From Oceanispirochaeta sp. (lineage in GTDB: Bacteria > Spirochaetota > Spirochaetia > DSM-2461), in assembly GCA_963666275.2 (NCBI GenBank), contig CAXXOA010000001.1, positions 1,152,001-1,216,000 on the forward strand: 64,000 bases of DNA, read 5' to 3'. The translations under genes were made by a program, and so were the position numbers. The notes below the pieces were generated by a model that did no database searches, had not been told where the DNA came from, and worked only from the letters and a program-made list of their open reading frames with translations. Position 1 is the first letter of the stretch; each line of letters opens with the position of its first letter. Shown one piece after another: positions 1 through 64,000 of the stretch.

Positions 1-24
1 TGTAAGGGGTCTTAAATATTTCAT
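1..24 (-). CDS. 5' end of a gene running off the left window edge (MKYLRPLT...)
   Basis: Minus-strand ATG at 24 preceded by a GGGAGAG SD-like sequence; frame open to the edge; co-oriented with the pel-like genes. Confidence 0.5.
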
Positions 25-132
25 GGAAGCTCTCCCTGCACCCCCCGGATATTCCTTCTCACAGGGGAAAGGGCCATAGGGGGTACAGGTTTCCAGTATA
101 CAGCAGAGCAGATACGGGGAAAAGCGGAAACT

Positions 133-1176
133 CTAGAGATCGTATTCCGAATAGAGCTCAATACTGAAAGAGTCTCCGAAGGTGGGAACAATTTCCGAGT
201 TGACTTTGGTAGTCTTTTTGTTGTTGGTTGTAATTTCATCCCGGATGACTGTTTCCGAAAGGGTCTCCGCATCATCGCCCTGGGTGTAGCTGGTTCCGAA
301 GATCTGATCGAACAGCAGAGAGAGATAGTTACCCGCTGTCTGGTCAAAGGTGGTTTCGGTGGAGACGATCCTTTCCAGGCTGTAGGAAGTTCTATAATAC
401 TTTCCACTGCCTTCATCCGATTCGGTGTAGTAGCGTACACCGAAAACTTCCTTGCTGTCCCTGTACCAGTAGTCCACCCATTCCTCAATTTTCTGATAGT
501 AGTAGACCTTGCTGCTCCAGTTCATGGCACTATTCAGGGTGGGGCTCCAGGAATCAGAGGGCATACTCATACTGCCGTTGATATCAAAATGGGCATACTT
601 TTCATCATTGGCATCAGTAACAATCCATTCATACCGGACACTGCCGTCCTGATAATGGAGTTCCATGGTTTCCCGGGCTGTTGTTTTCACTACCCAGGCA
701 GAACCGTTCCACTCAACCACTTCATCTGCTGTGGTCCAGTTGCCATCGGCATCGCTGTCTTTCAGATAATACTCTTCCAGGTAGTAGTCAAAAATATCCT
801 CTTTTCTGGGATATTCTGTTCTGGCGGAGATTTTATAGACAGGATCACTGTTGTTGGTAGTCGCTGAAACTGTGTAAAAAGTTTTCATTCCCTGTTCGGG
901 ATAGTTGGTAACGAATGAACCATCCTGACCCAGACTGATCAGAGTGGAGAATACTTTTGTTTCGGTAAAATTCAGAGGATTAATGCTGGCCCTTTCAGAA
1001 CCGGCATCAGTCAGGGGTGTGTCGTCGCCGGCCATCCAGTAGTAGCCCGACAGGATATAGTCTTCGCCGTCGTCGCTGCTGCTTTTGCCGTTGTCGAAGA
1101 CATTACATCCTGTCAGTAGAATAGAAATAGTTATAGTAATTATTATCAATGAAAATCGTAGTTGTTTGTCTGTCAT
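133..1176 (-). CDS. Lipoprotein of unknown function, Trp/Tyr/Asp-rich
   Basis: Hydrophobic signal ending in lipobox LLTG-C; GGAGG SD upstream; 347-aa ORF. Confidence 0.75.
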   Translation of the reverse strand: MTDKQLRFSLIIITITISILLTGCNVFDNGKSSSDDGEDYILSGYYWMAGDDTPLTDAGSERASINPLNFTETKVFSTLISLGQDGSFVTNYPEQGMKTFYTVSATTNNSDPVYKISARTEYPRKEDIFDYYLEEYYLKDSDADGNWTTADEVVEWNGSAWVVKTTARETMELHYQDGSVRYEWIVTDANDEKYAHFDINGSMSMPSDSWSPTLNSAMNWSSKVYYYQKIEEWVDYWYRDSKEVFGVRYYTESDEGSGKYYRTSYSLERIVSTETTFDQTAGNYLSLLFDQIFGTSYTQGDDAETLSETVIRDEITTNNKKTTKVNSEIVPTFGDSFSIELYSEYDL

Positions 1177-1319
1177 CTCGTACCTCCCGTAAGGGTCGCG
1201 GCCTCTTTCTGCCGCGGTTTTAATATTTTTTTAACTTCTTTAAATTCAGGCAGTTAAGTATATACGTGTAAGTAGTTTTATAATACTGCATTGAGAGGCA
1301 AAAAACAAATTTTCCCCTC

Positions 1320-2732
1320 TTATTTGATGATTCCCGCTTTGCTTTTCAGAATGGGGATCTCCCGGAGCTGTTTTTCCACCACCGAAGCGTAGATGATCCT
1401 GTCCAGAGAGTGGAGATCCCGGAAGAGGGATATCACAAGGATCCCCGTCCCCAGTAGACAGCCGCTGAGGGCTGACACTCCCGGGGTGGCAAAGAATGCC
1501 AGCCGCGAACTGGCCAGGGCCCCCGCCGTATTGATGGCAAAAAAGACAAGGGAGCCCAGAAGGGCCGTTCTGTATCTCTGAATATAGAGAAGGAAGTTCA
1601 TGGACGCCAGGAAGAGGTCCAGGATGAATATTCCCGCCGCAGTGACGCAGACCATCAGGAAGCTCTCTCTCATGGAAGGGGAGAGCCGGGAGAGACGGAG
1701 AAAGAGCAGGAGCACCACCCCCTGCAGGGCGGACTGTTCGCTCAGGATAAACCGGGTTGTCTGAATGAGTCTGTACATATTCCATTTGATGGTTTTGTAG
1801 GGTTTCCGGCTCAGGCTGTCCAGAAATTTTCTCAGAACAATATAGAACTCCGTTTCCGAGAAAATCACAAAAAAGACAAGTCCGGGAATCATCATCAGGT
1901 TTGTGAGGTACACAACGATGTCATAGGGTTCATAGAGTTTCATCAGGGTCCCCTCAATAAAATCCCCCCGGAGGTACCAGAATATCATCTTGTCGACCCA
2001 TAAGGCGCCGTAATAGAAAAAGCCCAGCAGAAAAAGGGATCTGTTCTGTCGTATGTAGGATCGGAACAGTCCCGTCAGGCTCACCTTTCTGTAACCCATC
2101 TCTCTGTATAGGAAGGTCAGGAGCAGTAGAAAAATAAGAAGCTGTCCCGCCGTATAGGCCATAAGAAGGAAAGACGTCCCCAGGGCAATGGCTGCTCCTC
2201 TGAGAAACACCAGGGAGGCGGCCATTCCCAGGACATAGATTCCCAGAAGCAGATTGAACTGTTTCATTGCCGATGCGGTGAGCATGAGGATCCATATATG
2301 GTTCACTATGATAAAGAGCAGTACAAATGCAGCCCTGTGCAGGGGCGGAACAGACTGCATAAAGACCCCCTGCAGGATCACAGCGGGAATAAGCAGGATC
2401 AGGGAGGACACCCCCAGGTACCGGAGAGTCAGCCCCATGGCTTTGTCCATGGCATTCCCGTAAAGAAAATCCGAAAGGATTCTTGTGAAAATGTAGTGAA
2501 AGCCCCCTGTCAGGATCAGGGAAAAGGAGTAGATATAAATGGTGGAGGAGATAAAAAGCCGGCGGAACTCCAGGGGGATCCCCATAAAGGGCTGCTGAAA
2601 GAGAAGGATCGTCAGGATCGATATAATCCAGGGCCCCGCCACGATCATAATTCCCGACACAGAAGCCTGGAAGACTCCTCCCGCGCTTCCCCGGGAGGCA
2701 ATTTTTCTCAGTTCAAAACCAATCCCCGCCAT
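1320..2732 (-). CDS. pelG: Pel exopolysaccharide transporter PelG (MOP/MATE-like)
   Basis: Hallmark N-terminus MAGIGFELRK and AGPW motif, about 12 TM segments, WVDK and ETEFY motifs; directly follows pelF. Confidence 0.9.
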   Translation of the reverse strand: MAGIGFELRKIASRGSAGGVFQASVSGIMIVAGPWIISILTILLFQQPFMGIPLEFRRLFISSTIYIYSFSLILTGGFHYIFTRILSDFLYGNAMDKAMGLTLRYLGVSSLILLIPAVILQGVFMQSVPPLHRAAFVLLFIIVNHIWILMLTASAMKQFNLLLGIYVLGMAASLVFLRGAAIALGTSFLLMAYTAGQLLIFLLLLTFLYREMGYRKVSLTGLFRSYIRQNRSLFLLGFFYYGALWVDKMIFWYLRGDFIEGTLMKLYEPYDIVVYLTNLMMIPGLVFFVIFSETEFYIVLRKFLDSLSRKPYKTIKWNMYRLIQTTRFILSEQSALQGVVLLLFLRLSRLSPSMRESFLMVCVTAAGIFILDLFLASMNFLLYIQRYRTALLGSLVFFAINTAGALASSRLAFFATPGVSALSGCLLGTGILVISLFRDLHSLDRIIYASVVEKQLREIPILKSKAGIIK

Positions 2733-4139
2733 CTATACTTCTCCGGTCCGGCGCATATTTTCATAGATCCCGCGGAATCTGCGGTGCAGGTCCTTTTTAT
2801 CGTAGAAATTCAGAACTTTCTGCTTGTTCTTCTCTCCCAGTTTTTCCATCTCTTCGGGATTGTTGTATACAGTCAGAATTCCCTCGGCAATTTTACTGCT
2901 GTTTTTGGAGGGAGAAAGGAAGCGTTCGTCGTAATTGAGCAGTTCCGGGACATTTCCGACTGCCGTGGAGACCGATGGAATACCCGAACAGTAGGCTTCC
3001 AGAATCACAAGCGGCTGGGCCTCCCTGACGCTTGTCAGTACAAGAACATCGATGAATTTGTAGTATTCCCTCACATCCTGCCGTCCTGTGAACTCAAAAA
3101 CATCCTGCATTTTCAGATTCTCCACAAGCATAAGGCAGTCCTCGTAGTAGTCGGGATCCTCATCCGTGGGGCCGATGCAGTAAAAACGGGCTTCCGGAAC
3201 CCTGTCGGCAACAATTTTACAGGCCGCAATAAAGGTTTTGATATCCTTGATGGGAACCACCCTTCCCACAAGGCCCACATGGAAACCCTTCCGGGGCTCC
3301 CGCGGGAGGGTGAATCTTTCCACATCAATGCCGTTGGGGATCACTTCTGTCCGTTCCCGGGGGGCCCCCAGTTCCAGCTGTTTCTGACGGTTCTCCTCGA
3401 ACAGGGCGGTAATGTAGTCCGCTCTGGTGTAGCAGATCTGGCTCAGCCGGTTGTACATCTGAGTCCACATATCCCGCTGATACCCCCTGACAAGGTTTGT
3501 CTTCCGGATTTCCATCTCCCTCTCTTTATGATAGAGGCCGTGCTCCGTCAGAAGGAAGGGCCTGTTTCTTCTGTAATGGGCTGCCAGGGAGGCGATTCCG
3601 GCAAATCCTGTGGAAACAGCATGATAGATGTCCGCTTCGGGAGGAGACGCTCCCAGAACACTGAAGAGCATATCATGGGAGGACTTCCAGGCCCAGTAGT
3701 AGTCCGCAAAAGGGTAGAGGGGATTGTTCCGGCTGTTCCCCTGTTTGATCAGTTTCCATCCCAGGGGGGATTCCACCGCTTCCCTGAAGAGGTAGGTCCC
3801 CTCAGGCATAAGGCGGAAGATCTCTCCGATATCCGGAAGCTTCCCCGTCCGCATCTGCTGGTGAAAGCGGAAGAGAACTTTCATCAGTTTTCTCATCCCC
3901 CGGGGATTCTTCCTGGCTTCCCCGGGAAACTCTCCCAGTACCACATCCACGGTCTCCACCACATTGGGAGGGAGTTCATACCTCAGGGGCTGATCTTTTA
4001 CAGGAGAAATCGTAAAAAGTTTGAAATCCACTTCGGGAAGGTTCTGTATCAGGTCATGAACCCAGGCGGAGACGCCTCCGGTGATATAGGGGTAGGATCC
4101 CTCCAGAACAATGCAGACTGTGAGCCTGGGATTATGCAT
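2733..4139 (-). CDS. pelF: GT4 glycosyltransferase PelF (DUF3492 + Glycos_transf_1)
   Basis: EGSYPYITGGVSAW, HAVSTGFAG, LTEHGLY, GRVVPIKD and EAQPLVILEA motifs; start trimmed to ATG 4139. Confidence 0.93.
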   Translation of the reverse strand: MHNPRLTVCIVLEGSYPYITGGVSAWVHDLIQNLPEVDFKLFTISPVKDQPLRYELPPNVVETVDVVLGEFPGEARKNPRGMRKLMKVLFRFHQQMRTGKLPDIGEIFRLMPEGTYLFREAVESPLGWKLIKQGNSRNNPLYPFADYYWAWKSSHDMLFSVLGASPPEADIYHAVSTGFAGIASLAAHYRRNRPFLLTEHGLYHKEREMEIRKTNLVRGYQRDMWTQMYNRLSQICYTRADYITALFEENRQKQLELGAPRERTEVIPNGIDVERFTLPREPRKGFHVGLVGRVVPIKDIKTFIAACKIVADRVPEARFYCIGPTDEDPDYYEDCLMLVENLKMQDVFEFTGRQDVREYYKFIDVLVLTSVREAQPLVILEAYCSGIPSVSTAVGNVPELLNYDERFLSPSKNSSKIAEGILTVYNNPEEMEKLGEKNKQKVLNFYDKKDLHRRFRGIYENMRRTGEV

Positions 4140-4869
4140 TTTCACCTTTCCAGAAGGAGAGGATCTCCCTCTCCTGTTCACTGAGGTGGCTTTCCTTTTT
4201 GAAAGCTGAAAGGATCCTGTTTATTCCCGGAATATCCCGCCTCTCATAGGCCAGTTCCAGCTCTATCAGCCGGCTCTTCCTTTCCGGCGGCAGAAGCTGC
4301 TTTGCCTGATCATAGAGCTGCAGGGTAATCAGGATGCGGATCAGAAGAAAGCGCTCCTTTTCTTCCGCAAGGTTTCTGTTTTCCAGGTCTCCCAGCAGCA
4401 GATAGGCTTCTTTCAGATAGAAGTTCCTGAGGATCTTCTCCTCCCTGTTCATCAGGGCCAGGTGGTAGTAGACTTCCGCTGCCGATGAGGTCATTCCGGG
4501 AGTGGGGTTTTCCCTGATCTGCCGCTTCAGATCCGAGAGTTTTGTGTTGTACTCTTTTTCGATGGCATTCAGACTCTCCGCCGCAAAGAGGGCCACTTCC
4601 TTGTCCTTGTACTGGGATATTTCGCTCAGGACCTTTTTGAGCAGAAGATTGGTTTCCAGATCCCTCTCCTTCCGGGACAGGAGCCACTCTATTTCATCCA
4701 GATTGTAGGGTTTCTTGATGATGGGATTCAGCCCTGTGGATTTGTAGATAAGAGCCTCTATGGGAAGAAGCCCCTCCTCACAGGCCTGAAGGGCCGCCGA
4801 GGGAGTCCTGGGAGTGAAATAGTTTTTCCGTTTCTGAATATAGGCGTAGGGAGAGTTCCGGGAAATCAT
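4132..4869 (-). CDS. PelE-like HEAT/TPR helical protein, apparently without TM anchor
   Basis: Sits between pelD and pelF with overlapping stop/start codons; KDKEVALFAAESLNAIEKEY resembles the PelE helical motif; TPR-like C-half. Confidence 0.6.
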   Translation of the reverse strand: MISRNSPYAYIQKRKNYFTPRTPSAALQACEEGLLPIEALIYKSTGLNPIIKKPYNLDEIEWLLSRKERDLETNLLLKKVLSEISQYKDKEVALFAAESLNAIEKEYNTKLSDLKRQIRENPTPGMTSSAAEVYYHLALMNREEKILRNFYLKEAYLLLGDLENRNLAEEKERFLLIRILITLQLYDQAKQLLPPERKSRLIELELAYERRDIPGINRILSAFKKESHLSEQEREILSFWKGENA

Positions 4870-6257
4870 ATCTTCTGAATCTCCAGAAGGTATTCGGCCC
4901 GTTTCATCATATCGTCGGGATCCATTTTTTCACTGATTCCGCAGGAGGCATAACCCAGATTGATTTCCAGGGGGATCTGTTCTCCCCTGACTGTCCAGAT
5001 GCTGTTGTTTATAAGCTCCAGACTCTCCAGGCAGAAGAGGGAACAGCCGTCGAAGTCCAGAGAGGGGATAAAAAGGGCCATCATCGAATCTTCCCTGTAA
5101 TGGAAGAGTTCGGGCAGGGCGGAACTCTTCTCCGGCAGTTTCCGTATAACCTGAAGCTGGAGCTTCCGGATCTCCTCCAGGCCGTATTTTTCTATAAGAT
5201 CCCGGAAGTCCATGAACTCCAGAAGGATCAGACTGGAGGAGTTGGCTGTTGCGTTTTCCTCGTAGGTATATTTTTCCATGATTCTGTAAAGCTGGGTAAA
5301 CTGGGGGAGCCCCGTTACAGGATTCTCCTCTTCCTCCACAAGAAGGGACTCAAAGTCCAGGGCTCTTTTCAGCGCCGGCTGGGAGAGGCTTATGATGATC
5401 TGCACCAGATTTTCGGTGTAGCTGCTGTACTTGATAAAGGGAAGCTTTTCGATATTCAGTACACCCCAGGTTCTGTTGTCCAGCACAACGGGGCAGCAGA
5501 TAATGCTCTCTTCCAGATTCAGGCTGTTCAGGTTCTCATAGTCCATGGCCATGCGCAGGGAAAACAGCTGGTTGTTCCGGAAAACCCAACCCTCGATGGA
5601 ACTCTTCAGTTCCACCTCTTCCCGTTCTGATTCCATTTTTTCCGTTCCCTTCCTCATTTTGAGTTTCAGGGTATTGGTTTCACTGTGAAATACCCATAAA
5701 GAGAGGCTTGAGGCTTCGGTAAAATGGATGATCGTGTCCAGCATGATCGATATGCTTTTGCTTGTGTCCAGGCAGTCTATTTCCTGGATCCTCTGATACA
5801 GAAGATTCAGTGAGGTCCTCTGCCTTGTCACCCGTTCCTCCAGTTCCCGTATGATATCCTGCTGGGCATTGGAAATCTCCCGGAGTTTGCTCTGGGAGTC
5901 CGAAAGCCTTCTGAACCGGGTGAGGATTTTGTCGATCTGATAGAGCCTGAACTGATTCAGAGAGCCTCCCAGGTAGGAGAGGGTAATCCCCAGAGTTGCA
6001 TTTATCAGAATTTCCTCTATATTCAAAGTAGGATCGCCCAGAAGAAACTGTCCTGTCTGAAACAGAAGCTGAATCAGGAAATAACTGAGCAGTCCCGCTG
6101 TTCTGCCGTGCCAGAAAGACAGGAACAGCGCGGTCACAAGGATGGCAGTCTGCCTGGACGGAAAGATAATCTCCGACTGGGGAAACAGGAGGCCTGCTCC
6201 GATGATAAAAGAAATTAGTATTGTTTCAGGAATTATCCTGCGCTTTTTCAGGTGCAT
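4866..6257 (-). CDS. pelD: PelD-like protein: TM region, coiled coil, GAF, degenerate GGDEF
   Basis: N-terminal TM helices, coiled coil, GAF (CCPVVLDNRTWGVLNIEKLPF), GGDEF-fold C-terminus (NPVTGLP...INLGYA); start trimmed to ATG 6257 to avoid overlap with the divergent gene. Confidence 0.75.
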   Translation of the reverse strand: MHLKKRRIIPETILISFIIGAGLLFPQSEIIFPSRQTAILVTALFLSFWHGRTAGLLSYFLIQLLFQTGQFLLGDPTLNIEEILINATLGITLSYLGGSLNQFRLYQIDKILTRFRRLSDSQSKLREISNAQQDIIRELEERVTRQRTSLNLLYQRIQEIDCLDTSKSISIMLDTIIHFTEASSLSLWVFHSETNTLKLKMRKGTEKMESEREEVELKSSIEGWVFRNNQLFSLRMAMDYENLNSLNLEESIICCPVVLDNRTWGVLNIEKLPFIKYSSYTENLVQIIISLSQPALKRALDFESLLVEEEENPVTGLPQFTQLYRIMEKYTYEENATANSSSLILLEFMDFRDLIEKYGLEEIRKLQLQVIRKLPEKSSALPELFHYREDSMMALFIPSLDFDGCSLFCLESLELINNSIWTVRGEQIPLEINLGYASCGISEKMDPDDMMKRAEYLLEIQKI

Positions 6258-6318
6258 TATAGAATAAAAGTATAAATTATATAGAGTATTATTGTATATT
6301 AGCATGGAGACGAAAATA
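6258..6318. promoter_or_regulatory. Short AT-rich divergent promoter region
   Basis: 61-bp very AT-rich gap between head-to-head pelD-like and TPR/barrel genes. Confidence 0.5.
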
Positions 6319-9300
6319 ATGGTTAAAAATATATACATTCGATCCGGTATGGTCTGGGGGATGCTTTTTCTCCTGTTCACTCCGGGGACGCTGTTTTCCC
6401 AGGAGTCTGCCGGGACGGGGACGGAGGAACAGGACGGGGCGCAGATGATCCCGAAAGCTTCGGCCGTTAAACTGACACCTGTTTTTCCCGATGCGGAGGA
6501 AGGGCTCATCTATATAGAGGGAGAAGATGCTGTTTCCACCAATTTCGCCACCTCACCGGTTTACAATTACGGCGCCTCCTCCTACCGTTCCCTTCAGCTG
6601 ATTCAGCAGAACTCTCCCTACGGGGGGCAGGCCTACTATGCGGAATATGCCTTTTATGTGAAAGAACCGGGTGAGTATGCCTTCTGGTACGGAGGAACCC
6701 CTACCGGACCGAAAGAGGATATCTTTCCCTCCTATGCCAGTCCTTTCCGGTATCTTCTGGATAATCAGGAGCCTGTTGAGGTCTACAGGGAGAATCAGTC
6801 TGTGGTTCAGGCCTATACGCCTTCCTATTACTGGAATGAGATCGGCACCCTCACCCTGGAGGAAGGTGTTCATACCCTGCGTTTTGAAGTCTCGGAAAAG
6901 AGGCGTTTCGACGGGCAGTTCTACTTTTTTCTGGATGCTTTCTTTTTTCTGAAAACCGAAAGGATGGAGGAGGAGCTGACCCTGGTTCCTCCGGTTTTTC
7001 CCTCGGCCAGGACGGACAGATCCATTGACAACCCCTTTCAGTCCATCGCCTTTTACGAAAATATCATCCAGGAGAACCCGGGCAATAAAAATGCCTACAT
7101 TGTTCTGTCCATGGTGTACTCCCTTCTGGGGGACTACCTGAATGCTATCAGAAATCTCAACAGCGCCATCAATCTGGATGGCGAGGATCCCTATCCGCTC
7201 CTTTTGATGGCTAAAAACAGGATATGGAACGGAGAGGTTACCACGGGGCTGAATCTGTACAGGCAGCTGGTTACCCTGGCTCCGGATAATCCCGCCTACT
7301 GGGCCGAAGCGGGCAAGGTAGCCGCCTGGACGGGAAAATACAGAGATTCGATTGATTTTTTTACCCGGGGGCTGGAAATCTTTCCGGATGATCTGAATCT
7401 GATGGTCAACCTGGGGCTGACCTATCTGTGGATGTCCCGGGGGGAAGAGGCGGAAAATCTCTTTCAGGAGGCTATGGACAGCGTTGAGGGAGATCACGAC
7501 CGGGTGATGGACCTGGGACAGATCCATGAACTGAGCGGTTATCCTCAGAATGCGGTGGAGATCTACGCCCGGGAGATAGCCCGGGCGCCGGAGTTTCTGG
7601 AAACCTATCTGGCCCTTGAAAAGTCCTATCGGAGCGCCGGAGACAGGGATAAGGCGGCCAGGGTCATTGAGCTGATCTACGATTCTTTCGAAGAGAGTCC
7701 GGCATTTGTCTCCTATATGAATGTGTACGAACAGCAGGTGCAGCTGAAGCAGAGCATCCTGGACAATTACAGGGAAGAGCTGGAGACAAATCCCGATAAT
7801 ATCTCACTCAGACAGGAACTGGCCCAGACCTACTTCTGGAACGGCCTGAAAGAGGAGGCCGTGGATGAATCCCTGAGGATCCTTGTGAACAAAATGTTTC
7901 TTCTATTCCGGGATTTTGACACCCAGGCCCGGGAGCTGCTTGAAACGAGGGATACCCTTGCCTACAGAAGCCGGGAATTTGCCGAACTGGATGAGACCTA
8001 TGAAAAAGAGATGGATCAGCTGGAATCCCTCTTTGACAGCTATATAAAGACCGGAGAGTCCCTGAAGAAGAAACCCGATGATCCGGAACTGGCTGTCCAA
8101 TTGGAAAACCTTTCCCTTACCCTTTCAGAGGCCTTTCTCCGGGCGGAGTCCCGCAACCGGGAACTGGAGGCCTTCAAAGAGAGGCTGGAAGATCTGCAGA
8201 TCCGATGGAATGCCCTTTCAACAGAGCAGACCCGGGAAGAGGAGCTGTTCCGTCAGCTTCTGGGAGATCTCGAATGGTCCTGGGACAGGGATTTCACCAA
8301 AGCCGAGCTTCAGCAGGTCCAGAGGAATGAACCTTTTCTCTCAGGGTACATACAGGGACGGCTGGCCATGATAGAGGGGCGGAACACAACGGCAGTCCGC
8401 TTTCTGGATCAGCAGGTCTTTTCCGACTCACCTTTTGCCAGGTACGGCCTCTACCAGAGCCTCCTCTGGATGGGGGACGAAGAGGGGCGGAAGGCCATGT
8501 GGGAGAACGAAGCGGATGTGCTGACCCTGTACAGGCAGAATCTCTTTGATCTGGAAGCCTCCGGGATCAGCACAGATGACAGCGGCGCATTCTATATTCC
8601 CCGGGAGGAGGATATTCTTCTCCTCTCGGAAACCGCAGCCCGTGAGGCGGCGGAATTTGATCAGTACCGGTCTGTACTGCAGCAGCTGGAGCAGGAGGTC
8701 CTGATGAGTCTGGATGCGAAACTGAACCGTCAGATCTACAATCTGGAACAGGATACCTACAGACTCCGCTATGAGCTGGGTGATTACTATCTTGATATGG
8801 GTGAGAACCTGAAGGCTTCCCTCCAGTATGACCGCGTGCTGGCTATGGATCCCTGGAACATCAGTGCCAACTACAAACTGGGCGTGGTCAGTCAGAGATA
8901 CGGGAACTGGTACAGAGCCATGCAGCAGTACAGGAAAGTCTACTATCATAATCCCCTCTATGAGAATGCCGCCAGTTACTACAATCAGCTTGCCAGGGCT
9001 CATGCGGATACGGTTCATATCACCGCGCAGAATATCACGGATCCCTCCCGGATCTCCCATCAGGGGAAGGCGGACTATACCAGAAATATTACAGACAGGC
9101 TGGGATGGGGATTCTCCTATCAGATGGATGTGGACAGTCTCTACAGAACTTACGGCACGGAAGATCCGTCCTCTTTCAAACTCCAGACCCTGGATCTGAA
9201 AGTCCCTCTGACTTTTCCTCTGTGGGATCTGCAGGTGACCCCTTTCGGCGGGTTTCATCTTTTCAACAGATTTTTCGGTTCCAGCTATGATTTCAATCCC

Positions 9301-10029
9301 TACCAGCCGGTCTCCCTGGAGGAGAACAGGACCGCTTCCACCCTTCAGCCCCGGGGAGGAGTGGATGTGAACTGGAAACAGGATTTTCTGACAGCATCGG
9401 GTATCTATACCTATGAACTGGAGGATGATTCCCTCTTTGAGGGAAGGAATCTCACAACGGTTCATGCCCTGGATCTGTCGGCGGATACCTACTTTCCCCT
9501 GGCAGACAAAGAGAGTCTGGGGCCCGTTACGACCAGGACCTTCGGCTCTTTGAAAGTTCTGAACAGTGAAGATGCTGTTCAGGGAAATCGCGTCTATCAG
9601 ATTGTTCAGGAAGCGTCTTTGGGATACACCCTGTCGGAAAAACCCTCTTTCAGAATTACAGGAAACGGGCTTTTCAATTTTGAAAACAGCAGCGAGACCC
9701 CTGTGACTGACTACTATGCGCCGGAAGATGTCTTTGAACTGAAAGGCGGACTCAGAGGGACCCTGGGGGTTCATAACGCCTCGTATACGGAAAATCTGGA
9801 ACTCAGTCTCTACGGCAGCGGCGGATCCTACTGGTCCGGTGGAGGGGATCCTTCCCTGAAACTGGAGGGACAGTTCAGCGTCTATTATGTGAAGGATACG
9901 ATGATGCTCTATCTGATTGCCGGAACGAACGGGACCTTTACGGACGGAATATCCGAGGCTCCCGGATACTGGGAGGTTTCGGCGACTCTGGGCTGCCGCC
10001 TGAATGTGCCTTCACTTCTGGTGCCCTGA
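6319..10029 (+). CDS. Large exported TPR protein with CBM-like N-domain and beta-rich C-terminus (candidate PelB analogue)
   Basis: Signal peptide (...GTLFS/QES); beta-sandwich motifs IEGED...LEEGVHTLRF...LD; many TPRs; coiled coil; C-terminal ~350 aa of alternating aromatic/Gly beta-strands; GGAG SD before ATG 6319. Confidence 0.7.
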   Translation: MVKNIYIRSGMVWGMLFLLFTPGTLFSQESAGTGTEEQDGAQMIPKASAVKLTPVFPDAEEGLIYIEGEDAVSTNFATSPVYNYGASSYRSLQLIQQNSPYGGQAYYAEYAFYVKEPGEYAFWYGGTPTGPKEDIFPSYASPFRYLLDNQEPVEVYRENQSVVQAYTPSYYWNEIGTLTLEEGVHTLRFEVSEKRRFDGQFYFFLDAFFFLKTERMEEELTLVPPVFPSARTDRSIDNPFQSIAFYENIIQENPGNKNAYIVLSMVYSLLGDYLNAIRNLNSAINLDGEDPYPLLLMAKNRIWNGEVTTGLNLYRQLVTLAPDNPAYWAEAGKVAAWTGKYRDSIDFFTRGLEIFPDDLNLMVNLGLTYLWMSRGEEAENLFQEAMDSVEGDHDRVMDLGQIHELSGYPQNAVEIYAREIARAPEFLETYLALEKSYRSAGDRDKAARVIELIYDSFEESPAFVSYMNVYEQQVQLKQSILDNYREELETNPDNISLRQELAQTYFWNGLKEEAVDESLRILVNKMFLLFRDFDTQARELLETRDTLAYRSREFAELDETYEKEMDQLESLFDSYIKTGESLKKKPDDPELAVQLENLSLTLSEAFLRAESRNRELEAFKERLEDLQIRWNALSTEQTREEELFRQLLGDLEWSWDRDFTKAELQQVQRNEPFLSGYIQGRLAMIEGRNTTAVRFLDQQVFSDSPFARYGLYQSLLWMGDEEGRKAMWENEADVLTLYRQNLFDLEASGISTDDSGAFYIPREEDILLLSETAAREAAEFDQYRSVLQQLEQEVLMSLDAKLNRQIYNLEQDTYRLRYELGDYYLDMGENLKASLQYDRVLAMDPWNISANYKLGVVSQRYGNWYRAMQQYRKVYYHNPLYENAASYYNQLARAHADTVHITAQNITDPSRISHQGKADYTRNITDRLGWGFSYQMDVDSLYRTYGTEDPSSFKLQTLDLKVPLTFPLWDLQVTPFGGFHLFNRFFGSSYDFNPYQPVSLEENRTASTLQPRGGVDVNWKQDFLTASGIYTYELEDDSLFEGRNLTTVHALDLSADTYFPLADKESLGPVTTRTFGSLKVLNSEDAVQGNRVYQIVQEASLGYTLSEKPSFRITGNGLFNFENSSETPVTDYYAPEDVFELKGGLRGTLGVHNASYTENLELSLYGSGGSYWSGGGDPSLKLEGQFSVYYVKDTMMLYLIAGTNGTFTDGISEAPGYWEVSATLGCRLNVPSLLVP

Positions 10030-10060
10030 ATCACAGGATAGAGGGGATACGGGGGATGTT

Positions 10061-10912
10061 TCAGATACGGAAGAGGCTTCGGCACTCCTGAAAAAGGGCA
10101 TCCTCTTTCAGGTCCTCAAGGAATCTCTCATGGAAATAGTCCAGCTGTTCCATTTTTATGCCGCTGTAGAGAAGATAGGGTTCCAGAGCCTGATGATCCT
10201 CTTCTGAAAAAGCCACGCTGTGGAGCAGAGTGGAGAGCATATCGGCTATGGTTATCAGAACAATCAGTTCCTTGTGGGAGGACTGGATATTGATGTTTCC
10301 GTGTTCTCCCGCCACATCCGCATAGAGACTGGGGAAATTCCAGCTGTTCATTACCTCTCTGCCCAGAGTGAGATGATCCATTCCGAAGATCCGGATCTCT
10401 TCCCGGCACATGTCATGCTCGTTGGGGCTGCCCAGGTTTATAATGATCTCATACCCCTCGGGCTTGCTCTCATGGAGGACGATCTGTCCGATGTCATGGA
10501 GGAGTCCTGCCAGGAAGGCTTCCTCTTTCAGCCGGCTCAGCCCGGAAATCTCAGAAAGTTTCCGGGCAATGAAGGCTGTGATGATTGAGTGCTGCCAGAA
10601 GTGTTTGTAAAAGGAGGAACTGCTTTTTTTCTGGAACATATTGGATGCGGTTATAAGCATCACCAGGCTTTTGATGGCTTTGAAGCCCATCAGGGAAATG
10701 GCCGTCTGCAAACGGGTTATCTGCTGCTGTCTTGCATAGAGGGCCGAGTTGGCCACTTTGAGAACTTTGGCGGTGAGGCCGGGATCCAGGCTTATCAGAT
10801 CTTCCAGTTCTGAAAAAGAGACATCTTCCAGATCTTCCGCATAGGTGAGGATCTTAGCGGCCACGTCAGGCATCACCGGAATGATTTTTAAAATTTTGTC
10901 GTACTGTCCCAT
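10061..10912 (-). CDS. HDOD domain protein
   Basis: DPGLTAKVLKVANSA, FWQHS, AGLLHDIG, DH...G..W.FP motifs. Confidence 0.92.
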   Translation of the reverse strand: MGQYDKILKIIPVMPDVAAKILTYAEDLEDVSFSELEDLISLDPGLTAKVLKVANSALYARQQQITRLQTAISLMGFKAIKSLVMLITASNMFQKKSSSSFYKHFWQHSIITAFIARKLSEISGLSRLKEEAFLAGLLHDIGQIVLHESKPEGYEIIINLGSPNEHDMCREEIRIFGMDHLTLGREVMNSWNFPSLYADVAGEHGNINIQSSHKELIVLITIADMLSTLLHSVAFSEEDHQALEPYLLYSGIKMEQLDYFHERFLEDLKEDALFQECRSLFRI

Positions 10913-11017
10913 TTGAATAAAAACCGTTTCATTTATAGAATAAAGTTGTTAAAATTATATACAGGAATTGAATTGATACAATAAAAAGAATATGGTTTTT
11001 CTGTGAGGAGAAAGTTG

Positions 11018-12016
11018 ATGGCAGATGTAAAATGGGGTGTCTTGAGTACGGCTAAGATTGGAATGAAGCAGGTGATTCCCGGAATCCAGGGATCCAGGGG
11101 AAATACTGTGCATGCCATTGCCTCCCGGAATGCCGCAGCGGCTGCCGAAGCCGCAGCCGAGGCGGGAATTCCCGTTTCCTACGGCAGTTATGAGGAGCTT
11201 CTGGCCGATTCTGATATTGAGGTTGTCTATATTCCGCTGCCCAATCATATGCATGTCGAGTGGAGCATTAAGGCCATGGAAGCGGGAAAACATGTCCTGT
11301 GTGAGAAGCCTCTGGCCCTGAATCAGGAGGATCTTCAGAAACTGATGGATGTGAGCAGAAAAACTGGAATGGTGATTCAGGAAGCCTTCATGGTCAAACA
11401 CCATCCCCAGTGGAAAACTGCAAAGAAAATTGCCGGTGACGGGACTCTGGGTGAGTTGAAAGCCATTCAGGGTATTTTTGCCTATTACAATGTTGATGAG
11501 GGAAATATAAGGAATATTCCCGAGTACGGCGGAGGCGGTATCTGGGATATCGGCTGTTATCCCGTAGTCACTTCCCGGTATATCTTCGGTGAAGAGCCTT
11601 TAAAGATCTGTTCCATGGTGGAATATGATCCCGTAATGAGGATCGACAGGCTGGCTTCGGTTATGATGCAGTTTCCTTCGGGCCAGGCATCCTTTATCTG
11701 TTCTACCCAGATGGTGGGAACCCAGACAATGGAGCTTCTGGGAACAGAAGGCCGTCTGCAGGTGGAGATCCCCTTCAACGCACCGCCGGATAAACCCTGT
11801 CATATTTTCCTTTCCAAGGGAGAGTTCTATCAGGACCAGTGGCAGCTCCTGGACTTTGATATCTGCAACCAGTACGGTCTGGAGGCGGAATCCATGGTCA
11901 GAACCATCCGGGGAGAAGAAGAGTCTGTCATGTCCCTGGAGGACTCCCTGAATAATCTGAAAGCTCTGGAAGCGATCTTCCGTTCCGCCGGATCCGGAGC
12001 CTGGGAAGAGGTCTGA
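11018..12016 (+). CDS. Gfo/Idh/MocA family oxidoreductase
   Basis: WGVLSTAKIG, VYIPLPNHMH, KHVLCEKP, GGGIWDIGCY; AGGAG SD. Confidence 0.92.
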   Translation: MADVKWGVLSTAKIGMKQVIPGIQGSRGNTVHAIASRNAAAAAEAAAEAGIPVSYGSYEELLADSDIEVVYIPLPNHMHVEWSIKAMEAGKHVLCEKPLALNQEDLQKLMDVSRKTGMVIQEAFMVKHHPQWKTAKKIAGDGTLGELKAIQGIFAYYNVDEGNIRNIPEYGGGGIWDIGCYPVVTSRYIFGEEPLKICSMVEYDPVMRIDRLASVMMQFPSGQASFICSTQMVGTQTMELLGTEGRLQVEIPFNAPPDKPCHIFLSKGEFYQDQWQLLDFDICNQYGLEAESMVRTIRGEEESVMSLEDSLNNLKALEAIFRSAGSGAWEEV

Positions 12017-12138
12017 ATCGGGAAAAGATGTTTTCTTTAAATTGAATTTTTTGTTAATACGCATTATGTTCTAATTGAGTTCTGGATTACTATTAAAAAA
12101 TATATGTTAAAATTTTGTCTGCTTAAGGAGATTTGAAA

Positions 12139-12423
12139 TTGATTAAACACGTGGTTATGTGGAAATTGAAAGATCCTACCAAAGCCGCAGGGCTTAAGAA
12201 TGCTATTCTGGGTATGAAAGGTAAAGTTCCTTCTCTGATCGATATTGAGTGCGGGGTCAACTTCACTGAAGGCGATGCCGCCTGTGATCTGGTACTTATT
12301 TCTACCCATGAGAGCCGGGAAGCCCTGGATATCTATCAGGCGGATCCTGTTCATGGCGAGGTAAAGAAACTTGTAGGTCCCGAAGCGGCATCCCGTCATG
12401 TTGCTGATTTTGAGATGGGCTGA
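12139..12423 (+). CDS. Dabb family stress-responsive A/B barrel protein
   Basis: IKHVVMWK...Y..DPVH...DF pattern; AAGGAG SD before TTG. Confidence 0.85.
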   Translation: MIKHVVMWKLKDPTKAAGLKNAILGMKGKVPSLIDIECGVNFTEGDAACDLVLISTHESREALDIYQADPVHGEVKKLVGPEAASRHVADFEMG

Positions 12424-12453
12424 GTCGGGAGTATTGTCTAAACAGGAAGATAT

Positions 12454-13686
12454 ATGAAAGAGGAAAGACTGGATAAAATCCTTAAGATTGACCAGGATCT
12501 TAACCAGACTCAGGACCTGGATCTCATTCTGGAAAGGATTTTATCCTATGCCAGAGAAGCGGTTTCTGCAGACGCCGGTTCCATCTATATCATGGATGGC
12601 AATGAGCTCGAAATCCGCTACTCCCAGAATGAAACTCTCCAGAAGAAGCTTCCCCCGGGAAAAAAACTCATTTATTCCATTTTCAGAATTCCCATTAATG
12701 AAAAAACCATTTCAGGCTACGTTGCGGATCACGGAACCCATGTGAACTGTCCCGATATGTATAATATCCCGGAGAGCTGTCCCTACAGTTTCAGTACCCA
12801 TTATGATGATATTTCAGGATATAAAACTGTCTCCTCCCTGACCTTCCCCCTGAAAACCAATCAGGGTGAGGTCCTGGGGGTTCTGCAGCTGCTGAACTCT
12901 AAAGACAGCCAGGGGAATGTGGTTCCTTTTCTGAAAGAGGATGAACCCTTTGTCCTTCACTTTGCCAGTACGGCCACAGTGGCTCTTCAGAGAGCCAAAA
13001 TGACACGTACGCTCCTTTTAAGGATGATACAGATGGCAGAGCTGCGGGATCCCAAGGAAACGGGAGCCCATGTTAACAGGGTGGGGTCCTTTGCCTGTGA
13101 GATCTATGAGGCCTGGGCTGTGAAAAAAAAGTATTCCACAGACAGGATCGAGAAAGAGAAAGACATTCTCAGAATGGCTTCCATGCTCCACGACGTGGGA
13201 AAAGTGGGTATCTCCGATCTGATTCTCAAAAAACCGGCCAGGTTCAATGAGGACGAGTATAAAATTATGCAGTCCCATACCTATATTGGTGCCCGTCTTT
13301 TTGACAATAAAGAGTCCGAACTGGATCTGATTGCCAGGGATATTGCCCTGAGGCATCATGAAAACTGGGACGGAACTGGTTATCCCGGAAAGATCGAGTG
13401 GCAGGAATACAAGACCATGGAAGAACAGTCCATCGGGGGTGCTGAAAAACCCGAAGGTCTCAAAGGGGAGGAAATACCCCTGTTTGCCCGGATTGTTGCC
13501 ATTGCGGATGTCTTTGATGCCCTTTCGTCCAAAAGGGTCTATAAAGAGGCCTGGACAGAAGATGATGTTATCAATGAGATCAGAAGGACCAGGGGAACCA
13601 AATTCGATCCCGAACTGGTGGATATCTTTTTAGAGATCCTTCCGGTGCTGCGTCATATTCAGGAAAGATACCCGGATATTGAGTAA
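12454..13686 (+). CDS. GAF + HD-GYP c-di-GMP phosphodiesterase
   Basis: GAF N-domain; ETGAHVNRV, LHDVGK, HHENWDGTGYP, ARIVAIADVFDAL. Confidence 0.92.
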   Translation: MKEERLDKILKIDQDLNQTQDLDLILERILSYAREAVSADAGSIYIMDGNELEIRYSQNETLQKKLPPGKKLIYSIFRIPINEKTISGYVADHGTHVNCPDMYNIPESCPYSFSTHYDDISGYKTVSSLTFPLKTNQGEVLGVLQLLNSKDSQGNVVPFLKEDEPFVLHFASTATVALQRAKMTRTLLLRMIQMAELRDPKETGAHVNRVGSFACEIYEAWAVKKKYSTDRIEKEKDILRMASMLHDVGKVGISDLILKKPARFNEDEYKIMQSHTYIGARLFDNKESELDLIARDIALRHHENWDGTGYPGKIEWQEYKTMEEQSIGGAEKPEGLKGEEIPLFARIVAIADVFDALSSKRVYKEAWTEDDVINEIRRTRGTKFDPELVDIFLEILPVLRHIQERYPDIE

Positions 13687-14647
13687 AAAAGAATCTGTCA
13701 GATCCATAACAATCTCACTTGCCCCTCTGGAAGGAGTGACCGACCGTGTTTACCGATCCTGTTTCTACAGGCATTTCGGAGGCCTGGATGCGGCTCTCAC
13801 TCCGTTCCTTCCGGTCCCAGATCACGTCAAAAGGGTCCCCGCCCGGGTGTTTGCCGATGTGGCTCTTCCCGGGGAGGAGCCCGTTTCCGAGATTCCCCAG
13901 GTGCTTGTCTCCCGGGAGGAGTCCTTCCTGACTGTGGGAAAAGCCCTGGAGAAGGCCGGTTACAGGGAGGTCAACTGGAATCTGGGCTGCCCCTCTAAAG
14001 GGGTGGTCAGAAAAAGGAAAGGCTCCGGCCTGATGCCCTATACGGATCAGATTCAGGCTGTTCTGGACAGGGCTCTTTCAGAACTGAATCTGGAAATATC
14101 CCTCAAGATCCGGACGGGATTTGATTCTCCCCTGGATTCCCATCGCCTTCTGAAGGCTTTGAAGGGATACCCCCTGAAGGAAATTATCTGCCATCCCCGC
14201 CTGGGGGTGGATATGTACAGAGGGACTCCCGATCTGGAACAGTTTGCCCGGCTGGCGGAAATTGCAGACCATCCTCTCGTTTACAACGGGGACATCAACT
14301 CAGTTGAGGACTATAGGCGTCTGAAAGAAAAATTTTCCTTCATCGACCGCTGGATGATAGGACGGGGACTCCTGAGAGATCCCTTCCTGGCGGAGAAAAT
14401 CCGTTCGGGAACCGATGATTCCGCATCTTCCCCTGAAGAGGATACCCGGTTCCGGGAATTCCTCATCCATCTGATGGAAGGGTACAGGGATACCATCACT
14501 CTTGAGAAAAACAGAGTCAGCTGGATGAAGGGGATTGTGCATTTCTCCCTGATCAGGAAAGAGGGGGAAGAGAGTTTGAGGGATAGCTTAAAACGTGTTC
14601 ATACGGAAAAAGATTTTTTTCAGTTTCTGGACAGACTTTTTCAGTGA
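13679..14647 (+). CDS. tRNA-dihydrouridine synthase family protein
   Basis: LAPLEGVTD, NWNLGCPS, SLKIRTG, HPR, YNGDI, MIGRG. Confidence 0.9.
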   Translation: MSKKESVRSITISLAPLEGVTDRVYRSCFYRHFGGLDAALTPFLPVPDHVKRVPARVFADVALPGEEPVSEIPQVLVSREESFLTVGKALEKAGYREVNWNLGCPSKGVVRKRKGSGLMPYTDQIQAVLDRALSELNLEISLKIRTGFDSPLDSHRLLKALKGYPLKEIICHPRLGVDMYRGTPDLEQFARLAEIADHPLVYNGDINSVEDYRRLKEKFSFIDRWMIGRGLLRDPFLAEKIRSGTDDSASSPEEDTRFREFLIHLMEGYRDTITLEKNRVSWMKGIVHFSLIRKEGEESLRDSLKRVHTEKDFFQFLDRLFQ

Positions 14648-14688
14648 GCAGAAACCGGAGGTAAAAAAGCCAGGCAGGGCTGCCGGTT

Positions 14689-15030
14689 TCAATAGACCGC
14701 CCGGAGACCTTCTGCAAAAAGTTTTCCGCAGACTGTGAACATAGCATTGCTGGTTTTCATAAGGATAATATCGTTCTCTTCCGCCAGTCTGATCATGTTG
14801 GGTGTGATCTCTTTTTCTCTGACAAAAAGGATACAGGAGATATCTGCCATCTCTGCGGTTCTTATGGTCTGAATGTTGGCCAGTCCTGTAATCAGTATGG
14901 CATCATCCGCTTCAACCGTTAAAACATCACTCATCAGATCTGAACTGAAGGCCTGAATATAGTCCCTGTCATCAAGTTCACCGCTGATCAGTTTCGCCCC
15001 GGTTATCTCCATTATCTTGTCTAACTTCAT
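14689..15030 (-). CDS. Stand-alone DRTGG-type domain protein
   Basis: FSSDLMSDVL...LITGL.N.QTIRTAEMAD pattern; AGGAG SD. Confidence 0.8.
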   Translation of the reverse strand: MKLDKIMEITGAKLISGELDDRDYIQAFSSDLMSDVLTVEADDAILITGLANIQTIRTAEMADISCILFVREKEITPNMIRLAEENDIILMKTSNAMFTVCGKLFAEGLRAVY

Positions 15031-15418
15031 TCTTACTCCTGCTATTAGTTTAAATCATATAGATATTCTTTTACTTTTTCAATCTCTCCCGCATAGGATC
15101 TCTCTTTCAGCGCCGCCTTTTTTTAGCGGGTGATTCTTGCGTATTTTAAAAAAGTACGGTAATATTTTTGTACTATCCGGTATTTTTCCGGAATTCTTTC
15201 GCAAATTATCTATACAGCTGGCATTCAATAGGCTTCCCAGTCTTTTCGCCGGTACTAGACTACATAAGGCATCAGCCTGACTATCTACTTTTTAACAGCC
15301 CGGCTGTTTATTTCCTACTCCCGTAAAGGTCGTAGATGCAACACGTCCGTTTTCCGGAGCTCCGGGATATTTGGCAAATTCTGGATGAATATCCATTGAA
15401 TATACAATTTTTGGAGGA

Positions 15419-16414
15419 ATGAAAATGAAAAAGACTATGATTCTCTTAATGGTCCTTCTGACTGCTTTAACAGGTGCTCTTTCGGCATCCGGTCAGTCAG
15501 AGGGAGACGGAGCACCCAAAAGAACCTTCGTAACCATTGGAACCGGCGGAGTTACCGGAGTGTATTATCCTACCGGCGGTGCTATCAGTAAAATGGTTAA
15601 CCAGAAATACGATGAATACGGAATCAAGGCAACTGTTGAATCAACAGCAGGATCAGTTTTCAATGTAAATGCGATCCTTTCAGGAGATCTTGAATTCGGT
15701 ATTGTCCAGTCTGACAGACAGTTTCAGGCCTATAACGGAACCGCTGACTGGGAAGATGCGGGTGCTCAGGAAAAGCTGAGAGCTGTTTTTTCCATCCATC
15801 CCGAATCTGTTACTCTTCTGGCGGCAGATGATTCCGGCATTGACAGTTTTGAAGATATCAGGGGAAAGGTTATTAATATCGGCAACCCCGGTTCCGGACA
15901 GAGAGGAAATGCGATCGATATCATGGAAGCCTATGGAATTGACTGGGAAAATGATATCAACGCTGAAAGCCTGAAAGCTTCCGAAGCAGCCAAAATGCTG
16001 CAGGACGGAAGAATCGATGCCTATTTCTACACAGTAGGACATCCCAACGGTTCTTTCAAAGAAGCCACTTCCGGAGCACGGAAAGCGCATTTTGTTCCTA
16101 TTACAGAAATTGACGGACTCCTGGCCAAGTTTCCCTACTATGCCGCATCCTTCATTCCCGTAAGCGAATATCCCAATGCTACCAACTCTGCTGACGTGGA
16201 TACCTTCGGAGTAAAAGCGACTCTCTGTACATCTGCGGATGTTCCCGATGAAGTTGTTTATGCCATCACAAAAGAAGTATTTGAAAATCTGGATGATTTC
16301 AAAAAACTCCACCCGGCATTTGCAGTTCTCACAGCCGAGAGCATGCTGACCGGTCTTTCTGCTCCCATTCACGACGGGGCCATGAAATACTTCAAGGAAG
16401 TTGGTCTGAAATAG
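15419..16414 (+). CDS. TAXI family TRAP solute-binding protein
   Basis: IGTGGVTGVYYPTGG, STAGSVFN, QSD, GNPGSGQR, PIHDGA. Confidence 0.93.
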   Translation: MKMKKTMILLMVLLTALTGALSASGQSEGDGAPKRTFVTIGTGGVTGVYYPTGGAISKMVNQKYDEYGIKATVESTAGSVFNVNAILSGDLEFGIVQSDRQFQAYNGTADWEDAGAQEKLRAVFSIHPESVTLLAADDSGIDSFEDIRGKVINIGNPGSGQRGNAIDIMEAYGIDWENDINAESLKASEAAKMLQDGRIDAYFYTVGHPNGSFKEATSGARKAHFVPITEIDGLLAKFPYYAASFIPVSEYPNATNSADVDTFGVKATLCTSADVPDEVVYAITKEVFENLDDFKKLHPAFAVLTAESMLTGLSAPIHDGAMKYFKEVGLK

Positions 16415-16437
16415 GCCGAAGCTTTCGGAAAAGCTGA

Positions 16438-16460
16438 ACCGGAGGAGTTTCTCCTCCGGT
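16438..16460 (+). terminator. Stem-loop after the TAXI SBP gene (attenuator or mRNA stabiliser)
   Basis: ACCGGAGGAG-TTT-CTCCTCCGGT perfect 10-bp stem; weak U-tract. Confidence 0.6.
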
Positions 16461-16484
16461 ATTATAATTACAAAAGGATCTATT

Positions 16485-18563
16485 ATGTTAAAAGAACTGG
16501 AAACCGAACAGAATGATGCGGATCTGGAAAAAGCACAGAAAATTGTCGATGAAGCGGAAGGGGGAACCAGAGATGTCTCTGCCGGATTGTCCCGCTGGCT
16601 TATCCCTGTGATCGCAGTATCCTGGTCTGTTTTTCAGCTGCTGATTTCTTCAGTGATTCTCATGGAGAGCACTATTGTCAGAGCTATTCATCTGGCATTT
16701 TCCATCTGTCTGGTTTTTCTCAGCCATCCCTTATTTAAAAAACCGAAAAAAAACCGTTTTCTCAATTATTTTGCCAACACCGACCGCTATTCGGCGGTTG
16801 ATATCATAGTAACCATCGGCGCCACGCTTCTGGCCCTCTACATCGCTATCGATTACGTGGGAATCAGCGGCAGACAGGGGGCTCCCATATTCAGGGATAT
16901 CCTGTTCGGCTTTATTCTGGTTATACTTCTCCTTGAAGCGGCCCGGAGATCTCTGGGACCGGCGCTTCCCATCGTTGCCATAATTTTTATCCTCTACAGT
17001 TTTTTCGGCCCCTATATGCCCTCTGTTCTGGCTTTCAAGGGAGTCTCCATAAAACGGTTCATCGGTCAGATAACCCTGGCAACAGAAGGGATCTACGGTG
17101 TTCCTCTGGATGTTTCGGCAACCATCGTGTTTCTGTTCGTTCTTTTCGGGGCCATGCTCGACAAGGCGGGGGCCGGTAAGTATTTTGTTGATCTGGCTTT
17201 CAGCCTGCTGGGGCGCTACAAGGGCGGTCCTGCCAAAGCAGCCGTTCTTGCCAGCGGTCTGACCGGTATGGTTTCGGGTTCCAGTATTGCCAATACGGTT
17301 ACCACGGGAACATTCACCATCCCTCTTATGAAAAGCGTCGGCTATCCGGCCCATAAAGCCGGAGCTGTCGAAGTAGCCTGCAGTACCAACGGTCAGCTCA
17401 TGCCTCCCATTATGGGGGCGGCGGCCTTTATAATTGCCGAATACTGTAATCTGGAGTATGTGGAAGTGATCAGAGCGGCTTTTATCCCCGCCGTGGTCTC
17501 CTACATAGCTCTTATGTATATTACTCACCTGGAAGCTTCCAAGCTGGGTCTGAAAGGGATTCCCAAAGAGGAACTGCCCCGGTTCTGGAACACCTTCATT
17601 AAGGGAGTTCATTTTCTCATTCCCCTGGTTTTTCTGATTGTGGAACTGGTTGTGTTCAGACACTCTCCCGCCCTGGCCGCTTTCCGGGCCATTATGGCTC
17701 TGGCTGTTCTGATTGTACTTCAGAACCTCTACAAAGCCAGGAAATCAGGCGGATCCTATGCAAAGGCCTTAAAACATGCGGTTTATCAGATCCTGACTTC
17801 CCTGGAAGCCGGCGGAAAAAATATGATGGGGATCGGTGTCGCCGTTGCGTCCGCCGGAATTATCGTCGGTGTCGTGACTCTGGGACTGGGTGGTATTATC
17901 ACCGAGGTCATTGAAGTCCTTTCGGGAGGGAATTTCCTTCTTATCCTGATTATCACAGCCATTGCCAGTCTGATCCTGGGGATGGGGCTGCCTACAACAG
18001 CCAACTATATTGTTATGGCTTCTCTGACAGCTCCAGTTATTCTCACATTGGGAGCGAAAAACGGTATTGTCATTCCTCTGATTGCAGCTCATCTGTTTGT
18101 ATTTTTCTTCGGAATTCTGGCCGATGATACCCCCCCTGTAGGCCTGGCAGCCTTTGCCGCTTCGGCCATAGCCAAATCCGATCCCATTAAAACGGGAATT
18201 CAGGGATTCACCTATGATATCAGAACAGCGATTCTGCCTTTCATGTTCATTTTCAATACGGATCTTCTTCTGATCGGAGTGGACAGTTTTTTCAGGGGGG
18301 TCTGGATCTTCATTGCCGCCCTGTTTGCCATGTTTGCCTTTGCAGCACTGACACAGGGATTTTTTGCCAGGAAAAACCGCTGGTATGAAGGAATCCTGCT
18401 GGCCCTTGTGGTTCTCACACTGCTGCGGCCCTATATGATCAGCTCCTTCCTGGGAGTTCCCGACCTGTCCATTATTGTGGTCAACCTTGCCGGTATGGCT
18501 CTTATGGTGGGAATCTATCTGATCCAGAGGATGCGCCCTGAAGGAAAAACCGCGGTGGGTTGA
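16485..18563 (+). CDS. TRAP transporter fused permease (4TM/12TM, DctQ-DctM)
   Basis: GGPAKAAV, SGSSIANT, GQLMPPIMGAAAF, GMGLPTTANY, DDTPPVG. Confidence 0.93.
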   Translation: MLKELETEQNDADLEKAQKIVDEAEGGTRDVSAGLSRWLIPVIAVSWSVFQLLISSVILMESTIVRAIHLAFSICLVFLSHPLFKKPKKNRFLNYFANTDRYSAVDIIVTIGATLLALYIAIDYVGISGRQGAPIFRDILFGFILVILLLEAARRSLGPALPIVAIIFILYSFFGPYMPSVLAFKGVSIKRFIGQITLATEGIYGVPLDVSATIVFLFVLFGAMLDKAGAGKYFVDLAFSLLGRYKGGPAKAAVLASGLTGMVSGSSIANTVTTGTFTIPLMKSVGYPAHKAGAVEVACSTNGQLMPPIMGAAAFIIAEYCNLEYVEVIRAAFIPAVVSYIALMYITHLEASKLGLKGIPKEELPRFWNTFIKGVHFLIPLVFLIVELVVFRHSPALAAFRAIMALAVLIVLQNLYKARKSGGSYAKALKHAVYQILTSLEAGGKNMMGIGVAVASAGIIVGVVTLGLGGIITEVIEVLSGGNFLLILIITAIASLILGMGLPTTANYIVMASLTAPVILTLGAKNGIVIPLIAAHLFVFFFGILADDTPPVGLAAFAASAIAKSDPIKTGIQGFTYDIRTAILPFMFIFNTDLLLIGVDSFFRGVWIFIAALFAMFAFAALTQGFFARKNRWYEGILLALVVLTLLRPYMISSFLGVPDLSIIVVNLAGMALMVGIYLIQRMRPEGKTAVG

Positions 18564-18596
18564 TACCCTGGGTAATAGTATTCTATTATTCACCTG

Positions 18597-20255
18597 ATGG
18601 GCCGGATACAGAATCAGCGATTCAGTTTATACTACAGAAACGGTTACGCCATTCTCAGGGTTTTTCCCCCTGCATCACCGCAGGAACGCGTTTATGTGGA
18701 AGAGGTGGCAAACCGGATGAAGCTTCTTCAGATTCCCATGGTCAGAATGAAGCTTATTGAAGAGATCATTGAACGGGCCGACGGCGCCCGTGAGAAGCTT
18801 GTGGAATGGCCCGCCGGGGCCAGTCTGAGCCCCCATCTGAATATCCGCATTTCCGAAGACAGAATGCAGGCGGAAATTCTTATCGATCCCCCCCGTGTCG
18901 GAGGGGGGACGGTCACTCAGGAACAGTTTGAACATCTTTTGGACGATAACAGGATCACTTCCGGGATCGACTGGGATGTGGTCTCCTACTGCGTGGAGAA
19001 TGAAACCTACAACAAGTGGCTTATTATTGCCTCGGGCGAGCCGGCCGTCCACGGAAAAGGCGGCAGAATCCGCTATCATTTCAATACCGAAAGGGGCAAA
19101 CCCTTCAAAGAACTCTCCGGCGGCAGAATCGATCTGAAGGAACTCAACTTTATACAGTTTAAGCGGCAGGGGGATCTCCTGGCTCAGAGGCAGGATCCCG
19201 TCCTGCCCCGGGAAGGATTCAATATCTTTGGGGAAACTGTCCCGGCGGAACCCGCCGATGAAGGGGAAACCATGCAGGCCGGTAAAGGGACCGAGTACCG
19301 TGACGGGGCTATTTATGCCCTTGAAGACGGTAATGCCCGGCTTGAAAAAGGGGCTGTTATCATCGAGCCTGTGGTGACTGTCAACAATGTGGATTATGAG
19401 ACTGGCAACCTTGATTTTGACGGTTCTGTGATTGTAAAAGGCGCTGTGGCTGACGGTTTTTCCGTTAGGGTCAGCGGGGATGTGCAGGTGACAAAAAGCG
19501 TCGGCAGGGTTCATATCGAAGCCGGCAGGAATGTGATCCTCCAGTCGGGCATCAACGGTGATAAAGAAGGGAAAATTACTGCCGGCGGAGATATCTACGC
19601 CCGATTTGTAGAAAGTTCCCTTCTGAATTCCGCAGGGAGTCTTATTGTTACAGGTTCAATTCTTCACTCCACATTGAATATTTCGGGGCACCTCCTCCTG
19701 GAAGGGGGGCGCTGTGAAATCCTCGGCGGTCTGGCCATCGTGAAGGGCTGGGTCAAATGCCGGAAAATAGGCAGCCTCTATGAGACAAAGACCAATCTGA
19801 TAGTCGGTGTGGAACCGGAGGAGCTGGAGCAGTTTCTGGATCATCTGAAAAAGATGGAACAGCTGAGAGACCGGCAGGACAACCTGGACAGGCAGATTCA
19901 GTACTACTCCAAAAAGAAAAACTCCCTGGATGAGAAAGACAGTCTGATTCCCTCACAGATTGCGGTCCTTGAAAAGGAGGCCCGCATTGCCGCGGCTGAT
20001 ATCGAAAGGACTCACGAAGCCATCAAGAATATGAGAAAAAACCTGAATCCCGATCCGGACAGCTTTGTTCTGGCTGAAGATATGATCTATACAGGAAGCA
20101 AAATCAGTTTCGGACTTATCGATTTTATACCGGATTCCCGGGGAACCAGGAAAACAATCCTCCAGTGCCGGGAGGGCAGAATAAAGGAAACCGGATATAA
20201 TCCCGCTCAGATCCCCAGGGATATAGCGGAACTGTTGCCGGGAGATATCTCCTAA
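18597..20255 (+). CDS. FapA / DUF342 family protein
   Basis: ISEDRMQA, GRIDLKEL, VDYETGNLDFDGSV beta-helix region, C-terminal coiled coil. Confidence 0.88.
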   Translation: MGRIQNQRFSLYYRNGYAILRVFPPASPQERVYVEEVANRMKLLQIPMVRMKLIEEIIERADGAREKLVEWPAGASLSPHLNIRISEDRMQAEILIDPPRVGGGTVTQEQFEHLLDDNRITSGIDWDVVSYCVENETYNKWLIIASGEPAVHGKGGRIRYHFNTERGKPFKELSGGRIDLKELNFIQFKRQGDLLAQRQDPVLPREGFNIFGETVPAEPADEGETMQAGKGTEYRDGAIYALEDGNARLEKGAVIIEPVVTVNNVDYETGNLDFDGSVIVKGAVADGFSVRVSGDVQVTKSVGRVHIEAGRNVILQSGINGDKEGKITAGGDIYARFVESSLLNSAGSLIVTGSILHSTLNISGHLLLEGGRCEILGGLAIVKGWVKCRKIGSLYETKTNLIVGVEPEELEQFLDHLKKMEQLRDRQDNLDRQIQYYSKKKNSLDEKDSLIPSQIAVLEKEARIAAADIERTHEAIKNMRKNLNPDPDSFVLAEDMIYTGSKISFGLIDFIPDSRGTRKTILQCREGRIKETGYNPAQIPRDIAELLPGDIS

Positions 20256-21136
20256 ACCGCCTTTTTTTTAAGATTTCCCAGAAGTATTCCTCCGACAATG
20301 GTGATCAGTCCCAGCAGGGTGGTCAGAAAAATCTTCTCTTTCAGGATAAGGCTGATCCAGAAGAGTGAGAGAAACGGTGACAGGTATACCAGATTCCCGA
20401 TATCCGCAGACCGGACGGAAAGATGCATAGCCGCTGACCATAAAGCAAAGGTTATTCCCATTTCAAAAAATCCCACATAAATAGTTGCTGTCAGGGCTTT
20501 TGCACTCCATACAGGCGGGGCGGGGGATGTCAGCAGACCTATGAGAAGAAGGACCGGAAGGGCACAGAGGAAGGTCTGAAACAGCCTTATGATCCGGTCG
20601 CCTTCTGTTTTTCGGTTGAATATCCAGTAGGATGCCCAGATCAGGGAGCTGAAAAGGGCCAGAGAGATCCCCGCAAGGGAATAGGAGGACTCTCCCCCGG
20701 AGCCGCTGCTGCTGATGAGCAGAACTCCGGCAAAACAGAGCCCCAGAGAAACAAAATCCAGAAGCTGAATCTTCTGACCCAGCAGGGGCGCTGAAAGGAG
20801 TATCAGTACGATGGGCCAGGTATAGTTCAGAGGCTGGGCTATCTGAGCCGGCAGCAGTTCGTAGCTTCTGAAGAGGACAAGATAGTAGAACACGGGATTC
20901 AGAAGCCCCAGTGCAAAAGACTGAAGCCACTGATTTCTTCCGGATTTCAGCAGTTCTCCTGTTCTTTTTCTCAAAAGAATGATGAGGAAAAGGGCCAGAA
21001 CCGACCAGAGGGTGGAGAATGCCAGCAGGTAGAAGGCATTCATGTATGTCAGGGCGATTTTAAAGGCTGTTGCCACTGTAGACCAGAGAAGAACGGCTGA
21101 AAGGGCAAAAAACAGCGCTCTGCCGGGGGCTTTCAA
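20252..21136 (-). CDS. DMT/EamA family transporter
   Basis: About 10 TM; LWSTVATAFK, AQPLNYTWP, YLSPFLSL. Confidence 0.9.
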   Translation of the reverse strand: MKAPGRALFFALSAVLLWSTVATAFKIALTYMNAFYLLAFSTLWSVLALFLIILLRKRTGELLKSGRNQWLQSFALGLLNPVFYYLVLFRSYELLPAQIAQPLNYTWPIVLILLSAPLLGQKIQLLDFVSLGLCFAGVLLISSSGSGGESSYSLAGISLALFSSLIWASYWIFNRKTEGDRIIRLFQTFLCALPVLLLIGLLTSPAPPVWSAKALTATIYVGFFEMGITFALWSAAMHLSVRSADIGNLVYLSPFLSLFWISLILKEKIFLTTLLGLITIVGGILLGNLKKKAV

Positions 21137-21855
21137 CTTTTTTCCTTCAGGTACTGTATTTTCCGGAAGACCTTTTCCATATGCCGGGCTTCTTTCAGAC
21201 TGAGCCCCGCCCGGGCAAAGATGTCCCGGAAGTACTGTTTTGTCCCGAACCGGTCGGCTTTATCAAAATATCCAATGGTCTGAAGAGTGGAGTTGATAGT
21301 TTCGGAGAGTTCCTCTATCACAGAAAGCTCCACAGGCTGATACTGCCCGACTTTTTTTTCGCTCTGCCTGTAGAAAACATAGGAAAGGATCTGAACCGCA
21401 TGGGAGAGGTTCAAAGAGGGGTTTGCCGGATCGGCCGGTATATGACAGGCGGTTGTGCAGGCCGCCAGCTCCTCATCACTGAGGCCGTTTTTCTCATTTC
21501 CGAAGATCAGGGCAATGGTCCCCTCCGAATAGGACGCGGCTTTTTCCGCCAGTTCTTCAGGCAGATAGGAAAAGTACTTCCGGCGGCTGCCCCGCCTTCT
21601 TGTGATTCCTGCGGCCAGGACCGTATCTGCCAGGGCTTCCGGCAGAGTGGCGTATCTCTCCGCCATTTCGAAGACAGGCAGGGCGTGAATGGCCATATCC
21701 CGGAGATGTTTCCGGTTCAGTTCCGATACATCTCCTACCAGAGCCAGACGGTGGAGCCCCATATTTTCCATGACCCGGCAGACCGAACCCACATTCAGGC
21801 CCCCTTCGGGACGGCATAGAACAATTTTTATTCTGTTCAGAAAATCATTATCCAT
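21133..21855 (-). CDS. TrmJ/LasT-type SPOUT RNA methyltransferase
   Basis: NVGSVCRVMENMG, FGNEKNGLS, SLNLSHAVQ. Confidence 0.88.
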   Translation of the reverse strand: MDNDFLNRIKIVLCRPEGGLNVGSVCRVMENMGLHRLALVGDVSELNRKHLRDMAIHALPVFEMAERYATLPEALADTVLAAGITRRRGSRRKYFSYLPEELAEKAASYSEGTIALIFGNEKNGLSDEELAACTTACHIPADPANPSLNLSHAVQILSYVFYRQSEKKVGQYQPVELSVIEELSETINSTLQTIGYFDKADRFGTKQYFRDIFARAGLSLKEARHMEKVFRKIQYLKEKS

Positions 21856-21982
21856 AACCTAAAAGATATAACAGATTCTACTCCTTTTGAGAATCTTATT
21901 CATCCGTTTTATACTATACCTTTCCGGAGTGTCTGCTGAACAATACATCATTTTCAGGAGGGTTCACTCCGGGGCCTGGAGC

Positions 21983-23800
21983 CTATAAAGGCCGGCTGAA
22001 TATATACTCCATGAATACATCCAGAAGATCCGGATCAAAGAGTTTTCCCTTCTGGTTTTGCATAAACTCCCGGGTCTCTTCAATGGTAAATCCTTTCCTG
22101 TAGGGGCGGTCTTCTGTTATCGCATCAAATACATCGGCAATAGTGATGACCCGTGCCGCCAGGGGGATATCCTTTCCAGACAAACCTTCAGGATATCCTG
22201 TGCCGTCCCAGCGTTCGTGATGGTATAAAACAATATCCCGGACAGTCTGGAAATCCGGAACATCTTTGAGAATCTCGAATCCTCTGGAAGGGTGACTTTT
22301 AATTCGAGCGAATTCCTCATCACTTAGTTTGCCAGGTTTATCCAGAATATATTCGGGAATCGCGATTTTTCCTATATCATGCAGCAGGGCACCCATCCTG
22401 ATTCTATCCGAGAGATCCCTTTCCAGCCGGGCTGCCAGAGCAAGCCCCTCGGCCAGTTCGGCTACTCTGTCGCTATGACCGGCGGTCCAGCGGGATTTGG
22501 CATCCACGCTCCTTGTGAGGGAGAGGAAGAGCGCCTTATAGAGATCCTCCCGTTTTTCCATGTCCCTGAGGCTTTTCAGTGCCACACCGGCCTGATCGCT
22601 GAGCATAATAAGAGCTTCCCGGTCATGATCGCTCAGCTTTTCAAGTGAGATTATAAACACCCCGACAAACTGCTCCTCCTGGAGGAGGGGAATGCTGTAT
22701 ATCATGGAAAGGAGTTTTCCTCCGGGGATTACCTGTATTTTGTCGGGAAGGTTCACATGGGCGAATTCCAGGGGCTCTCCGGCGCTGGACAAAAGCTGTT
22801 TCGGAAGATCCTCATTCTTAATGAGCTTGTTTTCAAGTTCCGGAGTCCTCGGGGCTGTGGCAATAATCTGATACCCCTGGGGGACTTTCTCAAGGAGGGT
22901 CACTCCCGCCCGGTTGAACTGTTCTGAAATCAACCCTGTCACATCGTAAAGGAGTTGTCTGCGGGAAAGGGAGGAGAGTACAGCTCTGTCTATGCTGTTC
23001 ATTGTATTCATGGTCTGTATCCTGTGACGGATATTGCCTGCCATAATTTCCATGGCTCGGCAGAGCTGGCCTATATCATCCTTTCTTGAACAGTGCAGTT
23101 CAACATCCAGTTCTCCCTTTGCTATGGCAATGGCTTTATCAGCCATATACCTGATGGGCTTCACTAGCCTTGTGGCAAACAGAGACCCCAGCAGTGTCGA
23201 CAGGATGAGGACAGAAAAACTGAATGTAATGATCACATTTTTCTGCTGTTTTATAAAGTAAAGTAATCCGTCATGGCTGTGGGTTAGCCGGATTATATAG
23301 GTATTTCTATCAAAGGGAGAGGTTATATCAATAAAGATACTTTTACTCCCTTTCTGTCCGAAGTAGGGTTCCGAATCCAGGTCCACCCCTTTTCTGACGG
23401 CCCTTTCCAGTGCCAGCTTCAATTCTCTGCTATTGATTATAGTTCCGATCGGAACAGGAGCGGAAGATGCCATGACAGACCATTCAGAAGTATTTTCCTC
23501 CCTCATATAGAGGTTGAAGTGAAAATCCTCCAGATCCTCCGCAGGAAGGAATTTTTTCATCCGTTCCAGATAGAGAGTCCCTTTTTCGGGATGGCTTATA
23601 AAGGCGTCATATAGCCAGTCTTCTTCCGCATTGTTGTTGAAAAAGATCTCTTCAATGCCCTTTCGGGACTCCATCAGCAGTTTGACACTTGTAAAAAAGG
23701 TTGCCGACAGAAAAGAGAAATATCCTATTACAAGCCCGAAGAGTATAAACATAAGGGTGTGCTTGAAATGAAGAAGCTTGGAGGCAATACGGAATTCCAT
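21983..23800 (-). CDS. Membrane sensor-HAMP-GAF-HD-GYP phosphodiesterase
   Basis: 2 TM, HAMP (DDIGQL), TAGHSDRV, LLHDIGK, HHERWDGTGYP, RPYR. Confidence 0.9.
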   Translation of the reverse strand: MEFRIASKLLHFKHTLMFILFGLVIGYFSFLSATFFTSVKLLMESRKGIEEIFFNNNAEEDWLYDAFISHPEKGTLYLERMKKFLPAEDLEDFHFNLYMREENTSEWSVMASSAPVPIGTIINSRELKLALERAVRKGVDLDSEPYFGQKGSKSIFIDITSPFDRNTYIIRLTHSHDGLLYFIKQQKNVIITFSFSVLILSTLLGSLFATRLVKPIRYMADKAIAIAKGELDVELHCSRKDDIGQLCRAMEIMAGNIRHRIQTMNTMNSIDRAVLSSLSRRQLLYDVTGLISEQFNRAGVTLLEKVPQGYQIIATAPRTPELENKLIKNEDLPKQLLSSAGEPLEFAHVNLPDKIQVIPGGKLLSMIYSIPLLQEEQFVGVFIISLEKLSDHDREALIMLSDQAGVALKSLRDMEKREDLYKALFLSLTRSVDAKSRWTAGHSDRVAELAEGLALAARLERDLSDRIRMGALLHDIGKIAIPEYILDKPGKLSDEEFARIKSHPSRGFEILKDVPDFQTVRDIVLYHHERWDGTGYPEGLSGKDIPLAARVITIADVFDAITEDRPYRKGFTIEETREFMQNQKGKLFDPDLLDVFMEYIFSRPL

Positions 23801-23873
23801 AATAAAAAAATAGACAATACACCCGGGTTAAACAAGCTAAAAGTATGAATATGTTATGAAGCTTCTATGATTT

Positions 23874-24635
23874 TTAAGATTTCCTGTGCCAGATGAAATG
23901 GGTGTGTTCTCCCAGGCTGCTGAAGGGATCTGTTCTGTAGTGGAGGGATTCCTGTTCCACCCATTGGCTGCAGTCCATTTCAGGGGGCTTCCACTGGAGG
24001 AAAAAGCCCTGGAAAATCCTGATTCCCGACTGAAGAAGGATCTCTCCGGGAGGCCCCTCCTGCAGGATCTTCCTGATTTCTCCGGAACTCAGGGCGCCGG
24101 GGGGTGTGAGCTTCCTTTTTTTCTCCGGATGCTTTTTTCTCCTCACAAGCTGACCGTTGATCCCCTGTTTTAAAAGCATCTTATCTTTGTTGAAAACCAG
24201 AAGTGAGAGGTATCCTCCCGGGGCGGTCATTTCCATCATCGAACGGATGGTCCCGGAGGGGTTGCCTGTCCATTCGGCCGCTCCGTGGAGCAATACCAGA
24301 TCATACAGGCCCTGTTCCCCGGGAGTGAGGGTTTCAAGATCCTGATGGATAAGGTCTATCCGGTTCTGAAAGCCTGTCCGGATATTTTCCTCTTCCGCCA
24401 GGCCCAGCATGGTTTGTGAAAGATCACAGAGATGGATTTTATGGCCTCTGGCCGCACAGATCCGGGAGAACCGGCCTGATCCGCCGCCGGCGTCCAGGAT
24501 CTTCAGTTCCTTCTCTTCTGTGAAAGAGGGGACGGTATCGCAGAGATCCTTCTCCAGCAGGGTAAGGCGGATGCGGCCCTTGCAGGAGTTATAGACTTTT
24601 TTTTCCAGCCTTACGGCAAGGGCATCAAAATTCAT
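23874..24635 (-). CDS. Class I SAM methyltransferase, SmtA/CmoM-like
   Basis: NFDALA...VY...KGRIRL N-terminus and ILDAGGGSG motif; start trimmed to ATG 24635 because the longer ORF overlaps the divergent gene. Confidence 0.8.
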   Translation of the reverse strand: MNFDALAVRLEKKVYNSCKGRIRLTLLEKDLCDTVPSFTEEKELKILDAGGGSGRFSRICAARGHKIHLCDLSQTMLGLAEEENIRTGFQNRIDLIHQDLETLTPGEQGLYDLVLLHGAAEWTGNPSGTIRSMMEMTAPGGYLSLLVFNKDKMLLKQGINGQLVRRKKHPEKKRKLTPPGALSSGEIRKILQEGPPGEILLQSGIRIFQGFFLQWKPPEMDCSQWVEQESLHYRTDPFSSLGEHTHFIWHRKS

Positions 24636-24710
24636 ACAGATCGATATTTTACAAAAAAATCCCTGAAAAATCCAAGCGCCCTGAATGAAGCTCTGATAAG
24701 GTAAAACTCT

Positions 24711-27464
24711 ATGAAACTCTACTGTATTGCCTGCGGTGTATTCCGAAAAGATCTGGAACGCCTCTCTCCCGGATTTTCTGTGCCTGTTACGATTGAATAT
24801 CTGGAGGGAGGGCTCCATACCAATCCGGGGCTCCTGAGAAAAGAGCTCCAGAAGAGTATAGACCGGGTTCCCCCGGAATATGACAGGATTATCCTCCTCT
24901 ACGGAACCTGCGGGAAAGGGGTGGTGGGGCTGAGTTCCCCGGGTTGTGAACTTGTGATCCCACGGGTGCACGACTGCATCAGCCTTTTTCTGGGCGGTAC
25001 GGGGGAGTATCTGAAGCAGTTTACAAGAAAACCCGGGACCTACTACATTTCGGCCGGCTGGTACGAAGAGCAGGTTCAGCCCCGGGGAAAGCAGAAAAGT
25101 GCCAGGTTTCCCGCCGAGTATGTGGACACGACGGATAAAAAGGTTCTCCGGGAAAGATTCGGAGACGAGAACGCCAGAGAGATCTCGGAATTCTTTGATT
25201 CCTGGCAAAAGAACTACTCCCGAGCGGTCTATATCCATTCCGGTACTGATGCTGAAGCTCGCTATGAGGCCCATGCCCGGAATATGGCTGAGCAGATGGG
25301 TTGGGAGTATACCCGGCTGGAAGGTTCTGATGATCTGATAAGCCGCTGTTTCGAGCCCGCTATCCGGGGGGAGGATATTCTGATTGTCCCCCGGGGAAGA
25401 AAAACAGTCTTCGATACAGTCTCCTCCTCTGTGGCGGTTGAGACGGACAGTGCCGGAGGTATGGGCCTTGAGGATCGGGTTCTCAGGGATTCAGACGACG
25501 GGACGGCCCAGCAAAAGGAGGAGTCCCGCTACTCTCTGGGGCTGGGAATCGATGCCGGGGGAACCTATACCGATGCGGTGCTCTTCAGTTTTGAGGATAA
25601 CCGGGTCCTTGCCAAATCCAAAGCGCTCACCACAAAATGGCAGTATTCTCAGGGAATCATGGAAGCGGTCAGGTCCCTGAGTGCCGAATCCCTGGCTGAA
25701 GTGGATCTGATCAGCCTTTCTACGACGCTTGTAACTAATGCCATTGTCGAATCCAATACCCAGCCGGTGGGGCTTTTTGTGATGCCTCCGGGCAAACTGG
25801 GAGCCCATGAAATCGATCATTCCCCTTTTGCCGTCGTGAAGGGCAGGATGTCCATCGACGGGACCCTTCAGGAACCGGCAGATCCCGATGAAATCCGGCA
25901 AAAAGCCCTGGACATGGTCCGGAGTCACGGCGTGAAGGCTTTTGCCGTCTCGGGTTACGGAGGATCGGTCAATCCGGTTCTGGAACTGCAGGTGAAAGAG
26001 ATTCTGAGGGAAACCACGGGGCTTGATGTGTGCTGCGGCCATGAACTCTCGGGATCCCTGAACTTCTATGTCCGGGCCAGAACTGCGGTTCTCAATGCCG
26101 GCACCATTCCCATAATGGAGGAGTTTCTGTCGGAAATGCGGAAGGCACTGAGTCAGGCCGGATTAAGGGCTCCTCTGCTGGTTGTCCGGGGCGACGGTTC
26201 TGTCATGACCGGAGAATATGCCAGCGACTTCCCGGTACAGACCGCCCTTTCGGGGCCAGCCGCCAGTATGGCGGGAGCCCGTTACCTGGAAGGTCTGGAG
26301 AACGCCCTTGTGGCTGATGTGGGGGGGACCACAACGGATATTGGATTCCTGTCGGACGGGAGAGTGAATATCTGCGATGACGGGGCCAGAATCGGTGACT
26401 GGATGACCCATGTGAGAGCCGTGGATATGACCACAGTCGGCCTGGGGGGCGATAGCGAGATCCTCTTTGACAGCAGACAATGGCTGATCGGTCCCAGACG
26501 GATAACCCCGTTTGTATGGCTGGACAACCATTATGATTTAAGTGAATCCTTTGAGTTCCTCTCTGAATCGGCCGAACTCCCCGAGGAGAATATGAAAGCC
26601 TTTCAGTGGCTCTGCCTCACAGGGAAAGAACCGGATTTTGAACTGACCCGGCAGGAGAGCCGGATCATGGAACTCCTCTCCCGGGGGCCTTTTTCTGTCA
26701 GAAAACTGGGGTTTGAGCTTGCCGAGGGGGTCTGGAAAAACCTCAGAACAGAGAGGCTTGAAAACTCCTGCTGCCTCCTCCGTTCGGGGCTGACTCCTAC
26801 GGATCTGTTTCATCTGGAGGGAACCCTTTCTCTCTGGAAAACTCAGCATCTGGCAGGGTATTTCAGTTTCATCAGCCGCATATCCGGTCTTACTGAACCT
26901 GTACTTCTGACAGACCTGAAAACACTGATCAGCCGGAAAGCCGGAGGGGCCCTTCTGGGCCGGATCTTTCCTGACCACTCCGATCGGGATCAGCAGACCC
27001 TTCTGGACAGGGGCAACTCCTGGGCTTCTGTCAGATTGGAGTTGAATGTTCCTGTTGTCGGCCTGGGGGCATCTGCGGGTCTCCTCCTGAAAGACGGGAC
27101 CGAGGCCATCGGGGGAACGCTGATCCTGCCGGAGCACGGAGATGTGGCCAATGCGGTGGGAGCCGTGACAAGCCTTGTTTCGGTGTCTCTGAAAGCGTCC
27201 ATCCTTCCCACGCCGGCAGGTTTCTACAGAATTACAGGGCCGGTTATCGAACATGAAGACTTTGAGAGGATCGAAGAGGCGGAAGAGCAGGCCCTGGTCC
27301 TCCTCAGAAGGGGCATCATCGAAAAAGCCAGGGCTGCCGGAACAAGTTCCCGGTCTGTCAGGATTACAATCTCAAACAAAACGGCAGAAACCGCAGGGGG
27401 TGACCTTCTGTTTCTGGAGAGAATTCTGACAGCCCAACTGGAAGGAATTCCCGATCTGGTTTGA
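24711..27464 (+). CDS. DUF1638 domain fused to hydantoinase/oxoprolinase A-type domain
   Basis: N-terminal IACGVF, GLH..P, YGTCG, PRVHDCI; then GIDAGGTYTD, LSGPAAS, DVGGTTTDI, GLGGDS, ANAVGA. Confidence 0.85.
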   Translation: MKLYCIACGVFRKDLERLSPGFSVPVTIEYLEGGLHTNPGLLRKELQKSIDRVPPEYDRIILLYGTCGKGVVGLSSPGCELVIPRVHDCISLFLGGTGEYLKQFTRKPGTYYISAGWYEEQVQPRGKQKSARFPAEYVDTTDKKVLRERFGDENAREISEFFDSWQKNYSRAVYIHSGTDAEARYEAHARNMAEQMGWEYTRLEGSDDLISRCFEPAIRGEDILIVPRGRKTVFDTVSSSVAVETDSAGGMGLEDRVLRDSDDGTAQQKEESRYSLGLGIDAGGTYTDAVLFSFEDNRVLAKSKALTTKWQYSQGIMEAVRSLSAESLAEVDLISLSTTLVTNAIVESNTQPVGLFVMPPGKLGAHEIDHSPFAVVKGRMSIDGTLQEPADPDEIRQKALDMVRSHGVKAFAVSGYGGSVNPVLELQVKEILRETTGLDVCCGHELSGSLNFYVRARTAVLNAGTIPIMEEFLSEMRKALSQAGLRAPLLVVRGDGSVMTGEYASDFPVQTALSGPAASMAGARYLEGLENALVADVGGTTTDIGFLSDGRVNICDDGARIGDWMTHVRAVDMTTVGLGGDSEILFDSRQWLIGPRRITPFVWLDNHYDLSESFEFLSESAELPEENMKAFQWLCLTGKEPDFELTRQESRIMELLSRGPFSVRKLGFELAEGVWKNLRTERLENSCCLLRSGLTPTDLFHLEGTLSLWKTQHLAGYFSFISRISGLTEPVLLTDLKTLISRKAGGALLGRIFPDHSDRDQQTLLDRGNSWASVRLELNVPVVGLGASAGLLLKDGTEAIGGTLILPEHGDVANAVGAVTSLVSVSLKASILPTPAGFYRITGPVIEHEDFERIEEAEEQALVLLRRGIIEKARAAGTSSRSVRITISNKTAETAGGDLLFLERILTAQLEGIPDLV

Positions 27465-27568
27465 AAAACCTTTCACTTCCCCCGGATATATGGTATTTTT
27501 TATGAAGCGAAAATTTCTTTCATATATAAAATATTATTTAAAAATGTCATTCATTAATCGAGGGATGT

Positions 27569-29452
27569 ATGAGAAATAAATTATTTTACCAGATGATCAC
27601 CACCCTGCCGGGGGGGTTTCTGTTTGCAATTCAAATTGTTACTTTTCTTTATTTTATTGAAGTCTCAGAGTCTGATATGAGAAGGCTTCTGCCGTTTTAT
27701 ATCATAGGCGCCATACTCTTTCTTCTCTTCATCTCTTTATCCGTCAGGTTTTCAGGGAAAATCCTCTTTAAGGACATTGAGCCTATAAGGCAGGATTCCA
27801 GGGCCATGGCTGACTATCTGGAAAAACTCGGAAAAGCTCCTTTGAAAACCATGATCATCCTTATCCTGGTCTATACTCTCGGTCAATCCGTATTTTTTCT
27901 TATTAACTATACTCAGACTATGATCAATGTCTCCATAAATCTGACTTTTACCGGTCTGATGATGGGATACTCCCTTCTGGCCAGCGGGTATTCCTATGTG
28001 TTTCTGGATAATTTTGTCATGAAGCATCTTAACAGCCGGGAAATCACGCGCTATCCGCTGGATAAAGTCATTACCCGTCAGAAGGCTAAACACCTGATAG
28101 TGCCTATCTTTTTCATGATCATTACTCTGATCGTCACTCTTTTCCTGTCCATGCTGACAATTTATGATGCTCCCCTGGCCGTCAGGGGGAATAATCAGCT
28201 TATATTTCAGTATCTTTTCAAAAAAACATTTCTGGCTCAGCTTGTGTATATATCACTGATAGCCCTCCTTGTGATCCGATGGGCCGGGAATAACTCCCTT
28301 CTGTATAAAATGATAGCAGAAAGGCTGAAGGATATGGTTTCCAAGGATAAAGACCTGACCCGCAGGATCAATATCTCTTCCATTGACGAACTGGCCACCA
28401 TCAGCCGCTATGTCAATGATTTCAGCGATATGATCAGAGATCACCTGAGAGAGACAGGAGAGGTTTACAGCATCCTTGATGAGAATCAGAAAGAGCTTTC
28501 CGCCCGGGTCGGAGAGTCCGCTTCCACTATGGGAGAGATTTCAGGTCTGCTTGAAAAAACCATAAAGTCCATCGCTTCGGTGGATCAGATAGTCAAGAAG
28601 AACAGAATCACGGGAAAATCTCTGGCTGAAAACGTCTCCCATACTGTAAGACAGGTGGAAATGCAGACCAGCAGTGTGGCTGAATCCTCTGCTGCGGTGG
28701 AGGAGATGATTGCTTCCATCACAGAAGTTACAAGAAGGACCGAGAACGTCAAAGCCAATACGGATGAACTGGTGCAGTCTTTCCGGGAAGGAGAAGAAAA
28801 GGTCAACAGTACCATCTCTTCCATTACAGGGGTGGCAGAACTGTCAGAGAGCCTTATGTCTGTTAACAACCTGATTTCCGGTATCGCCGCCAGGACAAAC
28901 CTGCTTGCCATGAATGCCGCTATTGAAGCCGCCCATGCAGGCGATGCGGGGAGGGGATTTTCCGTGGTGGCCGATGAAATCCGGAAGCTGGCTGAAAATA
29001 CAGCCTCCCATACAAAATCCAGCGGAGAGAATCTCAGAAGAATTCTGGAGGAGATCCAGGTCTCTTTAAAAGATGCCCAGTCCACCGGGGGAGCCTTCAA
29101 ACAGATGAAGGAAGGGGTCCTTCAGATACAGGATGAAACCCTCTCTATTTCCGAATCCATGAGTGAGCACGATAAAGCCAACAGGACTGTTCTGAGTCAG
29201 CTGATGCAGACTCGGGAACTGGCCAATAATCTGAATGAAATTGCCTCTGTGATTACTGAACAGAGTCAGGCCATGATCGCGGACCTGAAGGTACTGGATG
29301 ATGAATCCGATGCCTCTCTTGTTTACGGTGCGGATATGCAGGAGAAGAACAGGGTCATACTGCAGGGACTGAAACAGCTTCAGGAGGTTTCCGACAAAAC
29401 CGAAATTCTGAACAGAAAAACAAGGCAGCTCATAGATTCATTTAAACTTTAG
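27569..29452 (+). CDS. Methyl-accepting chemotaxis protein with multi-TM N-terminus
   Basis: About 6 TM, HAMP (DLTRRI...DELA), [34 protein letters not shown]. Confidence 0.93.
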
Positions 29453-29547
29453 TTCCTCGATGCCATAAAAAAGAAGTTGACCATCCGGTCAAAAGAATTG
29501 AGAATGGTACAGAAAAAATATTTCAAAAATGTACAGAGAGGTAGGCA

Positions 29548-29766
29548 ATGGCAGAATGCGAGTTTCTTGAAAAATGCCCTTTTTTTAACGACAAGCTGGA
29601 AAAGAAGGCAGAAGCCGGAGAGTTGAAGGAAAAATACTGCAGCACAAACAATCTGCACTGTGCCAGATATATGGTCAGTACATCTGTTGGTCCGGATTAT
29701 GTCGAGAAGGATCTTATGCCGGATGAAAAAATGCGGGCTTACGGTATTATAGCCGAAAACAGCTGA
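29548..29766 (+). CDS. Small 4-Cys hypothetical protein
   Basis: C-x5-CPFF...YC-x6-CARY pattern; GAGG SD. Confidence 0.75.
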   Translation: MAECEFLEKCPFFNDKLEKKAEAGELKEKYCSTNNLHCARYMVSTSVGPDYVEKDLMPDEKMRAYGIIAENS

Positions 29767-29811
29767 AAAACCTTGTTGCTTCCGTAGAAGCTCTGCATTA
29801 TAGTCAATACC

Positions 29812-30840
29812 GTGAGCTATTGTGAAAAGTGTGAAGTTCTTCCGGAAAAATTAATTGATCAGGGTATTCTCTACCTTTCTCCTGCGATTGCTCCAACAGA
29901 ATCGACTCTGTGTCGTGGTATGGAAAAGCTGGGGTTGAATTATTCCCGTCAGAAAGGTCTCCTGTCGGTAGGGATCAGTAAAGCTGAACTGGCTCTCCTT
30001 CTCCGAGAGGGCCTCAATCATCAGGAACTGGAAGATTCCCGGGCTTTGTATGTTCCCGAAGATCATAACCCGGAATTCCGGGATCTGATTCATATGAACA
30101 GTCTCCTCTCTCTCAAAACCCGGCTGGAAGGTGACTGGCTGATCGAACTGCTTGAAAACAAACAGCTCACAAGTTATTTCCAACCTATACTGTATGCGGA
30201 CCGGCCGGAACGGATTTTTGCCAGAGAAGCCCTTTTACGGACAAAGGAAGGGGCAGGGGGCAAAACTCCTGATGTGATCTTTTCCACAGCCCGGGATGCG
30301 GGGCTCCTCTTCTATCTGGACAGAGAGGCCAGGGTCACAGCTGTAAAAACCGCTTCTTCACGGGGATTTACAGATACCCTGTTTATCAATTTCAATCCCA
30401 CTTCGATCTACAGCCCCGAGCACTGCCTTCAGACAACGAAACAGGCCGTCCAGGAAGCTGGCTTTACACCGGATCAGATTGTTTTTGAAATTGTAGAGAG
30501 TGATTATATCCGGGATATTGAAAAGATGCTCTCCATTGTCAAATACTACCGGTCCAATGGCTTCCGCGTCGCTCTGGACGATCTGGGGGCGGGATACGGC
30601 TCTCTCAATCTTCTATCAAAGCTTCAGCCTGATTTTGTCAAACTTGACATGGACCTTGTTAAAGGGGTGCATGAGGATAAATACAAAGGGATTATCACAA
30701 GAAACCTTCTGAAAATTGCCAGGGAACTGGGTGTGAAAACCATAGCTGAAGGGGTGGAAACAGAAGATGAACTGTCCTGGGTTCAGGATGCGGGAGCCGA
30801 CTTTGTTCAGGGATTTCTCTTTGGAAGGCCCCAGCCGTAA
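29812..30840 (+). CDS. EAL c-di-GMP phosphodiesterase with N-terminal CxxC region
   Basis: [48 protein letters not shown]. Confidence 0.92.
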
Positions 30841-30862
30841 TCAGGGTTCCTGGGAGAATTCA

Positions 30863-31477
30863 TCAACCTTTTTTTCTGTCATCCTCCCGGATGGAAAGTT
30901 CCTCAAGGTCTTTTCGGCTGTTAATATTTGAGAATATATCATATTCGGGATCGCTGTTTTCACAGAAAAAATCGGAATATTCTATTATAGAAAGTTTCTT
31001 ACCCTTCAAAAATCTGTACGGAGTTGTCTTCCCCTCTTTAAAATAGGTTTCCATGTCCCGAATCATATGTATTCCGTAGAATCCGCTGAAAGGTTCAATC
31101 ATGCCGTTCCTCCGAACTACAAAGGCGTCGGGAGTTTCCATTTCCATCCGGCTGCGCATGAACCCTATCAGTTCAGAAGAGATATAGGGCATATCGCAGG
31201 CTGTTACAAAGGCATAATCCCCTTGCGCTTTCATCAGACCCGCGTGAATCCCGCCCAGTGGTCCCCGGTTCCTGAAGCTGTCGGTGGTAATTTCAGCATT
31301 TAATGTCCTGAAATTTTCAGGGTCTCCCGCCACGACAATTACTCTGCTGAAATTTGTGTACAGCTGGGAGATAATCCTCTCAATTAATGGTTCTCCCTGA
31401 AAGGAGGCAAAGGCTTTATCACTGCCGAATCGGGAGCTTCTTCCGCCGGCCAGTATAACTGCATTGTCAGATACCAT
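30863..31477 (-). CDS. mobA: Molybdenum cofactor guanylyltransferase
   Basis: ILAGGRSSRFGSDKA, GPLGGIH, ACDMP, FSNINS. Confidence 0.88.
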   Translation of the reverse strand: MVSDNAVILAGGRSSRFGSDKAFASFQGEPLIERIISQLYTNFSRVIVVAGDPENFRTLNAEITTDSFRNRGPLGGIHAGLMKAQGDYAFVTACDMPYISSELIGFMRSRMEMETPDAFVVRRNGMIEPFSGFYGIHMIRDMETYFKEGKTTPYRFLKGKKLSIIEYSDFFCENSDPEYDIFSNINSRKDLEELSIREDDRKKG

Positions 31478-31583
31478 TAAAAAAGTCCTCCGGGATATGC
31501 ATTTTCGCTGAGATATACTCCTTTATAGAATAGAACAGGGAGACAGAGAAATCATTCCTTTTCCGCACCTGAGGACCTTTCCC

Positions 31584-32240
31584 TTAGCCGTTACTCCCGC
31601 CCGGCCGAATATTTTTTTCCTGTATCTGCCGCTTTCCCAGATTCTCGCAGTCTGTCTGAAACTGATTCATCTTATCAAAAACATTCATCAGACCTTCGGG
31701 ATTGATACTTTTCTCACAGATTCCGGCCTGCTGAAGTTCTTTTATGAGGTAATAGGCCGATTCTATGGTGGAACGGCAGTAGGTGGCCGGCTGGGTCTTG
31801 ATGGAAAACCGGGAGAGGTAATTTCCTTTGAAGCTGATCCTCCGGAGTTTCTGAAGATTGGGGCTTCTATATACCATCTTTCTGGCCAGAACCCAGGTGG
31901 CGTCTATGATAAAAACTGCCAGCTGTTTCTGATCCCGGGGCTCAGAAAAATCCAGAGAGTCTGCGGTGACCGCTTCTTTGCCGGGATAGAGCATAAGGCA
32001 CTCAAAATCGGGGTTATCAATATAGGCATTCACTTTTATACTGGTATCAAAGGACCGGTCTATGATAATTTCCGATCCTTTCAGTGAAAGGCTTGCCAGG
32101 CGGCCGGTTCCCGTCTTCTGCTTATAGGCTTCCCAGGGATGCATCAGAAAAACAAAGGTGATTCCCGGATCAAAGGTTTCAATATCACCGCAATAGCAGG
32201 TTTGGAGGGGACGGAAGCACTTCAGGCATTTTTCAGACAT
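31584..32240 (-). CDS. DTW-domain tRNA-uridine aminocarboxypropyltransferase (TapT-like)
   Basis: C..C.RP...C.C, HP.E, TGRL, LYP, IDATW, STIES. Confidence 0.88.
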   Translation of the reverse strand: MSEKCLKCFRPLQTCYCGDIETFDPGITFVFLMHPWEAYKQKTGTGRLASLSLKGSEIIIDRSFDTSIKVNAYIDNPDFECLMLYPGKEAVTADSLDFSEPRDQKQLAVFIIDATWVLARKMVYRSPNLQKLRRISFKGNYLSRFSIKTQPATYCRSTIESAYYLIKELQQAGICEKSINPEGLMNVFDKMNQFQTDCENLGKRQIQEKNIRPGGSNG

Positions 32241-32327
32241 GAAGCTAGGGTATTGAAACCGCCGGGAATTGGCAAGGCTTCTGAAGGCTTTCTCCGGCAG
32301 AAGTCTACTTATGCGGGATATGAAAAA

Positions 32328-32690
32328 TCAGATAAGCCTCATCATTGTGGAGAGAATGGATTTCCAGAACCCCCCTGGGGGATTGTCTCTGATTGAATCA
32401 AACTCTTTTTCGGTATACACCAGAATATCCATTTCAGGGCCAAGATCGTAGAGATCATCGTACAGTCTGTTTCTGAGGGGAAAGGGCTTATCGGTATCAC
32501 AGACAAGAATAAGGTCTATATCGCTGAATTTTCCAAAGGAACCTCCTGCAAAACTGCCGAAAAGCCATGCTTCTTTCACTCTGCCCGAGAGTTTCTTCCT
32601 GAGTTCTTCCATAAAAGATTCTCTGGTATAACCACAAAGGGGATCATTCTCGAATTTGACAAGAATGCTGTCATCAGCCCTGTAAAGCAT
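32328..32690 (-). CDS. Minimal nucleotidyltransferase (MNT antitoxin-like)
   Basis: LFGSFA.G.....SDIDL motif and DILVYT..E; start at ATG 32690 overlaps the HEPN remnant. Confidence 0.85.
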   Translation of the reverse strand: MLYRADDSILVKFENDPLCGYTRESFMEELRKKLSGRVKEAWLFGSFAGGSFGKFSDIDLILVCDTDKPFPLRNRLYDDLYDLGPEMDILVYTEKEFDSIRDNPPGGFWKSILSTMMRLI

Positions 32691-32889
32691 TGATCTTAGT
32701 TCCCACGAGATGAATAAATCTTTCGGCAAATCCCAGGGCTTCTTCCGCCTGATCCTGGGCAAACCGGCCGGCCTTCAATGTATCCTGAGCCCATAAAAGA
32801 TCATTTTCCGCCTGGCTGAACCAGTCTTTTGCTCTGTGCATATTTTCATGGTACTTCTTTTTATTTTCCTTTTCAATCTTTTGATCCAT
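32674..32889 (-). pseudogene. HEPN-domain gene with large in-frame internal deletion
   Basis: HEPN N-helix (RAKDWFSQAENDL..A...L.AG.F) joined directly to the C-helix (DQAEEALGFAE); central QQ..EK and RY segments absent. Confidence 0.7.
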
Positions 32890-32890
32890 A

Positions 32891-33565
32891 TTACAGCAGC
32901 CCTTCTTCCAGAAAGCTGAAATACCCGCAATAGGAGAAGACAATGTGATCCAGAAGGCCTATGCCCAGGATTTCTCCGGCTTCCTGCAGGCGGATTGTTA
33001 TTTCCCTGTCTTCCCGGCTGGGTTCAAGGTTGCCCGAGGGATGGTTGTGAGCCACCACCAGAGAGGCGCATCTGAGCTGAATCGCATCGGCAAAAATCTC
33101 TCTGGGATGAATTATGGTTCTGTTTACAAGCCCCATGGAAACAGTCTTCACATCCAGAACCTCATGGGCTCCGTTCAGGGGGATACTGAAAAAGAACTCC
33201 TGCTGTCTGTCCGCATAGTGGGAGAGAAGGGGATAGATATCAAAGGGAGAGGATATTTTCTTGTTCCGGGGGCTGTAGCGCCTCCGGGATATCTCCATGG
33301 CTGCAGTAAGAAGAGTGGCTTTTGCCGGACCGATCCCGTCAATTGAGAGAAAATCGGAGGCTTCCAGGATATTCGGAGATTTATCGATCATTTTCAATGT
33401 TCTGGAGGCAATTTTTTCCACAGGATGACTTTTGGATCCGCTTCCGATCAGAATAGCCATCAGCTCAATATCCGTCAGGTTTTCGGCTCCTCTGGTCAGT
33501 ATCTTCTCACGGGGACGTTCTGTCACAGCCATGTCGGCTATTTTTTTTATCTGGTATGTTTTCAT
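32891..33565 (-). CDS. radC: RadC/UPF0758 JAB-domain protein
   Basis: ERPREK, GIGPAKA HhH, HPREIF, HNHPSG...PS.ED, LLDHIV. Confidence 0.93.
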   Translation of the reverse strand: MKTYQIKKIADMAVTERPREKILTRGAENLTDIELMAILIGSGSKSHPVEKIASRTLKMIDKSPNILEASDFLSIDGIGPAKATLLTAAMEISRRRYSPRNKKISSPFDIYPLLSHYADRQQEFFFSIPLNGAHEVLDVKTVSMGLVNRTIIHPREIFADAIQLRCASLVVAHNHPSGNLEPSREDREITIRLQEAGEILGIGLLDHIVFSYCGYFSFLEEGLL

Positions 33566-33824
33566 ATCTCACATAACAGAAAAAGGGACAGTATAAATTC
33601 AATTTTGCTCCTGTTTTTTCACAAAAGAATCTACCGTAGTGTTGAGCCTCCCTTTCAAATTTAAATCAAGGAATATTGTTTTTATTTTGTAATAGTATGG
33701 AAAGGTCTATTTCTCTTCCATTTAATATGAACCCAAAAAACATCACTTGAATAATCCTCCGGGAGTCGCTGTCGTATAGTCTTTCCCGGAAAATTATTAC
33801 GAATGTGCTTTTAAACTGTTTAAA

Positions 33825-34214
33825 CTACTCCGCCATATGAAGATGAACCGAAGCACATTTAAAAGCCCTGGGTAAGGCAAGAAATTTCGGGTTCTTTCCA
33901 ACATATTTTTCCGCATCTTTCAGAGCTTCTTCAAAAGTCGCCCGGGTTTTCAGTCCCATAGATCGGCCGAAAACTGGTTCATAGGCTCCGACGCAGTAGG
34001 CGGCAGCCGAGTGTTTTAAAGCCAGATGACCGCAGCTTATCATGGAAAAAGCATGATAAGGATGGTAAGCATAATTGAAACGATAAAGATCGGTGTATTC
34101 TTTCTTCATGGCAAAGCATTCACCGTGTTCTGCCATATCAGGAAGATCGTTGTGATAATCTTTCTGATACAGCTCCCAGGTTTCCCGGTAAATAGTACGA
34201 ATCTGATTTTTCAA
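33825..34214 (-). pseudogene. C-terminal remnant of a LarA/lactate-racemase-domain (DUF2088) protein
   Basis: YRFNYAYHPYHAFSMISCGH...GLKTRATFEEAL.DA.KYVG.NP..LALP resembles the C-terminus of ~500-aa LarA-like proteins; no N-terminal domain, no clear SD. Confidence 0.6.
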
Positions 34215-34492
34215 GAAATTTATTCATATAAGATAGAACTAAGAGTTTTACAACACTGATTCAAAAGTGAATAAAGTTGGGAGTATTTAGAAATATATAA
34301 ACAGAAAACCACTTCACAAGAAAATGGACTTTTCTCTTTTTTATTTCTTGATAGAAAAGTTTATTATCTATTCAGTTATGTTGGAGATTTTAAATTGATC
34401 AGAGGTATTTATTTCTAGCTTGTAATAATCCGCCCAATTTAACTCCTATAAGCATAAGGAAGCTGTCGGGGAGATCTTTTATGAATTTAATA

Positions 34493-35128
34493 TCAAACCA
34501 GGCTGCGGGCTTTTTCCAAATTAGCCTTATGCACGGGAATGGGCATCAGTTCATTGGCCCGCTCGAAGTAGGTCACCGCCTTCTCAGGATCATTTCTTTC
34601 TTTTAGAGCGATTACACCGAGATTGTTGAGGATCTGGAAGCTGCTGGGGTCTTCTTTCATCCCCAGTTCCAGTAGCTCCTGCGCTTTATTCGTAGAACCC
34701 TCTTTCAATATAACTAGAGCTTCATCCAGCCGGTCGGCGGCATTGAAGGCGGTTTCCGCATCTATATCATTTTCCAGTATGCCGATTCGAGTTCTGAGCC
34801 ATTCTTCTTCATGGTTCAGATACTCTTCCAGCTGTTTGTAGTAAAACAGGGCCTTCTCCCGCTTTTTCCAGCGATAGTAGAGGTCTCCCATAGTTCGTAG
34901 GCGGTCTCCTGTCTTTCCGTTGCGGTCTAACTCATCCATAAGAAAGGATTCCGCCAGGGCATAGTCTTTCTTGGCGAAATAGCACAGGCTAATATTGTAC
35001 ATCAGTCCAGGGTAACAGGGATTGTTCCGAAGGATCTTTTCATAATGCTTCAATGCTTTTGTGTAATCCGTACTGATATAAGCATTAAGAGCGAATCGGT
35101 TTAGAAAGAAAAGTCGGATTTTGTTCAT
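34493..35128 (-). CDS. Tetratricopeptide repeat protein
   Basis: Repeated TPR consensus (YNISLCYF, ILNNLGVIAL, KANLEKA); GGAG SD. Confidence 0.82.
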   Translation of the reverse strand: MNKIRLFFLNRFALNAYISTDYTKALKHYEKILRNNPCYPGLMYNISLCYFAKKDYALAESFLMDELDRNGKTGDRLRTMGDLYYRWKKREKALFYYKQLEEYLNHEEEWLRTRIGILENDIDAETAFNAADRLDEALVILKEGSTNKAQELLELGMKEDPSSFQILNNLGVIALKERNDPEKAVTYFERANELMPIPVHKANLEKARSLV

Positions 35129-35162
35129 TGATCTTCTCCGTTAATTTTTTGCAGGGTAATCA

Positions 35163-35212
35163 GCCGCAGAAGCGGGCTTTCGGCATGATGCCGGCAAGTC
35201 TGTTTCTGCAGC
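35163..35212. other. Long imperfect intergenic inverted repeat
   Basis: GCAGAAGCGGGCTT-T-CGGCA/TGA/TGCCG-GC-AAGTCTGTTTCTGC. Confidence 0.6.
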
Positions 35213-35237
35213 AGTAAAAAATCCTGTCAGCCTGGGC

Positions 35238-36581
35238 CTAGATGGCAAACAGAGCGATGATCTGTATGATGATTATCGATACGATACCCTGTACCAGAGT
35301 CACACCGGTCTGGCACTTGTAGGCGGTCTTCGTATCCATGTCGGAAAACTGGGAGACCACCCAGAAGTAACTGTCGTTAGCATGGGAAACAGTCATGGAA
35401 CCGGCTCCGATGGCTAGAACGGTCAGAACCTTTGCCATTTCGGAGGTCATTCCCATCTGTGCCATCAGGGGGGCAACCATGGCGGAAGTGATGATCATGG
35501 CAACGGTAGAGGCTCCCATAGCTGTCTTCAGCAGCATGGCTATGATAAAAGGAATCAGAAGTCCCAGGTTAAACTGAAGCAGTGAGCTGCTCAGAGCATC
35601 CGCCAGGGGGAGTTCTCTCAGCATCTGTCCCAGTGCTCCGCCGGCACCTGTAATCGCCAGAATGGAGGCGGAATGTTTGATTCCTTCGGATATCCAGTTG
35701 AAGGTCTCTTCTTTTTCAGTCTTAGGGATCAGGGTGGTCGCCAGTCCGATACCCATGATCAAGGCTGTAACGGGATTTCCTATAAAGTCGAAGAAGTTTT
35801 TGAAGAATCCGCCGCCGAAGGGAGCGGAGGGGAAGTCTGCAATTGACTTGAAGGCGATTAGGATAATGGGCAGAACGATGGGCGCGAAACTCTGTACTAC
35901 ACCTGGTAGCTTCCCATACTTGGACAGCAGATCTTCCAGGCTTGCCTCGGGATTCGCATCGATCTGATAGCGGGCGGCTACTTTGACGGCATAAAACCAG
36001 CCGGCCAGCATAACTGGGATCGAGACAATCAGTCCGGTAATAATGACGAGTCCCAGATCAGCGTTCAGGGTCCCTGCCATGATAATAGGGCCGGGAGTAG
36101 GGGGGACAAGACAGTGGGTTGCATAGAGACCGGAACTCAGAGCGGTTGCCATAACAGCCAGTGAAAGTCCGGACTTTTCTGCAAGAGCTCTATTGATGGG
36201 CGATAGGATCACGAAACCGGAGTCACAGAATACGGGTATACTGGCCACATAACCTGTCAGACTCATGGTCAGAGGTGCCCTTTTCTTACCTACCAGATTC
36301 AAAATGGAGTTAGCCATAGTCAGAGCCGCTCCTGTTTTTTCCAGTATGGTTCCGATAATGGTACCAGCAATGATAACGATACCGATATTCCCCAGGATTC
36401 CTCCAAATCCATTTTTGATCACATCAATGATCTTATCTACGGGCAGTCCCGTTGCCAGTCCCACGAAATAGGTTGCCAGCAGCAGAACGATAAAGGGGTG
36501 CCACTTCAGCCTTGAGATGAGCAGAATCATCCCGATAATGGCGATAAGAATTATTCCGAATAGAAACAATCCGCTTGTCAT
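35238..36581 (-). CDS. GntP family permease (gluconate/sugar-acid type)
   Basis: HPFIVLL, SIPVFCDSGFV, HCLVPPTPGP, ITGAGGA, SHANDSYFW. Confidence 0.93.
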   Translation of the reverse strand: MTSGLFLFGIILIAIIGMILLISRLKWHPFIVLLLATYFVGLATGLPVDKIIDVIKNGFGGILGNIGIVIIAGTIIGTILEKTGAALTMANSILNLVGKKRAPLTMSLTGYVASIPVFCDSGFVILSPINRALAEKSGLSLAVMATALSSGLYATHCLVPPTPGPIIMAGTLNADLGLVIITGLIVSIPVMLAGWFYAVKVAARYQIDANPEASLEDLLSKYGKLPGVVQSFAPIVLPIILIAFKSIADFPSAPFGGGFFKNFFDFIGNPVTALIMGIGLATTLIPKTEKEETFNWISEGIKHSASILAITGAGGALGQMLRELPLADALSSSLLQFNLGLLIPFIIAMLLKTAMGASTVAMIITSAMVAPLMAQMGMTSEMAKVLTVLAIGAGSMTVSHANDSYFWVVSQFSDMDTKTAYKCQTGVTLVQGIVSIIIIQIIALFAI

Positions 36582-36618
36582 ATATTCCTCCTTGAGAGAA
36601 TCTTAAATATTCAAAAAG

Positions 36619-37458
36619 TCAGCTGAGGATCAGCGAACTTCCTGTTCTGTTGTGAAAGAACCTGGAATTGGTTTTATTCAAGGTTTCCATGACCTCCATA
36701 CCTGTACAGTGGGAGACGCCGATAATTTCGCATTTGAGGTCGAAGAGATATTTTGTAGCGGATTCAAGCTGTTTTTCTCCTGCTTCAACAAGATGGGTGC
36801 CTCCCAGAACGGCATAGATCTCTTGCGAGAAATGACTGCGGACCGTGTCGATCATATTCATGATACCCGGATGGGAACAGCCTGCTAAAAGGATTAGTCC
36901 CTTGGGGCTTTTCACGATTACCATAATCTCGTCAGTGAACAGATCGGGTTCAAAACCCTTGTCTGTCATAACTTTAAAACGTTCATTTATTATTTCTTCA
37001 CTGTGGGATTTTTCAAAATTGCCTAAAATCCAGACTCCCTCTCCGATGGAGATGAGGCCTTTTTCATGTTCATGTACATTGCAGCCGTGGTCTTCAAGAT
37101 CCTTCCGGGTGAAATCGTTCCCCAGGAACTCGGATCTGTTGTTGACAAGGCCGTATTTGGGCAGGAAAAAGTCTTTATGAATATGGATATCAGGATGGAA
37201 ATCCTTTCCCCCTTCAGCAAGCAGAGATTGTATTCCGCCGCTGTGATCATAGTGACCATGGCTGATGATAATGTTTTTTACTTTAAAGAGATCCAGCGAC
37301 AGTTTCCGGGCGTTCCGGATAATTGCATCTCCCTGTCCTGTGTCGAAGAGATAGGATTCTTCCCCTTTCTCAATAAGGAAAGAGAGGCCGTGCTCATGGA
37401 TCAGGCCCAGATGTTCCCCGATGCTGTTTTCCACGAGGGTAGTGATTCTGATAAACAA
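36619..37458 (-). CDS. MBL-fold metallo-hydrolase
   Basis: EHGLSF, FDTG, SHGHYDHSGG, GCSHPG, GGTHL, HCTG. Confidence 0.88.
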   Translation of the reverse strand: MFIRITTLVENSIGEHLGLIHEHGLSFLIEKGEESYLFDTGQGDAIIRNARKLSLDLFKVKNIIISHGHYDHSGGIQSLLAEGGKDFHPDIHIHKDFFLPKYGLVNNRSEFLGNDFTRKDLEDHGCNVHEHEKGLISIGEGVWILGNFEKSHSEEIINERFKVMTDKGFEPDLFTDEIMVIVKSPKGLILLAGCSHPGIMNMIDTVRSHFSQEIYAVLGGTHLVEAGEKQLESATKYLFDLKCEIIGVSHCTGMEVMETLNKTNSRFFHNRTGSSLILS

Positions 37459-37488
37459 AATTTACTCCTATAAGATCTTTTTTATTTT

Positions 37489-38181
37489 TCAAGCTTTGCT
37501 TCGCATATATTCCTTAATCTCTTTCAGTGCGTTCTCCAGATGGATGAGCATAGCTTTTTCTGCTCCTGCGGGATCCCGTTCTTTAATGGCTTGATACACA
37601 TCTCTATGTTCATTAACGGTCTTTTCCGCCCTCTCGGGAATGCTAAGACTGGAAATCCAGCCTTCATTCAGGTTTTCAGACATGGTCTTCATAAGAGCAT
37701 AAAGACTTCGGTTGTTGGTGGATTTGGCCATAAGAAGGTGGAACTTCCTATCCGCCTTTATCTCACCTTCCAGATTTTTTGCCTGAACCTGTTCATCGAA
37801 CAGGTTCAGTTGCTCTTCCATATCCCGGATGTCTTTTTCCACCGCATTCCGTGCGGCAGAGGCCGCTGCCTTAGGGTCCAGGATCATCCTCAGTTCAAAA
37901 TGTTCATCCAGTTGGGAACTATTGCTCCTCAACCAAGAGGCGAAGTTGTCCATTCCTTGTTCCAGCTTGTTCTGTATAAAAATCCCTTTGCCCTGACGGA
38001 CGCTGACCCGTCCGGAAATCTCCAGGATACGAACCGCTTCACGGATTGACGCCCTGCTTACATCTAGTTTCTTTGAGAGTTCGTTTTCCGAATAGAATTT
38101 GTCTCCGTTGCCAAATCCCTCCTCTCTGATCATCCGGTCTAGCTCTTCGACCACCTGTTCCGAAAGTCTTGATCTTCTCAT
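37489..38181 (-). CDS. FadR/GntR family transcriptional regulator
   Basis: SENEL...VSRASIREA...G.V..RQGKG wHTH; FCD domain (D..FH, EH). Confidence 0.92.
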   Translation of the reverse strand: MRRSRLSEQVVEELDRMIREEGFGNGDKFYSENELSKKLDVSRASIREAVRILEISGRVSVRQGKGIFIQNKLEQGMDNFASWLRSNSSQLDEHFELRMILDPKAAASAARNAVEKDIRDMEEQLNLFDEQVQAKNLEGEIKADRKFHLLMAKSTNNRSLYALMKTMSENLNEGWISSLSIPERAEKTVNEHRDVYQAIKERDPAGAEKAMLIHLENALKEIKEYMRSKA

Positions 38182-38209
38182 AAATTACTCCAGCATTCTT
38201 ATAGGATGT

Positions 38210-38257
38210 CTACTTATCAGACAAGTGATTGTAGCAGTTATCCTAAAGAGCTGTCAA
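38210..38257 (-). promoter_or_regulatory. Sigma70 promoter + FadR-type operator (copy 1)
   Basis: Minus strand TTGACA-N18-TACAAT followed by the quasi-palindrome ACTTGTCTGATAAGT. Confidence 0.7.
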
Positions 38258-38392
38258 ACTCAGTCCACCTTGAAAAAACTACCGCTTCATTGATGGATTC
38301 CGCCAAGTTTCTCATTCTCTATGACTAAGACCTTGATGTAGTTTTCGTTTTAGCCTTCCTTGAATTAAATTGCAGATATACATAGTAGATGA

Positions 38393-38440
38393 CTACTTAT
38401 CAGACAAGTTGAGGTTAACATGGCTTATAGGGGTTGTCAA
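38393..38440 (-). promoter_or_regulatory. Sigma70 promoter + FadR-type operator (copy 2)
   Basis: Minus strand TTGACA-N17-TAACCT followed by an identical 17-bp ACTTGTCTGATAAGTAG. Confidence 0.65.
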
Positions 38441-38454
38441 TAAAAAAATAATGA

Positions 38455-38637
38455 ATGAATTGCAGAGATCCGCCTTTCGGACTGAATGTATTCATCATGC
38501 AGAAAATCTCGGGAGTTCCTTTCTATGAAATTATTAGGGAGCTGGTACCTTTTATGATTGTACTACTCATAACGCTGCTGCTGATGGTATTCTTTCCCAA
38601 TCTGATTATGGCCATTTCCAATGCTGTTTATGGATGA
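38455..38637 (+). pseudogene. C-terminal remnant of TRAP large permease DctM
   Basis: PPFGLNVFI...PF......L...P is the last ~55 aa of DctM; the rest is absent. Confidence 0.75.
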
Positions 38638-38866
38638 CAAGAAGAAATAAGCACATCTCATTGTATTTGAAAAGTAAAGCCAGGAAACCTATAAAGTTAT
38701 CCGGGATTTAATTTTATTTCCTCATTACATCCGTTCTATAAGTTCTGAAGTAATTTTTCTAACAAACGTCCTTCCTGTTAACAGCTCATAATAAAAAGCA
38801 AAAATAAAACCTTAATTTGAAACCCGATTCTTCTCTAACCTATAATAAAGGCAAATAAGGTGACCA

Positions 38867-39997
38867 ATGATTGAAGTAGACTTGATTACAATAATTTTCA
38901 TATACAATACATCCCTTTTCAGTGGTGCAATTGCATTTCTGTATCTTCTTATTCATTCTCTTGAAACTACGGGACTGAAACAACTGGCTATAGCCTATGC
39001 CTTACTGGGGGTTGGTTCTATTATTGCCGGTTTAGGAGAATTTTCAATTTTTCCTTTATTCCTGTGGGCTAATCTCAGTTTCCTTATGGGAATAGTTGCC
39101 TATTCTCTGTTTTTTGCAGGATTTGTTTCTCTGAATCGGGATAGAAACAAAATGGTTTTCAGAGTAATGGGTATCCTGCTGGTCTCTGAGATTATCGTAG
39201 CTCTTTTTACAGATCTCTGGCATGTTGACAGGATAAGGGCGACTTCCTTTCATCTGGTAGCAGCAGTCTCCCTTTTTTATTCCGGGATAAACGTATTAAG
39301 AAAAAAGAGATTTGAAAAGCTGAATGCCCGCTGGCTTCTTTCGATCAGCTTGATGATTGGAGGACTGGCCTTCTTTTTTACCATGCTGGCTCTTATTTTC
39401 CAGGAGGTATACTTCGCTATTGTTGCTCTGAATTTTTCATTTCAGATATTTATAAATTTTCTCGTTACGATCTTTACTTATGCACTTGTTAAAGAACGAG
39501 TGGAAAAACAGTTACAAGCCATTTCTCTGATTGATCCTTTAACCAAAGTTGGAAATAGAAGATGGCTTGAAGCAAACAAACCGGTTCAAATGAGACAGAA
39601 GGACTCAATCCTAATGATTGATTTGGATCATTTTAAGGATGTTAATGACAGTTATGGCCATCAGATGGGAGATATGGCACTCTTTAGAGTTGCTGAAAAG
39701 ATTGAATCTATTCTTAGAAAAAACAGTCTTTTTGCCCGTTATGGAGGAGAGGAATTTATTGCTTTTATACCCAATGTTTCTAAAAACATAGTTCTTAATA
39801 TCGGAGAAAGGATCAGAAAGGAAGTTGAACAAATGGAATTTTCCCATTCTCCTCAGGACTTTAAGCTAACAGTCAGTATCGGAATCTGCTGGAATAATGG
39901 TTCATTCAAGTCTTTTGAAGAAATGACTAAAATCTCAGATGAAGCCCTCTACGCTGCTAAAAATACCGGGCGAAACAAGGTTGTGCAGAAAGGGTGA
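38867..39997 (+). CDS. Membrane-bound GGDEF diguanylate cyclase (low GC)
   Basis: About 7 TM; DPLT..GNRR, IDLDHFK.VND.YGH, RYGGEEF; no RxxD I-site. Confidence 0.92.
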   Translation: MIEVDLITIIFIYNTSLFSGAIAFLYLLIHSLETTGLKQLAIAYALLGVGSIIAGLGEFSIFPLFLWANLSFLMGIVAYSLFFAGFVSLNRDRNKMVFRVMGILLVSEIIVALFTDLWHVDRIRATSFHLVAAVSLFYSGINVLRKKRFEKLNARWLLSISLMIGGLAFFFTMLALIFQEVYFAIVALNFSFQIFINFLVTIFTYALVKERVEKQLQAISLIDPLTKVGNRRWLEANKPVQMRQKDSILMIDLDHFKDVNDSYGHQMGDMALFRVAEKIESILRKNSLFARYGGEEFIAFIPNVSKNIVLNIGERIRKEVEQMEFSHSPQDFKLTVSIGICWNNGSFKSFEEMTKISDEALYAAKNTGRNKVVQKG

Positions 39998-40290
39998 CCC
40001 CGGCTCTTTAATATGTACCATGTGCAAAATTGGTTTTCAGCCTATTTAAGCAATAGAGGCTGAGAGAAAAAAGAGATTCACCGAAGAACAGATTGTAAAA
40101 AAGCCTGAATGAGAGGGTTGCCGAACTTTCATTTGATAACATGGCTCAGAAGGAACTCATAAAAAAATTTGCGAACCGGAGTAAAGAAACAGGGTGTACA
40201 TCATCTGATTCAGAACTTCGGGATATCAGTCAGGAGAGCATTTATACTAGCTTCAGAAGAACACATTCCTGTTGATTTGCCGCAGAACCG
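39995..40290 (+). mobile_element. Degenerate, internally deleted IS3-family element; right end approximate
   Basis: TGACC... start; OrfA fragments RKKRFTEEQIVK and LNERVAELSFDN..KELIKKF; A7 slippery site at 40161-40167; OrfB start GVHHLIQNFGISVRRA. Confidence 0.7.
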
Positions 40291-40449
40291 AAAAGGGTAA
40301 GGGCGATGGATTTCATAAATTATATAACAAGCTTCAATTGGAAGTTAAAAATACTGACAGTCAAAAATCCTGTAACGAAACTGTGGGGTGTGGTTATCCA
40401 GGATATTCGGAGCGTCACTAATCATTATTAATGTTCTGGAGGCTATTCT

Positions 40450-40815
40450 ATGAAAATTACGCTGAGCATTGAGGGAGAAACCCTCACCGCCGAAATGGTC
40501 TCCTGTGAAACCACCGACCAGTTCCCGGCCATGATGCCTGTTACCATCCGAATGCATGATTTCTGCAAAAGGATTAAATATTCCTATTTTGACGGGCCCC
40601 TCTCGCTTAACCGAGTGAAACAGATCGGTTACGAAATGGGTGATATCGCCTACTGGCCCGAAGGAAATGAGCTGCTCCTCTATTACCGCCATGATGGAAA
40701 ACCCATGAGGAGCGACATCATTGTCCTGGGCAGAATACTTTCCCGTTCCGAGCTCCTGGGAGAGTGCAGGGGGAGTGTGGATATCACGTTCACACCACAG
40801 GTTCCCGTGAAATAG
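40450..40815 (+). CDS. Cyclophilin-like fold protein
   Basis: MKITLSI, P.T..M.D, GDIAYWPEGN.L..YY, LG.I; GGAGG SD. Confidence 0.82.
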   Translation: MKITLSIEGETLTAEMVSCETTDQFPAMMPVTIRMHDFCKRIKYSYFDGPLSLNRVKQIGYEMGDIAYWPEGNELLLYYRHDGKPMRSDIIVLGRILSRSELLGECRGSVDITFTPQVPVK

Positions 40816-41160
40816 TCGGAAACTCGTTCTCCAGTTCCGATTGTCATCTTTTTTCAGGTAAAATTACCTCCCGGAAAACGCAATAATGTATAAATATACA
40901 GAATATATAGAATTAGATCCGATTCAGAAAGCAACCTTCCTGTAATTTTCCCTTATTAAAAGTCACTGATTTGTATTTTATTGTTGCATCATGTTCTTTT
41001 TTCGCATTACAATTAGGAATTGATTTTTTTCTTAATTGAATCTAATTGACTATGAACCAAAGGGTTCCTGGATCTGTCCTTCTATAGAGAAACATATATG
41101 GTACAGAAATTGCATTTAATTAGGAAACAAATATCTAACTTATATAAATAAGGGGAAAGT

Positions 41161-42795
41161 ATGAAGAAAATTTTTACATTAGTGCTTATGGTGTTGATGG
41201 CTGTCGGAATGACAGTTTTTTTTACAGCATGCAGTAAAGAAGAAGCTCCTGCAGCTGAAGAAAAAGCTGCAGAAGCACCAGCGGCTCAAGAAGATAATAA
41301 GTCCGGTGGTGTGCTTGTATTTGCACGGTCCGGAGACTCTGTCGGTCTGGATCCCGCCCGGGAAACAGACGGAGAATCCTTTTACGGAAGCACACCCGTT
41401 TATGATACTCTGGTGGAATTCGTTCCCGGATCCACTGAAATCCAGCCGGCCCTGGCGGAAAGCTGGGATTTTGCCGATGACGGACTGTCTGCCACATTTC
41501 ATCTGAGAAAAGGCGTCAAGTTTCATGACGGTACCGACTTCAATGCGGATGCGGTAGTTTTCTCTTTTGAAAGACAGTTCAAAGAGGATCACCCCTTCTA
41601 CAATAACGGCCCCTGGAAATACTGGGGTTACATGGGCATGAGCGATATCGTTGATGAAGTGGTTGCAGTGGATGAATACACAGTCCGTTTTGATCTGAAA
41701 GTTGTGGAAGCTCCTTTCATCGCCAACCTGGCTATGGACTTTGCCGCTATCGTTTCTCCCACCGCAGCGGAAAAATACGGTGCCGACCTGGCAACCAATC
41801 CCGTGGGAACCGGACCTTTCAAGTTTGTATCCTGGATCAAGGACGACAGCATCGTGTATGAAAGAAACCCCGACTTCTGGGGCGGCGATGTGTATCTGGA
41901 CCGTCTGATCCTCAAGGTTATTCCCGATGCGACAGCCCGCTGGCTGGCCCTTCAGAAAGGTGAAGTGGATGTGATCGATTTCCCCTCTCCCGAAGATCTG
42001 GATGAGATGAAAGCCACCGAGGGCATCAAAGTGATTCAGCAGGAAGGTCTCAATGTGGGCTACCTGGCTCTGAACACCGAAAAAGCTCCCTATGACAATC
42101 AGCTTGTAAGACAGGCAATGAACTATGCCATCGATAGAGAAGAGATCGTAGCCGGTGTTTACGGCGCTGCCGGTAAACCTGCCAAAAACCCTCTGCCTCC
42201 CACCATGTGGTCCTACAACGATGATATCGAAGCCTATCCCTACGATCCTGCCAAAGCCAAGGAACTTCTGGCCCAGGCCGGATATGCCGATGGTTTCGAC
42301 ACCGAAATCTGGGCTATGCCTGTAGCAAGACCCTACAACCCCAACGGTAAAAAGGTTGCTGAAATTATGCAGGCACAGCTTGCAAAAGTCGGCATCAATG
42401 TGGAAATCATCTCCTACGAATGGGGTACCTACCTGGATAAAACCGACATGGGTGAGCATCAGGCTGCCATGCTGGGATGGACCGGTGACAACGGTGATCC
42501 CGACAACTTCCTGTGGGTTCTCCTTTCCGCTCAGGCTGCTGAAAAACCCGCCGGAAATATCGCCTTCTGGAAAAACGCCGAGTTTACCGACCTGATCGCC
42601 CAGGCAAAACAGGAAATGGATGTGGCAAAAAGAACCGAGCTGTACAGACAGGCTCAGGTCATCTTCCACGAAGATGCTCCCTGGGTTCCCATTGCCCACT
42701 CTGTTGTTTCTGAACCCATGAAAGAATCCGTCATGGACTTTCAGCTCTATCCTACCGGACGCCGTGTTTTCACACATGTCTGGATTAAAAAATAA
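41161..42795 (+). CDS. dppA: Dipeptide/oligopeptide ABC substrate-binding lipoprotein
   Basis: Lipobox FTAC; LDPA, LAESW, LRKGVKFHDG, PVGTGPFKF, RPYNPN, GWTGDNGDPDNF. Confidence 0.9.
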   Translation: MKKIFTLVLMVLMAVGMTVFFTACSKEEAPAAEEKAAEAPAAQEDNKSGGVLVFARSGDSVGLDPARETDGESFYGSTPVYDTLVEFVPGSTEIQPALAESWDFADDGLSATFHLRKGVKFHDGTDFNADAVVFSFERQFKEDHPFYNNGPWKYWGYMGMSDIVDEVVAVDEYTVRFDLKVVEAPFIANLAMDFAAIVSPTAAEKYGADLATNPVGTGPFKFVSWIKDDSIVYERNPDFWGGDVYLDRLILKVIPDATARWLALQKGEVDVIDFPSPEDLDEMKATEGIKVIQQEGLNVGYLALNTEKAPYDNQLVRQAMNYAIDREEIVAGVYGAAGKPAKNPLPPTMWSYNDDIEAYPYDPAKAKELLAQAGYADGFDTEIWAMPVARPYNPNGKKVAEIMQAQLAKVGINVEIISYEWGTYLDKTDMGEHQAAMLGWTGDNGDPDNFLWVLLSAQAAEKPAGNIAFWKNAEFTDLIAQAKQEMDVAKRTELYRQAQVIFHEDAPWVPIAHSVVSEPMKESVMDFQLYPTGRRVFTHVWIKK

Positions 42796-42814
42796 GTCTT
42801 AAACTTTTGCATTT

Positions 42815-42854
42815 CAGTCCTGCCGGTCCCTTTCCGGCAGGACTGTTTTCTTTT
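42815..42854 (+). terminator. Intrinsic terminator/attenuator after dppA
   Basis: CAGTCCTGCCGG-7nt-CCGGCAGGACTG followed by TTTTCTTTT. Confidence 0.8.
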
Positions 42855-42866
42855 ACAGTAGGTACT

Positions 42867-43880
42867 ATGATCCGTTATATAATCAAAAGAATCGCTATGC
42901 TTTTTCCCACTCTTTTCGGAGTGGTGACTCTTGTTTTTTTCATGATTGCCCTGGCACCGGGAGATCCTGCCAGAGTCATGCTGGGAGAGCGGGCAAGCAA
43001 AGAGAAAATTGAAAAACTCAGGGCTGATCTGGGACTGGATAAACCCCTGACCCAGCAGTATGCCCTATATCTCAAGCGTGTGGTCCATCTGGATTTCGGT
43101 AAATCCATAAAATCGGGACAGCGCGTTATGGACGAAATCAGGGAGAGATTTCCCGCCACTGTGGAGCTGGCCATCTGCGCCATGATCTTCGCCTCTGTTC
43201 TGGGTATCTGGATAGGTGTTATCTCGGCAACCAGAAAAAATACCTGGATTGACTACTCATCCATGGTGGGAGCTCTCTTCGGAGTTTCCATGCCTGTCTT
43301 CTGGCTGGCTCTTGTGATGATCATGGTTTTCTCAGTCAATCTTGATATTTTCCCTACAGGCGGAAGGATCAATATCCGCTATTACTTTTCTCCTGAAACC
43401 AATTTCTATCTGGTGGATACGTTCAAATATATTTTTCAGGGCCATCCGGAGTATTTCCTCTCGGCACTTCACCATCTGGTTCTCCCCTCAGTGGCTCTGG
43501 GTACCATTCCCCTGGCTATCATTGCAAGAACCACACGGAGCAGTATGCTGGAAGTGCTGAAACAGGACTATGTCAAAACAGTCCGGTCCGCCGGAATCAA
43601 AGAGAAGCGGGTCATCTACCGCTATGCTCTGCGGAATGCCCTGCTTCCTGTGATTACAGTCATAGGTCTTCAGTTCGGCCTGCTTCTGGCGGGAGCGATC
43701 CTGACGGAAACAATCTTTGCCTGGCCGGGAATCGGAAAATGGATCTATCACGCCATCGAGGCCCGGGATTATCCTGCTGTGCAGGGGGGGATTATAATCA
43801 TCTCCACAACCTTTGTGCTTATCAATCTTGTGGTGGATGTGCTCTATTCGGTGATAAATCCCAAAATCAGACTCCAGTAA
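42867..43880 (+). CDS. dppB: Peptide ABC permease
   Basis: PGDPA, GLDKP, RFPAT.EL, EAA-like motif, ETIFAWPGIG. Confidence 0.9.
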   Translation: MIRYIIKRIAMLFPTLFGVVTLVFFMIALAPGDPARVMLGERASKEKIEKLRADLGLDKPLTQQYALYLKRVVHLDFGKSIKSGQRVMDEIRERFPATVELAICAMIFASVLGIWIGVISATRKNTWIDYSSMVGALFGVSMPVFWLALVMIMVFSVNLDIFPTGGRINIRYYFSPETNFYLVDTFKYIFQGHPEYFLSALHHLVLPSVALGTIPLAIIARTTRSSMLEVLKQDYVKTVRSAGIKEKRVIYRYALRNALLPVITVIGLQFGLLLAGAILTETIFAWPGIGKWIYHAIEARDYPAVQGGIIIISTTFVLINLVVDVLYSVINPKIRLQ

Positions 43881-43901
43881 TTTAAGGAACGAAAATATAT
43901 T

Positions 43902-44777
43902 ATGAGTGAAACAATAGAGATTCATGAACCTGATGAATCGCCTTTGAAAGAACACTGGCATCAGCTGAAGCGTAATAAAACGGCCATGGCCGGTTTGATT
44001 GTCATATTGGTGTTTATATTTATCGGTATTTTTGCCCCTCTGCTCTCTCCGATGGATCCGATAGAGCAGAATATCGATATGAGAAAATCCGCCCCTTTCA
44101 CCAATGGTTTTATCCTGGGAAGCGATGACCTGGGGCGTGATATGCTCTCCCGTCTGCTTTACGGGGCACGGATCTCCATGATCATCGGGGTGATTTCAGT
44201 GGGTATCTCACTGGTTTTCGGAGTCTCCATAGGGCTGATTTCGGCCTACTACGGCGGTATCGTCGATAAAATCATCATGCGTCTCATCGACATTATGCTT
44301 GCCTTTCCCTACATCCTGCTGACCATCGTTATCGTTGCGGTCCTGGGGCCGTCCCTTATCAATGCCATGGTAGCCATCGGAATCTCCCAGGTTCCCCGGT
44401 ACGCCAGGGTGGTCAGAGCCTCGGTTCTGGCAGAGAAAGAGAACGATTATGTACTGGCCGAGAGAGCCCTCGGCGCCTCCGACTGGGAGCTTATGTTCAA
44501 ATCCATACTTCCCAACTGTCTGGCCCCCATTTCCGTTCAGGCTACACTCGGTGTGGGAACAGCCATTCTGGACTCGGCGGCCCTCTCTTTTCTCGGTATG
44601 GGAGCCCAGCCTCCGACTCCGGAATGGGGACTTATGATCGCCACTTCCAAGGAGTTTATCACCAGTGCCTGGTGGATTGTCACCTTTCCGGGTATCGCCA
44701 CTCTTCTGGCGGTTCTGGGATTTAATCTTCTCGGCGACGGGCTGCGGGATATTCTTGATCCCAGGATGCGGGACTGA
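43902..44777 (+). CDS. dppC: Peptide ABC permease
   Basis: LGSDDLGRD..SRLLYGAR.S, LSFLG.G.QPP.PEWG, GDGLRD.LDP. Confidence 0.9.
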   Translation: MSETIEIHEPDESPLKEHWHQLKRNKTAMAGLIVILVFIFIGIFAPLLSPMDPIEQNIDMRKSAPFTNGFILGSDDLGRDMLSRLLYGARISMIIGVISVGISLVFGVSIGLISAYYGGIVDKIIMRLIDIMLAFPYILLTIVIVAVLGPSLINAMVAIGISQVPRYARVVRASVLAEKENDYVLAERALGASDWELMFKSILPNCLAPISVQATLGVGTAILDSAALSFLGMGAQPPTPEWGLMIATSKEFITSAWWIVTFPGIATLLAVLGFNLLGDGLRDILDPRMRD

Positions 44778-44790
44778 CCAGAGGAATATT

Positions 44791-45810
44791 ATGACAGAAA
44801 AAATACTATTATCCATGGAAAATATAAATGTCCACTTTCATACAAGACGGGGCATTGTAAAGGCTGTGAGGGACCTCTCTCTTCAGATCAAAGAGGGGGA
44901 AACCCTGGCCCTTGTGGGCGAATCGGGCTGCGGAAAATCCGTTACTGCCCATACGATCAACCAGTTGATCCCCATGCCTCCCGGTGTTATCGAGAGCGGC
45001 AAAGTGATCTTCCAGGGCCGGGATCTGCTGACCCTGTCGGAAAAAGAGGTTCAGAAGCTCCGGGGTACCCAGATATCCATGATCTTTCAGGAGCCCATGA
45101 CCAGCCTGAATCCCGTTTTCAAAGTAGGGGACCAGCTGGCCGATGTGTTTATGACCCATCAGAATATGAAAAAGAAAGAAGCGTTCGCCAGAGCAGTGGA
45201 ACTTCTTAAACTTGTAAAAATCCCTTCACCGGAAAAGCGGGCCTACGACTATCCCCATCAGCTGTCGGGAGGAATGCGGCAGAGAGCGATGATTGCTATG
45301 GCTCTGGCCTCACCCGAACCGGGCCTGATGATTGCCGATGAGCCCACCACGGCCCTGGATGTGACCATTCAGGCTCAGATCCTGGACCTTCTGACGGACC
45401 TGAAAGAGAAAGTGAATATGTCTCTTCTTCTGATCACCCATGATATGGGAGTTGTTGCCGAAACAGCCGACCGGGTGGTGGTTATGTATGCGGGCCGGAA
45501 AGTAGAGGAAGGCTCGGTGTATCAGATCTTTGACAATCCTTCCCATCCCTATACGCTGGGACTCCTCAATTCCCTGCCGTCCAATGACAAATACCGTGAG
45601 GCAAGCCGGCTGGAAGCGATTCCGGGAACCGTACCCGATCTTCTGACTCTGGGTGAGGGATGTCCCTTTGCCAACAGATGCAAATGGGCCGATCAGGAGT
45701 GCGACAGGGCATTCCCCGGTGAAACCCTCCTGGAAGAGGGGCATGCTATCTGGTGTTATAAGGCCGATCAGGTGAAAGCCGGAGAGCCTGTCCGAAAGGA
45801 GACTGTTTAA
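44791..45810 (+). CDS. dppD: Peptide ABC ATPase
   Basis: [40 protein letters not shown] before ATG 44791. Confidence 0.9.
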   Translation: MTEKILLSMENINVHFHTRRGIVKAVRDLSLQIKEGETLALVGESGCGKSVTAHTINQLIPMPPGVIESGKVIFQGRDLLTLSEKEVQKLRGTQISMIFQEPMTSLNPVFKVGDQLADVFMTHQNMKKKEAFARAVELLKLVKIPSPEKRAYDYPHQLSGGMRQRAMIAMALASPEPGLMIADEPTTALDVTIQAQILDLLTDLKEKVNMSLLLITHDMGVVAETADRVVVMYAGRKVEEGSVYQIFDNPSHPYTLGLLNSLPSNDKYREASRLEAIPGTVPDLLTLGEGCPFANRCKWADQECDRAFPGETLLEEGHAIWCYKADQVKAGEPVRKETV

Positions 45811-46784
45811 TGGATAAACTGATGGAGGTGAAAAACCTCAAAAAATATTACACCATCTCCTCCAATGATCTGCAGGGGAAGAAGGGTGTTCTCAAAGCGG
45901 TGGATGATGTTTCCTTTGATCTGAAAAAGGGAGAAATTCTGGGAGTTGTCGGCGAATCGGGCTGCGGTAAATCCACACTGGGAAAAACAGTCCTCAGGCT
46001 CCATGAAAAGACAGAAGGTCAGGTGCTGTACGACGGCCGTGACTTGTTCAGCCTGGATCACAGGGAAATGACAGCCCTGAGAAAAAGGATGCAGATGGTT
46101 TTTCAGGATCCCTTTTCGTCACTGAATCCCCGGAAAAAAATCTCCACCCTTATAGGGCAGCCTCTGAAAATCCATAAATACGGATCCACATCGGAAATTG
46201 AAGAGAAAGTCGATGCCATTATGGAGGAAGTGGGGATCAATCCCCACTACAAAAAGCGCTTTCCCCACCAGTTTTCAGGAGGTCAGAGGCAGAGAATCGG
46301 AATCGCCCGGGCTCTGGCCCTGAATCCCGAGCTGGTTGTCTGCGACGAAGCCGTATCGGCTCTGGATGTCTCAGTGCAGGCTCAGATCCTGAACCTGCTT
46401 CTGGATCTGCGGGAGAAGCATGATCTGACCTATATGTTCATTGCCCATGATCTGGCTGTAGTGGAATTCATCTCAACAAGAATCGTGGTCATGTATCTGG
46501 GTAAGATCGTGGAAATGGCAGATAAACTGGAGCTTCTGAAGCATCACAGGCATCCCTATACAAAAGCCCTTTTTGCCGCATTCCCCATGACTGATCCCTA
46601 CAGGCGGGATAAAAAAGAGAAAATTGTCATGGGTGATGTTCCCAGCCCGGTAAATCCTCCTTCGGGCTGTCATTTTCATCCCCGCTGTCCCTTTGCCACA
46701 GATATCTGCCGGCAGGAATATCCGCCCCTGCGGGAAGGGGACTCCGGCCATTTCGCCGCCTGCTGGCATCAGGACGAGATTTAA
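45810..46784 (+). CDS. dppF: Peptide ABC ATPase
   Basis: [39 protein letters not shown]. Confidence 0.9.
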
Positions 46785-46826
46785 ATCTATTCCTCTTTGT
46801 CTATGACGTCTCCGGGGAGCCTGTTT

Positions 46827-47489
46827 TCAGGAGTCCCGGGGGCTTTTCTTTCGAAGTAACATTTTTGTGTCTTCTGAAAATATTCTGTATTCCCACTGTT
46901 CCGAACCGTTCAGAGCCTCTTCATACTCAGCCATTTTTTCAAGAACCTCCCGGGCTTCCTCTCCCGGAGCAACCATAAGCCGGATGATCTCCTGCCTGTA
47001 GGGGAAATCTCCCTCCAGTCGGATAATATCTTTCAGATATTCCCGTCTGCTTTTCCGGCAGTATTCCAGAGGAGTGGGGAGGCCTATCTCTCCGGCACCG
47101 CTGCTGCGGATCAGGGAGCTTATGAAATTCCGGCTATACTGTTTTTCTGCCTCTGCGGCCTCTCCGAAGATCCGTCTGCTCCAGAGGGTCAATTCGCTAT
47201 CTTTCAGAGCCATATTGCCTAAAGTCTTTTCCCATTGCAGTTGATTGTCCTCCAGAGATAAAAGAAAGGTGGCTTCAAAGACTGTAAGCGACTGACCGCC
47301 GTCGGGAAATCTCCGCCAACCCCGGGGCGCACGGTAAAGACGGTAAGAGAGGAGGAAAAAGGTTTTGTCCTCTATGGTATAGCCGGCACCGGCTTTAAAG
47401 GAAGTATAGACTTCTTCTGAAAGGCCTCCGCCCGGGAGGACAGTCTGAGAGAACAGCAGAAACAGGAATGTCCGCAGAACTGTATTCAC
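46827..47489 (-). CDS. Hypothetical exported protein
   Basis: 220-aa ORF with hydrophobic N-terminus; fills the gap between genes. Confidence 0.6.
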   Translation of the reverse strand: MNTVLRTFLFLLFSQTVLPGGGLSEEVYTSFKAGAGYTIEDKTFFLLSYRLYRAPRGWRRFPDGGQSLTVFEATFLLSLEDNQLQWEKTLGNMALKDSELTLWSRRIFGEAAEAEKQYSRNFISSLIRSSGAGEIGLPTPLEYCRKSRREYLKDIIRLEGDFPYRQEIIRLMVAPGEEAREVLEKMAEYEEALNGSEQWEYRIFSEDTKMLLRKKSPRDS

Positions 47490-47604
47490 TTCTCTATTCT
47501 ACCACAGAAGGGGTATCCCGACGGGTTCAAAGCCCGGGATTGATTGAAATCCGCGGATCTTCCACTGGAATCGACTGGTCTGTTTCTGATAGTATGTCAG
47601 CCCT

Positions 47605-47847
47605 ATGAATAAAGAAGAAATTTTCTATCCCTGTCAGTGGTCCTATAAAGTGATCGGGACCGACAGGAATGAATTGGACAGGGACATAAGGAAAATTATG
47701 TCAGACAGGGAGTTTTCGCTGGAAGAGTCGAAAAAAAACGGAAAGTATATCTCCCTGCATCTCTCTCTGATCGTCCACTCTAAAATGGATCGGAATCTCA
47801 TTTTTCAGGCTCTGAAAAGCTCAGTTTCCGTGACCATGGTGATTTAG
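47605..47847 (+). CDS. DUF493/YbeD-like ACT-fold protein
   Basis: I.YPC.W.YKVIG...S..GKY.S...V..VI. Confidence 0.8.
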   Translation: MNKEEIFYPCQWSYKVIGTDRNELDRDIRKIMSDREFSLEESKKNGKYISLHLSLIVHSKMDRNLIFQALKSSVSVTMVI

Positions 47848-47906
47848 GCATCGGGATTCCCGGGCATCCGGCCCGGTATAAAAGAAAAGAGGACCATTGG
47901 GGCCTC

Positions 47907-48815
47907 TCAGATATCCGGGTAGTAGGTAACCTTGTTTTTTCCCTTTTTCTTGGATTCGTACATGGCCTTATCAGCCTGGAAAAGGAGTTCCTCACTGCTT
48001 TTGAGATCCTCCGAAGTGCGGGAGAGCCCTATACTGACAGTGATGGAAACCCTGATTCCCTTCAGGTAGGGGATGGCAATTTTTTCAATGCTGAGCCGGA
48101 TCCTTTCGGCAAAGGATTTGGCGCCCTCTTCATCCGCATCAGGCAGAATAATGCAGAATTCCTCCCCACCGAACCGCGCCAGAGTGTCACTGCCACGGAT
48201 AATCCGGCTGCAGGTATCGGCGACTTCTTTCAGCATCACATCCCCGAACTGATGACCATAGGTATCATTGACCGGCTTGAAATTATCCAGATCCAGCATA
48301 AGGAAGGCAAAAGGGACCTTTTTTCTTTCAAAGCGGATGAACTCCTCTTTGAGACGGGTATCCAGATACCGTCTGTTGTAGATCCCGGTAAGCCCGTCTT
48401 TCTGGGAGAGCTCTTTCATGGACTGCTCCATGAAAACCCTGTCGGTCACATCCTGTACGGTAACCACTATATGGAGAATTTCCCCGGTATCATCCCGTAA
48501 GGGGGTGAGAGTACAGCTCTGCTGCATAAACATGAAATCTTCCCTGTAACAGCTGGAAGGGGGGAAGGGGAACATATAGGAGTGGAATTTCTGGGAGTAG
48601 TAAACATAGTTGCCGAATTTGAATACGGATTTCATACTTTGTATGAAACTGTCTGTATTCAGATGAGGATATCGTTTGAAAAGAGACTCTCCGACGATTT
48701 GCTTCTCCTCTATTTCGCTCTGAATTTCCATCCATCTGTTCCAGCGGGCAATCCTGTAATACCTGTCTATGAGAAGAATCCCCATATGAATTGCGTCCAT
48801 TATGTTTTCATACAT
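47907..48815 (-). CDS. PAS + GGDEF diguanylate cyclase
   Basis: PAS (WN.WM); DGLTG.YNRR; RGSD I-site; RFGGEEF. Confidence 0.92.
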   Translation of the reverse strand: MYENIMDAIHMGILLIDRYYRIARWNRWMEIQSEIEEKQIVGESLFKRYPHLNTDSFIQSMKSVFKFGNYVYYSQKFHSYMFPFPPSSCYREDFMFMQQSCTLTPLRDDTGEILHIVVTVQDVTDRVFMEQSMKELSQKDGLTGIYNRRYLDTRLKEEFIRFERKKVPFAFLMLDLDNFKPVNDTYGHQFGDVMLKEVADTCSRIIRGSDTLARFGGEEFCIILPDADEEGAKSFAERIRLSIEKIAIPYLKGIRVSITVSIGLSRTSEDLKSSEELLFQADKAMYESKKKGKNKVTYYPDI

Positions 48816-48820
48816 GGGGA

Positions 48821-49456
48821 TTAACCTGTAAACCTGTGGAGAACATTTTTAAAATAGGGAACCGATTCCCTGCTGTTTATAAGAAACAGAGTTCCCCGGG
48901 CATCGCGGTCTTCAAAGCTGAACTCCGCCGACAGGACAATGTTCTCTTCTCTGTCTTTCAGTTTGCTGTATCTGAGGCTTTTCAGAATGTTCTCGCCCTG
49001 ATAGGCCTCGGGCCGGAGATAGGAGATAGAGGTATTCAGCATTTTAAAGAGATTTCCTATACAGGCGGCATTGAGAATATTGCCTATTTCAAGGAGGGCT
49101 TCCTTTTCCAGCTCCAATAGCCTGTCAGAATCGTATTGAAAATCTGATGTATCCCTGAAATACGAGAGCAGCTCCTTTTCCATTCCGTAGGGAAACACAA
49201 GGAAGGAGATCCCCCTGAAGTCGCTGTGATATCCCTGTTCCACTATCCGGCTGCTCTCCAGGTCAATCACCGAGCTCTGCACAAGAGGTATGAGGTCCCT
49301 GGTTTTCAGAATGTTCAACTTCGGGACATGAAGTGTTATGAAGATATCCAGAAGTTCTGCAAGATCCGCTGCGGCGGAACCGAAAGCGATATTCATTGTT
49401 TCCTTGAGGGCATCAAGTTCCAGTTCTGTAAAGGTGTTATCACTTCTTTCCGTCAC
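48821..49456 (-). CDS. CheC-family phosphatase-like protein
   Basis: Two ExxN motifs: DALKETMNIAFG and EALLEIGNIL. Confidence 0.85.
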   Translation of the reverse strand: MTERSDNTFTELELDALKETMNIAFGSAAADLAELLDIFITLHVPKLNILKTRDLIPLVQSSVIDLESSRIVEQGYHSDFRGISFLVFPYGMEKELLSYFRDTSDFQYDSDRLLELEKEALLEIGNILNAACIGNLFKMLNTSISYLRPEAYQGENILKSLRYSKLKDREENIVLSAEFSFEDRDARGTLFLINSRESVPYFKNVLHRFTG

Positions 49457-49829
49457 GGTCTCTCCCGTTAAGGTTCTGAATTTGACTCATCAGATCGGTA
49501 ATAACCTTTTTGTCTGGCAGTTTCTGAATGACATCGAATGCGCCCATATCCATGCATTTCTGAACAGCTTTGGGCTGATAGTCCGCTGTGATTATGACTA
49601 CGGCAGCATTCGGATCCTGACGGAGGATCTCCTCCAGGGCTTCGTACCCGTCCATCACAGGCATGGTCAGATCAAGGAATGTGACATCCGGATGCTCCCT
49701 TCCGTACAATTCCACAGCGATACTGCCGTTTTCAGCTTCCAGAATCTGGGACTGAACATCAAAACTTTTAATCAGGGAGGATATCAGCATTCGTGCAGCC
49801 CTGGAATCATCAACTAGAAGAACTTTCAT
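49440..49829 (-). CDS. Single-domain response regulator (CheY-like)
   Basis: LLVDDS, FLDLTMPVMDG, ITAD, QK. Confidence 0.92.
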   Translation of the reverse strand: MKVLLVDDSRAARMLISSLIKSFDVQSQILEAENGSIAVELYGREHPDVTFLDLTMPVMDGYEALEEILRQDPNAAVVIITADYQPKAVQKCMDMGAFDVIQKLPDKKVITDLMSQIQNLNGRDRDGKK

Positions 49830-50046
49830 TTTAACCCTTCATAAAATTGGTGTGTTCTGCAAAAATTGTTTGCCATTTGAATTATAATTTAGCCCAATAC
49901 GTGAAGCAAATTCTTTTTGAGTGAAAGGGATATATTAAAAGGCTGTTACTTTTTGTTTAATTGATAAAAAAAACTCCATAATGTTTTGAAATCGGACAAC
50001 AAATGATCTATAGTTCTCTTATATTTGACAGAACAGAGGTTTAGTA

Positions 50047-52026
50047 ATGTCGCGTAAAATCACAGTAAAAGAACAGATGCTGTACAGCTTCTCTTTAGTT
50101 ATTATCCTGACCCTATTCGTGGGGTATTCGGGGATACGGGGCATTCGGTCCATCAACTATCAGAATCAGATCCGATCACTCATTTCTCAGGGATTGACCG
50201 ATATCCAGGAAGCCCAGGCCGCTTCTCTCCGGTATGTACTTTATACGGAAGACTTCTACATCGATGAGGTGAACCGGTGGGGTGACAGGGCCCAGGCCGC
50301 CATAATGGAAGCCGAGGGAATGGCGGATTCCCGGGAGATTACAGACGAGTCGGCTGGCATTATCCAGGCGATCAGCAGTTATGTGGATCTGAATAATACC
50401 TATCAGAATCTCGAAAAGGAAATGGAGGAGATCTCATCTCTCAGGGCGGATGCCGCTGCTGTTGTTCTGGAGCAGACCGAGTCGCTGAAAAACCTTGAGC
50501 AGAGAACCGCCGGTGGTGAGGGGACAAGCCGGTCTCTCTCGTATGAACAGCTCCTGTCCCGGGTGTACCGGTTTCACAATTACGCCTATCTCTATATGCT
50601 GGCGACAACAGATGAAGTCCGGGCTGTTGAACTGGAGAACTGGCTGGCTGGTGTGGATGCCAGCGAAGCCATGGTCAGCACTCTCTACGCGGGGGCTGAT
50701 AATGCGATGATTTCCGATTCGCTGAACACCTCCTTAAAGCAGATCCGGATATACAGGGACTCGGTAACAGACTATGTGGAGGTCTATCAGAAACAGATGG
50801 CCCTCCTTCCGGAAATGAAATCCCAGGCGGCGATTGTTATGGAAAGGGGAGAGACCATTGCGGGGTTTGTAGAGTCTGCAGTCAATGCACTGGCCCGAAG
50901 GAATCTTATTCTCACCCTGGGAATTCTGGCTCTGGCGGTTCTGTTCGGCATTACCATCTCTTTTATCATCACCAGATCTCTGACAAAACAGCTGGGAGGG
51001 GAACCTCATGAAATCGAGGATATTTCCGGTCGGATCTCAAGAGGAGATCTGAATATATCCTTTCCTGACCGCAAGCTCACAGGTGTCTATCTTTCCATGA
51101 AGGAGATGACAGGGCAGCTGAGACAGATTGTCAACGATATAAGCGGAGCTGCCGAGCAGGTAAGCCGGGGGAGTGAACAGATCTCTTCATCGGCCCAGGA
51201 AATTTCTTCAGGTACAAGCGAACAGGCTTCCAATATGGAAGAGGTTTCCGCTTCGATAGAGCAGCTGAATGCCAATATCCAGCAGAATACGGACAATGCC
51301 CAGCAGTCCAACAGGATGGCAAGAAAAGTCGCGGAAGACTCCCTGACAGGAAGCCAGGCTGTGGCTGATACTGTCAATGCCATGAAAAATATCGCAGAAA
51401 AAATTTCGGTGATCCAGGATATTGCCAGGAGTACCAATATGCTGGCTCTGAATGCCGCCATAGAAGCGGCCAGGGCGGGCGAAGCCGGTAAGGGATTTGC
51501 TGTTGTTGCCTCTGAGGTCAGGAAGCTGGCTGAAAACAGCGGAGCCGCAGCCAAAGAGATTACCGAGATTACAGACGACAGCGTCAAGAGAGCCGTCGAG
51601 GCCCAGGCTCTGATCGAAGAGTTTGTTCCCTCCATGCAGAAAACCGCAGACCTGGTCGAGGAGATCGCCATGGCCAGCCAGGAACAGAATAAAGGTTCCG
51701 TTCAGATCAATACAGCAGTTGTTCAGCTGGATACTGTCATTCAGCAGAATGCTTCCGCATCGGAAGAACTGGCGTCCATGTCGGAGGAACTCAACTCTCA
51801 GGCTGTCACAATGAAAGAGGCAATCGGGTTTTTCTCATTGAAGGAAAGGAAAGAATCCGCCGGAAAGGCTGATGCTGAAAGGAAAACCTCTTCAGTTCAT
51901 AAAGAAATCAGCTATACGGTGATGGAACCTGAAAAAATCAGACCCCTCAGGGATATTCCCATTATAGAGGAGCAGCCTGCAGAAAACCGGGTTTCAGACT
52001 ATGACAGCAACTTTGAGGAGTTTTGA
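50047..52026 (+). CDS. Methyl-accepting chemotaxis protein (helical periplasmic sensor)
   Basis: 2 [42 protein letters not shown]-terminal pentapeptide NFEEF. Confidence 0.94.
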
Positions 52027-52084
52027 ATTTTTTCCCGCTCCGGCCGCTGAAGATGAACCGTGAATTATGATATACTCCCTGGCT

Positions 52085-52831
52085 ATGGAACAGAATAATA
52101 ATAGATACACGGAAAAATTCAAAATACACTCTTATGAAGTAGATGTCACCAACACAGCCACTCTGCCGGCTATCTGCCAGTTTCTCCAGGAAGTGGCTTC
52201 CAATCATGCGGAACAGCTGGGATTCGGAGTCTCCTGGCTCCTTGAAAACCAGAGGACCTGGATGCTTTCCCGGATGGTTGTCAAAATGGATTCCTTTCCC
52301 CGGGTGGGGGAGGAAATCCTTGTGAATACCTGGCCTTCCGGGACTGACCGTCTGCTCTTTCTCAGGGACTTTTCCATTGAAAGAGCATCTGGGGAGGTTC
52401 TGGGGCGGGCCGTCAGCAGCTGGGTTTATATGAATCTGGAATCCAGAAGACCCGTACATCCCTCTTCGAAAGAGTTTGAGTATGACTTTTCCGGGACCGG
52501 GGAGAGAGCCATTGATATAAACCCCGGAAAGGTTCCTGTCCTGGCGGATGAAGTGGAGAAAGGGGCTTTCCGTGTCCGGTTCAATGATCTTGATATGAAC
52601 AATCATGTGAACAATATCAAATATATCGAATGGCTGATGGAGAGTGTTGATCCTGATTACAGACGAGTCAACAGACCGGTGGATCTCTCTGTCAATTTCC
52701 TGGCCGAAGCCCTTTACGGACAGGATGTCTCTGTCCATGCCGCGGGAACCGGGGAGTTCTCCCACTGCGTCAGAGACAGGGAGGGCAATGATATCTGCCG
52801 CGCGGAAAGCAGCTGGATTCCTGTAGTATAG
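52085..52831 (+). CDS. Acyl-ACP thioesterase (FatA/B-like)
   Basis: QEVASNHA..LG, DLDMNNHVNN..Y..W. Confidence 0.9.
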   Translation: MEQNNNRYTEKFKIHSYEVDVTNTATLPAICQFLQEVASNHAEQLGFGVSWLLENQRTWMLSRMVVKMDSFPRVGEEILVNTWPSGTDRLLFLRDFSIERASGEVLGRAVSSWVYMNLESRRPVHPSSKEFEYDFSGTGERAIDINPGKVPVLADEVEKGAFRVRFNDLDMNNHVNNIKYIEWLMESVDPDYRRVNRPVDLSVNFLAEALYGQDVSVHAAGTGEFSHCVRDREGNDICRAESSWIPVV

Positions 52832-52935
52832 ACGTATTCCTTGTCAGCTCTTTCTGTTTTTCCTGAAAAGTATTAGATGAAGTTCTTAGGGGGAACTATA
52901 ATTTTTCTGGATGGGCAGAGGAAAAGGAGGGAGAA

Positions 52936-53988
52936 TTGAGAAGGGGACATTTTATACTATCATTCTTTATTCTTATCAGCCTTCCCTCTCTCTACGGGAA
53001 TGAAGCGCTGCCGGGCCGGCCTGCCGGCGTCTCCGGGAATCTCCCGGAGGTAAAGGAATTCCCTCTCTGGATCATCCATGCTCTCCTTGTTCTCTTTCTG
53101 CTGCTTATTGTCCTGATTCTCTATTTCCGGATCCACAGGAAAAGGCTGGAACTTGAAAAACAGGCTCTCGCCCGGAAGGCGGAAGAACTGGAGACAGAGC
53201 TGGAGATAATGTCCCGGCAGCTTGAGAATACATCAGAAAAACTGATCCACTCGGAAGAGCAGTCTCTCGTGTCCAGGCTTGTGACAGGAATTGCCCATGA
53301 AGTCAATACTCCTATGGGAGTGGTTCTCACCTCTCTGACCTACAATAAGGAACTTCTCTCGGATATAGAAAAGCTTTATGCGGTAAACGATCTGGGGGCA
53401 GTGGATTTTGATAAATTTCTTAAAAGCTCCGGCGAATCCCTGGATATCTGCCTTATGAATGTTCACAGGGCTATCGAGCTGATCAGGAACTTTAAAAATA
53501 TTTCCGCCGAACAGATCCGGGATGATATGTGCGTTGTGAATCTGAAAGATCATACGGAAAATCTGATCCTTGCTCTGTATCCCGAACTGAAAAAAACAAG
53601 GATCAAAGTTCATACGAATCTTGCGGACCGGATTGTCCAGACCTATCCGGGGGCTCTGAATCATATCATTGTCAATCTTATCCTCAATTCTCTGAATCAC
53701 GGCTTTGATCCGGGGGAAGAGGGCGATATCTATATCAGTTTCCTTAAAAAGGGGGGAGACTGCCGTATTCTGTATTCTGACAACGGGAAGGGAATCCTCC
53801 GGGAGAACATTCATAAAATTTTCGACCCCTTTTATACGACAGGAAGGGAAAAAGGAAATACCGGCCTGGGGCTGAGTATTCTCAAAAATGTCCTGACCGA
53901 AAAATTGAACGGAAGGGTACAGGCGAGAACAGAACCGGGAAGGTATACCTGCTTCGACATAACCTTTCCGGTCCACCGGATCAGCTGA
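52936..53988 (+). CDS. Sensor histidine kinase (orphan)
   Basis: H-box GIAHEVNTP, N-box NLILNS..HGF, DNGKG, FDPFYTT, GTGLGL-like G2. Confidence 0.9.
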   Translation: MRRGHFILSFFILISLPSLYGNEALPGRPAGVSGNLPEVKEFPLWIIHALLVLFLLLIVLILYFRIHRKRLELEKQALARKAEELETELEIMSRQLENTSEKLIHSEEQSLVSRLVTGIAHEVNTPMGVVLTSLTYNKELLSDIEKLYAVNDLGAVDFDKFLKSSGESLDICLMNVHRAIELIRNFKNISAEQIRDDMCVVNLKDHTENLILALYPELKKTRIKVHTNLADRIVQTYPGALNHIIVNLILNSLNHGFDPGEEGDIYISFLKKGGDCRILYSDNGKGILRENIHKIFDPFYTTGREKGNTGLGLSILKNVLTEKLNGRVQARTEPGRYTCFDITFPVHRIS

Positions 53989-54460
53989 GGTCCCCCGGTC
54001 TGATAATCCTGAGATCCCGTACGTCCAGAGAGTCCTTATTTTCCCGGAGAGTGAGTATGACAGCGCAGCAGGTCGGCATGGCTATGTCTCTCTCCGCCAG
54101 GAGCGAAGCGAATATACTGATTCCGGGATTGTGGGCATAGAGATAGAGCGTTTCAGACTGACCGATCCTTTTTGTAACGGCTATTTCCAGATCTTCCGGA
54201 CTTCCCAGGTACAGTGAGGGGATCTGATCAATCCTTTCGGGATCAAAAGCGAACACCTCCGACATGATCGACGCCGTTGTGAGCGCTCTGTTGGCCGGGC
54301 TTGTAAGGATAAGATCAGGAAGCAGACCCAGATCTTTCAGCTCCCGGGCCATCCTCGGAGCATCTTTCAGGCCTCTTTTGTTCAGAGGTCTGTCAAAATC
54401 GGAAAGGGCGGGAGTGGACCAGTCAGATTTGGCGTGACGGACAAGGACCAGAGTTTTCAT
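53981..54460 (-). CDS. sixA: SixA-family histidine phosphatase
   Basis: LVRHAKSDW, DFDRPLN.RG, SPA.RA..T, HNP. Confidence 0.85.
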   Translation of the reverse strand: MKTLVLVRHAKSDWSTPALSDFDRPLNKRGLKDAPRMARELKDLGLLPDLILTSPANRALTTASIMSEVFAFDPERIDQIPSLYLGSPEDLEIAVTKRIGQSETLYLYAHNPGISIFASLLAERDIAMPTCCAVILTLRENKDSLDVRDLRIIRPGDLS

Positions 54461-54867
54461 TCCTGAGAATCCTTCTGCTGCTCTTTCTGCCGTTTCTCCA
54501 TTGCATTGATCTGTCTTTCAATTTTGTTGACCTTGAATTCGATGGAGTTGAGGATCCAGAACTGAAAGTGATTCACCTTCTGGGATGTATACATCATCCA
54601 GACAATCTTGATGGATAAAATGAGTAAACCTACCTCAAGAGAGACAAAAGGCGGGAGCCAGTGGGTTGTGACCTCAAGGGTGAAAAAGAGCAGAACAATC
54701 GTCAGGAACAGGATATTGATAAGGTTTTCCTTTTTGTGTGAGAGCTGCCCGCCCAGGCTGCCAAGGAGCTTTTTCACCCGTTCTTTTTCTTTTTTGAACT
54801 CTTCGAGTTCCCGGGCTAATTCCCTTTCTCTTTCTGTCTGAGGAATCTGGTCGCCATGCATTGCCAT
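54457..54867 (-). CDS. Hypothetical 2-TM coiled-coil protein
   Basis: AAGGAG SD; coiled coil, 2 TM, HFQFWILNSIEF; translationally coupled to sixA. Confidence 0.75.
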   Translation of the reverse strand: MAMHGDQIPQTERERELARELEEFKKEKERVKKLLGSLGGQLSHKKENLINILFLTIVLLFFTLEVTTHWLPPFVSLEVGLLILSIKIVWMMYTSQKVNHFQFWILNSIEFKVNKIERQINAMEKRQKEQQKDSQE

Positions 54868-54952
54868 AACACTCCTTGTGTCTATTTCAATTATAGTTAA
54901 TTTATTATGATAGCAGAGGTAAAAAAAAAAATCATCCCCGCGGGAGTTTCTG

Positions 54953-54981
54953 TTGACTCTCCTATCTTATCTCTATATTAT
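54953..54981 (+). promoter_or_regulatory. Sigma70 promoter of rpsD
   Basis: TTGACT-N17-TATTAT. Confidence 0.7.
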
Positions 54982-55035
54982 GTTGCCCTGACGCACTTTA
55001 AAAGTGTGTAATATTTTTTAGGAGTATGTAAAGTA

Positions 55036-55653
55036 ATGGCAAGAAATTCCACCTCAAGAGGAAAAGTTGTCCGCCGTCTCGGTGTCAATATTTACGGTAA
55101 CAGTAAATATGATAGATTACTTAAGAAGAAACCTCATACTCCCGGTACGGAAAAAGGCAAACGTATCCGGAAGAAAGAGAGTGACTTCGGTAAACAGCTG
55201 GCGGAAAAGCAGAAAATCAGATTTGCTTACGGAATGAGCGAGAAACAGTTTTTTAACCTGTTTCTGAGAGCAAAAGGTATGTCCGGACTGACCGGTGATA
55301 ACATGATGATCCTTCTGGAAAGAAGACTCGATAATGTTGTCTACAGACTGGGAATGGCTGGAACCAGAGCTCAGGCCCGTCAGATGGTAAGCCATGGACA
55401 TGTAAGCGTTAACGGACATCGTTGTAATATTCCTTCAAGAACTCTTCGTGAGGGTGATGAAATCACTATCAAAGAGAATGACAGAAGTAAAAAACTGGTA
55501 CGTGAGTGCCTGTCTTCCAGCAATCAGGCTGTTCCTGTATGGCTGACAATGTCTGAAGACAGTCTGAAAGGGAGAGTCGAAAGAAGCCCCTACAGAACTG
55601 ATATCGCCAGTGTTGCAAACGAACAGATGGTTGTTGAGTTCTACTCTAAATAA
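55036..55653 (+). CDS. rpsD: 30S ribosomal protein S4
   Basis: QL.EKQK.RF.YG..EKQF, LE.RLDNVVYRLG, ARQ.V.HGH, VVEFYSK. Confidence 0.97.
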   Translation: MARNSTSRGKVVRRLGVNIYGNSKYDRLLKKKPHTPGTEKGKRIRKKESDFGKQLAEKQKIRFAYGMSEKQFFNLFLRAKGMSGLTGDNMMILLERRLDNVVYRLGMAGTRAQARQMVSHGHVSVNGHRCNIPSRTLREGDEITIKENDRSKKLVRECLSSSNQAVPVWLTMSEDSLKGRVERSPYRTDIASVANEQMVVEFYSK

Positions 55654-55672
55654 TCCTTCTGTGCTTTTTTAC

Positions 55673-55702
55673 AAAACCCGGTTTTTTACCGGGTTTTTTT
55701 TT
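55673..55702 (+). terminator. Intrinsic terminator of rpsD
   Basis: AAAACCCGGT-loop-ACCGGGTTTT with long T run. Confidence 0.85.
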
Positions 55703-55802
55703 GGCTTTTTTTTTCGGTGAATGGTACCGGCCCGGCGGCGGGGATTTTACAAGAATGGAAAATGGTATAAAATTGCTCAGGAAAAGTAGGGGATAATAAA
55801 CT

Positions 55803-56171
55803 ATGAACTGCGTTGTAAAAAGACAGGAAGTCATCCTATTTGAGCATGACGGAAACTGGCTTCATCCTCTGTTTGCCCTGGAGGATTTTCTTGCCGGGGA
55901 GAATCTGAAAGCAGATGATCTTTCTCTGGAAGACAAACTGATAGGCCGGGGGGCGGCCATTCTCATAGCCCGCATGGGGATTAAGAGATGTCATGGCAGG
56001 GTGGTCAGCAGAAAAGCCCTTCCTGTGGCTGAAAAGTATAACATCACACTGACATGGGACAGTCTGGTGGACACTCTTTCCTGTCAGACCGAGCAGGTCC
56101 TGACGGAGGATATGTCTTTAGAGGAATCCTACAGAGAACTTGCCCGTCGGGCCGGCAGGACTGGACTTTGA
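55803..56171 (+). CDS. DUF1893 family protein
   Basis: L.PL...DK.IGR.AA...VS..A...C..E pattern. Confidence 0.75.
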   Translation: MNCVVKRQEVILFEHDGNWLHPLFALEDFLAGENLKADDLSLEDKLIGRGAAILIARMGIKRCHGRVVSRKALPVAEKYNITLTWDSLVDTLSCQTEQVLTEDMSLEESYRELARRAGRTGL

Positions 56172-56848
56172 AGGATAAAACAATACTGGAAATCGAAGGA
56201 CTCGGAGTCTACCGGAATACAAGACTGGTTCTGAGTTCTCTGGATATGACGATCCGATGCGGAGAGGCTGTTCTTCTGACAGGGCCCAACGGCTGCGGTA
56301 AAACCACTCTGCTCCGGACGGTGGCCGGTTTCCTCTCACAGACTCAGGGGAGTATCCGGATTATGGGAATGGATAATCTCGGCAGGGAGTGGAGGAAAAA
56401 CCGTCACCTCCTTTCCTATGTACCCCAGGAGGAGCTAATCTCTCCCTTTCCCGTTTCTGTGGAGGAAATGGCGGCTATGGGAACCGCCGCACTGCGTCTG
56501 ACGCCGGGAGAGAGGAAAAAGCGGGTTCATACCGCTCTGGAGGTGACAGGCTGTCTGGGCCTGAAGGACAGGAACTTTTTTACCCTCTCGGGAGGAGAAA
56601 AAAGGCGGACCGCCCTGGCCCGCTGCCTCTGTCAGAATTCCCATATCCTCCTTCTGGATGAGCCCATGACCTATCTGGACCGGGATGCCCGTGTGAATTT
56701 CCTGGGCGTTCTTGACCATATTCGCCGGGAGTACAGAATTACAGTTCTCATGGTAAGCCATATGGAGGAGAATATGGATCCCAATGACTGGAGACGGATC
56801 CGCTTTCATGACGGGGCGCTGCTGGAAGAGGGAGGACAGAATGTTTGA
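56168..56848 (+). CDS. Metal ABC transporter ATPase (ZnuC/MntA-like)
   Basis: GPNGCGKTT, YVPQ, FPVSV, LSGGE, LLDEP; TTG start overlapping the DUF1893 stop. Confidence 0.85.
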   Translation: MKDKTILEIEGLGVYRNTRLVLSSLDMTIRCGEAVLLTGPNGCGKTTLLRTVAGFLSQTQGSIRIMGMDNLGREWRKNRHLLSYVPQEELISPFPVSVEEMAAMGTAALRLTPGERKKRVHTALEVTGCLGLKDRNFFTLSGGEKRRTALARCLCQNSHILLLDEPMTYLDRDARVNFLGVLDHIRREYRITVLMVSHMEENMDPNDWRRIRFHDGALLEEGGQNV

Positions 56849-57653
56849 GCTGCTGACCTTTCCTCCTGTTCTGAGGGGATTCCTCTCCCTGCTGGCTGCG
56901 GGGGTCTGTTTTCCCCTGACAGGGATATTCATTCTCAGGCTGAACCTTCTGAATATGCGGTTTATGCTGATGCACGGTGTTATGCTGGCAGGGGCTGTGG
57001 CCCTTTCGTTCTCTTTTGATCCCCTGCTGACAGCCGTGGGGGTCAATACCGCCCTGGTTCTGCTCATAACAGTCATGGCCCGCTCTTCCCGTCTGCCCAC
57101 GGGAGGGCTGACAACTTTTTTTATGGTTCTCTGCGTAGGGGTGGCGATGATCCTGATTTATAAAAGCCGTGTCCCTGTCCAGGATACTATGAATCTCCTC
57201 TGGGGAAGTATCTTCGCCCTGACTCCCCGGGACAGCCGGCTGCTCCTGTTTTTCTGCCTGGTGATCCTCCTTTTCGTTTTCTTCCGATACAGGCAGATCG
57301 GAGCTGTGCTTATTGATCCCGAACTGGCCAGATCCAGCGGTGTGGAAGAACCTTTCCTTTTCTATTCCATTATGATCCTGACTGGTCTGACTATCGCCTT
57401 TGCCATGCGCCTTGTGGGGGCCCTCCTTCTGGATGCCCTGGTTCTTCTGCCGGCCATGACCGCCGTCTATTTTGCCAAATCCATGAAAAGCATGTTCCTG
57501 ACGGCGTCTCTTACAGGTTTTATCTTCAGTCTCGCCGGGTTTTTTCTGGCGCTGAAAATTGATATTCCAGTCAGTTCCGGAGTCATACTGGTTGCCGGTG
57601 TGATATTCGGTGCAACATTTCTAACGAGGTATTTATATGAAAAAAACAATTAA
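56841..57653 (+). CDS. Metal ABC transporter permease (ZnuB-like)
   Basis: H..L.G, L.GSI, D.ELA...G, VGALL..AL..LPA; GGAGG SD. Confidence 0.88.
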   Translation: MFELLTFPPVLRGFLSLLAAGVCFPLTGIFILRLNLLNMRFMLMHGVMLAGAVALSFSFDPLLTAVGVNTALVLLITVMARSSRLPTGGLTTFFMVLCVGVAMILIYKSRVPVQDTMNLLWGSIFALTPRDSRLLLFFCLVILLFVFFRYRQIGAVLIDPELARSSGVEEPFLFYSIMILTGLTIAFAMRLVGALLLDALVLLPAMTAVYFAKSMKSMFLTASLTGFIFSLAGFFLALKIDIPVSSGVILVAGVIFGATFLTRYLYEKNN

Positions 57654-58389
57654 ATGTGTCTCTTTTGTGCTGTTCCTGATGGCGGGAACCATCCTTTGTG
57701 CCCAGAGTCCCCGTCTGATTGCCACCAACGGCTGGACAGCCGCTTTTGCCGAACTGGCGGGAGCGGACAATATGGAAGTTCTGGCTCCCTACGATATGAA
57801 ACATCCGCCGGAATACGAAATCTCTCTGGCAGAGCTTCAGAAGGTCTCCCGCGCGGATTTTCTTGTATTTGCCGGTTATGAGACCATGATGAAGAGGATT
57901 AAAGAGTCTATGGGAGACAGCAGCTCAGTCACTCTCATTCAGGTAGATACCGTCAACAGCTATCCTGTGATTGCCGCATCAGTGAGAAAGATTGCCGGAG
58001 AACTGGGAACGGTAGAGGCCGCAGAGGCAAACCTTGCTGAACTGAAATCCTTTCTGGACGACTGGAAGAGGGAGCTGGTTTCAGAAGACCTGATGAAAAA
58101 TATCATTGTCCACTTTCACCAGCAGGGACCGGCAAAATCTCTGGGCCTGGAGCCCGCAATGGTTTTCGGTCCCGCTCCCGCCAGTCTGAATCAGATCCGG
58201 GATGTGCTTGGCATCAAACCTTCTGTGATCATCGACAACTATCATAACCCCCAGGCCGCCCCTTTTCTGGAGCAGACACCTGCTCCTGCGGTGGTTCAGT
58301 GGATCAATTTTCCCGGTACCGCCGGAACCCGTTCCCTGCTGGATGTTATGAAGTACAACAGGGAGCAGCTTGACAAGATCCTTAACTGA
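57637..58389 (+). CDS. Putative metal ABC substrate-binding protein (short, atypical)
   Basis: Signal peptide; KHPPEYE resembles the cluster A-I H.YEP motif; AD..V..GYE; operon context. Confidence 0.7.
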   Translation: MKKTIKCVSFVLFLMAGTILCAQSPRLIATNGWTAAFAELAGADNMEVLAPYDMKHPPEYEISLAELQKVSRADFLVFAGYETMMKRIKESMGDSSSVTLIQVDTVNSYPVIAASVRKIAGELGTVEAAEANLAELKSFLDDWKRELVSEDLMKNIIVHFHQQGPAKSLGLEPAMVFGPAPASLNQIRDVLGIKPSVIIDNYHNPQAAPFLEQTPAPAVVQWINFPGTAGTRSLLDVMKYNREQLDKILN

Positions 58390-58948
58390 GGGGATCCCGG
58401 TTTTCCCAGGTGTTGTAGCAGACAACTTCGGAAAGAGGTCTCCTGGAACGGGGGGCCTCTTCTGCCGCTCTGTGTTTTTCGTTTAATCCTTCGGGACTGC
58501 CAGGGTAACCCAGAATAATGAGAGTCAGAAGGGTGTAATTTTCTGAAATACCCAGATCCCGTCTTAGTTCCGGAGCTTCGAATCCGGCAATGGGATGGGA
58601 GACAAGTCCTTCTTTCTGGGCCTGAAGCTGCAGATTCATACAGGCCATTCCGGTGTCGAAAAAGGCATAATCCCTGTTTCCGGACAGTCGGGCATCCAGG
58701 TCTTCTCTTGTGACAACTGCTATAACAAGAGGGCTTTCCAGGGCCCAGTAATTGCCGCCGGAAAAGTGTTTCCTCGCTATATCCAGGGTCTCTTTTCTAT
58801 TCAGTACAAGAAAGCGCCATGGCTGTTTGTTGGCACAGCTGGGAGCCAGTACGGCCGCTTCCATAAGGCGTTCAATAATAACTTCACCAACCGGTTTGCC
58901 GGAGATGGCCCGAAGGGCTCTCCGTTCGTTTACTTCTTTCAATATCAT
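58382..58948 (-). CDS. Nitroreductase family protein
   Basis: RRALR, APSCANKQPWRF, DTG.A..NL.LQA...GL. Confidence 0.92.
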   Translation of the reverse strand: MILKEVNERRALRAISGKPVGEVIIERLMEAAVLAPSCANKQPWRFLVLNRKETLDIARKHFSGGNYWALESPLVIAVVTREDLDARLSGNRDYAFFDTGMACMNLQLQAQKEGLVSHPIAGFEAPELRRDLGISENYTLLTLIILGYPGSPEGLNEKHRAAEEAPRSRRPLSEVVCYNTWENRDPLS

Positions 58949-58954
58949 AACACT

Positions 58955-58983
58955 ATCATAATAACTAATTAGTTATATATCAA
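58955..58983 (-). promoter_or_regulatory. Nitroreductase promoter with palindromic operator in the spacer
   Basis: TTGATA-N17-TATGAT; perfect 16-bp palindrome ATAACTAATTAGTTAT at 58961-58976. Confidence 0.7.
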
Positions 58984-59003
58984 GATTACCCTCCCTTTTC
59001 GAT

Positions 59004-62000
59004 TCAGGGAATAACTTCCAGTTCCTGGGGCAGGGGAGTTTCAGGGGAGGCAGGGGGCTCCGAACAGGGCCTTTTTTCTTTCATCATGGAAAGAACGACA
59101 GGCAGAACCGCCAGGGTCAGGAAGGTTCCGAATATTAGTCCCCAGGCAATGGATATCCCTACAGGCACCATCATCTGTCCGCCCACGCTCTTCTGAAAGA
59201 TAAGAGGCCCCAGGCCTATGGATGTTGTCAGAGTCGTCATGAGGATGGGCCGGAACCTCTGCAGCGCCGCCTCTCTGGCGGCTTCCATTGATGAACTCCC
59301 GCTACGGATCTTTTTGTTGAAACAGTCGATCAGAACCACCGAGTCGTTGACTATGATCCCCCCCAGGGCCACACTGCCCAGAAAGGAGATGAAAGAGATC
59401 GGTTTTCCCATGATGATATGGCCGTAGAGGGCTCCCAGAAAACCCAGAGGAATCAGCGACAGAACAAGCAATGCCTGGCCCCAGGATTTCATCTGAAACA
59501 GAAGGAGGGTAAACATCACCAGAAGCGCCAGAGCCATGCTGAAGATCATGGAACGGATCATTTTATCCACCCAGGCGGCCTGGCCGCCTTTGGAAAGGGA
59601 GACTCCCTCAACCCGGGAGAGAATTTCAGGCAGGATTATTTCATTCACTTCCTTCATAACCAGGTTTATCTCGGTGACTTCCGTATCCACTCCGGCCATG
59701 ACCCTGAGGGAACGGTATCCGTTCTCCCGCCGGATGCTCCTTTCGCTCCTCTGCAGTGTAAAGTCCGCCACCTCTTTCAGGCGGACCGCCGTCCCCTCAG
59801 GCGTCTTGATAAGAAGATTTTCCACCCGGTTAAGAGAGTCCCTCTCCATGAGAGGATAGCGGAGAAGAACAGGGATCCTATTCCGTCCCTCCTGTATGGT
59901 CATCAGTTCACTCCCGTAGAATCCCATTCTGAGCTGACTCACAACACCGGCAGTGGTCAGTCCCAGGGCTCTTCCCCTGTTATTCAGTGTCAGAAGGAAC
60001 TCTTTCTGTCCCAGAGGCATATCATCTCTGATATCCTTTACACCTTTTATTCCTCTGAGTTTTTCCTTAAAAAGATCAGCTGCCAGCTCCAGCTGCTCTT
60101 TCTCCCTTCCGAGAAATCGGATCGACACGGGATCTCCTCCGAACATGGAATCGTTCCCTATAAAGAGGGATTCCACCTGGGGATATTCAGGAAACTCCCG
60201 AGCCAGGTCAAGGGAAAAGCTGTTGACTGTGAAATCCCGTACTTTATTATCCTGGAGGATCAGATAGACAAAAATCTGATTGCTGTTTCCCCAGGAGAGG
60301 TAGTCGGCAATGGCGTTATCATACTTTTTACTGTCTCCGACATAATCCTTTCCGAACTGCAGCGCAAAGGCTTCCATATCCTCTCTGACCGCATCGATCA
60401 CATCCGAGGAGGTTCCCGAGGGAAACTGAACCTGCGCATATACATAGGGGGCCTCAATATCCGGGAAAAATGCGGCCCTGATATGGTTGCCCATAACCGC
60501 TCCGACCGAGATCATCAGGGTGCATCCCAGGATCGTAAGGATCACAGCTCTGTTCGAAAGGGCATAGTTCAGGAAGGGAGAGTAGATCCTGTGGATCAGG
60601 TAATACTGGAATACCTCCAGTTTCCGCCGCAGTTTACCGGGATTTCTGGCACTGTCGGTAAGGGATTTCGAATGAGCCAGATGGGCCGGCAGAAGGATAA
60701 GGGCCTCCACAAGGGAAAAGGCGAGGCTGGCTATGACGACCATACCGATCTGGCGTGTGTATTTGCCCATTTCACCATAAATATAAAAGTAGGGGACAAA
60801 GGCAACCATTGTGGTGGCAATGGAGATCAGGACAGGAGATATCACCTCCATGGTACCGTCTATGGCCGCCTGCCGCCTTGTTTTGCCCAGTCTGTGCCAC
60901 TGATCATAGATGCTCTCTCCAATCACTATTCCGTCATCCACCAGGATTCCTATGATCATGATCATTCCGAAAAGAGACATTTCGTTGATGGTGATCTTCA
61001 TCATCCATTCCAGGAATATAAGGCCCATGAATGAGATGGGGATTCCCAGGGCAACCCAGAAAGAGAGACGGGTATTGAGGAACAGTCCCAGGATCAGAAC
61101 CACCAGCACCAGTCCCATCATTCCGCTCCGGGCCAGGGTGCCCAGGCGGTCATTCAGTTCATCCACATCACGGATATAGGTCTGAAAGGTCAGACTGTCT
61201 TTGTATTTCTCCCGGTAGTCCACAAGCTGGGCATCCACGATCTTTGAAATTTCTATGACATCCTCGGTGTTGCTGTACATGATCTGAAGCCCCACAGCCT
61301 CCCGGCCGTTGGCTCTTGTATAAACCTCATTTTCCTCTCTGCCGGTTCTGACAGTGCACAGATCCTTCAGGTAGAGAGTTCCCCCCGAAGGAGTGGCGCT
61401 GAGGATAATCTCTTCCAGTTCGGGTATGGTTGTTTTTTTCTCGTAGGTTCTTATCTGGATCTCCTCCTGCCCCGTAAGGATGGATCCTGCAGACAGGTTC
61501 AGGCTGGAGGACTGGACGGCATTTTGAATATCCTCCAGAGTGAGACCGTAACGCTCTAGATTGGCAGAAAGAGGCTCTATGACTATCTGCTCTCCCGGAA
61601 ATCCCCATGTATTGATCTGGGTGACATTTCCGGTTCTGATAAGGTCCTCCCTGAACTCGCCGGCGACTTCTTCCAGAGTTTTGAGATTGTCTGTGCCGTA
61701 TATGAAAAGGAGCATGACCCTGTTCCATTCGGTTTCCTGATAGATCACAGGTTTTTCCGCATCCGCCGGATACTCCGGTGAAGTTTCAACCGCGGATCTG
61801 ACCTTATCCAGGAGCTTGTCCATGGGGTACCAGGGCGAGGTCTCCAGACCGAACCAGCCGCCTCCGTCATAGGCCGAAGAGGTGATCTCCATGATTCCCT
61901 CCAGACCCTGGAGCTGTTCCTCCAGGGGAAGGATCATTCCCTCCTCCACTTCCCGGGCGGAAGCCCCCGGCCAGGAGAGATTGATGGAAATGTAATCAAA

Positions 62001-62126
62001 CTCAATTTTGGGCCATATCCGTTTCTGCAGATTGAGCAGTCCGAATGTCCCCGCTGCAAAAATCAGGATCATCAGCCAGTTGGCAAGCAGGGAGTTGTCG
62101 ACAAAAAATGCTATAAGCTTTTTCAT
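59004..62126 (-). CDS. RND efflux permease (AcrB/AcrD/AcrF family)
   Basis: PGAS..EVE, GILVDDGIV..E, VNDSVVL, RFRPILMTT; 1040 aa. Confidence 0.94.
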   Translation of the reverse strand: MKKLIAFFVDNSLLANWLMILIFAAGTFGLLNLQKRIWPKIEFDYISINLSWPGASAREVEEGMILPLEEQLQGLEGIMEITSSAYDGGGWFGLETSPWYPMDKLLDKVRSAVETSPEYPADAEKPVIYQETEWNRVMLLFIYGTDNLKTLEEVAGEFREDLIRTGNVTQINTWGFPGEQIVIEPLSANLERYGLTLEDIQNAVQSSSLNLSAGSILTGQEEIQIRTYEKKTTIPELEEIILSATPSGGTLYLKDLCTVRTGREENEVYTRANGREAVGLQIMYSNTEDVIEISKIVDAQLVDYREKYKDSLTFQTYIRDVDELNDRLGTLARSGMMGLVLVVLILGLFLNTRLSFWVALGIPISFMGLIFLEWMMKITINEMSLFGMIMIIGILVDDGIVIGESIYDQWHRLGKTRRQAAIDGTMEVISPVLISIATTMVAFVPYFYIYGEMGKYTRQIGMVVIASLAFSLVEALILLPAHLAHSKSLTDSARNPGKLRRKLEVFQYYLIHRIYSPFLNYALSNRAVILTILGCTLMISVGAVMGNHIRAAFFPDIEAPYVYAQVQFPSGTSSDVIDAVREDMEAFALQFGKDYVGDSKKYDNAIADYLSWGNSNQIFVYLILQDNKVRDFTVNSFSLDLAREFPEYPQVESLFIGNDSMFGGDPVSIRFLGREKEQLELAADLFKEKLRGIKGVKDIRDDMPLGQKEFLLTLNNRGRALGLTTAGVVSQLRMGFYGSELMTIQEGRNRIPVLLRYPLMERDSLNRVENLLIKTPEGTAVRLKEVADFTLQRSERSIRRENGYRSLRVMAGVDTEVTEINLVMKEVNEIILPEILSRVEGVSLSKGGQAAWVDKMIRSMIFSMALALLVMFTLLLFQMKSWGQALLVLSLIPLGFLGALYGHIIMGKPISFISFLGSVALGGIIVNDSVVLIDCFNKKIRSGSSSMEAAREAALQRFRPILMTTLTTSIGLGPLIFQKSVGGQMMVPVGISIAWGLIFGTFLTLAVLPVVLSMMKEKRPCSEPPASPETPLPQELEVIP

Positions 62127-63286
62127 GGAACTGCGACTTCCTTTTTCAGAGCCATACCCGGAAACGGCTTCTGCAGGCGAGTCAGGATAATGCCTGTCCC
62201 GTCCGGGAGGGTGGGTTTAAGAATCACAGAGTCTCCCTGGACAGCCGCAGTCTCAACAGGCAGGAAAACAAGTTTACCCCGGTCATAGACATTGATTGTG
62301 CCGTCCGCATTGAGCAATGCCCGGGGGATACTGTAGGCCCTGTCAAGAGTTATTCCCTGAAGTTTAACTTCCGCGTAGTTGCCGGGAAGCAGAAGAGGGT
62401 AGGCTTCAGGATTGTCAAATCTCAGATGCACATTTATGGTTTGCGTGCTACTGTCCATCACTCCATCCTGCCGTACCCTTTCGGCAGTCAGTGCGCGACC
62501 GCCCGGGAGGCCTGCAGGTTTAATGAAGGCGCCGGTTTTATTCTCATCCAGTAGCAGCATCTGGTCTCTGGTCAGGGGAACAGCCACTTCCAGATGGACC
62601 GTATCTGTCAGAGTCAGCAGGGTCTGTCCGGCTGTGACAAAGCTGCCGGACTCAACACCGTCTCCTACGATATATCCGTCAAAAGGGGCTGTAACTCTAT
62701 AATAGGAGAGCTGGGTTTCTCTGTCTCTGGCAGTATAGTAGGCCGACAGGATTCCGTAGGTACTTGTCAGGAGGAGTTCTCTTTCCGTTTTTGTTTCCGG
62801 AAGGGGAGGGATCTGATTTTCATGGCTGTTCAGTTCCCTCAGATACTCCTGCCAGCGCTGATAGACCGTATCTGAACTGTCGGTTTTCAGGGCGCTCAGA
62901 AGAGAGGCCGTCGCCTGGATCAGCTGAACCCTGGCAAGAGCAAGGCTGTTGCGGATACTCTGATCATCCAGATGCACAAGGACGTCTCCCGCTTTCACGG
63001 CAGTGCCGCTTTTCAGAGCACCCGGAGGATTTTCCACCTGACCGGCCACCCGTGAGAGGATCTGTATGGACCGGGTGGAACTGATATACCCCCGGGCTTC
63101 CACTGTGAGGGACACAGGGGCATAGCTGAGTTCGGCCACTTCTACAAGGCGGCCCTCATCCTCCTCTTCCGGTGCCTCGGGCTCTGCCGAAAAATTGATA
63201 AGATACGCTGTTATACCGGCCGCAGCGATAAGAAGGGCGGCCATGATCATCAGGTTTTTTTTATGTTTCAGGAAAAGTTTTTTCAC
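62123..63286 (-). CDS. RND periplasmic adaptor (MFP)
   Basis: N-terminal TM, V.GQV...G..VKAGDVL lipoyl half, APFDG, L.PG.Y. Confidence 0.92.
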   Translation of the reverse strand: MKKLFLKHKKNLMIMAALLIAAAGITAYLINFSAEPEAPEEEDEGRLVEVAELSYAPVSLTVEARGYISSTRSIQILSRVAGQVENPPGALKSGTAVKAGDVLVHLDDQSIRNSLALARVQLIQATASLLSALKTDSSDTVYQRWQEYLRELNSHENQIPPLPETKTERELLLTSTYGILSAYYTARDRETQLSYYRVTAPFDGYIVGDGVESGSFVTAGQTLLTLTDTVHLEVAVPLTRDQMLLLDENKTGAFIKPAGLPGGRALTAERVRQDGVMDSSTQTINVHLRFDNPEAYPLLLPGNYAEVKLQGITLDRAYSIPRALLNADGTINVYDRGKLVFLPVETAAVQGDSVILKPTLPDGTGIILTRLQKPFPGMALKKEVAVP

Positions 63287-63459
63287 TCTATTCTCCCCGT
63301 ACGGATTGGAACAAAAGGAACTGCCTTTCTTATGGTTTTCCGAGCGGTTCCTGTTGATTTAACACAGCAGATGTACAGTTTTGTTACCGAAAAGAATAGT
63401 ATACACAGTGTTTGAATAATTAACACCCTTGCTTTTAAAAGTGTCCTGCGTTGAAGCAG

Positions 63460-63492
63460 AAAAAAAGGATCCCCCTTGAGGAGGATCCTTTT
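63460..63492 (-). terminator. Intrinsic terminator of cstA
   Basis: AAAAGGATCC...GGATCCTTTT stem with a U-run on the minus strand. Confidence 0.75.
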
Positions 63493-63513
63493 CAGTCAGG
63501 AAAACAGCCGCAA

Positions 63514-64000
63514 TCAGGCCGCTTCCGCTGCAGGGACGCTGTTTCTGGTGGAAAAGACAACAAAGATACCGAACAGAACAACCGCGATGACAATTCCTGC
63601 GGGAGTGGCAAAGGAGGCGGGGAGTTTGAATCCCTCGGGAGCCTGCAGGATATAGGTGGTTACCACAGCGCTCATGAAGGTTGCCGGGATCGTGGCGATC
63701 CAGTGAAACTTCTGTTTTCTCACAAGGTAGACTGCTGCCGTCCACAGAACGATTGTTGCCAGAGTCTGATTGGACCAGGCAAAGTAACGCCATATAATGG
63801 AGAAGTCGATAAAGTTCAGGGCAAATCCGATAGCAAACAGGGGAATGGCAATTTTAAGTCTGTTTCCGATCCCGTCCTGTTTCAGATTCATAGAGTCTGC
63901 AATGGTGAGTCTGGCGCTTCTGAAGGCCGTATCTCCCGAACTGATGGGACAGGCAATTACACCGAGAAGTGCCAGAAGGCCTCCGAAAGTACCCAGAAGG
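63514..64000 (-). CDS. cstA: Carbon starvation CstA-family transporter (3' part; runs off the window)
   Basis: Frame open to the edge: CPISSGDTAFRSARL, IWRYFAWSNQTLA, PATFM. Confidence 0.9.
   Translation of the reverse strand, partial: LLGTFGGLLALLGVIACPISSGDTAFRSARLTIADSMNLKQDGIGNRLKIAIPLFAIGFALNFIDFSIIWRYFAWSNQTLATIVLWTAAVYLVRKQKFHWIATIPATFMSAVVTTYILQAPEGFKLPASFATPAGIVIAVVLFGIFVVFSTRNSVPAAEAA

Follow-up and report, generated by a model that had tools for sequence, protein, structure and literature searches.

We propose that the Oceanispirochaeta sp. DNA analysed here, a stretch of 64,000 nucleotides referred to as the window, carries a spirochaete variant of the system for the biofilm polysaccharide Pel, in which a PelDEFG synthase would be served by a single outer-membrane exporter without a PelC ring, the polymer would not be deacetylated in this genome and control would be linked to an HDOD protein. 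Taken as a whole, we consider this reading probable. Its parts differ in strength: the core synthase together with the 1236-aa exporter is very likely, the lack of deacetylation in this genome is an even call, and a role of the HDOD protein as regulator of the synthase falls slightly short of that. No description of such a variant was found in the literature searched. The features are:

133..1176, minus strand: lipoprotein of an unnamed spirochaete family, with a large predicted beta-sheet, accessory (alignment, AF2)
1320..2732, minus strand: pelG, inner-membrane exporter, 470 aa (Pfam PF16933)
2733..4139, minus strand: pelF, GT4 glycosyltransferase (NCBIfam NF038011, E-x7-E motif)
4132..4869, minus strand: pelE, shortened, 245 aa, without N-terminal membrane helices (hhalign, hydrophobicity)
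4866..6257, minus strand: pelD, 463 aa, with membrane region, coiled coil, GAF domain and degenerate GGDEF domain without RxxD (hhalign, PDB matches)
6258..6318, no strand: putative divergent control region, AT-rich, 61 bp
6319..10029, plus strand: predicted outer-membrane exporter, 1236 aa (AF2 model, structure matches, co-occurrence)
10061..10912, minus strand: stand-alone HDOD protein, candidate regulator (Pfam PF08668, linkage)

Synthase core and predicted single-protein exporter

The four synthase genes follow each other in the order pelD-pelE-pelF-pelG and are coupled through an ATGA overlap (pelD/pelE), an 8-bp overlap (pelE/pelF) and a 0-bp gap (pelF/pelG), as the sequence-only reading had described them. 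PelF and PelG, which that reading had put up for profile search, both match above the curated cut-offs (335 against 100 bits and 232 against 29 bits, respectively), and the E-x7-E motif of PelF is the same in three canonical PelF proteins. Profile comparison with three canonical sequences each also places PelE (hhalign 98.7%, E 2.2e-16, 181 columns) and PelD (96.5%, E 8.7e-10); no PelD-specific Pfam match was obtained for this PelD, and a PDB search returned GAF and GGDEF matches (GGDEF fold 98.5%). An N-terminal hydrophobic peak is seen in 3 of 102 spirochaete PelE rows versus all three canonical ones, indicating that PelE has lost its membrane helices. By analogy to P. aeruginosa and B. cereus, PelF would use UDP-GalNAc and PelDEG would carry the chain over the inner membrane, the product of PelDEFG likely being an alpha-1,4-GalNAc chain.

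The sequence-only reading had placed the giant gene head-to-head with pelD across 61 bp, and the two ATG codons indeed lie at 6257 (minus) and 6319 (plus). A -10-like hexamer precedes the pelD start by about 11 nt, while no ribosome-binding site ahead of pelD is seen in the 61-bp region; the exporter start is preceded by GGAG 9 nt upstream, and the database gene call (1241 aa) begins 15 nt earlier. A promoter scan of the region gave 12 matches against 8.5 ± 3.1 by chance, which is near chance, Rfam gave zero matches within positions 1–12500, and a hairpin at 1192–1221 was not seen in the congener spacers inspected. On the other side of the synthase genes, the described order of a lipoprotein and a further gene start after pelG holds. 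However, the lipoprotein is uncoupled, starting 143 bp after pelG (lipobox LLTGC, by eye), and the gene whose start lies at 24, on the left edge, encodes a carbon-nitrogen hydrolase and is a genus-only neighbour outside the system. This hydrolase was rejected as a stand-in deacetylase, since it is found at 12 clustered loci only, all from the genus itself and beside prfA.

The product of the head-to-head gene, noted earlier as a giant exported TPR/beta protein, is predicted to be the exporter. It comprises a signal peptide (by eye), a CBM35-like domain (about aa 60–214; Z 12.5, rmsd 2.6, 124 aligned), TPRs (243–456), a helical stalk (461–826), further TPRs and a barrel (897–1230) that has 16 strands in the AF2 model (aa 37–1236, pLDDT 89.6). 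In a VIA-align search with this model against 48,161 chains, the first four matches are exclusively barrels of polysaccharide export (PgaA, BcsC twice and PelB; Z 22.4–27.1), the next reaching Z 16.3. PgaA (4y25, PNAG export) comes closest (Z 27.1, rmsd 2.3, 279 aligned), followed by BcsC (6tzk, cellulose export; Z 22.8) and PelB (9h80; Z 22.6), and the likeness to the PgaA barrel reaches 0.94 by ESM features. At sequence level the barrel does not match that of PelB (hhalign E 0.32), the PelB-barrel family PF24604 has zero matches in this genome, and PDB sequence searches with barrel and CBM alignments returned nothing significant. Every one of the 22 genomes that have this PelF type contains the exporter, compared with none of 39 others; the genomes examined are related and thus not independent samples. 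Its gene lies at 48 of 55 well-flanked loci, where four arrangements are seen; for five of the remaining seven it is encoded elsewhere in the genome (5/5 tested). The TPR gene is thus co-conserved with pelDEFG, and neither of the two outcomes named in the sequence-only reading as refuting it was observed. The remodelled export module proposed earlier survives as a Pel variant with its own exporter; as a structural equivalent of PelB and PgaA, it does not represent a new export principle.

No pelA, pelB or pelC was detected at the locus or in the 18 kb to its left, in agreement with the earlier statement for the window and extending it to the flank where a canonical set might have been expected. 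The best local match to a PelC profile (E 0.036) covers 20 residues only, and a 3-sequence PelC profile, run without a positive control, found 0/61 genomes. PgaA and BcsC likewise combine TPRs and a 16-stranded barrel in a single protein, and PMC12141448 describes them as functioning without a lipoprotein ring. In contrast to both, with which it shares 9–10% identity, the exporter is paired with a GT4 Pel synthase instead of a GT2 enzyme and carries the N-terminal CBM. In our model, the CBM would capture the chain, the TPRs and the stalk would convey it through the periplasm, and the predicted barrel would release it without a PelC ring.

PelD, the HDOD protein and c-di-GMP

The RxxD motif is missing at the aligned site in all 77 PelD sequences (0/77), while the control, GGDEF proteins of the same genome, retains it in 39 of 40. 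For B. cereus PelD, these residues are reported as needed for binding (PMC7112168). The HDOD gene, located just beyond the region of the sequence-only reading, belongs to the pel system: it adjoins pel at 47 of 55 loci, both upstream and downstream and in four arrangements overall. Its product matches PF08668 with 166 bits and retains the pocket histidines in 67–69 of 69 sequences. At the preset cut-off, the HDOD profile matches 27/61 genomes, with a strong match in one pelF-negative genome (G449). A complex prediction of PelD (aa 144–463) with the HDOD protein scored 0.00, which counts neither for nor against contact. We suggest that the HDOD protein may gate the synthase, acting as a separate subunit that senses a nucleotide or a metal, likely in place of the usual c-di-GMP site. 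PelD without RxxD, the HDOD partner and PelE without membrane helices had all escaped the sequence-only reading.

Alternatively, c-di-GMP could still switch the system, either via a non-canonical PelD site or with the HDOD protein as receptor or phosphodiesterase, making the change cosmetic. This is the least improbable of the alternatives, although we regard it as unlikely. The genome encodes 40 ORFs with a GGDEF motif, and the conserved DxDG and C-terminal motif of PelD are retained, as are the metal-pocket residues of the HDOD protein. In this genus, moreover, a gene for a diguanylate cyclase is found three genes downstream of pelG, which leaves room for c-di-GMP to act. Against this stand the loss of RxxD throughout and the conservation of the adjoining cyclase mainly within the genus. 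The precedent of SadB, an HDOD protein, points both ways: the P. fluorescens protein is reported to bind c-di-GMP (cited in PMC12075610), whereas that of P. aeruginosa did not bind it. A Pel system without c-di-GMP binding by PelD, also with extra accessory genes, has a precedent in Streptococcus intermedius, for which the mode of switching is an open question (PMC12345266). There, however, the GGDEF domain itself was lost from PelD, and the genus has no cyclases, while here the domain is kept and its motif is gone.

Deacetylation, the lipoprotein and the nature of the polymer

Neither of the model organisms, P. aeruginosa and B. cereus, can do without deacetylation. In this genome, which is 97% complete, no PelA was found with a 3-sequence PelA HMM, a spirochaete DUF2194 HMM, PF09960 or PF10096, PF04748 gave zero matches, and the DUF2194 search included positive controls. 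A PelA-type gene is also missing from 8 of 10 congeners, the other two having a DUF2194 gene 30–37 kb away. Across sister loci, the DUF2194 deacetylase (Gram-positive PelA-DA type) occurs at 13 of 55, usually straight after the exporter gene, with DD and HxxxH motifs in 19/19 full-length copies, a link between the exporter and Pel processing. PelA is optional across the clade and not absent from it. The lack of both a recognisable modifying enzyme and RxxD points to a likely less modified Pel with another switch, possibly the HDOD protein, and the chain would probably exit without deacetylation in this genome. Two unlinked candidates were rejected as dedicated parts: a lone GH114 gene on another contig, found in 20/61 genomes and only 8 of the 22 pel genomes, and a 753-aa CE4 protein, present in 47/61 genomes.

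The lipoprotein has no Pfam or NCBIfam match. Its N-domain is found in 15 of 22 pel genomes and 0/39 others, and long forms carry a fused LamG (ConA-like lectin) domain in 7/7 cases scanned. The AF2 model is all-beta (pLDDT 76.9) and resembles assorted barrels at best (Z 10.3, rmsd 4–6); Foldseek returned nothing at E 0.001 and the ESM Atlas at most 0.83, so that the structure matches appear to reflect generic beta-sheet likeness only. Homology to PelC or PelA was rejected (hhalign ≤6.4%). The protein may bind or tether the polymer at the envelope.

It is conceivable, with a rather low probability, that deacetylation does take place through an enzyme that escaped recognition, either the lipoprotein, which would then have a new type of esterase fold, or an unlinked CE4 protein, leaving synthase and exporter unchanged. 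Besides the essential role of this step in the model organisms, the distribution over 55 loci would fit: the lipoprotein family mostly marks loci without DUF2194 (27 with lipoprotein alone, 11 with DUF2194 alone, 2 with both, 15 with neither). The conserved columns of the lipoprotein contain invariant Glu, Arg and Tyr, and the acidic exporter barrel would suit a cationic polymer (net charge of the barrel region -18 here and -6 to -29 at deacetylase-bearing loci, a count that is not lumen-specific). However, no His or Asp is invariant or nearly so in these columns, the all-beta model has no enzyme match, and in three genomes (G447, G451, G455) the lipoprotein gene lies apart from pel. It also occurs together with DUF2194 (loci L083 and L084; genomes G408 and G409), for which reason strict replacement of PelA by the lipoprotein was rejected as well. 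Of three unlinked CE4-domain genes, the one profiled, the 753-aa protein, is not Pel-specific.

Still less probable is a drift of the clade to another alpha-glycan of a different sugar, forming a capsule-like surface coat instead of Pel. The spirochaete PelF sequences group in a separate clade on a long branch (102 rows, SH-aLRT 99) with at most 39% identity to plasmid-borne PelF, the exporter carries a new CBM, and an epimerase cluster is absent among the common neighbours. Yet sister loci of the clade encode the Pel-type deacetylase, its motifs intact, and in some cases a GH114 hydrolase (9 ORFs, 8 loci); in model systems, the substrates of both enzymes are alpha-1,4-galactosamine polymers. 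A decaying relic after pelA loss in the genus, as the missing PelA-type genes might suggest, is very improbable, since all seven genes are present in 10/10 congeners, with full-length frames for PelF (72–83% identical) and the exporter (53–71%); the only exception is the lipoprotein, whose gene is split in one genome and truncated where a contig ends in another.

Relation to known Pel systems and implications

The proposed PelDEFG system with its own exporter shares with P. aeruginosa-type pelABCDEFG loci (here represented by Pseudoalteromonas L174, Paraburkholderia L175 and Azonexus L176) the order and coupling of pelD-E-F-G, the PelD architecture and a TPR exporter with a 16-stranded barrel. 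It differs in the lack of a detectable pelC and bifunctional pelA, in an exporter that is not alignable to the PelB barrel, adds the CBM35-like domain and stalk and is encoded on the opposite strand, and in the altered PelD and PelE and the HDOD link. To B. cereus pelDEA(DA)FG (PMC7112168, PMC13254593) it is related through the PelA-DA-type deacetylase of sister loci, whereas this organism is a diderm with an outer-membrane exporter and its genome lacks DUF2194, and PelD of B. cereus requires RxxD. Of 401 genomes sampled from the phylum, 21 have PelG, and of the 80 nearest PelF loci, 79 have spirochaete titles and one is an 'uncultured bacterium', in line with the spirochaete origin suspected earlier.

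More speculatively, and doubtful at present, these loci could represent a phylum-wide third type of Pel in free-living spirochaetes, in which a one-protein CBM-TPR-barrel exporter replaces PelB and PelC, the HDOD protein replaces the c-di-GMP switch of PelD, and, in lineages like the present one, a neutral, fully acetylated poly-GalNAc is tethered to the surface by a new lipoprotein lectin family. If so, deacetylation and the PelC ring would not be intrinsic to Pel export, and HDOD domains would gain a defined job. Since sister genomes with and without the deacetylase have the same exporter, these natural variants make testable the need for PelC, called puzzling in PMC12141448, the need for deacetylation in export and the switching of Pel without c-di-GMP binding by PelD. 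The HDOD link additionally makes a widespread domain, for which few functions are known, accessible to genetic analysis, and the locus suggests that environmental spirochaetes produce a matrix polymer.

The spirochaete pel locus and its genes

The locus under study is a real and conserved Pel variant, located in the window G000:C1:1152001-1216000 of an Oceanispirochaeta genome (G000) that is 97% complete, with the following genes:

6257-4866, minus strand, pelD
4869-4132, minus strand, pelE
4139-2733, minus strand, pelF
2732-1320, minus strand, pelG
1176-133, minus strand, lipoprotein gene
6319-10029, plus strand, exporter gene (1236 aa)
10061-10912, minus strand, HDOD gene

We could confirm four coupled minus-strand genes running from 6257 to 1320 in the order pelD-pelE-pelF-pelG, as well as the 61-bp head-to-head gap in front of the exporter gene, which the sequence-only reading had described as a giant TPR/beta protein. 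PelF and PelG were verified by the profiles NF038011 (335 bits) and PF16933 (232 bits). The pelD and pelE products matched no Pel family profile, and their spirochaete homologues were therefore aligned (77 PelD and 102 PelE rows, duplicates removed in part) and compared by hhalign with three annotated proteobacterial operons, giving profile-profile matches of 96.5% for PelD and 98.7% for PelE. Spirochaete origin, previously called probable, is borne out by 79 of the 80 nearest PelF loci bearing spirochaete titles. The left flank of the locus holds genes for a carbon-nitrogen hydrolase and a diguanylate cyclase as well as prfA and housekeeping genes; pelA, pelB and pelC are absent from it. No ribosome-binding site for pelD is seen at 6258-6298, and in congeners (genomes of the same genus) a -10-like hexamer lies about 11 nt before the start; the pelD transcript is possibly near-leaderless. 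Further along, at 38001-40000, GC content drops to 0.38 from about 0.48 around it.

Distribution and predicted fold of the exporter

PelF was found in 24 of 61 genomes, 22 times as the G000 type (at least 52% identity) and twice as a divergent type. The suspected co-conservation of the TPR gene with pelDEFG holds, the exporter being present in exactly the 22 genomes with G000-type PelF (22/22) and in 0/39 others. Of the 107 distinct pelF loci, we kept the 59 flanked by 7.5 kb or more upstream and 6.5 kb or more downstream, and then dropped four which the tree places apart from the spirochaete clade. In the remaining 55 the exporter gene is found 48 times: 40 divergent as in G000, six downstream on the same strand and two otherwise. 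Of the seven loci lacking it, five were checked, and in each case the genome has an exporter at another place. As the genomes compared are kin, all these counts are descriptive only. In another class of the phylum (loci L057 12733-17730, L059, L060, L090) an exporter of about 1665 aa shows the same CBM-TPR-barrel arrangement (hhalign 100%, barrel 97.8%). Behind the barrel it continues into FlgD-type Ig and OmpA-like domains, through which the protein could be attached to peptidoglycan. In two of these genomes the exporter is flanked by two pelFG sets, with DUF2194 (the Gram-positive-type PelA deacetylase), GH114 and a glmS-like gene, and an HDOD gene faces each pelG.

An AlphaFold2 model of residues 37-1236 (alignment of 60 sequences, mean pLDDT 89.6) predicts, from N to C terminus, a beta-sandwich, TPRs, a long helical stalk, further TPRs and 16 strands. 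Compared with 48,161 chains, the model best matched PgaA (Z 27.1, rmsd 2.3, 279 aligned), the other top matches being BcsC (Z 22.8 and 22.4) and PelB (Z 22.6), with the next at 16.3. ESM features, independent of the model, likewise related the exporter to the barrels of PgaA (0.94), BcsC (0.91) and PelB (0.88); sequence comparison of its barrel with PelB gave no match. The predicted N-terminal domain resembles CBM35 (Z 12.5, rmsd 2.6, 124 aligned), its sequence relatives are tandem copies within large modular proteins, and it belongs to an unnamed CBM-like family. Up to six copies occur in P0117, P0132, P0133 and other unrelated large proteins with Ig-like domains, and some recurring copies match GH115_C or DUF5077.

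A three-sequence PelC profile, run with no positive control, detected no PelC in the locus or the 61 genomes. According to the accessible text of PMC12141448, PgaA and BcsC export without a PelC-type ring. Of the suggested spirochaete variant with remodelled export, the variant itself stands, but its export principle is already known, so that the system is not categorically new.

Deacetylation and the lipoprotein

Profile searches revealed no PelA-type deacetylase in G000, while the same DUF2194 search exceeded the cut-off in 8/61 genomes, six of them among the 22. At 13/55 loci the DUF2194 gene lies within the pel cluster, and the DD and HxxxH motifs, catalytic as described in the accessible part of PMC13254593, are intact in 19/19 full-length copies. 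PelA is therefore optional within the spirochaete clade and of the Gram-positive type, here paired with an outer-membrane exporter. A neutral polymer is argued against by the acidic exporter barrel, by three unlinked CE4 genes in G000 and by deacetylation being essential in both model Pel species. One of the three CE4 genes was profiled; it is not Pel-specific and was rejected as a dedicated Pel deacetylase. An isolated DUF2194 gene with intact motifs is found 30-37 kb from pel in G408 and G409, both congeners (L181 9902-11950, L182 9462-11441); it has no counterpart in G000. Spirochaetes also have a second pel type, which is Gram-positive/Fusobacteria-like (L088 and L089, from G441 and G453); it has a divergent PelF, an extended PelG and DUF2194, and gave no match in exporter and HDOD searches.

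The lipoprotein matched no family profile, those of its homologues that carry a name are spirochaete hypothetical proteins, and its model, a large beta-sheet, gave no specific structural match. A second neighbour family of 486 aa is homologous to it (98.3%, hhalign). The long forms carry a C-terminal LamG domain in 7/7 cases, and from this lectin fusion we infer a polymer-binding envelope protein. Its N-domain occurs in 15/22 pel genomes and 0/39 others, nine further matches being LamG only; in three genomes the gene is unlinked to pel. Among the 55 loci, 27 have the lipoprotein only, 11 DUF2194 only, two both and 15 neither, a pattern that follows lineages on the tree and leans toward alternative, not strict, states. 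The spacer between pelG and the lipoprotein gene (1177-1319) is AT-rich and in several congeners contains an element resembling TGTATAAT, which suggests a separate promoter for the lipoprotein gene. Two congeners have the lipoprotein gene as a tandem pair, and two further congeners also have a long LamG-fused copy elsewhere (L072, L073; L188, L189).

Regulation, novelty and proposed mechanism

Aligned to cyclases of its own genome, the I-site of G000 PelD reads SxxP. The c-di-GMP motif RxxD is found in 0/77 PelD homologues, compared to 39/40 GGDEF-motif ORFs of G000; its residues are required for c-di-GMP binding by B. cereus PelD (PMC7112168, accessible text). PelE is without membrane helices, with a weak hydrophobic peak in 3/102 rows, none N-terminal, against 3/3 canonical proteins. 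A stand-alone HDOD gene is present at 47/55 loci (upstream in the same orientation at 35, convergent on pelG at eight, otherwise placed at four) and remains pel-linked where the exporter gene has moved away. At a preset cut-off 27/61 genomes matched HDOD, and the strongest 23 matches were the 22 pel genomes and G449, a boundary drawn after viewing the list. The pocket histidines are kept in 67-69/69 and the aspartate in 53/69. HDOD-pel linkage together with the lost RxxD motif suggests that HDOD may control the Pel synthase. At 12454-13686 a GAF and HD-domain protein, likely a c-di-GMP phosphodiesterase, is conserved near the pel locus within the genus.

Our searches (spirochaete with Pel, HDOD with PelD; subscription journals outside their scope) yielded no published description of this system in the text covered. 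'Spiroch' is absent from the accessible main text of PMC7112194, PMC7112168 and the epsSMASH preprint (10.64898/2025.12.21.693542), whose supplements may include spirochaetes, and the 18 supplements of PMC7112194 hold spirochaete names in a genome list only. In its accessible part, epsSMASH reports pel in 14 phyla, plus distant pel-like operons. These searches turned up no publication in which a PelC-free, PgaA-like exporter bearing a CBM is combined with optional Gram-positive PelA, RxxD-less PelD, soluble PelE and linked HDOD.

We propose a model in which, by analogy with the Pel system in the accessible text of PMC12345266, PelF would likely convert UDP-GalNAc into an alpha-1,4-GalNAc chain, which PelDEG would pass through the inner membrane. 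The exporter CBM would catch the chain, TPRs and stalk would guide it and the barrel would release it, in G000 with no dedicated deacetylase acting on it as far as profiles show, and the synthase would be activated via HDOD.
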